Origin: Candidatus Aenigmatarchaeota archaeon
GTDB taxonomy: Archaea; EX4484-52
Direction of reading: 5' to 3'
Assembly (NCBI GenBank): GCA_023137195.1
Contig: JAGLPV010000008.1
Coordinates: 1-39,764, forward strand
DNA: 39,764 nt
This document shows, piece after piece, positions 1 through 39,764 of this stretch. Both the position numbers and the translations under genes were made by a program. Below the pieces are notes generated by a model, which saw only the letters and a program-made list of their open reading frames with translations, was not told the origin of the DNA and made no database searches. Position 1 is the stretch's first letter, and each line of letters starts with the position of its first letter.

Positions 1-187
1 ATTTGACAGTTACGGTGGAATTTGTCGAAAAGTGTTCAAAAAGGTTTATTTATGCTAATTTTGACCCGATAAATGAGTTGATTTTGGTTCAAAATCAGGC
101 AATTACATGAGAAATTGAGGGAAAAAAGTTGTTTTTTGCAAACTGTCAAATGGGTTTTCGTGATTATTTAGATGTTGAACTGTCAAA
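1..187. repeat. Short inverted/direct repeats (TTTGACAGTT / AACTGTCAAA) at window start
   Basis: ATTTGACAGTT at 1-11 is the exact reverse complement of AACTGTCAAAT at 141-151; AACTGTCAAA recurs at 178-187. Confidence 0.45.
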
Positions 188-228
188 GTTAGGTTATAAA
201 AACATTTAAGGAATCTAAAACACGAAAT

Positions 229-1428
229 TCAAGGACCTAGATTAAAACTAGAACATTCGCTAATCCCTGCAAGTCTCTTTATTTCTTCTATTGTAACCGA
301 GTTTATATTACGACTAAACTCATAATAATCTTCTGCTTTGCCTGCAAACTCTTCTATAATTAAATTTACAGCAGTCTCATTACTTCCTTCACTTTCAACC
401 AAATGACTTCCGATGACCTGAGTTTTAGCCTCCTTTAGTTCATCAGAACGAATCTCCCTCATCTTTCCATACTCCTTGGAACAAATATCATAAACGCTAT
501 TCACCTTCCCGGAATCCGTTCCGGCAAAAATAGTCATATACCTGTAATTTCTACCCAAATCAAGACTAGTGTTAATAGTATAAACAAGTCCTCTCTTCTC
601 ACGAACCTCACTAAATAATTTACTACTCATGCCTCCTCCTAAAATAGTACTGAAAACTAAAGCAGTATAATTGTCCTTCTCGCCTAAAACAGGAAAATGA
701 AAACCCATTGTAAGATTACTCTGCATAACGCCCTCTCTTTTTTCATTTGTTCTGGCTATTTTTTTCTTCACATCAAGAGTATCTTTAAGTAAAATCCCAT
801 CGCGTTTAATATTTGCATACTTCTGTGCAAGCCTAACCACATCATCAAAATCATTATTTCCAACAACACACAAAACAGAATTCTTAGGAATATATACTTC
901 GCGATGTTTTGACAACAGTTGCCTAGGCTTCATCCCACGGACAAGTTTAATAGTTCCAAGACCAGACATACCATAAGGTTTTTCATACAAATTCTCTTTA
1001 ATCCTCTCATATGTATGCGCACGCGGACTATCGCAATACATCTTTATCTCTTCAGAAATAACCTTAGCTTCCTTAACAACTTCTTCATCCGGAAAAGAAG
1101 CATTAAAGAAAATATCACTAATAACATCAACTCCCAGTTCCAAATGCTCACTTGGAAGCCTAACATGATAAACCGTCATCTCTTCATGAGTAAAGGCATT
1201 CAAATCACCGCCAACCCTTTCCAATGTAGCCGAAATCTCCTGTGTTGTTCTTTTCCCAGTTCCCTTAAAACATAAATGTTCTATAAAATGAGCAATACCT
1301 TTCTCCGAAGCATCTTCATACATCGACCCATAACGAACAGCCATCATGACGGTAGTTACAGAAACATCCCGTTTCTCATGAATAACTGTTAAACCATTAC
1401 TCAATTTTTTACGATTAAACTTAACCAT
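229..1428 (-). CDS. M16 family (insulinase/pitrilysin-like) zinc peptidase
   Basis: 399 aa; inverted zinc motif HFIEH in GIAHFIEHLCFKGT, LNAFT, and C-terminal SSKLFSEVREKRGLVY typical of M16B. Confidence 0.93.
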   Translation of the reverse strand: MVKFNRKKLSNGLTVIHEKRDVSVTTVMMAVRYGSMYEDASEKGIAHFIEHLCFKGTGKRTTQEISATLERVGGDLNAFTHEEMTVYHVRLPSEHLELGVDVISDIFFNASFPDEEVVKEAKVISEEIKMYCDSPRAHTYERIKENLYEKPYGMSGLGTIKLVRGMKPRQLLSKHREVYIPKNSVLCVVGNNDFDDVVRLAQKYANIKRDGILLKDTLDVKKKIARTNEKREGVMQSNLTMGFHFPVLGEKDNYTALVFSTILGGGMSSKLFSEVREKRGLVYTINTSLDLGRNYRYMTIFAGTDSGKVNSVYDICSKEYGKMREIRSDELKEAKTQVIGSHLVESEGSNETAVNLIIEEFAGKAEDYYEFSRNINSVTIEEIKRLAGISECSSFNLGP

Positions 1429-1612
1429 AAAAAATATACAAAAATTTGCTTTTAAGATTATGTAAAATTAACACTTCAAAACAAAAATAATTTCCTCGTA
1501 TATCTTAAACTCATTTAACACTTCAAAATTATACTTGTCCTAGAAAGAATACAAACAACTCACCAAATAACCTGTGGACAGACAATAACAACAAATTGTG
1601 TTAGTGTTCTCT

Positions 1613-2113
1613 TCATTCACAAAAAACCACAACAGCAATAACTGTAGTCCAGAAATTGTTTTTTCCTGTTGAGGACTGAGCAATAATTAATGTTTCTAAA
1701 ACAATATCTTTTTCTTTCATATCTCTTGCTGAAGTAGAAATAAGCATAGTTCTGGCTAATTCTTCTGCATATTTGCCTGTCTCTTCTTCTCGCCTTCCCA
1801 GACCACCATATTCTGCAATATATCCATGCGAGCTATCGTTTCTCGGAATAGCAACGCCAATAGATGCGGATATTAATTTATCTGGCTCATTTGTTTGATT
1901 TCTAGACATTACGCAGAAAACAATTTGTCCGGGCTTTAATTTTTCAATTCCCTCTTCTTTTGATATTATTTTGCATCCCGGAGGAAATATGCTTGAAACA
2001 TAGACTAGATTGTATTTTTCAATTCCTGCATCCTGGAGCGCAAATTCAAAAGAAACTAGTTTATCTTTATGAATGCCTTTTCCTTTGGTAAAAAATATTT
2101 CTTTTGGAACCAT
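1613..2113 (-). CDS. pdaD: Pyruvoyl-dependent arginine decarboxylase
   Basis: SFEFALQDAGIEKYNLVYVSSIFP with the Ser-Ser autocleavage site; HGYIAEY motif. Confidence 0.9.
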   Translation of the reverse strand: MVPKEIFFTKGKGIHKDKLVSFEFALQDAGIEKYNLVYVSSIFPPGCKIISKEEGIEKLKPGQIVFCVMSRNQTNEPDKLISASIGVAIPRNDSSHGYIAEYGGLGRREEETGKYAEELARTMLISTSARDMKEKDIVLETLIIAQSSTGKNNFWTTVIAVVVFCE

Positions 2114-2179
2114 ATACTAATTAAAATACCTTTTACTACTTAATAGTAAACCTTTTATATCTCTAACTCTTATGTAATT

Positions 2180-2755
2180 ATGCTTTATGAAAATATTGCC
2201 CTTGTCTTGGCTTATGCAATTATCGGTTTTGGGCTGAAATATATTGACGAAGTGTTTGACAAAAAAGTTTATAGTAAAAAAATAGCATTGCTATTTGTCA
2301 TAATTTGCAGTATCTTAATAGGTGTATTGTGTGCAATAGATAAATATTCTATGGCAATATTTTTTGCAATAATACTGGGTGTTGCCATTAGTGGAAAAAT
2401 AGATAATATTGCATTTAAAATCGGAGCTATTCTGGCATTATGCACTGTTTTTCTTATAAAATACCTGTTTTTACAGGGCAACATAAGTTACTTTCTTTAT
2501 TTTGTATTTTTTATTCTCTTGACCATGTGCATTTTGGATGAAGAATTAGATAAAGTAGGGCATAAAAAAGACATAAAACTATTCAAAACTCGCCCTTTTA
2601 TGAAACTTGCAATATTTCTCTTATGGGTAGCACAAAGCATAACATTTATTTATGTTTTGGCTTTTTTTGCATTTGATATTGCTTATACTTTTGCGGAATA
2701 TAAACCACCAAGAAAACTTCATTTTGATACGAATAAAGGAAAATGGATAAGATAA
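2180..2755 (+). CDS. Polytopic membrane protein of unknown function
   Basis: 191 aa with about 6 hydrophobic segments; acidic motifs KYIDEVFD, GKIDN and LDEELD; overlaps the next gene. Confidence 0.75.
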   Translation: MLYENIALVLAYAIIGFGLKYIDEVFDKKVYSKKIALLFVIICSILIGVLCAIDKYSMAIFFAIILGVAISGKIDNIAFKIGAILALCTVFLIKYLFLQGNISYFLYFVFFILLTMCILDEELDKVGHKKDIKLFKTRPFMKLAIFLLWVAQSITFIYVLAFFAFDIAYTFAEYKPPRKLHFDTNKGKWIR

Positions 2756-3921
2756 TTTGTGATGTATTGGTTGTAGGGGCAGGACCCGCCGGAAGCTCTG
2801 CTGCAAGAGTATGTGCAATGAATGGATTAAAAACAATTTTTATTGATAAAAGAAAAGAGATTGGAGTGCCTGCCTTATGTGCTGAGGGAATCGGTTCATA
2901 TTTGTTTTCATATCTTCCTGAAGGTATTGTTATTCCAAAAGAGCAATTGATATGGAAAATTGAGGGGATACGATTTTGCTGTGAAAATTGTATCATTGAC
3001 AAAACCGGCGGCTTTTGGGACGGCTATGCTGTGGACAGAACAAAATTTGACAAATGGCTCTCTTGCTTAGCGATAGAAAAAGGAGCCCAATTATTTACAG
3101 ATACAGAATTGATTGATTTAATTCAGGACAAAAACAAATATGTTAAAAAAGCAATAGTAAAAAAGCGGAGGAATATATTGGAAGTTTATCCAAAAATTGT
3201 GATTGGAGCAGATGGAGTTGACTCAAAGGTTTCAAAATTACTCGATTTGTATGAAGAAGAAAAATACAATATTATAGAAGTATATTCTTGGGAAATGAAA
3301 AACCTGAATTTAGAAAATCCAAATTTAGAGCAGATATTTTTTGAAGAATATGTCCCAGGAGGATATGCTTATATTTTCCCAAAATCAAAGACAAGAGCGA
3401 ATATCGGTGTAGGTGGTTTTTCATCTAAAGAAAAAATCAAAAAATGCTTTAGTAATTTTTTAGATAGTCCCTGTGTAAAAAAACAAATAAATGGAGGAAT
3501 AAAAATAGTTGAAAAAAGCAAAAAAGCAGTATTTGGTGATGTTGCAAAAAAAAATATATTCCGAAATGTAATACTTGCAGGAGATGCAGCAAACCATAAT
3601 TTAAAGCCATTTGTTGAGGGGATTTTGCCTGCAATAACTTCAGGAGACCTTTCGGGCAAACTGGCATCAGACATATCTAGAGGAAAAAATATTTCTCATA
3701 ACTATCATTTGAAAGAATTCAAAAAACTAATGCATCCTCATCATAGTGATTCAAAATATATAGAAAAATATATAATTAAATTAAATAAATCTAATAAAAA
3801 ACAAAAACATCTTCTTGCTTTTGGGTTGTGTATTGGGTTATTTGAACTTGAAAAAATAGAAGAATATGAAGCAATGAATTACGAAGAATTAAAAGAAATC
3901 TTAATTGAAAATGGAATGTGA
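2743..3921 (+). CDS. Geranylgeranyl reductase family FAD-dependent oxidoreductase (paralogue 1)
   Basis: GAGPAG FAD motif, CAEG, DRTKFD, GADG, PGGYAYIFPK (variant of YxWxFP), GDAA. Confidence 0.88.
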   Translation: MDKIICDVLVVGAGPAGSSAARVCAMNGLKTIFIDKRKEIGVPALCAEGIGSYLFSYLPEGIVIPKEQLIWKIEGIRFCCENCIIDKTGGFWDGYAVDRTKFDKWLSCLAIEKGAQLFTDTELIDLIQDKNKYVKKAIVKKRRNILEVYPKIVIGADGVDSKVSKLLDLYEEEKYNIIEVYSWEMKNLNLENPNLEQIFFEEYVPGGYAYIFPKSKTRANIGVGGFSSKEKIKKCFSNFLDSPCVKKQINGGIKIVEKSKKAVFGDVAKKNIFRNVILAGDAANHNLKPFVEGILPAITSGDLSGKLASDISRGKNISHNYHLKEFKKLMHPHHSDSKYIEKYIIKLNKSNKKQKHLLAFGLCIGLFELEKIEEYEAMNYEELKEILIENGM

Positions 3922-5041
3922 TGTATTGGTCGTAGGGGCTGGTCCTTCGGGTTCGCTGGCAGCAAAAACTATAGCTGAATCTGGACTAAACGTCATTTTA
4001 ATTGAGAGGAATAAAAAAATAGGAACTCCTGTCCGGTGTGCAGAAGGAATAAGTGCATATTTATTCAAAGATACTGGGATAAAAAAGCACAATTCCTTTC
4101 TTTGCCGGAAAATAAAGGGAACTAAAATTTATTTTTACAACGAGCAATATATATTGAGTGGCAAAACATGGCAGGGTTATGTAATAGACAGAAAAATATT
4201 TGACCCTTATCTTGCAAAACTAGCTCAAAAAGCAGGTGCAAAAGTATTTTCAAATGCGAATGCTGTTGAGATGAAAAGGGTGAAAAATGGCTGGATTGTT
4301 GGAGTTAATTTTGGTAAAATAAAAAAGCAAATAGAGGCAAAATTTGTCATTGGAGCAGATGGTGTTGAATCAAAAATAGGAAAATGGGCTGGTTTAGAGG
4401 ACAATAGCAATAGGGGCTTATTCAAATGCTTGGAATATGAAATGGATGATTTAAATATAGGCAAAAACGACAAATTTCATATTTGCTTTGGACAGGAATT
4501 TCCTGGTGGTTATGCCTGGGTTTTTCCAAAATCAAAGACAAGAGCAAATGTTGGAGTAGGAGTAAATGTCAAGAAAAATGCAAATCTAAAACAACTACTG
4601 GATTTTTTTATAAACAAATATCCAAATATAAATAAAATGATTGGGGGAAATTACAAAATTTTGGAAACCCGCGGCGGCTTGATTCCGGCAAATGGACCAA
4701 AAAAAATAGATGGTCTTGTGGGCGATAACATATTGCTTGTAGGTGATGCAGGAGAATTTGTGGAGCCGATTACCGCAGAAGGAATTGAGCCAGCAATGCT
4801 GTCGGGCATTGCCGCGGGTGAAACAATTATTGAAGCATTTAGAAAAAAAGATTTACGCAAAAATTTCTTAAAAATTTATGAGCAAAAATACAAGAAAAAA
4901 CATTATTCTAATGTAAAATTAGATGAATTAAATAAAATAAAAATATATTCAAACTTATTTTTTTATATATTTAATAAAAAATATATTCCGAAACGAATCA
5001 GAAAACTGTCATTGAATTTTCTTTTTAATTCAATCAAATAG
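3911..5041 (+). CDS. Geranylgeranyl reductase family FAD-dependent oxidoreductase (paralogue 2, DGGR-like)
   Basis: GAGPSG, CAEG, GADG, PGGYAWVFPK...NVGVG, GDAG..VEPITAEGI. ATG at 3911 preferred over TTG at 3905. Confidence 0.9.
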   Translation: MECDVLVVGAGPSGSLAAKTIAESGLNVILIERNKKIGTPVRCAEGISAYLFKDTGIKKHNSFLCRKIKGTKIYFYNEQYILSGKTWQGYVIDRKIFDPYLAKLAQKAGAKVFSNANAVEMKRVKNGWIVGVNFGKIKKQIEAKFVIGADGVESKIGKWAGLEDNSNRGLFKCLEYEMDDLNIGKNDKFHICFGQEFPGGYAWVFPKSKTRANVGVGVNVKKNANLKQLLDFFINKYPNINKMIGGNYKILETRGGLIPANGPKKIDGLVGDNILLVGDAGEFVEPITAEGIEPAMLSGIAAGETIIEAFRKKDLRKNFLKIYEQKYKKKHYSNVKLDELNKIKIYSNLFFYIFNKKYIPKRIRKLSLNFLFNSIK

Positions 5042-6317
5042 AAATTATATTAAATGTTTCATTAAACGCATGATATTCTTTTTTTGGAAAACAAATGTTT
5101 TCTCCAGCCGTATAAATCAATAAAAAAGAATTTTCTTTAAAATAATTATTTAATATATCTCTTACTGCATAAACATGATTACCTAATGAATCTAATCTTG
5201 CTGTGCAAGAGACAACAAATCCCATTTTTGGTTTATTTATATTGGTTGAAGCAATTGCTTTATTTACACAACCAACCATTTTTTTACCAGTTGTAGTTAA
5301 AATTTCTATATCCTTTCCTTTTATCCTGTAACTTAAAATAAAAATATTATTTATGATGCTGCCTACTACATGCGGGCATAAATAATCATCTTTATCTTTG
5401 AAACCTAAGGGATAAAAATAAGTAATATCATGAATTTTCTCTGTCAATTGTTCTTTTGTCAAACCTATGCTATTGAAAAAAACATCTGTTGCTGATTTTC
5501 CGTCTAATTCTTCTATAATTCTATTGTTTTGACTGCTTTTTGTTATTTTAAATTTTTTGCCTGTTGAATGCAACCCGTGCTCACTTCCAAAGCCGATATT
5601 TATATCTGTATTTATTTTCATAGCAACAATAGCATTTTCTTTAATTTGTTTACCAAAAAATTGATAATTTTTGATTATTTTGTCATCATCAGTGGAACTT
5701 CCACCAAAAACAATATCATCTTTATTTATGTGTTTTGTTAATTCACAAATAACTTCATCTTCCAGCCCATGTCCTTTTTGCAGATATTGTGTAGATTTTT
5801 TCAACAAAGCAGGTCCTATTTTTTCTGCAATTTTTTCTTTCAAAACCCACTGAGAACCAAAACCTGCAAAAGTTGGTTTAGTTGGTCCAGAAATCATATT
5901 CAAAAAAAGATTATTTTTGTATTTCTCTTTTCTTTGCTGTTTTTTAATCATCCCTTCACATTCCCTCGCCGCCTTCTGCGGATTCCTTTTTGTATTACGA
6001 CCAAACCCAACAGCAACATCCATATTCTGATAAGAAACGGCCATTGCCGAGGCACCATGAACAAAGCACCCTTCCTTACACATAAACCCCGCAACGGTCC
6101 CTCCAATCAACGGCGTTCCGGCTGGCAAAATCTCCCAGACGCCGTCCAGAAACTCCTGAAACCCGCCATATTTTTCATAATGAATAGTAGAATAAAGCAA
6201 AAAAAAATCCGGCTTTTTCCCGCCAAGACCGCTCATTGTTTTCTTAGCAACTTCTCTCCCTGCCTTTCTTGCATCCCACAACTCTGTCATCCCGACGGAT
6301 GCCTTAAAATCAACCAT
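5034..6317 (-). CDS. FIST N/C sensory domain protein
   Basis: PLIGGTVAG, FGGSSTDD, ELDGKSA, VSCTAR and YTAGE segments match the FIST_N plus FIST_C layout. ATG at 6317 preferred (ORF open to 6332). Confidence 0.82.
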   Translation of the reverse strand: MVDFKASVGMTELWDARKAGREVAKKTMSGLGGKKPDFFLLYSTIHYEKYGGFQEFLDGVWEILPAGTPLIGGTVAGFMCKEGCFVHGASAMAVSYQNMDVAVGFGRNTKRNPQKAARECEGMIKKQQRKEKYKNNLFLNMISGPTKPTFAGFGSQWVLKEKIAEKIGPALLKKSTQYLQKGHGLEDEVICELTKHINKDDIVFGGSSTDDDKIIKNYQFFGKQIKENAIVAMKINTDINIGFGSEHGLHSTGKKFKITKSSQNNRIIEELDGKSATDVFFNSIGLTKEQLTEKIHDITYFYPLGFKDKDDYLCPHVVGSIINNIFILSYRIKGKDIEILTTTGKKMVGCVNKAIASTNINKPKMGFVVSCTARLDSLGNHVYAVRDILNNYFKENSFLLIYTAGENICFPKKEYHAFNETFNIISI

Positions 6318-6321
6318 AGAT

Positions 6322-6687
6322 TCATCCAACAATCTTAATTATTTTTCTCCTCCCGTTCTCCATTGCAACTTCCAGAAGTCCGCGATTTGAAAGAGCGGGC
6401 ACAATACTTACTAAAGCCATATTAGATTCATGGAGAATGAAAAACATCACATCATATTTTTCCAGTTCAAAAAACATCTTGTCCAGCCCTTTTTTTGAAA
6501 ATCTTTCAATAACATTAAAAGTTTCATTAATGCTGTCTTCCAAAACCTCCCATGTATCAATAACTTCCTTTTCAAATTTATCTTTATCCGGAATTATTCC
6601 ACCCATTCCTTTTTCTATGACCATACAGGCGTATATGTCATCATATCTCATTAATTCATTAAGAACGTCTAATATTTTTAGTCCCAT
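6322..6687 (-). CDS. Small roadblock/LC7 (profilin-like) domain protein
   Basis: 121 aa with helix-strand-strand-helix-strands-helix pattern ending NRGLLEVAMENGRRKI; translationally coupled to the KaiC gene (TAATG at 6685-6689). Confidence 0.6.
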   Translation of the reverse strand: MGLKILDVLNELMRYDDIYACMVIEKGMGGIIPDKDKFEKEVIDTWEVLEDSINETFNVIERFSKKGLDKMFFELEKYDVMFFILHESNMALVSIVPALSNRGLLEVAMENGRRKIIKIVG

Positions 6688-7409
6688 TATAATTTTACAG
6701 CGATGCCGTCTTTTTTAATTTCCATTTCAAAAGACTTCAATGTATGTTTTATCCCTCTCATCTTTCTTACGCCTATTTTTCTTGTATCCAATGACTCGTA
6801 CACACTTAAAACAATTGATCCATCAGCAACAAATTCCTCTGCACCATATCTTGAAAGTTTGCCTCCCTGTCCCTCAACAATCTCCGTACTCATCATAGTT
6901 GTCGTATTTGCTTTCCTCAACCTGTCTATTACAAAAAAAAGACCTCTTCTTATCCCATATTCACCGGGAACAGATTCTATTCCCTCGTGCGCAACAAATG
7001 CAGCAAACAAAGATATGGGGTCAATCACAACCCTTGTTGCCTTTATATATTCAATATAATGTTCAAAAGAATTCAGACTCAAATCACCGCTCAATTCAAA
7101 AGGATTATATTGCTTTAAATATAATTTTTTTTGTTTTTCATACTTCTCAAAATCCCATCCGAACTGTGCGGCATCCTCACTGATCTGCTTTTTTGATTCT
7201 TCAAGAGTAATAAATAAGCATGTCTCTCCATTTTTCAGACCTTCATTAAGATATTGGCATAAAAATGTTGTTTTGCCGCAACCTGCACCGCCACTGACAA
7301 GAACTGTATGTCCTTCAGGGATTCCACCACCCAAAAGAGTGTCTAATCCAGAAACGCCTGTTTTAACCTTCTTAACTTTATTGGGCTTGGATTTTTTATT
7401 CAACATCAT
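6687..7409 (-). CDS. KaiC/RAD55 family single-domain ATPase
   Basis: TGVSGLDTLLGGGIP, Walker A GGAGCGKT, LEES, RVVID, EEFVADG and RKMRG. Start placed at the MM (7409/7406). Confidence 0.88.
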   Translation of the reverse strand: MMLNKKSKPNKVKKVKTGVSGLDTLLGGGIPEGHTVLVSGGAGCGKTTFLCQYLNEGLKNGETCLFITLEESKKQISEDAAQFGWDFEKYEKQKKLYLKQYNPFELSGDLSLNSFEHYIEYIKATRVVIDPISLFAAFVAHEGIESVPGEYGIRRGLFFVIDRLRKANTTTMMSTEIVEGQGGKLSRYGAEEFVADGSIVLSVYESLDTRKIGVRKMRGIKHTLKSFEMEIKKDGIAVKL

Positions 7410-7512
7410 ATTATAGTGAGTAAAAAGTATATAAAGATTTGGTATATATTTAGTGCTTTTTATCACATGGATGATTGCATATATATTTAAAAATTAACAA
7501 TTAAATAAGTAC

Positions 7513-9660
7513 ATGGAAATAAAAAACAAGGATTTTTCAAACCGGTGTTATTTTTCAAAAGACAATTCTTTTTTATGGAGAGATCTGGACAACAGTTTCA
7601 AAACAAAATGGTGTGGAATATGGAACAAAGACATCAAGTTCTTTGAGTATTTTGCCTACTGTGTCAATGGCACGTGGCTTACTCCAAACCTGTGTGAGAA
7701 AACAAAGGTTCAGACCAGCCAAACAATACACAATTATGTAGAAACAGAAAAAAACCTTGTAATTGAAGAAATAGTCTTTCCTAATAAAAACAGCATCATC
7801 TCTGTTCTTTCTCTAAAAAATACAGGAAAAGAAGCAAAAAAAATAAAAATAAATCTTGAATGCGCTGTAAATATAAGAGAGAAGGGAGAAAACTGGCACT
7901 TAAGAACATACCACCCTTCAAAAAATGATTTGAGAAAATGTGTTGTAGTGGAGTCTTACCTGAATACAGATAAATATAATGCAATCTATGGCTGCGGGAT
8001 GGCAAAGACGATTTTAAAAAATTCAAAAACAGCACCTAAAAAGACAAATACAAAAATAAATCTCCTACAGAACTACAAGGATCATTATCCTAATTCAAAA
8101 CAAAGGTGTTTCCTGAGCAGTGATTATTATGTGGAACTAAACATTGAGCCGGGAGAAAAGGTCCACCTTCCTTTCATATACTCATGCGCCAAAGAACAAA
8201 ATGATATGTACCATGAATATGATGAATCTGCATTGAAATGGAATGAAAAGAAAAAGGCATGGGCTTTGGGTCTAGAAGAAAAGCTAAAAGCAAAGATTGC
8301 AACGCCGGACAAATACATTGACAATGCTTTTGTGATGGCTCAGCATTCTTTATTGAGTATGATTCAAAAAACAGATTTTGGAGATGGAATGTATGCTGGA
8401 TTCCCTTGGTTCTTGTCATTCTGGTCGCGTGATACATTCTGGTCTTTGCTTGGAGTAAATGAACTTGGGTTCCTGGATGAGTCAAAAAAAATCATGTCTA
8501 CTATTGCATCATTTTACAACGAGGAAAAGGACAAAAAATTATTTTCTTATGGAATAAATGGACTGCCTACAAAAATAAGCATGAACAAGACATCACAATA
8601 CTACAGTTGCGATTTAAACCCCTTGTTTTTAACAGCATATCTGCACTATTCTTATTTGGGTGGGCAAAAAACGCAACTCCTGGATGCTGCGGAAAAAAAG
8701 ATAAAACACAACCTACGATTGGTTGATTATGCAGTGGATACAAATACCGCAAAAAACCAGCAAAAAGTTGAACATACCTGGATGGACACCATCATAAGAA
8801 GCGGAACTCCAATTGAAGTCCAGGCGCTCTGGACTGCTGCCCTCGGGAAAGAAACGGTCTTTGAAAAAATGAAACATAAAATCAATGTTGGTTTTTACAA
8901 TAATGAAGCAGATTATTTTTTCGACAGCTATAATACTGAAACAAAAACTATCGGCACAAAAATAAGACCCAATGCATTAGTTGCTCTAATGTTTAACCTA
9001 GTGGATAAAGAAAAAGCTGACAAGGTACTGGCTGTTGCAAAAAAAGAATTACATAGTAAATATGGTATAAGGACATTGTCAAAATACGACAAAAATTATA
9101 CGCCTGCTGCTTATCACAACGGGTGCTGCTGGGGATTGACCTCTATGTGGGGGGCATGCGCTTATTTTAATTACAATTACAATGATGATGGATTGGCTCT
9201 GCTTGAACAGGCGAGCAAACAGCAAATGAAAGGCAACCCTTATGGCTTTGACGAATGTAATGACAGCGACAGCGGTAAATCCCTTGGCGCTTCACCACAG
9301 GCATGGTCTGCAGGATTATTTGTATATGCTATTGATGCGTGTCTTTTTGGAATAAAAGGAGAAGAGAAAAACATAATTGTAATTGACCCACGATTGCCGT
9401 CAAAATGGCCTTACGCTGCGAGACTTGAAAAAACAATGAAGAAGAGTTTGTTTGATATCAAATTATTGAGAAGAAAGAGAAGCGGACACACTCTTCTCCA
9501 GATGGAGTTAACATTCAAAAAAGGAGCAAAAACCAATTTGATTAAAATAATGCGCCCAAGATCAAAAATGGAGGTTGTGAACGGATTTATAAAAGCAGGT
9601 AATGACAAATATACTCTTGTTGAAGCAGAAAACAAGACGGTGATTGTAATTGAAGAATAA
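7513..9660 (+). CDS. Glycogen debranching enzyme / amylo-alpha-1,6-glucosidase family
   Basis: AGFPWF..FWSRDT, TWMD, PIEVQALW, IRPN, YGIRTL, YHNG and QAWS motifs. Confidence 0.87.
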   Translation: MEIKNKDFSNRCYFSKDNSFLWRDLDNSFKTKWCGIWNKDIKFFEYFAYCVNGTWLTPNLCEKTKVQTSQTIHNYVETEKNLVIEEIVFPNKNSIISVLSLKNTGKEAKKIKINLECAVNIREKGENWHLRTYHPSKNDLRKCVVVESYLNTDKYNAIYGCGMAKTILKNSKTAPKKTNTKINLLQNYKDHYPNSKQRCFLSSDYYVELNIEPGEKVHLPFIYSCAKEQNDMYHEYDESALKWNEKKKAWALGLEEKLKAKIATPDKYIDNAFVMAQHSLLSMIQKTDFGDGMYAGFPWFLSFWSRDTFWSLLGVNELGFLDESKKIMSTIASFYNEEKDKKLFSYGINGLPTKISMNKTSQYYSCDLNPLFLTAYLHYSYLGGQKTQLLDAAEKKIKHNLRLVDYAVDTNTAKNQQKVEHTWMDTIIRSGTPIEVQALWTAALGKETVFEKMKHKINVGFYNNEADYFFDSYNTETKTIGTKIRPNALVALMFNLVDKEKADKVLAVAKKELHSKYGIRTLSKYDKNYTPAAYHNGCCWGLTSMWGACAYFNYNYNDDGLALLEQASKQQMKGNPYGFDECNDSDSGKSLGASPQAWSAGLFVYAIDACLFGIKGEEKNIIVIDPRLPSKWPYAARLEKTMKKSLFDIKLLRRKRSGHTLLQMELTFKKGAKTNLIKIMRPRSKMEVVNGFIKAGNDKYTLVEAENKTVIVIEE

Positions 9661-9661
9661 T

Positions 9662-9844
9662 ATGGCTTCGAGAAGAAAAGCAGTATTGAGTTTGTCCCTG
9701 GAACAGATAATCATCATAATTGGAATGGTGTTGTTTGCAATTATTGCCATACCTATTTTTGTCAAAATTGTATTTAATACAGAAAGCGCAATGGGGAGTT
9801 GGAGTGAAGAAATAATAGGAAGACTAAGTGGATTCGCCGGATAA
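9662..9844 (+). CDS. Small single-TM protein, possible class III signal peptide (pilin-like)
   Basis: MASRRKA then VLSLSLEQ and a long hydrophobic helix; fills the gap between the debranching enzyme and gapN with 1-3 bp spacing. Confidence 0.6.
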   Translation: MASRRKAVLSLSLEQIIIIIGMVLFAIIAIPIFVKIVFNTESAMGSWSEEIIGRLSGFAG

Positions 9845-9847
9845 AAT

Positions 9848-11314
9848 ATGTTTGATGAGATAAAATTAAATAAAGAATATAAATATTTTGATGGGTGCCG
9901 ATGGGTGCATTCGGCAGAATATAGAAAAATAGAGATAAAAAACCCTGTTGATGATTCTGTAGTAGGATGTATCCAGAATTGTACCGGAGACGAAATAATA
10001 AGAGTTGTAGAAACCCTGAAAGAAGGACAAAAAAGATGGGCTTCCAAAACAATAGATGAAAGAGCAACTATTCTTGACAAAGCCGCAGACATAATAGAGT
10101 CGCAGGTAGATTTTATTGGCAATATCCTATGCAGGGAAATCGCAAAACCCCTGAATGATGCAAAAGAAGAGATTCTTCGCAGCGCTCAGATTACGAGATT
10201 TACCAGTCATTCTGTCAGAACTATTGAAGGACAATATCTTCAAAGCGGAGTATTTTACAATACTAAAAACAACAAGCAGTGCCTTGTGAAGCGCGAGCCT
10301 TTGGGAATAGTTCTTGCAATCTCTCCTTTTAATTATCCTGTGAACCTGTCTTGTTCAAAAATAGCACCTGCTCTTGCAAGCGGAAACGCGGTTATTTTAA
10401 AACCACCATTGGAGGGGGCTATTAGTGCTTTTCACCTGGTTCAATGCTTTCTTGAAGCAGGGGTTCCTGGTGGAGTGATAGCGACAGTCACAGGAGAGTC
10501 GAAGAAAATAGGAGATATTCTTGTGCCTCATGAAGACATTTCCTGCATCTCTTTTACAGGAAGCACATCGACAGGAGAAATAATAGCAAGAAAGGCAGGA
10601 ATAAAAAAACTTTTATTTGAACTTGGAGGCAATGGGACTGCGATTATTTTGGATGACTGCGACCTTGAAAAAACCATAAATGATGTTATCCCAGGGGCTT
10701 TTTCTTATTCAGGGCAAAGATGCACAGCAATAAAGAGACTTCTTGTCCAGGACAAAATAGCAGGTCGGGCAATTGCTTTGATGAAGAAGAAAATTGAAAA
10801 ATTAAGTGTTGGTTCTCCTCTTAAAAACAATGATATTACTCCTCTTGTTGGTCTTCATCATGCTGAATTTGTCGAAAATCTGATAAATGGCGCAAAAAGA
10901 GGAGGTGCTAAAATAATTACCGGGGGTCGAAGAAAAGGCAATTTGATAGAACCTACTTTAATTGACAAAGTTGACCCGGGGATGAGTATTGCAAATGTCG
11001 AACAATTTGGTCCTGTGTTGCCTGTAATTCGATTCAAAAAAATAGACGAAGCTATTGAAATCACAAACACAACAAAATACGGGCTCCAGTCATGCGTCTT
11101 CACACAGGACATAGATAAAGCGTTTTATATTGCAGAAAGAATTCTGACCGGAACGATGAACATAAACTGCGCTCCTTCAAGAGGACCGGATACATTCCCC
11201 TTTTTAGGGGTAAAAAAATCAGGAATTGGAGTACAGGGGATAAAGGACAGCATACTGGAGATGACAAGAGAGAAAGTGATTGTAATAAAAACAAGCAAAA
11301 ATCTTTCAAAATAG
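9848..11314 (+). CDS. gapN: Non-phosphorylating NADP-dependent glyceraldehyde-3-phosphate dehydrogenase (ALDH family)
   Basis: ISPFNYPVNL, FTGS, ELGG, YSGQRCTA, EQFGPVLP, and a GapN-like C-terminus RGPDTFPFLGVKKSGIGVQG. Confidence 0.8.
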   Translation: MFDEIKLNKEYKYFDGCRWVHSAEYRKIEIKNPVDDSVVGCIQNCTGDEIIRVVETLKEGQKRWASKTIDERATILDKAADIIESQVDFIGNILCREIAKPLNDAKEEILRSAQITRFTSHSVRTIEGQYLQSGVFYNTKNNKQCLVKREPLGIVLAISPFNYPVNLSCSKIAPALASGNAVILKPPLEGAISAFHLVQCFLEAGVPGGVIATVTGESKKIGDILVPHEDISCISFTGSTSTGEIIARKAGIKKLLFELGGNGTAIILDDCDLEKTINDVIPGAFSYSGQRCTAIKRLLVQDKIAGRAIALMKKKIEKLSVGSPLKNNDITPLVGLHHAEFVENLINGAKRGGAKIITGGRRKGNLIEPTLIDKVDPGMSIANVEQFGPVLPVIRFKKIDEAIEITNTTKYGLQSCVFTQDIDKAFYIAERILTGTMNINCAPSRGPDTFPFLGVKKSGIGVQGIKDSILEMTREKVIVIKTSKNLSK

Positions 11315-11431
11315 ATTCTTCTTTATTTCAATAAAAGAGTCTTACGAAAATTACTTCTTTTAATGTTGTAAATAAACTCCTTGTGAAATTTTACTGCTTA
11401 TTTACAATGTGAACGATTTTTCACGAAAGTG

Positions 11432-11450
11432 TCTAAATTTGTACGTAAGA
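11432..11450. repeat. 19-bp dispersed repeat, copy 1
   Basis: TCTAAATTTGTACGTAAGA is the exact reverse complement of 17964-17982. Confidence 0.7.
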
Positions 11451-11506
11451 TACGGTTTATACACAACACAATAATATATTTATAAACTTCATCAATAGAA
11501 GAAAGT

Positions 11507-11914
11507 ATGAAATCCCAGGCAGCCATAGAATATATGGCAGTAGTTGTCATTTCTTTGCTTCTTGTCACCCCATTCATCCTGCTTGCTCAGAAGTCTGTAA
11601 AGGATATGGAATCTAAAATAGATTTGATCGGAGCAAAAGAAACATTAGATAAAATAGGTGATGCGGCAAAAATAGTGTATTCCCAGGGAGATCCGGCAAA
11701 ATTAACTGTTGATGTAAAATTTCCAAAAAACATTAAAGCCAGCAATATAACACATCAAATGATGTATTTCATTATAGAAACAAACTCCATGAATAATACA
11801 ATATTTAAACTCTTTGATTTTGATATAAATGGGACCCTTCCAACTGATTATGGAACGCACACGATAGTTTTGTCCAATATAAACAATGTTGTTAATATCA
11901 GTTATACGAGTTGA
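11507..11914 (+). CDS. Class III signal peptide (archaeal pilin-like) protein
   Basis: MKS|QAAIEY followed by a hydrophobic helix, with Glu at +5. Confidence 0.8.
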   Translation: MKSQAAIEYMAVVVISLLLVTPFILLAQKSVKDMESKIDLIGAKETLDKIGDAAKIVYSQGDPAKLTVDVKFPKNIKASNITHQMMYFIIETNSMNNTIFKLFDFDINGTLPTDYGTHTIVLSNINNVVNISYTS

Positions 11915-11916
11915 TT

Positions 11917-12315
11917 ATGCTAACAAAAAAAGCCCAAAGTGCTGTGGAACTTGTCGTGATGTTTTGTATGTTAAGTTTGATATTTACTGTTTTTGTTACA
12001 AATATAATTTATAAAAACGCAAACCTGAAAATACAAAAAGTAAATCAAAATTCACGTTATATTAGTGATTGGGTCTCTACAGAATTGAATAATGTGTACA
12101 TACAAGGGTATGGATACAGTAGGAATTTTACTCTTCCTGTTGATATAATAGGTTATAATTATAGTATTAGGATAGTTGATCATATGGTCTTGGTCTTTGT
12201 TGCAAACAATAATACATATCTGCGCAAAACAATTCCGGAAAATATTTCCGGAGAGTTAAAGAAAGGTTTGAATTGTGTGACAAATAAAAATGGAGTTATA
12301 TATGTTACTCATTGA
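11917..12315 (+). CDS. Class III signal peptide (archaeal pilin-like) protein
   Basis: MLTKKA|QSAVEL followed by a hydrophobic helix; GYGYSRNFTLP segment. ATG at 11917. Confidence 0.8.
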   Translation: MLTKKAQSAVELVVMFCMLSLIFTVFVTNIIYKNANLKIQKVNQNSRYISDWVSTELNNVYIQGYGYSRNFTLPVDIIGYNYSIRIVDHMVLVFVANNNTYLRKTIPENISGELKKGLNCVTNKNGVIYVTH

Positions 12316-12826
12316 AAAAAAGAGGAAAGCGCAGACAATTAGCATGGATTTTTATACGAGTCTTATTATTTTTATTATGATTCTCGGACTTAGTATATCT
12401 TTATGGGATGATTCTATAAAAGATGTTTCCTGGAGCATCCAGGTACAGGAAATGAACAATTATGCAAATAAAATAGCAGATAGTCTAATCCGGAGCCAGG
12501 GATATCCTTTAGACTGGACAAATGAAACTGTTGATGTCCTCGGTCTGGTTGAGAAAAGCCATATCTTAAATCATGAAAAAGCGCTTGAAATGAAAAATAT
12601 AAGCTCTGGTAAAATGGCTGGTTTGTTTGGGTATGCACCATATAAGTTATATATCCAAGTAAATAATATTTCTGACATGCCTGTTCTTATAGGTGGTGTT
12701 AATGTCACATGGGGGAATTACAACCACTCTCTTGCAAATTCTATAACAAAAACAACCAGGCATGCTCTGCTAAATAATAATAACACTATTGAAAGAGTAT
12801 CAATACTAGTATATATCTGGAACTAA
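12290..12826 (+). CDS. Class III signal peptide (archaeal pilin-like) protein
   Basis: KKRKA|QTISMDF followed by a hydrophobic helix; GYPLDW and GL motifs. Alternative start at 12302. Confidence 0.75.
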   Translation: MELYMLLIEKKRKAQTISMDFYTSLIIFIMILGLSISLWDDSIKDVSWSIQVQEMNNYANKIADSLIRSQGYPLDWTNETVDVLGLVEKSHILNHEKALEMKNISSGKMAGLFGYAPYKLYIQVNNISDMPVLIGGVNVTWGNYNHSLANSITKTTRHALLNNNNTIERVSILVYIWN

Positions 12827-13650
12827 ATATCTCGCCTTATATATTTTTGATATTGTGGGATTATGATGGTCGACAAAGAATATATCTTGTCGAATAATTG
12901 TGTGTGAAATGAACCAGAACCATCTGATTGTTTTTCTGCCAGTTCCTGGGCTATGCCAAAGCAGATAAGAGCTGCCACACTTGCTTTTACGTAATCTTTT
13001 TCGATTGCTGAAAAAGATGCAATCAATGATGCTGCCATACAGCCGCCACCGGTTATTTTTCCAGCCATAGGACTGCCGTTATGGACTTTGTATATTTTAT
13101 TGGCATCTACAATAATATCCTCTTTTCCTGTCATTACAATGGTTGAGCCGGTCTTTTTTGCCAGTGTTTTTGCTACTGTTTCGGGGCTTCCTTTTACTCC
13201 TCCTGATTCTACGCCCCTCATTTCTGCTTCTGCTTCTGCAAGAGTTCCTATCTCACCTGCGTTGCCTTTTATCACAGATATTTTCAAATCCATGATTAAT
13301 TTATTTGCGCTTTCTGTCCTTAACTTTGTTGCGCCTGCTCCACATGGATCAAGTATTATTGGTATGTCTAGCTCGTTTGCTTTTTTACCTGCAATGAGCA
13401 TTGATTCAATTTGTGTTTGGTCAAGAGTGCCAATATTGAGTACCAATGCGTTTGAGATTGCGACCATCTCTTCTACTTCTTCTTTTGCGTGCGCCATGAC
13501 GGGTGCTGCGCCGATTGCAAGAGTCATGTTTGCGCAATCGTTGACTGTAACGTAGTTTGTGATATGATGGATTATTGGTCTTTTTTGCCTTAATTTTTCC
13601 AGCACTTTTCCTGTGTTTATGTCTTCTGTATTGTATATTTCTGTATTCAT
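12823..13650 (-). CDS. thiM: Hydroxyethylthiazole kinase
   Basis: HHITNYVTVNDCAN, GAAPVMA, NIGTL, LDPCGAGAT, IKGNAGEI and ITGGGC. Confidence 0.95.
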   Translation of the reverse strand: MNTEIYNTEDINTGKVLEKLRQKRPIIHHITNYVTVNDCANMTLAIGAAPVMAHAKEEVEEMVAISNALVLNIGTLDQTQIESMLIAGKKANELDIPIILDPCGAGATKLRTESANKLIMDLKISVIKGNAGEIGTLAEAEAEMRGVESGGVKGSPETVAKTLAKKTGSTIVMTGKEDIIVDANKIYKVHNGSPMAGKITGGGCMAASLIASFSAIEKDYVKASVAALICFGIAQELAEKQSDGSGSFHTQLFDKIYSLSTIIIPQYQKYIRRDI

Positions 13651-14690
13651 AATATGTCTCTTTTCTTGAAATCGAAAGGGTTTTGTTTGAAGTGGTCGTA
13701 GCCTGTTTTTTTTAGTTCTTGTTTTTTGCCTTCTTCATCTATTAAATAAATGCTTTTTTCTTTTGTTATTTTTCCTATAGTGGTTACTGAAGTGCCTGTT
13801 TGTTTTTTGAGTGTATCTATTATAATTTTCTCGTTTTCTTTTTTTGTTGTGAAGAGGAGTTCGTAGTCTTCCCCTCCATAAAGGGCGGTTTCTTTTGTGT
13901 CTTTTTTGATTGAGCGTAGGAGTTCTTCTGTTGCTTTTGAGGTTGGTATTTTTTGTTTGTATATGATTGCTCCGACATTGCTTGCCTCGCATATTTCTCT
14001 TGTCTCTGTTGCAAGACCGTCGCTTATATCATCCATTGAAGTGATGCAGTTTAGTTTTTTTAATATTTGTGATTCTTTTAGACAGTGTTGTGGATTGATG
14101 TGGATTTTTTTGAGAATGCTCCCTGACTCTTTGCTTATGTTTGTGTTGTTCTGGAGAAAATATAATCCTGCGCCGGATGCGCCTAAATCTCCAGTAACTA
14201 GGATTATGTCTTCTTCTTCTGCGCCTGAACGACGGATTTCTTTATCTACTTCTCCTGCAATAACTATGTTTATTATTATTGCTTCTGATGGAGAGCCCGT
14301 CATATTTCCTCCAATGATGTTTATATTGTATTTATCTGTCTCACTCATAATCCCTTTATAGAGCCCATCTATAAATTCAACTGTTATGTCTTTTGGGATT
14401 GCTAATGAAATCAGCATGTGTTTTGGTATTGCGCCCATAGAGGCAATATCAGAGATATTTGCGACTACTGCTTTTTTGCCTATCTGCTCTGGTGTATAAA
14501 AATCAAGTGAGAAATGGACATCCTCTACAAGCATGTCTGTTGTGAATACGAGGTTTTTGTCTTTTGGGGCTTTGGTTACTGCCGCATCATCTCCAATACC
14601 AAGGATGACTTCCTCTTTGTTGATAGATATGCTTTTGTTTATGTGTTTTATCAGTGCCTGCTCTCCGCCAATTTCAGGGATTTTTGTCAT
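13647..14690 (-). CDS. thiL: Thiamine-monophosphate kinase
   Basis: GIGDDAA, TTDMLVEDVHF, NISDIASMG, GGN, DISDGL and GGEDYELLFT. Confidence 0.95.
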   Translation of the reverse strand: MTKIPEIGGEQALIKHINKSISINKEEVILGIGDDAAVTKAPKDKNLVFTTDMLVEDVHFSLDFYTPEQIGKKAVVANISDIASMGAIPKHMLISLAIPKDITVEFIDGLYKGIMSETDKYNINIIGGNMTGSPSEAIIINIVIAGEVDKEIRRSGAEEEDIILVTGDLGASGAGLYFLQNNTNISKESGSILKKIHINPQHCLKESQILKKLNCITSMDDISDGLATETREICEASNVGAIIYKQKIPTSKATEELLRSIKKDTKETALYGGEDYELLFTTKKENEKIIIDTLKKQTGTSVTTIGKITKEKSIYLIDEEGKKQELKKTGYDHFKQNPFDFKKRDIL

Positions 14691-14706
14691 ATTTGTTGTT
14701 TTTGTT

Positions 14707-14898
14707 TATATCGCGGCACAAAAGTAATCATGGAAGTTTCCTTACAATCCATACTACTTCTAAGCTTTTGTTCTTGTTTCATTACATTTATGCAACAAGA
14801 ACAAAATGCAAGTATGTGGCGCGATATACTAGCAAAATACATAAATACTATCTAAATACAGATATTATATCTTTGTATTATTTATGTGTTTTGCTATA
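14707..14898 (-). repeat. Two-hairpin repeated element, copy A (with 79-nt structured insert)
   Basis: 18-bp inverted repeat 14830-14847/14879-14896 (1 mismatch), 14-bp inverted repeat 14707-14720/14815-14828 (1 mismatch) and an inner perfect 13-bp hairpin 14766-14778/14794-14806; aligns with 24226-24339. Confidence 0.8.
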
Positions 14899-15608
14899 TC
14901 TTTATATTTTATTGTTTTTTTTTGCCCGAGTGTGTATTGATTGATTATTTTGAGCAAAGAAAGAGTTTCTTTTTTTATATTCTTGCCTATTATTGCAGAG
15001 ATGACTGCGACAGAATCTGCGCCTGTTTTTAAGACTTCTTCTGTATTTGTTTTGTTTATTCCTCCTATCGCCACTATTGGGAGTGTTGTTTGTTTTTTTA
15101 TTTGTCTTATCTTTTCCAGACCAATTCCTTTTCCTGCGTCCTTTTTTGTGCCAGTGTCAAATATCGGACCAATTCCAAGGTATGTTGCGCCGTCTTCATC
15201 TGCTTGTTTTGCCTCTTCTATTGTGCTTACAGAGACTCCTATTATTTTGCCACTAAATATTTTTACGGCTTCTTTTATAGGCATATCTTCCTGACCTATG
15301 TGGATGCCGTCTGCGCCTATTTGTTCTGCTATTTTTGGGTGGTCGTTGATTATTAGAAGTGCGTTGTGTTTTTTTGTAAGTTTCTTTAATTCTTTTGCTT
15401 TTTTGAGAATATGGTCTTCTGAACTTTCTTTTTCACGGTATTGTATTATTTTTATTCCTGATTCAAGAGCTTCCTTTACATCAGATACTTCTCCTTGTTT
15501 AGAAAGATTCCTGTTGGTTATTAAGTATAGTTTTGGCAAATTTGTTGTTGTTTGGTTGGAGGAGGTATTAGTGTATCTGGGGGAAACTGTTTTTTCAAAT
15601 GAATTCAT
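14865..15608 (-). CDS. thiE: Thiamine-phosphate synthase
   Basis: LYLIT, IQYREK, IIND, GIHIGQED, GVS, GPIFDTGTK, AIGGI and AVISAI. N- and C-terminal extensions are present and the true start is uncertain. Confidence 0.93.
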   Translation of the reverse strand: MNSFEKTVSPRYTNTSSNQTTTNLPKLYLITNRNLSKQGEVSDVKEALESGIKIIQYREKESSEDHILKKAKELKKLTKKHNALLIINDHPKIAEQIGADGIHIGQEDMPIKEAVKIFSGKIIGVSVSTIEEAKQADEDGATYLGIGPIFDTGTKKDAGKGIGLEKIRQIKKQTTLPIVAIGGINKTNTEEVLKTGADSVAVISAIIGKNIKKETLSLLKIINQYTLGQKKTIKYKDIAKHINNTKI

Positions 15609-15628
15609 ATTCTATTGTGATAAAAATA

Positions 15629-15701
15629 CGCCTTGGTCGGGATTCGGACCCGAGTTCCGGGAGTGACAGTCCCGGGTGATAACCAACTACACTACCAAGG
15701 C
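15629..15701 (-). tRNA. tRNA-Asp (GUC)
   Basis: Cloverleaf: GCCTTGG/CCAAGGC acceptor stem, CGGGA-CTGTCAC-TCCCG anticodon arm, G discriminator, no encoded CCA; T-loop reads TCCGAAT. Confidence 0.95.
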
Positions 15702-15739
15702 TTATGATGTATATTATTAAAAGAGTTAATAATAAAAAA

Positions 15740-15851
15740 CTAACAACATTGTGCACTTCCCTCCCGAAGGAAGTACCATACACAACGCAAAAGACTTAAC
15801 TGCCGGGTTCGGAATGAGACCGGGTGTTTCCCTTTTGCTGTGGTTGTTAGC
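15740..15851 (-). rRNA. rrf: 5S rRNA
   Basis: CTAACAAC/GTTGTTAG terminal helix, ACACCCGGTCTCATTCCGAACCCGGCAGTTAAG conserved core, loop E GGTA/GAA; followed by a T run. Confidence 0.93.
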
Positions 15852-15869
15852 GTAGGTATAAGAGACTAA

Positions 15870-15885
15870 GTTTTATAAATTTTTG
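15870..15885 (-). promoter_or_regulatory. Archaeal TATA box/BRE for the 5S rRNA-tRNA-Asp unit
   Basis: Minus-strand AAAATTTATAAAA centred about 25 nt upstream of the 5S 5' end. Confidence 0.5.
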
Positions 15886-15956
15886 TAATTAATCCAAAAC
15901 AAATGCTTTTAAAATTAACTTCATTCATATACAATATAGGAATAAAAGGAGATAAT

Positions 15957-16223
15957 ATGAAAATTGTACCATTAGAAAACAAAGTATTGGTAAAAACAGA
16001 AGAAACTCAAACCAAGACAAAAGGCGGAATATACATTCCCGACAGTGCAAAGGAAAAAACACAAATAGGTGTTGTAGAAGCAATAGGCAAAACAAAGGAT
16101 GCCTGTACTGTAAAAAAAGGAGATAAAGTATTATACAAAAAATACTCTGGTGAGGAAGTGAAAATAGACGATGTAGATTATCTTATTTTAGAGATAAGCA
16201 ATATTTTAGCAATAGTAGAATAA
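15957..16223 (+). CDS. groES: Co-chaperonin GroES (Cpn10)
   Basis: MKIVPLENKVLV, TKGGIYIPDSAKEK and VKKGDKVLY; AGGAGA ribosome-binding site before ATG at 15957. Confidence 0.96.
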   Translation: MKIVPLENKVLVKTEETQTKTKGGIYIPDSAKEKTQIGVVEAIGKTKDACTVKKGDKVLYKKYSGEEVKIDDVDYLILEISNILAIVE

Positions 16224-16231
16224 AAAAGTGA

Positions 16232-17872
<1,641 letters not shown>

Positions 17873-17873
17873 T

Positions 17874-17903
17874 AGAGGGGGAATCCTCTCTTTTTTCTTT
17901 TTT
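17874..17903 (+). terminator. Hairpin plus T-tract terminator after groEL
   Basis: AGAGGGG-GAAT-CCTCTCT followed by a T-rich run immediately after the stop codon. Confidence 0.6.
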
Positions 17904-17963
17904 TATATATATTTTTTATTTTTCTAGTAAATTTAAATTTTATTTATTGTAGATAACCTTTTC

Positions 17964-17982
17964 TCTTACGTACAAATTTAGA
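17964..17982. repeat. 19-bp dispersed repeat, copy 2
   Basis: TCTTACGTACAAATTTAGA, reverse complement of 11432-11450. Confidence 0.7.
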
Positions 17983-18061
17983 TATAAAAGGAAAAATAAT
18001 GAACTCCCATCAATCTTGTTTTTTTACTATAGCAACTTATGGTATTTCACAAAAAAGATTA

Positions 18062-18643
18062 TTATTGTCTTCTTTCAATCCCAACTAATAAAATGCCTGC
18101 AGCCATTAAAAGCCGCCTGTCTATATGAGGTTCTTCAGATATAGTCATTGAGTATTTGAGAACAAATGGATTAAAATGTTGTTCAATTTGAGCAATTTGC
18201 CTGTTGTTGCTCTTTATAATATAGTTTTGTGGAATTAAATTGATAAACCTGCTTAAAATAGCACCACCCGTACTTTTTTCTGTCAATATGCCTATTTCCT
18301 GTCCGCTGTTTGAAAGAAAAGTCCATTCATCTTTGAAAATAGATTTTATTCCTTTTCTTCTTATTGCGCCCACCTGCTCTCCTCTAATTGCATCTACCAC
18401 ATTATATGTTGCGCCAATGTCAAAAATCTGTGGGGTTTTAATTGTTAAAAGTTCCTGTCTCTGGCTTTCATCAGAATATATTCTAAAGTCCTCTTTTAGC
18501 TTAAATGGTTTTTGTTTTGAAAAAAAAACAAGTTTTCCTCTCTCATCATATGTGCGAAACTCCCCACCAAACAATTTGAAAAATTTTCTTCTAAATATAT
18601 ATTTATTGTGGGTAAATGCAGAGTTTAGTTCTGTTTCCATCAT
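18062..18643 (-). CDS. LURP-one/scramblase (Tubby C-like) family protein
   Basis: Repeated beta-hairpin units (KQKPFKLKEDFRIY, YNVVD..GAIRRKG, EWTF..GIL) and a C-terminal buried helix DRRLLMAAGILL. Confidence 0.7.
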   Translation of the reverse strand: MMETELNSAFTHNKYIFRRKFFKLFGGEFRTYDERGKLVFFSKQKPFKLKEDFRIYSDESQRQELLTIKTPQIFDIGATYNVVDAIRGEQVGAIRRKGIKSIFKDEWTFLSNSGQEIGILTEKSTGGAILSRFINLIPQNYIIKSNNRQIAQIEQHFNPFVLKYSMTISEEPHIDRRLLMAAGILLVGIERRQ

Positions 18644-18721
18644 ATTCTATAAAGAACAGGTTTATATATTTTGGTTCTTGATTGACAAATAAATTTTGTT
18701 TTTTAAGAAATTGGTTGCTCC

Positions 18722-18746
18722 CCCAGACCTTGGTTTCGTATGGAAA
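18722..18746. repeat. Dispersed repeat shared with 22288-22346 (inverted)
   Basis: Reverse complement of 18728-18746 matches 22328-22346 at 18/19; reverse complement of 18722-18731 matches 22288-22297 at 10/10. Confidence 0.55.
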
Positions 18747-18826
18747 ATAAAATATTCTATTTTTTTATAGATTGCGTTGTGAATAAGAATAGAATGGAAA
18801 AGTTTTGGTTTATTCTTTTATATGTT

Positions 18827-18847
18827 TAATTTGAGAATTCCCCACAG
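18827..18847 (+). repeat. Repeat TTGAGAATTCCCCACAG, also present at the window end
   Basis: TTAA(T/C)TTGAGAATTCCCCACAG occurs here and at 39743-39764 (21/22 identical). Confidence 0.7.
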
Positions 18848-18938
18848 CTTGTTGGAGAGGTTGTTTATTCTGCTCTGGAAAGAGTTTATTTTCTTTCTTT
18901 CTTTTTTATGGGCTACTAACAAAATTCAGAAGAATATA

Positions 18939-20039
18939 TTAATTTAACTCATCAAGCCAACCGGCGGTCTTATTTATTTTTTCCCTGAATAATTTTCCAA
19001 TGTTTTTTGGATTTTTTGCCTGATGGTATTTGAAATATATTTCATCTCCTTTAATTCCAATAATTTCTATTTTACCTTTCTTATGAGACATAACATACTT
19101 GAATCGTTTACTATGTCCATTGAGCTTTTTTTTTGCATCTTCAACAATCTCCAGACCGTGATATAAAGGAATCTGAAAATGATGTTTTACTCTCTTCACT
19201 GGTCTGCATTGAAAAACATAATATGGGTTCACTCCTATGCTGACTAATTTATTCAATAAGTTAGATAGTGTCTCAGGGTTGTCGTTTACTCCTTTTAGTA
19301 AAACAGTCTGGTTGTTTATAATAATATTAGACTTAATAAGCTGGTCAATGGCATTTATTGATTCTTCTGTAATTTCTTTTGGATGATTGAAATGAGTGAC
19401 AACATAAATTCTTCTGTCTTTTAAAGAGTATTTTTTTAACAATGCCAGTAGTGCTTTGTCATTTAAAATTCTATTTGGGAACACAACAGGAATTCTACTT
19501 CCGAAACGGATAAAATCAAGGTGTTTTATTGTTGAGAGTTTCTCTAAAAAAGATTCTATAATTTTTGTTGGCAATATTAAGGAATCTCCTCCTGTAATAA
19601 GCACGTTATTAATTTCCTTGTGTTCTTTAATATAGTTTACTGCCTTGCCAAACATATCCAGTACTTCATGATTCGGCAGACCCACCAGCCTTTTCCTAAA
19701 ACAAAATCTACAATATGCAGCGCATTGATTTGTTGATAAGATAAGAGCTGTTTGCTTGTATTTGTGTTGTAAACCAACTGTTTTTGTGTTTTCTTCTTCA
19801 CCACTTGTATCGTAAGATCCTTCTAAATTTAATTCCTCTGGTGAAGGAATCATCAATCTTCTAATTGGGTCTTCTTTATCTTCTTTGTTTATTAAAGATA
19901 AATAATATTTTGTAATTCTCATTGGGTGTTTATGCACCACTGTTTGGAGTTGTTTTTCTTCTTCTGGTGTTAATTTAATATATTTTTTCAATTCTTCTAT
20001 ACTACAAATACTTTCTTTAAGTTCTTTTTCCCAGTCCAT
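18939..20039 (-). CDS. KamA family radical SAM protein (lysine 2,3-aminomutase-like)
   Basis: GLQHKY, CAAYCRFCFRKR, ITGGD, RFGSR, THFNHPKE, NQTVLLKGVND and PYYVFQC. Substrate is not determinable from sequence. Confidence 0.9.
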   Translation of the reverse strand: MDWEKELKESICSIEELKKYIKLTPEEEKQLQTVVHKHPMRITKYYLSLINKEDKEDPIRRLMIPSPEELNLEGSYDTSGEEENTKTVGLQHKYKQTALILSTNQCAAYCRFCFRKRLVGLPNHEVLDMFGKAVNYIKEHKEINNVLITGGDSLILPTKIIESFLEKLSTIKHLDFIRFGSRIPVVFPNRILNDKALLALLKKYSLKDRRIYVVTHFNHPKEITEESINAIDQLIKSNIIINNQTVLLKGVNDNPETLSNLLNKLVSIGVNPYYVFQCRPVKRVKHHFQIPLYHGLEIVEDAKKKLNGHSKRFKYVMSHKKGKIEIIGIKGDEIYFKYHQAKNPKNIGKLFREKINKTAGWLDELN

Positions 20040-20325
20040 AATAAATATAATGTTATTTCATGCCTCATAGAACATAAAACAAATTAAAAGATAGTTAATA
20101 CAACTACACAATAATATATAAGTAAATTTTTTTTAATTTTATAAATATTTGCTTTCGTAAATAAATTGTAAAATTCATAAGAAAATTTATTCCTTAATAG
20201 GTTCAATACCTATGAGTTCTACTCTAGTGGGTGTTTATTTACAACATAAAAATCATATGTTCTACTCTAAATCAATCTATAGGATTTTTTCTGTTGATTT
20301 TTAAAAATAAAACATATGTATTTTT

Positions 20326-21987
20326 ATGCTAACTGTAGATAAAAAAAAAGAAATAAATGATTTGAAGAAGAATTTGTCTTTTAAAAAAGAAATGATAAAT
20401 TTAATATCTATCATTAAACAAAAGAAAATTACTATAAAACAAATGATGAAAGAAAAACAAAAGATATCGAAAAGATATGATATTGATTTTATTATTCCAA
20501 ATTCACTTATTTTAGAATATAATATGGATAATGATGTTTTTGTGAATTCATTCCTACTGAAAAAGAAAATAAGGACTCTTTCTGGGGTGTGTGTTGTTGC
20601 GGTGATGGTGAAGCCTCATAAATGTCCAGGGCAATGCATCTATTGTCCTAGTAACACAGGTGTTGCTCCTAAAAGCTACACTGGTCTTGAGCCTGCGACA
20701 AGAAGGGGGATTATGTTTAATTTTGACTCATATTTACAGGCAAAAAACAGGCTGGAACAGTTGAAGGCAATAGGACATAATACTTCAAAAACAGAAATTA
20801 TTATTATGGGTGGAACATTCCCTTCAATGCCAAAAAAATACCAGGAAAATTTTGTAAAAGGAATTTTTGATGCGCTTAATGAGAGAAAATCAAAAAATCT
20901 GGATGAAGCAAAAAAACTAAATAAAACAGCAAAACAAAGGTGTGTGGGGTTGACTATTGAAACGAGACCGGATTATTGTAATGAAAAACATATAAAGCAG
21001 ATGCTTTATCTTGGCGCAACGCGGGTAGAAGTGGGCGTGCAGATATTAAATGATAAAATATATATAAAAACAAAAAGAGGGCATAAAATAGAAGATGTCG
21101 CAAGAGCGACAGAGTTGTTAAAGAATTCTGGCTTAAAGATAGTATATCATATAATGCCCGGGTTGGGAACAGAAAAGGAGGATTTAGAGGCTTTTAAGTT
21201 ATTGTTCAATGATGAGCGATTTTTTCCAGACATGCTTAAGATTTATCCTGTTCTTATAATTAAAGGTACGGAATTGTATGATTTATGGAAGGATGGAAAG
21301 TACAAGCCATTAGATGAAAATAAAGCAGTGAAATTAATCTGTAAATTAAAGCAAGAGGTGCCTGAATTTGTGAGGATAATGAGGATACAAAGAGATATCT
21401 CTAAAGAAAAGATAATTGGGGGAGTACAGGCAGGTAATTTAAGGGAGTTGGTTGAAAATGAGATGGAGGAACAAAAAATAAGATGTAATTGTATTCGGTG
21501 TAGAGAAGTAGGGCATAGGATATATAAGAATAAAGATTATAAATTATACAATAAATCATATTTAAAAGAAAATACATCTAAAAATAAATATGATTCAAAA
21601 TATATTAAAATAAATACAATAAAATATAAATCCTCAAAAGGAGAAGAATTTTTTGTTTCTTTGGTGGATAAAAATAATATATTGTATGGTTATTTGAGAT
21701 TGAGGATTTTAAATAAAAACTGTGATATAATAACAGATGAAATTACGCCTGAAAGTGCAATAATAAGAGAACTGAAGGTTTTTGGGACAAGCACACCCTT
21801 AGGGGAAGAATATGGCTTTTCTTTTCAGCATAGGGGTTTTGGAAAATTATTGATTGAAGAAGCTGTTAAAATCACAAAAGAGAAAAAGAAAGAGAAATTG
21901 CTTGTTATGAGTGCTATTGGGACACAAGAATATTATAAACAATTTGGATTTGTAGAAGATGGTTTTTATATGAGTATGAGAATATAA
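20326..21987 (+). CDS. elp3: Elp3 tRNA uridine(34) acetyltransferase (radical SAM plus KAT)
   Basis: RTLSGV, CPGQCIYCP, KSYTGLEP, MGGTF, ETRPD, KIYP, RIQRD, CIRCRE and QHRGFG. Confidence 0.95.
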   Translation: MLTVDKKKEINDLKKNLSFKKEMINLISIIKQKKITIKQMMKEKQKISKRYDIDFIIPNSLILEYNMDNDVFVNSFLLKKKIRTLSGVCVVAVMVKPHKCPGQCIYCPSNTGVAPKSYTGLEPATRRGIMFNFDSYLQAKNRLEQLKAIGHNTSKTEIIIMGGTFPSMPKKYQENFVKGIFDALNERKSKNLDEAKKLNKTAKQRCVGLTIETRPDYCNEKHIKQMLYLGATRVEVGVQILNDKIYIKTKRGHKIEDVARATELLKNSGLKIVYHIMPGLGTEKEDLEAFKLLFNDERFFPDMLKIYPVLIIKGTELYDLWKDGKYKPLDENKAVKLICKLKQEVPEFVRIMRIQRDISKEKIIGGVQAGNLRELVENEMEEQKIRCNCIRCREVGHRIYKNKDYKLYNKSYLKENTSKNKYDSKYIKINTIKYKSSKGEEFFVSLVDKNNILYGYLRLRILNKNCDIITDEITPESAIIRELKVFGTSTPLGEEYGFSFQHRGFGKLLIEEAVKITKEKKKEKLLVMSAIGTQEYYKQFGFVEDGFYMSMRI

Positions 21988-22430
21988 TTATTATTAAAAT
22001 AAGGATGTATTTAAAGTGGATTCACTACCTTTTTTTAGGAGTTTACATTTCGCTTAATTTCTACAGATATGTATAGAAGTTTGCTCTCAGATTTCACACT
22101 TCGTTCATTTTCATTGCCTCACTCAAATCAATATATTAAAAACAACCCCCTCACAGTTATACTTTTCTCGTTTCATATTATTTTCTTATCATTATAATAG
22201 GTATTTTTTCTTTTATCTACAATCATTCCTAAAAAATACAGGTATTTATTTTTCTAACTTTTACTTCTTAAAGTTCCACAAGAAATAAAGGTCTGGGTGG
22301 GTATTTTTCAAGAGAGATAAAAATATATTTCCATACGAAACAAAGGAGGGAGAGGGGCTTTTCTTTTTCAACACACCAAAACAATCCATATTTATAAAAA
22401 GTTTAATATTATGCAATTATATAATACAAT

Positions 22431-24191
22431 ATGGATTTGAATATTTTTTTGCTCAAAGATATAGCATTAATAATTTTTTCTGCATGTATAATTTCTTATA
22501 TATTTTCTCTTCTTAAACAACCTTTAATTCCCACATATCTAATCGCGGGATTGATTATCGGACCATCTGGTTTGAGTCTAATTACAAATCAGGATATTAT
22601 TGTGACTCTCTCAGAGCTTGGAATTACATTTTTGTTGTTTCTTGTTGGGATGGAATTGGATTTTTCCAGGATAAAAGATGTTCGTCATATGTCTGTTGCC
22701 GGGACGACAATACAGGTCATAAGCACGTTTTTCCTGGGTTTTTTGCTTTCTTTGGCTTTAGGGTTTAGCACGGAAATTTCTGCCTTTTTAGGGATATGTT
22801 TTGCGTTCAGTAGTACAATGGTTGTCATCAAACTTCTTGTGGATAAAGGAGAGATAGAGACACTTCACGGAAGGATGATATTGGGCATTTTGCTTGTCCA
22901 GGATATTTTTGCGGTGGTTGCAATATCGATAGTAGGGACAGCTTCTTTTTCTATAGCAGTGATATTTTCCGCAGGCATAAAAGCACTGGGTCTTTTTTTG
23001 CTTGCGTGGTTGGGGAACAAATATATATTCCCTTTTTTATTAAAACCTATTGAGAAAAAAGGAGAAGTTATGTTCTTGTTTGCGTTGTCTGTGTGTTTTT
23101 TCTTCAGTGCAATTACACATTATCTTAATTTTTCAATTCCCATGGGTGGTTTTTTGGCAGGAATCAGTCTGGCAGTATTTCCATATAATTTAGCAATAAT
23201 GGAAAAGATTGCATCTCTCAGGGATTTTTTTTCAGTAATGTTTTTTGCAACCCTTGGGATGCAGTTTTCTTTTTTTGGTTTGGGCGAACTATTAATTCCT
23301 ATTGTCGTATTCACTCTCTTTATTCTTGCAATAAAGCCAGCTATTATCGCGATACTTGCAGTATTGTTTGGATACACTTCTCACGTTGCGGTTCTGTGTG
23401 GAGCGGGACTGGCGCAAATATCTGAGTTTTCCCTTATACTTGCGTTGATTGCAGAAAAGACAGGATTGATAACAGGACAGATACTCTCTATGATTATTGC
23501 TCTTACTATAATCACTATGGTGATGACTGCTTATACATTTAAATATGATGTAATTATAGGGAATTTGTTTGTTAGGGTATTCAGACCACTTGAAAAATTA
23601 AAATTCATAAAAAAACAAAAAATAGGACTGGAGACAAAAGCAATACAGAGCAAGCACATCGTCTTATGTGGGGCGCATGTAATAGGGCAGGGAATTATAG
23701 ATTCTTTGAAAAAAATGAAGGTGCCTTTTGTTGTGATAGATTACAATCCGGAAGTGATAAAAATGCTCGTCCAGAAAAAAATTAACTGTATTTATGGGGA
23801 TATAACCCAGAGAGAAATACTTGAAAAAGCAAATCTGAAAGAGGCTACATTTATTATTTCAACAATTCCATATGAAAAAGAAAGCGAATACATCATACGG
23901 AGAACAAGAATGCTTAATTCCAAGACCAGAATCATTACGACCGCAGAGAGTATAACTGAGGCAACTCACCTATACAAAAAAGGGTCTGATTTTGTGATTA
24001 TCCCTAAATTAATAAGCGCAAACAAAGTAAGTAATCATTTATCTTTCTTATATGAAAATGGGATTGAAAAGATAGATGAGATAAGAAAAGAGGAGATGCT
24101 ATACCTTCATATGAAGAAAGATGAAGAGAAGCTACAGAGATATGAAAAATCCTTTTTAAAGAATATTAGAGAAAAATATTATCTTGTATAA
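22431..24191 (+). CDS. CPA2/Kef-type cation:proton antiporter with C-terminal TrkA-N (RCK) domain
   Basis: About 12-13 TM segments, FLLFLVGMELD, SSTMVVIK, LLVQD, QISEFS; C-terminal IVLCGAHVIG, VIDYNPE and YGD. Confidence 0.92.
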   Translation: MDLNIFLLKDIALIIFSACIISYIFSLLKQPLIPTYLIAGLIIGPSGLSLITNQDIIVTLSELGITFLLFLVGMELDFSRIKDVRHMSVAGTTIQVISTFFLGFLLSLALGFSTEISAFLGICFAFSSTMVVIKLLVDKGEIETLHGRMILGILLVQDIFAVVAISIVGTASFSIAVIFSAGIKALGLFLLAWLGNKYIFPFLLKPIEKKGEVMFLFALSVCFFFSAITHYLNFSIPMGGFLAGISLAVFPYNLAIMEKIASLRDFFSVMFFATLGMQFSFFGLGELLIPIVVFTLFILAIKPAIIAILAVLFGYTSHVAVLCGAGLAQISEFSLILALIAEKTGLITGQILSMIIALTIITMVMTAYTFKYDVIIGNLFVRVFRPLEKLKFIKKQKIGLETKAIQSKHIVLCGAHVIGQGIIDSLKKMKVPFVVIDYNPEVIKMLVQKKINCIYGDITQREILEKANLKEATFIISTIPYEKESEYIIRRTRMLNSKTRIITTAESITEATHLYKKGSDFVIIPKLISANKVSNHLSFLYENGIEKIDEIRKEEMLYLHMKKDEEKLQRYEKSFLKNIREKYYLV

Positions 24192-24225
24192 TTGCGTTTA
24201 AAAGATTGCGCACTTTATTTTTATT

Positions 24226-24339
24226 TATAGCAAAAAACATAAATAATGCAATTGATATTTTAATAATATCTAAGAGATAGTTATGTTTTTTGCTAGTATC
24301 TCGCCCCACATACTTGTATTACTTTTGTGTTGTGAGATA
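24226..24339 (+). repeat. Two-hairpin repeated element, copy B (compact)
   Basis: Perfect 15-bp inverted repeat 24228-24242/24281-24295, then hairpin TATCTCGCCCCACA...TGTGTTGTGAGATA at 24297-24339; homologous to 14707-14898 (minus). Confidence 0.8.
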
Positions 24340-24343
24340 AGTA

Positions 24344-24415
24344 GAACCTGTAGTCTAGTGGATAGGATGATAGCTTGCGGAGCTATTGACCCGGGTTCAA
24401 ATCCCGGCAGGTTCG
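24344..24415 (+). tRNA. tRNA-Arg (GCG)
   Basis: GAACCTG/CAGGTTC acceptor stem, ATAGC-TTGCGGA-GCTAT anticodon arm, CCGGG-TTCAAAT-CCCGG T arm. Confidence 0.95.
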
Positions 24416-24428
24416 TTGAAAAATAAGT

Positions 24429-24711
24429 GCGGTGCAAAAAATAAGCCTCTTTTTGTATCTCATCAGCATATTAAGATGCGTCTTATGGAGATTGAGCAGA
24501 TTTGTCTAAGCGCTTTTTAAGCTTGCACACCAAAGCAGGATGCTCGTTTCATCCAGGTTTCCGGGAACATCCTTGCGTCATCTTTTGCCGGAATTGGTTC
24601 GTTTCTGTACCATCCTGAGCAGATCTCTCCACTCTCTTTTTAAGAGCTTTTTAGCAGGTGTGAGAGGACTTTCCTGACATAAATTATGCCGGCTGCTCTA
24701 TTTTGCTCCGC
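24429..24711 (-). ncRNA. rnpB: RNase P RNA
   Basis: Minus strand: P1 GCGGAGCAAAA/TTTTGCACCGC, CR-I AGGAAAGTCCTCT, CR-II ACAGAAA, CR-III TGAAAC, GTGCAAG, CR-V ACAAAAAGAGGCTTA with P4 CCTCT/AGAGG pairing. Confidence 0.88.
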
Positions 24712-24720
24712 TTAATAATA

Positions 24721-25401
24721 TCATGGATGAGATTTAAAAAACTTGTTTTTGAAATTGCGATATGAAGTAAAACAATGTACCCACCAGGGATTGGTTTTTC
24801 CACAACAGATGGTTTTTTTTGTTTTAATGTTTTTCAATACTTCTTCTTTTGTAGTTGAATAAGGCATTTGCGTGTAAGCGGAGCCGATTTCCATGTAAGT
24901 GTGGGCATCGGTGGAGGCAATCTGAGCCAGGTTGTTTTGGATGGCATATTTTTTTGAAAGATAGTTTAGTGGTCCAAAAGAGCGGGCATTTAGCGTTTCA
25001 ATAGCAAACGGCATTTTAATCTTATTTAGGTTCCACAGCAGACCTTTCCTGTAAAAATCATAAGGGTGTGGCACAATGCATGTTGCTCCCTGCTCTTTTA
25101 TCTGGTTGATTGTCTCTTCCAGAGGCAGTCCTTTTTTGATTTCCTCGTTTAAATCAAGGGCAATTACTTCACCACAGTTCGTCTTGATTTCTTCGCCGTT
25201 AATTAGCATAATAGGCAGGTTGTTTTCTTTTATTGTTTTGTGTGCGGTTTTGAGTCCGGCGGTTGTGTTGTGGTCGGTGATAGCGAGTACAGAAATGTTT
25301 TTTTTGACATATTGCTGAAGCATTTGTTTTATTTTCATGGAAGAGTCAGGAGAATAAATTGTGTGACTGTGAAAGTCGCAATAAGTAACTTCTTCATCCA
25401 T
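24721..25401 (-). CDS. PHP domain metal-dependent phosphoesterase
   Basis: DFHSHT.YS.DS, AITDHN, GEEI, VPHP and STDAH. Confidence 0.9.
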   Translation of the reverse strand: MDEEVTYCDFHSHTIYSPDSSMKIKQMLQQYVKKNISVLAITDHNTTAGLKTAHKTIKENNLPIMLINGEEIKTNCGEVIALDLNEEIKKGLPLEETINQIKEQGATCIVPHPYDFYRKGLLWNLNKIKMPFAIETLNARSFGPLNYLSKKYAIQNNLAQIASTDAHTYMEIGSAYTQMPYSTTKEEVLKNIKTKKTICCGKTNPWWVHCFTSYRNFKNKFFKSHP

Positions 25402-25439
25402 ACACTCTATAGTTAAATAATTTTAAATAAAAAAAGAAT

Positions 25440-25763
25440 ATGAGTGATTTTTCATCCAAAGTACTAAAAATAGTCAAAAAAATTCCAAGAGGCAAAGTGA
25501 TGACATACAAGGATATTGCAAATGCCATGGGAAAACCACAAGCAGCAAGGGTTGTTGGAAATGCGCTCAACAAAAATCCACATCCTATAATTATTCCATG
25601 CCATAGGGTAGTTAAATCAAATGGATGCGTAGGAGGATATGTTTTCGGGACAAATGAGAAAGTAAAACTGCTTGAAAAAGAAGGAATCCTTTTTAGAGGA
25701 AATAAAATACTTAATTTTGAGGAAAAGAGAATTTGTTTTGTTAAACAACATATTGCTTGGTGA
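25440..25763 (+). CDS. ogt: Methylated-DNA--protein-cysteine methyltransferase (C-terminal domain only)
   Basis: IPRGKVMTY, AARVVGNAL and the active-site PCHRV. Confidence 0.92.
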   Translation: MSDFSSKVLKIVKKIPRGKVMTYKDIANAMGKPQAARVVGNALNKNPHPIIIPCHRVVKSNGCVGGYVFGTNEKVKLLEKEGILFRGNKILNFEEKRICFVKQHIAW

Positions 25764-25902
25764 TTTGTTAGATGAAATTTATATAAAGATAAATACAATC
25801 AATTATAACAAGTAAAAATTCTGCGAGTTTGATTTTTGTTATATAGTGCAGACTTTTTTCATGTTGTGTCTAAACTTATACACAAGATACAGTTTATACA
25901 CA

Positions 25903-26211
25903 ATGAATAAGGAAACAATTAAACAATTTTTGAAGCTGGATTGGAAGAAGATTTTGATATTTTTTATAATTCCTTTATTTTCTTCTCCTCCATTTACATT
26001 TTATCCTAAGTATTCTTCTGTGAGTGTGGAGGATATGTCAATGGGAAAAATTCCTGCACCTGCATGGGGATTTCCAATATCCGACCATAAGCCCCCTCTC
26101 GCTCGTGAATCAGTCATATGCTATCCTATATTTATTTTAGATTTATTGTTGTGTTATCTTATTGGTTGCTTGGTAATTTTCAGCCATAAACAATTCAAAA
26201 TTAAAAAATAA
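25903..26211 (+). CDS. Small hypothetical membrane protein
   Basis: ATG at 25903 gives MNKETIKQFLKLDWKKILIF; two hydrophobic segments flank a WGFP motif. Confidence 0.6.
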   Translation: MNKETIKQFLKLDWKKILIFFIIPLFSSPPFTFYPKYSSVSVEDMSMGKIPAPAWGFPISDHKPPLARESVICYPIFILDLLLCYLIGCLVIFSHKQFKIKK

Positions 26212-26332
26212 AACCTATGACTTGTTTGTGTCATACAGGACATTCCTTGCCCTCAAGTTCATATGGTCTCAACCAGAATATTTACTTGTTCGTAGATAAA
26301 TAAGTATTAAATATTTGTGTTTAATTGATGTT

Positions 26333-28210
26333 ATGAATTCATTTCTTGAAAAACAGATTGACGACATAAAAAAAGAGGTTTCGAGAATTCTTTTGTTGGA
26401 AGAAAAAGAAATAAGCATATCAACAGAAGATAAAGACAAAGAACACGATATTGCTTTTTGTTGTGCTTCTGTTGCAGGAAAACTCAAAAAAAGTCCTGTT
26501 GAGTTGGCAGAAAAAATAATCAGTAAATTCAGAAAACCAGATTTTATCAAAAAAATTGAGCAGAAGAACATATATGTGAACTTTTATTTTGACAGGCAAA
26601 AACAAGCCGGGTTGATTGTAAAAGAGACATTAAAAAAACAAAAAAAGATAAAAATGAAAAAGACCGTTCTTATCGAATATCCTAGTGTCAATCCAGGAAA
26701 ACCGCTTCATATAGGACATTGCAGAAATGCAATGCTTGGCGCATCATTGTCCAAAATATTTGAATATTGTGGCACTGGTGTGTTAAAGACAGATTACATT
26801 GATGATTTAGGTCTCCAGGCATCTTGCGTGACCTGGGGAATAATGAATGTGAACAAAAGTGAACTTCCAAAAAAAGAAGGGTATGCAGTCAAAACAGACC
26901 AGTGGCAGGGTAGAGTATATGCTCTTGTGGCAAAGCAGATGAAGGAAGACGAAAGAGTAGAAAAATCAGTACGGGAATTGATGAAGGAAATAGAAGAAAG
27001 AAAGGATAAAAAATTAATAGCCCGGCACGATAAATTTGTTGAGGAATGCCTTTTGGCGCAGTGTCGGACAAGATGGAGGATGGGCATATACCACAACATA
27101 AAGATTCATGAATCCTATTTAATAGACAGTAATGTATACAGTACCATATTTGATATTTTAAAGAAAAATAAAAACATCATGCAGGAAACAGAAGGAAAGA
27201 ACAAAGAGTGTTGGGTTGCTAAATTGGGCAATCTGGAAGGATACAAAAATATGACCAACCCGGACAAGATTCTTGTAAGGTCGAACGGAACTTCTACATA
27301 TACTGCTAAGGATATATCTCTTCATTTTTGGAAATTTTCTATGAGTTCTGTTGAAATACATTATTCAAAGTGGATAAAACAGCCAAATAGTGAATATATC
27401 TACACTGTTGATACAACAGGACTCCAAAATAAGGCGTTTACATTAAAGAAAGAAAAAGTGATAAATGTCATTGGTTCTGAACAGATATACACACAGAAAG
27501 TGATGTATGATATAATTGGGTTGTGTGGTTACGAGGACATTTACAAAAACTCCGTTCATATTGCGTACGAGCACGTATGGTTCAGGGAAAAAGGAGATAA
27601 TTTTAAATTTTCAGGGCGGAGCGGTAACTGGATAGGTTATTCCACAGATGAAGTCCTTGATAGGGCTGTAGCAATTGCATCGAAAGGAGTAGAAGAAAGA
27701 CAAAAGGATAAGACTAAAAAATGGCAGGAAAATATTTCTGAGTCGCTTGGAACAAGTGCTGTGAAGTTCGCCATGCTGAAAAATTCATGGACTAAGAAAA
27801 TTGCTTTTGACTGGGACAAGATAATGGATATGAGGGGAGATAGTGCATGTTATCTTCAATATTCTTATGCGAGGGCAAAAGGAATCTTACGAAAAGCAGA
27901 TGTGAATGAAAATGACGTTTCACGTGAACTAAAAACAGGTGTTTTTGGAGATGAAGAATATGCGATTTTAAAGAAGCTTTCTTATTTGGATATAGTTGTG
28001 AAGAAGGCAAAAGAAGAATATTCTCCGGGAATAGTTGCAAATTATTGTCTTGAGATTGCAGGCTTGTTTAACACATTTTATGCAAATAATCCTGTATTGA
28101 TTGCAGAGGAAGAGATAAAGAATGCCCGTCTGCTTGTCGTACTGGCATTTTCAAACACACTGAAAAAAGCATTGTCTCTTCTTTTGATTGATTGTGCTGA
28201 GGAAATATAA
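26333..28210 (+). CDS. argS: Arginine--tRNA ligase
   Basis: EYPSVNPGKPLHIGH, DDLGLQ, RSNGTSTY, KFSGR, YLQYSYARA and the DALR-type C-terminus. ATG at 26333 preferred. Confidence 0.95.
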   Translation: MNSFLEKQIDDIKKEVSRILLLEEKEISISTEDKDKEHDIAFCCASVAGKLKKSPVELAEKIISKFRKPDFIKKIEQKNIYVNFYFDRQKQAGLIVKETLKKQKKIKMKKTVLIEYPSVNPGKPLHIGHCRNAMLGASLSKIFEYCGTGVLKTDYIDDLGLQASCVTWGIMNVNKSELPKKEGYAVKTDQWQGRVYALVAKQMKEDERVEKSVRELMKEIEERKDKKLIARHDKFVEECLLAQCRTRWRMGIYHNIKIHESYLIDSNVYSTIFDILKKNKNIMQETEGKNKECWVAKLGNLEGYKNMTNPDKILVRSNGTSTYTAKDISLHFWKFSMSSVEIHYSKWIKQPNSEYIYTVDTTGLQNKAFTLKKEKVINVIGSEQIYTQKVMYDIIGLCGYEDIYKNSVHIAYEHVWFREKGDNFKFSGRSGNWIGYSTDEVLDRAVAIASKGVEERQKDKTKKWQENISESLGTSAVKFAMLKNSWTKKIAFDWDKIMDMRGDSACYLQYSYARAKGILRKADVNENDVSRELKTGVFGDEEYAILKKLSYLDIVVKKAKEEYSPGIVANYCLEIAGLFNTFYANNPVLIAEEEIKNARLLVVLAFSNTLKKALSLLLIDCAEEI

Positions 28211-28241
28211 AGACGTGCGATATATGATATAAGAGTGAACT

Positions 28242-30026
28242 ATGTTTGAGATAAAAAAAAGAGATGAACTAGGCCGGATAGGAAGATGGTCTTTCGAGGG
28301 CAGAACAATAGAGACGCCGGCAATGGCTGTTGTGGTTAATCCAAATAAGATGACAATCCCAACAGATGAACTTGAAAATGAATTTCACGCTCAACTTATA
28401 ATCACAAATGCATACATCATCAAGCAGTCCAAGTACCTGGAGGAAATCAAAAAAAATAAACTGCATCGATTCTTAGGATGGGATAAGCCAATATATACAG
28501 ACTCAGGTACATTCCAGATGTATTCTCTGGGGAAGACGGATATAGGAACCGAAGAGACCGTTAAATTGCAGATAGAACTTGGATCTGATATAATAACACC
28601 ACTTGATGAGTTCACTTTTCCTACAGATACGAAAAGTGAAGTTGAAAAGAAGATGAAAAAGACATATGCAAATTCACTTTTGGCGCGTGAAATCATAAAT
28701 GAACACAATAAGAAATACAAAAGAGAGTTGCAGTTTAATTCTACTGTGCAGGGAGGAGTGTTCATGGACTGCAGGAGGGAATGCGCAAGATTAGTATCTT
28801 CATTGAACCCGGACATTATTTCTGTGGGCGGCATTGTGCCATTGATGGAGCAGTACAGATACAAGACATTAACAGACATTATTCTTAATGTGAAGAAGAC
28901 AGCAAGTATAAATGTGCCTCTTCATGCATTTGGATGCGGTCATCCTATGCTTTTTTCATTGATGGTGCTGTGTGGGATAGATGTGTTTGATAGCGCCGCA
29001 TACGCCCTGTTTGCTAAAAAGAAGAAGTATATAACCGTTCACGGGACGCTGGATATGAATGAATTAAACTATCTTCCATGTTCATGTCCTGTTTGCTCTA
29101 AGTTCACATCAAGTGAACTAATCAAAAATGAAAAACTGCTTGCAAAACACAATCTTTATGTGACATTAAGTGAACTAAATATAATAAAGCAGGCAATAGC
29201 CAGCGGGACATTGAGGAGATTGACAGAGATGCGCTGTGCTTCACATCCTACGCTGTATTATGCATATAAAAACCTGGAAAAATACAATTCATTCATGGAA
29301 AAATACAGTTCATTTGAAAAAAGAAGTTCATTTTTTTTCATTTCTGAATTGAGCAGGACAAATACGGACTTGTATCGCCTGAAGAAACGCAGTAAAGAAA
29401 GACAGGATACAAAGGATAAATTAAAGTTCATTCACTCAGATATCCCTTATGGATTGAAGAACATGTTTCCTGTTGGGCAGAACCTACTTCCTTTTAACAT
29501 TGCCCGAAGAAACAAATCAGTAACAGCTATGCGCAAATTACCTAAGCTGGATGTTTTTGAGGAAGCAAAAGAAAGACTCCAATACCAGTTCGGCAAAAAA
29601 TTAAGTTCATTTTTCGAAGAGAATAAATCCCAGATACAGGTAAACATTTCTAAAACAAAGATTCATAGGATAAAGGAGATGAGGATGAATGATATTTTGA
29701 TAGGGGTGTTTTCAGCAAAAACAGGCTTTTTTATTCCTACCTTTTCCGGGGCGTGCGAAATTAGGAAATACTTAGGTGTAAATGACTATTGCGTAAGGGT
29801 AAAAAACAATGTAGTTTCATTTGCAAAAGAAGGAAAAAGCGTATTTGCCAGGCACGTCAAATATTGTGATTATAAGATAAGACCGCATGATTATGTCTTT
29901 GTTGTGGACAGTAAAAACAATTTGCTTGCTCTTGGTCAGGCGTTGATGAACAAAAGAGAAATGAAAGAATTTAAGTATGGCGTTGCTGTAAATATCCGGA
30001 AAATAAACAAAACAGGTAAAGAATAA
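28242..30026 (+). CDS. tgtA: Archaeosine tRNA-guanine(15) transglycosylase with PUA domain
   Basis: ETP, ITNAYI, TDSGTFQ, GGIVPLME.Y, HAFGCGHP, FDSAAY, CSCPVC...HNL and C-terminal PUA (GKSVFARHV). Confidence 0.93.
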   Translation: MFEIKKRDELGRIGRWSFEGRTIETPAMAVVVNPNKMTIPTDELENEFHAQLIITNAYIIKQSKYLEEIKKNKLHRFLGWDKPIYTDSGTFQMYSLGKTDIGTEETVKLQIELGSDIITPLDEFTFPTDTKSEVEKKMKKTYANSLLAREIINEHNKKYKRELQFNSTVQGGVFMDCRRECARLVSSLNPDIISVGGIVPLMEQYRYKTLTDIILNVKKTASINVPLHAFGCGHPMLFSLMVLCGIDVFDSAAYALFAKKKKYITVHGTLDMNELNYLPCSCPVCSKFTSSELIKNEKLLAKHNLYVTLSELNIIKQAIASGTLRRLTEMRCASHPTLYYAYKNLEKYNSFMEKYSSFEKRSSFFFISELSRTNTDLYRLKKRSKERQDTKDKLKFIHSDIPYGLKNMFPVGQNLLPFNIARRNKSVTAMRKLPKLDVFEEAKERLQYQFGKKLSSFFEENKSQIQVNISKTKIHRIKEMRMNDILIGVFSAKTGFFIPTFSGACEIRKYLGVNDYCVRVKNNVVSFAKEGKSVFARHVKYCDYKIRPHDYVFVVDSKNNLLALGQALMNKREMKEFKYGVAVNIRKINKTGKE

Positions 30027-30035
30027 AAACTAATA

Positions 30036-31265
30036 TTATCTTTTTTTCTTTATCAATACTTTAGAAACGCGGTTTTCTATCACACTTTCAATAATCATTT
30101 CGTAATTTTTGTATTTGATTACGTCTCCAACGCCGGGGAGTTTATCTGCTTTTTTTGTCAAAAAACCATTTATTGTGTTGTACTCCCCTTCCGGGAGTTT
30201 TATTCCATGTTCTTCTAATTCATCGATAGTGGTCAGACCATCAACGACCAGATGTTCTTTTTTTCTTTTGAATATGCGTTTTTCTACTGTGTCTTTTTCA
30301 TCTTCTATTTCTCCTACAATTTCTTCAATTATGTCTTCTAAAGTCACAATTCCTTCAACAACCCCATATTCATTTATGACAACAGACATGTGTTGTTGTC
30401 TCTTGCGCATCTCTTCCATTAAAGTTCCTATTTCCTTATTCTCATGCACAAAATATGCTTTTTTTATGTAGTTAGCTATTGTTCCTTTCATGTTTGCTGC
30501 TATTTCAGCCAGAACATCCTTTGTATAGATAATTCCAATGATGTTGTCTTCCTTTTCTTTGTAAACCGGAAATCTTGAATACTGGTGTTTTTTTACAAAT
30601 GTCGCAAAATCAGTCATGTTCATTTTATTGTCTATCATGACTACTTTTGATTTTGGAGTCATGATTTCATCTACTTTTGTGTCACTGAAATCAAATAACT
30701 TGCTCATTATTTTTTTCTCGTGCTTGTCAATGATTCCTTTTTCTTCTCCTATTAAGACAGCACTTTTTAGTTCTTCTTCAGTCAACCCTTTTTGTTTGCT
30801 CATTTTTACTCCCAGTATAGTCGTTGTGTTTTTTGAGATAAGAGACAATAGATAAATTACAGGACTGAATAAGATGCAGGTAAATTCTATCATTTTTGCA
30901 GAATGCTTCATGAATGTTTTTGCCTTTGAGAAAGCTATTGTTTTTGGTGTGACTTCTCCAAATATTAGAAGGAGGAATGTAATCCCACCAATTGCTATCC
31001 CGACACCGCTTGAGCCATAAGCTATTGTTGAGAGGTGCGTTGCAATAGCAGATACAGTAACGTTTGCGATGTTATTGCCGATTAAGATAGCGATGATTAC
31101 ATTATGAGATTTCTTTTTTAATTTAGCAATTGTTTTTGCTCCTTTTTCCTTTTTTTCAAGCATTTTTTTTATCTGCATTTCATTTATTGTCAGGAATGCG
31201 GTTTCGCTTGCGGAAAAAAACGCAGATAAGATTAGAAAAAAGACAAATAGTGTTTCGTATATCAT
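30036..31265 (-). CDS. HlyC/CorC (CNNM) family transporter with CBS and CorC domains
   Basis: LSAFFSASETA, ILIGNN, FGEVTPK, IMTP, YSRFPV, EYG..GIVTLEDIIEEIVGEI. Confidence 0.93.
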   Translation of the reverse strand: MIYETLFVFFLILSAFFSASETAFLTINEMQIKKMLEKKEKGAKTIAKLKKKSHNVIIAILIGNNIANVTVSAIATHLSTIAYGSSGVGIAIGGITFLLLIFGEVTPKTIAFSKAKTFMKHSAKMIEFTCILFSPVIYLLSLISKNTTTILGVKMSKQKGLTEEELKSAVLIGEEKGIIDKHEKKIMSKLFDFSDTKVDEIMTPKSKVVMIDNKMNMTDFATFVKKHQYSRFPVYKEKEDNIIGIIYTKDVLAEIAANMKGTIANYIKKAYFVHENKEIGTLMEEMRKRQQHMSVVINEYGVVEGIVTLEDIIEEIVGEIEDEKDTVEKRIFKRKKEHLVVDGLTTIDELEEHGIKLPEGEYNTINGFLTKKADKLPGVGDVIKYKNYEMIIESVIENRVSKVLIKKKR

Positions 31266-31302
31266 ATATGCTATATATTCACCTTAATATATATAAATAT
31301 TA

Positions 31303-31375
31303 TGGACTCGACGGGATTTGAACCCGTGGCCTCTGCCTTGCAAGGGCAGCGTTCTACCAGCTGAACTACAAGCCC
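31303..31375 (-). tRNA. tRNA-Ala (UGC)
   Basis: GGGCTTG/CGAGTCC acceptor stem with G3:U70, CTGCC-CTTGCAA-GGCAG anticodon arm, TTCAAAT T loop. Confidence 0.96.
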
Positions 31376-31418
31376 GGTTGATAAGAGTATATATGGGGTA
31401 GTTTTTAAAAGCTTATAC

Positions 31419-33275
31419 TTACTCCCATTCGACAGTTCCTGGTGGTTTTGGGGTTAGGTCATAGACAACCCTACTGATGGCAGAATCGTCCAGAATATCC
31501 TTTATTATTTTATCCAGGCATTCTGTCGGGATGTCATCCCCAGGGGTAGCTGGAAGCCCGGTCATAAAGTCATTTGTGATAAACGGGCGGATTGCAACAG
31601 ACCTCTTGCATGCATCGTCAAAAGAAACAGGAAATAGGATTACGGGAACCTGGGATAAATTTATCACATCATATTCCTTTAGAGTTTTGGTTATAATAGA
31701 ATCTGCTTTCTGCAGTTGGGTTATTGCATCAGGAGTTAATTTTGTTGGTGTTATTGTTTTAACGGCGCCTGTGATTTGCTCACCAAAAATATAGACAACG
31801 CGGTTGATGTTATGGAAATGCTGAGGGATTTTCTTTGCAAGGTCCATTAAATCATGCCAATTGGGTTTTCCAGACAGTCCGACAGCATAGTTGTATGTTC
31901 TTGAATCTCCCTGCACACCTACTGTTTTGAATGGCAATAAGGTTGCCTTTAGATCATAAGAAGATACAAATTCATTTACTCCTTTTTCTGTAATGTCAAA
32001 ATCATCGCCGATATAAGGTTTTTCTGCGCATATTATTCTTATTGCCAGTCCCGGTCCGGGGAAAGGATGCCTCCATATCAGTTCATCAGAAAGACCGATA
32101 TATTTTCCAACTTCTCTTACTTCATCCTTGTGCCAGTCCTGGTTTGTCTCAACAATCATGCCTTTTTTTCGTTTTTCCCTGACAAGTTCAGTGTCGTTGT
32201 GGTGGGTTTTTATGACATCTGCATTTGAGCTTGCCATTTCAGATGCACTTTCTATTAAATCAGGTCTTAATGTTCCCTGTGCGATAAATGTTTTTTCGAG
32301 GTCCAGGTTCATTTTTTTTATCTGGTCGTCGACGACATGCATAAAACAATCGCCGATTATCTTTCTTTTGATTTCAGGCAATATCACTTCGCTTAATTTT
32401 AGGGTTTGAGTATTGTTGATTTTTGTAGTGGCATTGTAGAAATCAGCAGAGGCATCAATTACTTTTAGATCAAGATTCAGTTTTTTCAGGTCTTTTTCTA
32501 CCTGTTGACTTTCATTTAACCGCATAAATCCCGTGTTGATGTGGAGGGCATATATTTGGGATGAGTTTAGTGCTTTTGAAAGCAGGGCGGCGCATACGCT
32601 TGAATCAACACCGCCGCTTACAAGAACAAGCACGTTATTATTTCCTACTTTGTTTTGGATGTATTGGGTTGCGTTTTTAATCCTGTTTTCCTGGGTATAA
32701 GTGCCGCTGAATTTGCATATATTATACAAAAAATTTTCAAGTATTTTTTTGCCGTATTTTGTTAAATCCACTTCCGGGTGAAACTGGATGCCGTAGAGTT
32801 TTTTTGGCTTGTTGACAATCCCGGCGATTATTTCTCCTGATTGTGCAGTGATTTGGAAATCGTTTGCTACAACAGTTACGCTGTCCCCATGGCTCATAAG
32901 GACATCCTGTGTTTGAGGTAGGTCTTCAAATAAGGGGTTGTCTGTTTTTATGTTGATTTGCATCTGGCAGTCTTCTCTTCTTGCTTTTTTTTCAACAGTG
33001 CCTTTGAAATGGTAATTCATCAACTGCATCCCGTAGCATATGCCGAGAATAGGAATGCCTAAATCAAAAACTTTTTTGTTGTAGTTCGGGGCAGTTGGGG
33101 CATAAACGCTGTTTGGACCTCCTGAAATAATAATTCCTTTGTATTGTTGGAGAATAGTGGTGTCTGTGTCCATAGGTAAAATGTCGCATTCTACTCTCAA
33201 GTCACGAACCCGCCTGTCAATGACTTTTCCATATTGCGCCCCTGCATCAAGGAGTGCTAATTTTTCATTTGTCAT
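31419..33275 (-). CDS. guaA: GMP synthase (glutamine-hydrolysing), fused long form
   Basis: GATase (GICYGMQ, QFHPEV) fused to ATP-PPase (SGGVDS, QGTLRPD, IKTHHN, RHPFPGPG) with C-terminal KPPGTVEWE; 618 aa. Confidence 0.95.
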   Translation of the reverse strand: MTNEKLALLDAGAQYGKVIDRRVRDLRVECDILPMDTDTTILQQYKGIIISGGPNSVYAPTAPNYNKKVFDLGIPILGICYGMQLMNYHFKGTVEKKARREDCQMQINIKTDNPLFEDLPQTQDVLMSHGDSVTVVANDFQITAQSGEIIAGIVNKPKKLYGIQFHPEVDLTKYGKKILENFLYNICKFSGTYTQENRIKNATQYIQNKVGNNNVLVLVSGGVDSSVCAALLSKALNSSQIYALHINTGFMRLNESQQVEKDLKKLNLDLKVIDASADFYNATTKINNTQTLKLSEVILPEIKRKIIGDCFMHVVDDQIKKMNLDLEKTFIAQGTLRPDLIESASEMASSNADVIKTHHNDTELVREKRKKGMIVETNQDWHKDEVREVGKYIGLSDELIWRHPFPGPGLAIRIICAEKPYIGDDFDITEKGVNEFVSSYDLKATLLPFKTVGVQGDSRTYNYAVGLSGKPNWHDLMDLAKKIPQHFHNINRVVYIFGEQITGAVKTITPTKLTPDAITQLQKADSIITKTLKEYDVINLSQVPVILFPVSFDDACKRSVAIRPFITNDFMTGLPATPGDDIPTECLDKIIKDILDDSAISRVVYDLTPKPPGTVEWE

Positions 33276-33426
33276 AATGTGAAAATATTATTTAATATTA
33301 AAAAAGAAGCTTTATTTGATATGTTGAGAATAAAAGAATGTTGTGAAGTGTATTTTGAAGGGAGGAATAGTAGAATTATAAGGAGTCGGTAAGAAAACTC
33401 AAACCAAAAATTTAGGATACTGAACT

Positions 33427-34911
33427 TCAAACATGTTTTATTTCTGTATGATATGAAATTTCAGAATTGGTAGTGCATAAATTATCAATACTTAACTTAT
33501 GGACATTATCATTGCCTGTCAGTCTTGCAAAATCTCTCAATTCTTCTGTAGAAACCCTTAAGAAATTCTCTAATTTCTTTGCAGAAATATCTATTTTTAT
33601 TCTCTTTCTTAATTCCAAATCTTGCGTAGTGACCCCGACAGGGCATTTTCCGGTATCACATATCCTGTATTGCTGGCATGCTGTTGCAATTAGGGCTGAA
33701 GTCCCGATAGCTATTGCATCTGCGCCTAATGCAAGAGCTTTGGCAAAATCCGGCGAAATCCTCAAGCCCCCTGTTACAACCAGAGAAATATTCTTGATTT
33801 TTTTATCATCTAAAAACTTTCTGGCTCTATAAAGCGCAAACACTGTGGGAATTGAAGTTGCAGATTTAACAAATTTGGGAGAAGCACCTGTCGCCCCGGG
33901 TCGTCCGTCAATTGTAATAAAATCCGGTTTAGCATATACTGCCACTTCTAAATCTTCTTCAATATCGCCGGCAGCAATTTTTATTCCTATGGGTTTACCA
34001 TCTGATTTCTCCCTTAACCAACCAACTTTTTTCTTTAAATCATCTTTATTTTTTATATCATCAAAATGAGCCGGGCTTATAATATCTGTTCCTTGAGGAA
34101 AACCCCGAATTTGAGATATTTCTTTACTAACTTTTTCAGCAGGGAGATGACCGCCCATGCCTGGTTTTGCAGACTGCCCGAATTTAATCTCAATCGCATC
34201 AACTTTCTTTAAATTTTCATCTGTTACACTATATTTATTTGGAACATATTCAAAAATATATTTATAAGCACTTTCAAAGGATTCCTTTAATATCCCGCCT
34301 TCACCCGAACACATGGCAGTTTTTACAGCCGCACTTCCCTTTGCAAGAGCAATCTTTACTTCTTTTGATAAAGCCCCGAAAGACATGTGCGTAATGTAAA
34401 TTGGTGTTTCCAAAACCAAAGGGCATTTTGCGTTTGGACCGATGAGCGTCTGTGTATTAATATTATCATCTTTATTTAACGGCAATTTAGCAAGCTGTGC
34501 TCCTTTAATCAGTATATCCTCCCACGAAAGGACATCTTTTTTGGTTCTCATGGGCTCGATTATTGACTCGCCGGTAACAGACATTTTATGTATATCCTGC
34601 ATACATTCTTCAATTTCATCAGAATTGCGTTTCCATTCTCCCAAATAACCGGAATCTACTTTATTGGGCAAAGAAATCTCAATTTCAGATTTTGCTCCAC
34701 AATTAGGACAGGTCAAAATTTCTTTTTTTATGTTAGAATCAACTTTTTCTTTTAATGGCTTCAGGTGGGTTTTATCAGCTTGGCAGATTGGGCATTTCCA
34801 ATCATCAGGAAAATCTTCCGGTTTAGTACCTGGTTTTATATTTGTTTTAGAATCCCCTATTGACTCATCATACTCAAAGACATTGCAAATATTACACAAA
34901 TATCTAGACAT
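33427..34911 (-). CDS. Glutamate synthase FMN-binding domain protein with N-terminal rubredoxin
   Basis: N-terminal CNIC...WKCPIC plus an extra CPNC; MSFGALS, SGEGG, EIKFGQSAKPGMGGHLP, and the [3Fe-4S] motif CQQYRICDTGKCPVG. Confidence 0.9.
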   Translation of the reverse strand: MSRYLCNICNVFEYDESIGDSKTNIKPGTKPEDFPDDWKCPICQADKTHLKPLKEKVDSNIKKEILTCPNCGAKSEIEISLPNKVDSGYLGEWKRNSDEIEECMQDIHKMSVTGESIIEPMRTKKDVLSWEDILIKGAQLAKLPLNKDDNINTQTLIGPNAKCPLVLETPIYITHMSFGALSKEVKIALAKGSAAVKTAMCSGEGGILKESFESAYKYIFEYVPNKYSVTDENLKKVDAIEIKFGQSAKPGMGGHLPAEKVSKEISQIRGFPQGTDIISPAHFDDIKNKDDLKKKVGWLREKSDGKPIGIKIAAGDIEEDLEVAVYAKPDFITIDGRPGATGASPKFVKSATSIPTVFALYRARKFLDDKKIKNISLVVTGGLRISPDFAKALALGADAIAIGTSALIATACQQYRICDTGKCPVGVTTQDLELRKRIKIDISAKKLENFLRVSTEELRDFARLTGNDNVHKLSIDNLCTTNSEISYHTEIKHV

Positions 34912-34937
34912 CTTAGTTCTCTCTCAATTATGATAAC

Positions 34938-35093
34938 TTACTGGGGCATTTGATGAGTTTTATCAGCTTGGCAGATTGGGCATTTCCAATCATCAGGAAA
35001 ATCTTCCGGTTTAGTGCCCGGTTCTATTCCTTTCATTCCCCTCTCATCATCATATTCGAATTTATTGCAGACATTGCATTTGTATTTTGTCAT
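34938..35093 (-). CDS. Rubredoxin
   Basis: 51 aa from ATG at 35093: MTKYKCNVC...GIEPGT...[10 protein letters not shown]. Confidence 0.9.
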
Positions 35094-35094
35094 T

Positions 35095-35376
35095 TTATTT
35101 TCCTTCTGTTTGTGTGCAAAAGTATAATTTATCAAGTTTGTTTTCCTTATACAATTCACAGTTTGCACATATGCATCCGGATTCTTCAGTTATGCAATTG
35201 CTATTTTCAAATGCACAGAATAGCCCCTCAAAATGATTCAATTCTGAAATATTCCCTTTCAGCATCGTCATCATATTTTTAGGCATAGATTTCATTTTAC
35301 ACCCAAGCTTGTAACTTGGACATTTCATACAAATACATTTTTTTAGATTTTCTTTGCTTTTCTCCACTTTCGTCAT
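35095..35376 (-). CDS. Cys-rich DUF2769-like protein
   Basis: CICMKCPSY...LFC...C...GCICANC...YFC pattern; GAGGTGG ribosome-binding site before ATG at 35376. Confidence 0.75.
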
Positions 35377-35590
35377 ATTTACCACCTCTCTTTATTGATA
35401 ATCCCACTCAATCCTGCATCGGTTATTATCAATTCATTTAAAATTCTTGATGGTGGTTTTACCAACATATATATTAGAATATATAACTTATAAACTTTTC
35501 GTAAAATTTGTCCTCTTTTTACAAGTCAAATTCTTAAAAGTAGACTCTGGGTCTCTATAAACGAACCCTCTTCCTTTTTTTAGAAATCAA

Positions 35591-35678
35591 ACACAATCGA
35601 ACGGGCATTAAACGAAGTTTTGCGAAGAGAATATGGACGGAGACTACAAGTTGGCGTCTTTAAATCCTAATGTTGTGT
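35591..35678. mobile_element. attC-like recombination site 0 (degenerate, orientation ambiguous)
   Basis: AAC-GGGCA-TTAAACGA ... TCTTTAA-ATCCTAAT-GTTGTGT; shares TCTTTAA, CCTAATGTT and GACTRCAAGT words with the site at 37139-37259. Confidence 0.5.
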
Positions 35679-35738
35679 GTTTTTTTTGCAAGAAAAATGC
35701 CGGAGTGGAGTGCAGAGTATCATTTAGAGATTTTGCGT

Positions 35739-36167
35739 TTAGTTGCACTCCCATTGATTTACTGTAATAGATGAACCACAATACATATTTTTACCTGGTG
35801 AATTAGCGTCACAAGGACCAACATTTGTTTCCAATGTACCAATTACAGTCATTTTATTAGGGCAATTTATTTTTTCACTAGAAAGCAAAACAATTTGACC
35901 GCGGATTTTAGGGTCTAAATAACTTTGATATTGTTTTGAGTCATCTCCAATTATTTCAGGTGGCATTGTCATTATGGGATGTTGCATCACACCATTACCC
36001 GCATCCGGATTTGTGCCAGAAATTTTTATTGTTTTACCATCGCATTTATCCCATCTTAATTTATAATTACAATATTGATTATTTCCACCAATATTAAAAA
36101 AATAAATTGCCCCTGCCATGATTAATGCACATATAGTGATGATTGCAATGACTAGTTTTTTGTTCAT
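35739..36167 (-). CDS. Hypothetical exported/membrane-anchored protein (putative cassette gene)
   Basis: 142 aa with an N-terminal hydrophobic helix and several Cys; has its own TATA-like box at about 36190-36197; lies between attC-like sites. Confidence 0.75.
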   Translation of the reverse strand: MNKKLVIAIITICALIMAGAIYFFNIGGNNQYCNYKLRWDKCDGKTIKISGTNPDAGNGVMQHPIMTMPPEIIGDDSKQYQSYLDPKIRGQIVLLSSEKINCPNKMTVIGTLETNVGPCDANSPGKNMYCGSSITVNQWECN

Positions 36168-36212
36168 AGTTTTATAAGTTATATTCTAATATATAAATTT
36201 ATCTAGCAAAAT

Positions 36213-36294
36213 CTCTAACATACACGATTAGAAAAAGTCCGACTGAAAGAGGATTTGGGTCAGGCAAGGATTTTCTTTCTAATCGCTGTTATAT
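36213..36294 (-). mobile_element. attC-like recombination site 1
   Basis: Minus strand ATATAAC-AGCGA-TTAGAAAG ... TTTCTAA-TCGTGTAT-GTTAGAG; 82-bp imperfect hairpin with AAC/GTT ends. Confidence 0.7.
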
Positions 36295-36503
36295 TCTGCG
36301 AACGTAGCGAGAGCACGCAGTGTGGTATTGAGGAGTGAAACGACGAAGAAGTTTAGAGATTTCCGAGTAACAGCTAGACTAACATTAAGAAAAGCCCTCC
36401 TTTTTCTTTTATTTGAAATAAATTCTATTATAAATAAATAATCATCTCCAACAATTCTTCAAAAATAGTTTTTAAATCAATTTATTTGATAATAAACTGC
36501 CGT

Positions 36504-37028
36504 TTATTTGATTAACTCATTAAACTTTAAACATCTATCCTTATCCTCAGCATGACAAAAAGTTAAAACCTTTAATTTTTCATAATCTTTTTTAATTGCT
36601 GTTAATACACGATGATTTCCCATTAAAACTTCATTTTTTTCATTTATGATAATTGGAAGTTTATTTATTACTTCATCAATATCTTGTTCCAAAAGAAAAA
36701 CTCTTTTTTTTACTTCAGAACATTCTTTATATTTATTCCAAAAGTCAATCAATAACATCCCTGAAACGTCATTTATATTATCTAGATTATTATGTCTTGA
36801 ATCAACTTTTAATTTTTTAATATCAATTTCTACATATTTACAAAATTTATTTATATAATCACAATAAAATGGAATTTCACCTGCACCAAACTCTTTTTGT
36901 ATTTCTTCAATAGATAAATTCAAGGTCTTTTTTTTAATTTCATCTAACTTTTTAAAATTCGCTTTTTTAGAATTTGTAAATTTCCAATCCACATAAAAAT
37001 AATATTGTAATAAATTATTTGCTTCCAT
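36504..37028 (-). CDS. ParB/Sulfiredoxin-like domain protein (putative cassette gene)
   Basis: C-terminal LPIIINEKNEVLMGNHRVLTA resembles the ParB/Srx P-I-x-G-x-H-R core; very AT-rich. Confidence 0.6.
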   Translation of the reverse strand: MEANNLLQYYFYVDWKFTNSKKANFKKLDEIKKKTLNLSIEEIQKEFGAGEIPFYCDYINKFCKYVEIDIKKLKVDSRHNNLDNINDVSGMLLIDFWNKYKECSEVKKRVFLLEQDIDEVINKLPIIINEKNEVLMGNHRVLTAIKKDYEKLKVLTFCHAEDKDRCLKFNELIK

Positions 37029-37138
37029 ATTATTTATCCTCTTCTAATCTTTAAATATATTTCTAAATAAACCTACATTTCTTTCAATCTAAAAGGAGGG
37101 CTTTTCGTCAATTAATTAAAAAAAAATCTCAAAATTGA

Positions 37139-37259
37139 ATATAACATTAGGGTTAAAGAAAGTTTAGTTTTCCTCTGGAACGAAACGCAGTGAAGTGACG
37201 AGCTGAAAACTAAATTTGGGAGAGGACTGCAAGTCCGAACTCTTTAACTGTTGTTAAGT
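37139..37259 (-). mobile_element. attC-like recombination site 2
   Basis: Minus strand ACTTAAC-AACAG-TTAAAGAG ... TCTTTAA-CCCTAAT-GTTATAT; 121 bp with internal hairpins. Confidence 0.7.
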
Positions 37260-37384
37260 CGTAGGAGCGTAATGAAGTGAAGCGAGAGCCGGCAAGGCGT
37301 TACCGAGCCGAAGGCGAAGGAGTTTTTTCTTCTGCGTTAAGAAAATTTAATCTCCTATTTTGGGGTGGAACGGAAGCGCGCGCT

Positions 37385-37451
37385 TTTTTGCCTTCTTTTT
37401 TCTAAAAAGAAAATGGGAGTTTTTTATTTTTGCCTTCTTTTTCTAAAAGAA
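37385..37451. repeat. Tandem direct repeat of small hairpins
   Basis: TTTTTGCCTTCTTTTT(T)CTAAAA(A)GAA at 37385-37411 and 37427-37451. Confidence 0.65.
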
Positions 37452-37495
37452 GTTATTCAACTTAAACTATAAAAAGCATGCTTCCCTAATTTTAT

Positions 37496-38932
37496 ATGGA
37501 AGAAAAGGATTTCAAAGAATTATTAGACGAACTACTTTCCTATGGGCAAGAAACAGAATGGATTGAATTTAAGAAAAATAATTCTAGTCCTGAAGAAATC
37601 GGAGAATATATTTCTGCATTATCCAATTCTGCCTGCCTTTCAAAAAGAAATCATGGCTATTTGGTTTATGGTATTGATAGCGAGTCTTTGGATAAGGTTG
37701 GAACTAAAGTAAGTTTCAAAAATATGAAAAAAGGTGGACAGGAAATCAATCATTGGTTAGCTATGGGCTTAGATCCTAAAACAGATTTTAAGATAATTGA
37801 AAACATAATTGGGGATAAAAGAATTGTTATAATTGAGATAGATTGTGCAAATTCTAGACCTATCAGATTTAAAGGGGTTGCATATGTGAGAATTGGAAGC
37901 TCAAAAGATAAATTAGATAAGCATCCGCAAAAAGAGAAAAAGCTCTGGGATATTATTAATCATAAAAATTTTGAAGATGAAATTGCTCTTGAAAAAATCG
38001 ATGAAAACAAAGTTATTGAACTTTTAGATTATCCTGCTTATTTTAATTTAATGAAATTAGAATTACCAACAAATAAATCCGCTATCCTAGAAAAGTTGGA
38101 ACAAGAATGTTTAATTTTAAAGAAAGGCAAAAAATATTCTATAACAAATTTAGGAGGAATATTATTTGCTAAAGATTTATCCCAATTCCCAAATCTTTCA
38201 AGAGCAATAATTAGAATAATAATTTACAAAGGAAACAATAAATTGGAAACAATAAAAGAAGAATCAAACAATAAAGGGTATGCTGTTGCATTCCAAGAAA
38301 TAGCAAAATTCATAATGGACCAATTACCTACAAATGAAATAATTGAAAATTCATTAAGAAAAAATATTAGAATGTTCCCAGAGATAGCGATAAGGGAGCT
38401 ATTAGCAAATACAATAATTCATCAAGATTTTTCAGAAAGGGGAACAAGTCCAATGGTGGAGATTTATTCGAATAGACTTGAGTTTATTAATGCAGGAAAA
38501 CCTTTAATTAAACCTAGTAGATTTATAGATCATCCTCCAAAATCGAGAAATGAGAAATTGGCAGATTTTATGAGAATGATTAATATTTGTGAAAAAAGAG
38601 GAAGTGGAATTGATAAGGTTATTAATTTAGTGGAGGTGTTCCAACTTCCTGCTCCGGAATTTATTGCAGAAGAAGATTTTGTTAATGTAATTCTTTATGC
38701 TCATAGGCAATTTAAAGACATGACAAAAGAAGATAGGATTCGGGCGTGTTATCAGCATTGTGTTTTGAAATATGTTTTTAAGGAAGATATGACTAATGAA
38801 ACTTTAAGAAACAGATTTAATATTGACAAGAAAAACTATCCGATGGTTTCAAAAGTTATTAAAGATGCTATTGATGCGAAAGCTATAAAGAAAGATGAAG
38901 GGGCTAAAAGATATCTTCCAATTTGGGCTTAA
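37496..38932 (+). CDS. Schlafen/AlbA_2 domain plus HATPase_c_4 (RecG-like C-terminal) and winged-helix protein
   Basis: ETEWIEFK, ISALSNSA, LVYGID, YVRIGSS; AIRELLAN.IIHQD, SRNEKLA, CEKRGSG. Confidence 0.85.
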   Translation: MEEKDFKELLDELLSYGQETEWIEFKKNNSSPEEIGEYISALSNSACLSKRNHGYLVYGIDSESLDKVGTKVSFKNMKKGGQEINHWLAMGLDPKTDFKIIENIIGDKRIVIIEIDCANSRPIRFKGVAYVRIGSSKDKLDKHPQKEKKLWDIINHKNFEDEIALEKIDENKVIELLDYPAYFNLMKLELPTNKSAILEKLEQECLILKKGKKYSITNLGGILFAKDLSQFPNLSRAIIRIIIYKGNNKLETIKEESNNKGYAVAFQEIAKFIMDQLPTNEIIENSLRKNIRMFPEIAIRELLANTIIHQDFSERGTSPMVEIYSNRLEFINAGKPLIKPSRFIDHPPKSRNEKLADFMRMINICEKRGSGIDKVINLVEVFQLPAPEFIAEEDFVNVILYAHRQFKDMTKEDRIRACYQHCVLKYVFKEDMTNETLRNRFNIDKKNYPMVSKVIKDAIDAKAIKKDEGAKRYLPIWA

Positions 38933-38937
38933 AATCA

Positions 38938-39038
38938 ATGTAAGTGGAATGTAACTGAAACGGCATTTTTTTTGGAAAAATGCGAACTTTAGGCTTTATG
39001 GGCTATTTAGGATTAATTTTGATGTAAGTGGAATGTAA
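38938..39038 (+). repeat. 17-bp perfect direct repeat pair
   Basis: ATGTAAGTGGAATGTAA at 38938-38954 and 39022-39038. Confidence 0.8.
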
Positions 39039-39088
39039 TTTTGAGAACCAATAGTTAGTTTTTTATATTACCAAAACAACCAGATAAC

Positions 39089-39352
39089 ATGCCAAAAGAA
39101 ACATCTATACGAAAAAGAAAAAATTTATTTGTTGGAGTTGGAATGAAAATAGACTTTACAATTGAAAATTATAATAAATATAATAAAATCCTAAGAAATT
39201 ATGCAAAAAGTAATAAGTGGGAATTAGAAAAAGAAAAGGTGGGCAATGAAGGATATTCTACATTAATTAGCTTAAAATCTGGTTTGTCAGCAGAAGAAGT
39301 ATTGAAATTTATAAATAAAATAGAATCCCTATTGGCTGAAATACAAAAATGA
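39089..39352 (+). CDS. Hypothetical protein
   Basis: 87-aa ORF with ATG start and plausible composition; no recognised motif. Confidence 0.55.
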   Translation: MPKETSIRKRKNLFVGVGMKIDFTIENYNKYNKILRNYAKSNKWELEKEKVGNEGYSTLISLKSGLSAEEVLKFINKIESLLAEIQK

Positions 39353-39367
39353 CTCGGAGAGGGGCAA

Positions 39368-39646
39368 TTGGTTTACACAGATGAATATACGAATATTAAG
39401 TATTATGATATTAATGGAAATGAAGAAAATCTTTTACTGGGCATACCTCGTTTTTCTGAAATGATGGTGATAAATATTATGTCTAAGAATGCACTTGAAT
39501 TGCATAATAAAGATTCTGAAATTGCGTCTAAAATATTTGGAGATTATGTGATTGATGAAAATATACTTTTGAATGTTCGAACTGATATGGGAAATACGGG
39601 AGTAAATATTTTTTCAAAAATCAAAAGTTTATTTATGAAAAAATAA
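39368..39646 (+). CDS. Hypothetical protein
   Basis: 92-aa ORF with TTG start preceded by a GGAGAGGGG purine run; no recognised motif. Confidence 0.5.
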   Translation: MVYTDEYTNIKYYDINGNEENLLLGIPRFSEMMVINIMSKNALELHNKDSEIASKIFGDYVIDENILLNVRTDMGNTGVNIFSKIKSLFMKK

Positions 39647-39742
39647 TTCTCTGCTAAGCCGATTATCTCTTCGAAAGATAAGAACTCCCATATAAATTAG
39701 AAAAATTTGGGCGAAGCATTTTATCCTTGGTTATGCGAAATT

Positions 39743-39764
39743 TTAACTTGAGAATTCCCCACAG
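39743..39764 (+). repeat. Truncated repeat at window end, matching the copy at 18.8 kb
   Basis: TTAACTTGAGAATTCCCCACAG; the window stops inside the repeat. Confidence 0.7.

Follow-up and report, generated by a model that had tools for sequence, protein, structure and literature searches.

The window, that is the whole 39.8-kb stretch of DNA analysed here, ends in a series of three attC-like sites alternating with cassette genes. The sites were located with two covariance models: R2, trained on 37 sites from other genomes only and scanned over the whole window with filters off, and R1, built from two copies on other contigs. The features are listed below in order of position, with C1 and C45 denoting further contigs of the source genome and G001 a genome of the same genus.

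35589..35680, plus strand: site 1, attC-like and decayed, at the far end of the array and adjoining core genes (R2 26 bits, E 1e-3)
35724..35736, partner 36206-36218: private 13-nt perfect inverted repeat flanking the 142-aa gene (19 nt in G001)
35739..36167, minus strand: cassette gene of 142 aa, its N terminus containing a hydrophobic segment; assigned to no family, no Pfam match
36211..36296, plus strand: site 2, attC-like (R2 34 bits, E 1e-5), its left AAC at 36217-36219 being a cassette boundary
36297..36385, plus strand: tail after site 2, G/A-rich, GC 0.45-0.48 compared with approximately 0.2-0.3 around it, positive GC skew
36389..36404, partner 37091-37106: private 16-nt perfect inverted repeat flanking the 174-aa gene
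36504..37028, minus strand: cassette gene of 174 aa, a near-orphan ORF with only a sub-threshold match to ddrB-ParB (E 0.22)
37137..37261, plus strand: site 3, attC-like, the best preserved of the three (R2 55 bits, E 1e-10; R1 37 bits)
37262..37345, plus strand: tail after site 3, G/A-rich, GC 0.51-0.54
37496..38932, plus strand: 478-aa Schlafen/AlbA_2 plus HATPase_c_4 protein, cargo of a third, open-ended cassette
39679..39764, plus strand: a second repeated module, of which only the start precedes the contig end (BLAST matches to C1:668-814, C1:6290-6500 and C45:33810-33949)

R2 finds exactly three sites in the window, all on the plus strand with the next-best match at an E-value of 0.87, and each of the three is recovered by both models, confirming the elements that the first-pass annotation had placed at 35591-35678, 36213-36294 and 37139-37259. 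They lie on the same strand within 1.7 kb, a published criterion for an array being at least two co-oriented attC sites less than 4 kb apart (excerpted text of PMC9668308). Folded as single-stranded DNA, site 2 surpasses 200 of 200 shuffles (z -3.6) and site 3 has a z-score of -2.3 with 5 of 200 shuffles equally good. For site 1 the fold is at chance level (z +0.74, 151 of 200 shuffles equally good), indicating a decayed member of the family and not a good hairpin. The TAAC...GTTA triplet positions are present in sites 2 and 3, and the left side of site 1, including its R box, is degenerate. The outer 6 nt of site 1 pair with site 2 at only 1 of 6 positions and those of site 3 pair with site 2 at 6 of 6, with the left 9 nt of site 3 (37137-37145) perfectly complementary to the right 9 nt of site 2 (36288-36296), as had been claimed for the unit carrying the 174-aa gene and the site downstream of it. 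The purine richness reported for the plus strand is likewise seen as an excess of G and A across all three sites, and the stable loops sit on this strand, the complement of both cassette genes. TATA-like boxes occur near the sites. There is no tRNA in their vicinity and no Rfam match at the gathering threshold or at E<=10, Rfam itself being without an attC family.

The two genes between the sites, described at first as single co-oriented orphans, are indeed both on the minus strand and are near-orphans. The 174-aa protein has a single homolog (94% identity) among 5.8 billion proteins, and its former designation as ParB-like is not retained as the ddrB-ParB match lies below any usual threshold. 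The 142-aa cassette has an 88% DNA homolog in G001, placed there between two sites with different neighbours. The 478-aa protein matches Pfam PF04326 (E 3e-16) and PF13749 (E 1e-20), with no fourth site seen in the R2 scan between its gene and the contig end. Tails of the same kind as that at 36297..36385 trail sites in other genomes, and the second repeated module is found elsewhere 50-150 nt ahead of the next site or of the attI-like site of the recombinase described below. The window array, whose contig is cut within this module, may be served in trans as first proposed.

The window sites belong to a family of approximately 90-130-nt elements organized around a three-way junction with invariant AAC...GTT ends. 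Initial MAFFT alignments of the family were poor owing to a variable loop, and model-guided alignments were used in their place. In the alignment of 37 sites 90.5% of cells are paired compared with 34-52% when the partners are slid, compensatory changes on both sides occur in 27 of 30 pairs, and none of 500 shuffles reaches any of these measures. The TAAC...GTTA pair positions of this alignment are each kept in 33-34 sequences, with at most two exceptions. The core of the site is composed of an R stem, spacers of 5 and 4 nt, a 10-bp inner stem and the conserved three-way junction; the spacers had earlier been given as 5 nt versus 7-8 nt, which the folded plus strand does not bear out. No extrahelical base is evident in the inner stem, and the terminal part is the conserved junction and not a variable structure. 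Triloops of the G-N-A type close hairpin B in 33 and hairpin C in 45 of 60 distinct sites, always on the same strand, and such triloops are described as very stable DNA mini-hairpins (excerpted texts of PMC13037366 and PMC3201870).

The strong covariation, the GC-rich islands within AT-rich DNA and the TATA-like boxes close by would also suit a structured non-coding RNA, or an element at transcript ends such as a terminator, an insulator or a UTR structure, that accompanies accessory genes. This interpretation is nevertheless highly improbable. G-T and A-C mispairs are equally common in the sites (33 vs 29) and thus show no RNA-type wobble bias, the loops are G-N-A triloops typical of DNA mini-hairpins, there is no Rfam family match, the stretch is present in no RNA sequencing run, and an RNA element leaves the cassette-wise pairing, the AAC boundaries and the attI-like site unexplained.

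The source genome contains 23 sites at E<=1, and sites are present in 26 of 41 related genomes, or 32 of 42 in a second count, these genomes being non-independent samples. Single sites between core genes also occur. The nine published archaeal attC sites, as they appear in the excerpted source, differ from the present family, which is AT-rich and has the three-way junction, conserved joiners and no evident extrahelical base. The covariance family with its three-way junction supports the earlier suggestion of a lineage-specific, non-canonical attC-like class.

In the relatives, all 11 loci with at least two sites have every site on one strand with a spacing of 0.5-5 kb; contigs C22 and C37 of the source genome carry sites on both strands. 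Adjacent sites are related through their outer R-box bases. Among 29 pairs formed by the right outer 6 nt of one site and the left outer 6 nt of the next, 23 are complementary at 5 or more positions (12 at all six, mean 4.86), compared with 6 of 51 when the same bases are compared within one site (mean 3.20) and 13% of random pairs (mean 3.08), giving a permutation p <5e-5 for the cassette-wise arrangement. The 9-nt match between sites 2 and 3 is one case of this general neighbour-pairing rule. The boundaries of shared cassettes fall at the triplet: homology of the 142-aa cassette with G001 begins at 36218, directly past the G of GTT on the gene strand, and a 2.5-kb three-gene block common to two distant genomes begins and ends at the AAC triplets of two successive sites. 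At its downstream end the homology of the 142-aa cassette stops 20 nt short of site 1 and does not run through it. Neighbour-site pairing (23 of 29 vs 6 of 51) together with shared cassettes ending at AAC follows the logic of integrons, and the three window sites are very probably recombination-type sites separating mobile gene cassettes in a DPANN archaeon. The proposal of an excisable cassette array made in the first-pass annotation gains support from the covariation, the co-oriented arrays, the outer R-box pairing, the triplet boundaries and the finding of one cassette in a different context in G001. The orientation of cargo relative to the sites is mixed (21 same and 30 opposite, and 23 vs 20 in a second count, both from raw ORF lists), and for this reason cargo orientation was dropped as a defining trait.

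The pairing data also bear on selfish palindromic repeats of the MITE, REP or PATE type, which would be mobilized by a transposase and merely accumulate in accessory regions. The copies are short, structured, numerous and intergenic, as in MITEs and in the REP/REPIN elements that have RAYT transposases, and they are frequent points of contig breakage. A MITE or REP origin carries the expectation that the ends of one copy match and that orientation is random, but the within-site mean of 3.20 is close to the random 3.08, the flanks of single sites are complementary at chance level where those of cargo pair, and orientation is uniform in 11 of 11 arrays. In addition, cargo lies between the copies, the shared block spans core plus cargo, and the sites hold a fixed position and strand relative to one gene, a linked tyrosine recombinase, which makes a selfish-repeat origin very hard to credit.

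No tyrosine recombinase is found in the 39.8-kb window, in agreement with the lack of an integrase recorded for it earlier. The source genome carries two Xer-type paralogs, located on C1 and C45. The IntI-type integrase model TIGR02249 (cut-off 265 bits) is over its cut-off in 0 of 41 genomes, comprising the source genome, which is 85% complete, and 40 relatives. All TIGR02249 matches are split into model positions 1-180 and about 237-315, skipping approximately 180-237, and compared with the IntI4 structure (PDB code 2a3v) the matched stretch among the matches listed corresponds to chain residues 242-318. The archaeal XerA model NF040815 (cut-off 220) is passed by both the C1 recombinase (257.7 bits) and the C45 paralog (224.5 bits), and the best solved structural relatives of the recombinases are XerA structures (PDB codes 4a8e and 5hxy).

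The gene of the C1-type recombinase heads such arrays and is encoded by the folded strand; the source genome has one copy, on contig C1. Around its homologs at 42 archaeal loci, 45 of 52 sites lie upstream on the recombinase strand, although more downstream (312 kb) than upstream sequence (172 kb) was covered; 21 of the 30 loci with upstream DNA have a site there. Bacterial loci of C1-recombinase homologs give 0 site matches in 38. Just before the recombinase start, the complement of GTT plus 6 nt of the last site forms an attI-like site at 18 of the 21 loci, with 8 or more of the 9 positions matching, compared with 27 of 420 controls, and in the source genome this match is at C1:6521-6529. 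Within the phylum of the window itself, a site lies within approximately 5 kb at only about 7 of 35 recombinase loci.

These results weigh against a canonical integron or CALIN served by IntI, in which ordinary attC sites would be acted on in trans by an enzyme encoded in the unassembled 15% of the genome or in another organism. The AAC...GTT ends, the R-spacer-L layout, the arrays and the cassette-wise pairing are all attC features, the source genome is incomplete to the extent given above, and the published archaeal integrons are mostly CALINs with attC sites that recombine with IntI1 (excerpted text of PMC9668308). However, no genome in the set exceeds the IntI cut-off and every match skips the same segment of the model, the sites are unlike the nine published archaeal attC sites as excerpted (AT-rich, three-way junction, conserved joiners), and the arrays adjoin an Xer-type gene with its own attI-like site. 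A canonical remnant is accordingly considered quite unlikely.

A tree of 72 recombinases shows arrays beside 0 of 18 rows in two housekeeping-like clades compared with 23 of 51 C1-type rows. All 14 genomes with a C1-type or f6 long-branch type recombinase have sites, and the six site-less genomes with a recombinase locus examined carry housekeeping types only, in a set of genomes that are incomplete. These distributions argue against the same cassette mechanics being driven by the housekeeping XerA at a dif-like site, as in IMEX elements, with the array-linked paralog as a passenger or regulator. Several observations do point toward the housekeeping enzyme: both paralogs pass the XerA model, XerA proteins are nearest among the solved structures, some genomes have sites although the search found just the housekeeping type in them (G002, G005, G007, G009 and G017), and a perfect palindrome with an arm resembling the R box precedes the housekeeping paralog. 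On balance its involvement seems unlikely, although less so than that of an IntI enzyme in trans. The cassette recombinase is most likely the Xer-derived C1-type paralog, which is without the extra IntI domain, gene neighbourhood being the basis of this assignment. Identity within the C1-type clade is 50-69% between phyla compared with approximately 37-53% for housekeeping XerA within one order; the greater similarity across phyla suggests that the platform may itself move between lineages.

The window very probably contains the far end of an integron-like gene-cassette array having lineage-specific attC-like sites and a likely Xer-derived recombinase, and the sites belong to a widespread integron-like gene-capture system that appears to use an Xer-type recombinase and not the classical integron integrase. 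A cassette read on the plus strand would start with the C of an AAC triplet and continue into the folded core, formed by the 5-nt spacer, the 10-bp stem, two small G-N-A-capped hairpins, the return of the stem and the 4-nt spacer. This would be followed by GTT with 6 private nucleotides, the G/A-rich tail and the cargo gene or genes, and the cassette would close with the complement of the same 6 private nucleotides and then AA. One strand, the plus strand in the window, is predicted to fold while single-stranded, so that the outer R stem and the inner stem, with the unpaired spacer between them, mimic the arm-spacer-arm core site of tyrosine recombinases. Cleavage by the enzyme would fall between the A and the C in the left AAC, and the cut strand would be exchanged with another such site or with the attI-like site adjoining the recombinase gene, allowing cassettes to be excised, inserted and reshuffled.

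The arrangement shares with integrons, among them the archaeal integrons and CALINs described by Ghaly et al. 2022 (excerpted text of PMC9668308), cassette arrays parted by imperfect AAC/GTT palindromes. Further common features are the R-spacer-L layout, the outer R-box bases owned by the neighbouring cassette, a recombinase gene at the array head with an attI-like site (the gene here being Xer-type and not intI) and a cargo in which orphans, secreted proteins and restriction-modification genes abound; the position of the crossover at the triplet and the preference of one strand for folding would be shared as well. Substantial differences occur in the recombinase, which lacks the approximately 35-residue IntI-specific domain and scores as XerA, and in the site, with its conserved three-way junction core, G-N-A mini-hairpins, purine-rich tail, spacers of 5 and 4 nt and no evident extrahelical bases. 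Cargo orientation is mixed here, whereas classical arrays are more uniform.

IMEX elements exploit XerCD at dif; one of them, the cholera toxin phage CTX, integrates in the form of a folded single strand. Tandem arrays at one chromosomal site are common to these elements and the present system, as would be the action of an Xer-type recombinase on a folded single-stranded site, but the units here are small cassettes and not phage genomes, each carries a conserved site, and the array adjoins the gene of a dedicated, linked recombinase paralog. The pdif sites are plain 28-bp double-stranded sites of alternating orientation, in contrast with the sites of 90-130 nt described here, which are folded, co-oriented and paired cassette-wise through the R box. 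In Acinetobacter plasmids, dif modules bordered by such XerC-XerD sites (excerpted text of PMC10132070) are similar in being discrete gene modules bounded by Xer-type sites and found in many contexts.

It is reasonably likely, with less confidence than for the array itself, that a second kind of integron, with an Xer-derived integrase without the IntI domain and attC-like sites of the three-way-junction mini-hairpin type, is present in several phyla of DPANN archaea. A literature search found no published description of such a system. The platform may be related to the Xer-like ancestor from which bacterial integrons came, or the same trick may have been invented independently. The extra domain of IntI is regarded as necessary for integrons to recombine their folded single-stranded sites (excerpted texts of PMC4889954 and PMC9668308). 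Should a widespread plain Xer-type platform carry out the same bookkeeping, this domain would not be required, and the system would offer a way into the origin of integrons from Xer. The means by which DPANN archaea with reduced genomes exchange orphan, surface and restriction-modification genes would also be explained, and surveys that rely on models of IntI and canonical attC would undercount integron-like systems in archaea.

Four sequencing runs from a single study, labelled cold seep metagenome, contain the window stretch, and three marine sediment runs contain a small part of it. The four cold seep runs, which offer short contigs only, contain no joint of a cassette excised at AAC/GTT; one run joint, from 35490 to 36463, has a shorter side of 24 letters and is too weak to use. 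Exactly at or close to 36218 and 37142-37145, several run contig pieces end or diverge; this agrees with the boundaries and proves nothing. At the corresponding locus of two same-genus genomes the flanks of guaA contain no site (best E 0.06); guaA alone is kept (73-75% identity), and the flanks carry other genes.

The genome comprises 1.42 Mb in 57 contigs (35% GC, 85% complete), and the window, the complete contig C56 of 39,764 bases, is archaeal because it carries an archaeal RNase P RNA, a 5S rRNA and three tRNAs. The elements of the array and its left flank are as follows.

Left of the array: core genes (GMP synthase, a rubredoxin-glutamate-synthase-domain protein and a DUF2769 protein)
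35589-35680, plus strand: site 1, the first on this strand, decayed and adjoining the core genes
Between sites 1 and 2: cassette 1, with a 142-aa gene as cargo
36211-36296, plus strand: site 2
Between sites 2 and 3: cassette 2, with a purine-rich tail and a 174-aa gene
37137-37261, plus strand: site 3
Right of site 3, open at the contig end: cassette 3, with a tail, a Schlafen/AlbA_2-HATPase gene and two small ORFs
39679-39764: one copy of a second repeated module of ~150-200 nt, also found at C1:668-814, C1:6290-6500 and C45:33810-33949 (minus strand) on two other contigs of the genome

The three hairpins bounded by AAC...GTT that a first-pass annotation had placed at 35591-35678, 36213-36294 and 37139-37259 are present there, and the plus strand is rich in G and A over all three, as it had described. 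Folded as single-stranded DNA, site 2 (36213-36294) beats 200 of 200 shuffles (z -3.6) and site 3 reaches z -2.3, with site 1 at chance level against its shuffles (z +0.74). A profile of site 3 and its look-alike on contig C1 led to further copies in the genome, and a covariance model with a three-way-junction structure written for two copies on other contigs (R1) recovers site 3 and site 1 and has matches in 26 of 41 related genomes. The structure was assessed on 37 sites from 14 loci of relatives aligned to the model, in which 90.5% of cells are paired compared with 34-52% when the partners are slid by 1-3 columns; fitting the alignment to the model favours the structure, and the slid controls carry the same bias. 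Changes occur on both sides in 27 of 30 pairs, none of 500 shuffles reaches any of these measures, and the positions pairing TAAC with GTTA are kept in 33-34 sequences each, no pair having more than two exceptions among the 37 sites. A second covariance model (R2), for which these 37 foreign sites were the sole input, detects 23 sites across this genome at E ≤ 1, and 32 of the 42 genomes in the phylum set have matches at E ≤ 1e-4. Run over the whole window with filters off, R2 returns exactly three sites, all on the plus strand (E 1e-10, 1e-5 and 1e-3), the next-best match having an E of 0.87. The window hairpins are members of this family and not three chance hairpins.

On the model strand a G-N-A triloop caps hairpin B in 33 of 60 distinct sites, with a closing pair that is mostly C-G, and hairpin C in 45 of 60; such triloops are described as extraordinarily stable DNA mini-hairpins (PMC13037366, PMC3201870). 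G-T and A-C mispairs are about equally frequent (33 versus 29), unlike the situation in functional RNA. We infer that the fold is adopted by single-stranded DNA of the plus strand, the complement of the window's two genes, which matches the bottom-strand rule of integrons.

The complementarity earlier noted between 9 nt at 37137-37145 and 36288-36296 is exact, and the pattern extends to the family when the 6 nt outside each conserved triplet are compared between site ends, leaving aside the pairs on contigs C22 and C37 (mixed orientation) and sites with AAC or GTT off the expected place. The right end of a site is complementary to the left end of the following site at 5 or more of 6 positions in 23 of 29 neighbours (12 perfect, mean 4.86), compared with 6 of 51 for the two ends of one site (mean 3.20), a mean of 3.43 for reverse neighbour pairing, and 13% for random pairs from different loci (mean 3.08); the observed neighbour mean is reached by none of 20,000 random draws. 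Within the window the pairing of site 2 with site 3 is perfect and that of site 1 with site 2 fails (1/6). Such a pattern is the one expected from crossover at the triplet, the outer bases moving with the cargo and not with the core.

Cassette boundaries are given by homology between genomes. The 142-aa gene lies in a stretch 88% identical (460/520) to a same-genus genome (G001), where the homolog is also placed between two sites with different neighbours. The homology begins at 36218; on the gene strand this comes right behind the G of GTT, and on the plus strand the edge falls between A and C of site 2's left AAC. Its other end at 35701 is 20 nt short of site 1, leaving the cassette unclean on that side. 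A 2.5-kb three-gene block with 84-88% identity, common to two distant loci (titled Pacearchaeota and Parvarchaeum), extends from the AAC of one site through its core and cargo to the AAC of the next. On these boundaries, a cassette consists of a core together with the cargo that lies right of it on the folded strand, the cut falling at the left AAC. The genes between the window sites, said to be two single co-oriented orphans, are indeed single, on the minus strand and near-orphans (n = 2); the "ParB-like" label given to one of them is not supported, the match behind it being to ddrB-ParB with an E of 0.22.

The genome contains two tyrosine recombinases, on contigs C1 and C45, and none lies in the window, in agreement with the reported lack of an integrase there. 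With 257.7 and 224.5 bits, both exceed the cut-off of 220 in the NCBI archaeal XerA model, and they score below the integron-integrase cut-off (215.9 and 186.7 versus 265), whose model is matched by both in two pieces with positions ~180-237 skipped; this cut-off is reached in 0 of 41 genomes. Among solved structures the nearest are those of Pyrococcus and Thermoplasma XerA, followed by IntI4 in two stretches. The system appears to work like an integron, and it falls outside the canonical family, since none of the sequences examined has the integrase domain that defines it. A survey (PMC9668308) reports integrons in 75 archaeal genomes, mostly CALINs, and six archaeal IntI proteins with the extra domain, and its Data S1 includes two Aenigmatarchaeota genomes from another order; its nine archaeal attC sites are simple hairpins, rich in GC, in which the L box is bulged, and the sites here differ from them. 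No description of Xer-linked cassette arrays in archaea was found in the literature searched outside subscription journals, nor in passages of two tyrosine-recombinase reviews.

MAGs titled Aenigmatarchaeota, Pacearchaeota, Woesearchaeota, Nanoarchaeota and Parvarchaeum encode proteins homologous to the C1 recombinase at 50-69% identity. R2 was run over 80 loci around C1 homologs (42 archaeal and 38 bacterial, 1.08 Mb), giving 58 matches at E ≤ 0.1, all in the archaeal loci and 53 on the recombinase strand, with none in the 38 bacterial loci. At E ≤ 0.005 there are 52 matches, with 45 upstream on the same strand, 2 upstream on the opposite strand, 4 downstream on the same strand and 1 downstream on the opposite strand, the DNA covered being 312 kb downstream versus 172 kb upstream. 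Of the 30 loci that extend 400 nt or more upstream, 21 have an upstream same-strand site, and in 14 of those 21 the nearest site is 165-900 nt from the recombinase start.

A paralog tree of 72 recombinases, drawing on 33 fetched recombinase loci with contig-end fragments omitted and one distant 405-aa row left out, separates the two types, the two big clades having SH-aLRT support of 90 in a quick search. The clade with the C45 protein (housekeeping type) has 13 rows, one per family-level lineage, and a clade specific to one family (f4) has five; arrays lie beside the recombinase in none of these 18 rows. The third clade, with 51 rows, takes in every homolog from Pacearchaeota and Woesearchaeota along with the C1 protein, and 23 rows are array-linked, many of the others being at a contig start without upstream DNA. 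A long-branch pair of a further family (f6) is also array-linked. Sites occur in all 14 genomes with a C1-type or f6-type gene, and the ten site-less genomes showed only housekeeping types or none; related genomes are not independent samples, and the genomes compared are incomplete.

The recombinase end of the arrays carries an attI-like site. The complement of the GTT+6 of the site nearest to the recombinase occurs shortly before the recombinase start, in most loci by ~30-80 nt. Of 21 loci, 18 match at 8 or more of 9 positions (10 perfect), compared with 27 of 420 cross-locus controls (8 perfect). In place of the three-way core, a simple palindrome specific to the lineage comes next. Contig C1 of this genome is arranged in this way too, as follows.

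C1:530-620 and C1:862-960: sites
Next: a large cassette carrying the gene for a 1602-aa DUF4011 helicase-nuclease
C1:6521-6529: end site (8/9 match)
Next: the recombinase gene

On contig C45 a perfect 10-6-10 palindrome (~31040-31070; ~3040-3070 in locus L009), with an arm resembling one class of R box, lies ~40 nt upstream of the housekeeping-type XerA gene and may be a dif-like site.

The window's final 24 nt (39741-39764) recur unchanged at the ends of six other contigs (C1, C6, C19, C38, C39 and C43), and the assembly breaks here in a further repeat. The second module contains a T-run, a TATA-like box, two G-N-A mini-hairpins and segments resembling permuted halves of a site, and is positioned 50-150 nt before a site or attI-like site. 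Since the window's end cuts a copy of this module (39679-39764), the array most likely continues to another site, or to a recombinase gene, lost from the assembly.

In relatives the sites form rows of 2-5 with a spacing of 0.5-5 kb, and orientation is one-stranded in 11 of 11 loci with at least two sites. Close clusters in this genome keep one orientation on C56, C1, C15 and C45, the sole close pair against co-orientation being on C22 (16759-16857, plus; 18069-18175, minus; 1.3 kb apart), and orientation on C37 is mixed over 22 kb. Some sites are single and flanked by core genes. The cargo comprises small ORFs, many of whose products begin with a hydrophobic or lipoprotein-like segment, as well as a DpnII-type restriction-modification set and further genes of defence type, in mixed orientation relative to the sites.

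A G/A-rich, GC-rich tail of 60-90 nt follows every site directly after GTT+6 nt (36297-36385 and 37262-37345 in the window; also in loci L065, L066, L074, L079, L080, L093, L100 and L103); tails are alike across distant genomes, and tail and core belong to the same cassette. Perfect inverted repeats bracket the small genes inside the window cassettes, of 13 nt at 35724-35736/36206-36218 (19 nt in G001) and of 16 nt at 36389-36404/37091-37106. On C45 two same-strand sites bracket a 6.8-kb island (33682-40652; L009 5683-12653) that encodes a 1199-aa protein belonging to no family, together with a DpnII-type set of two methylases and the DpnII endonuclease. In L103 the same two-gene content occurs twice within one array (3238-4391 and 7859-9106) and a 372-nt stretch of the copies is 90.6% identical, so the cassette seems to have been duplicated within its array.
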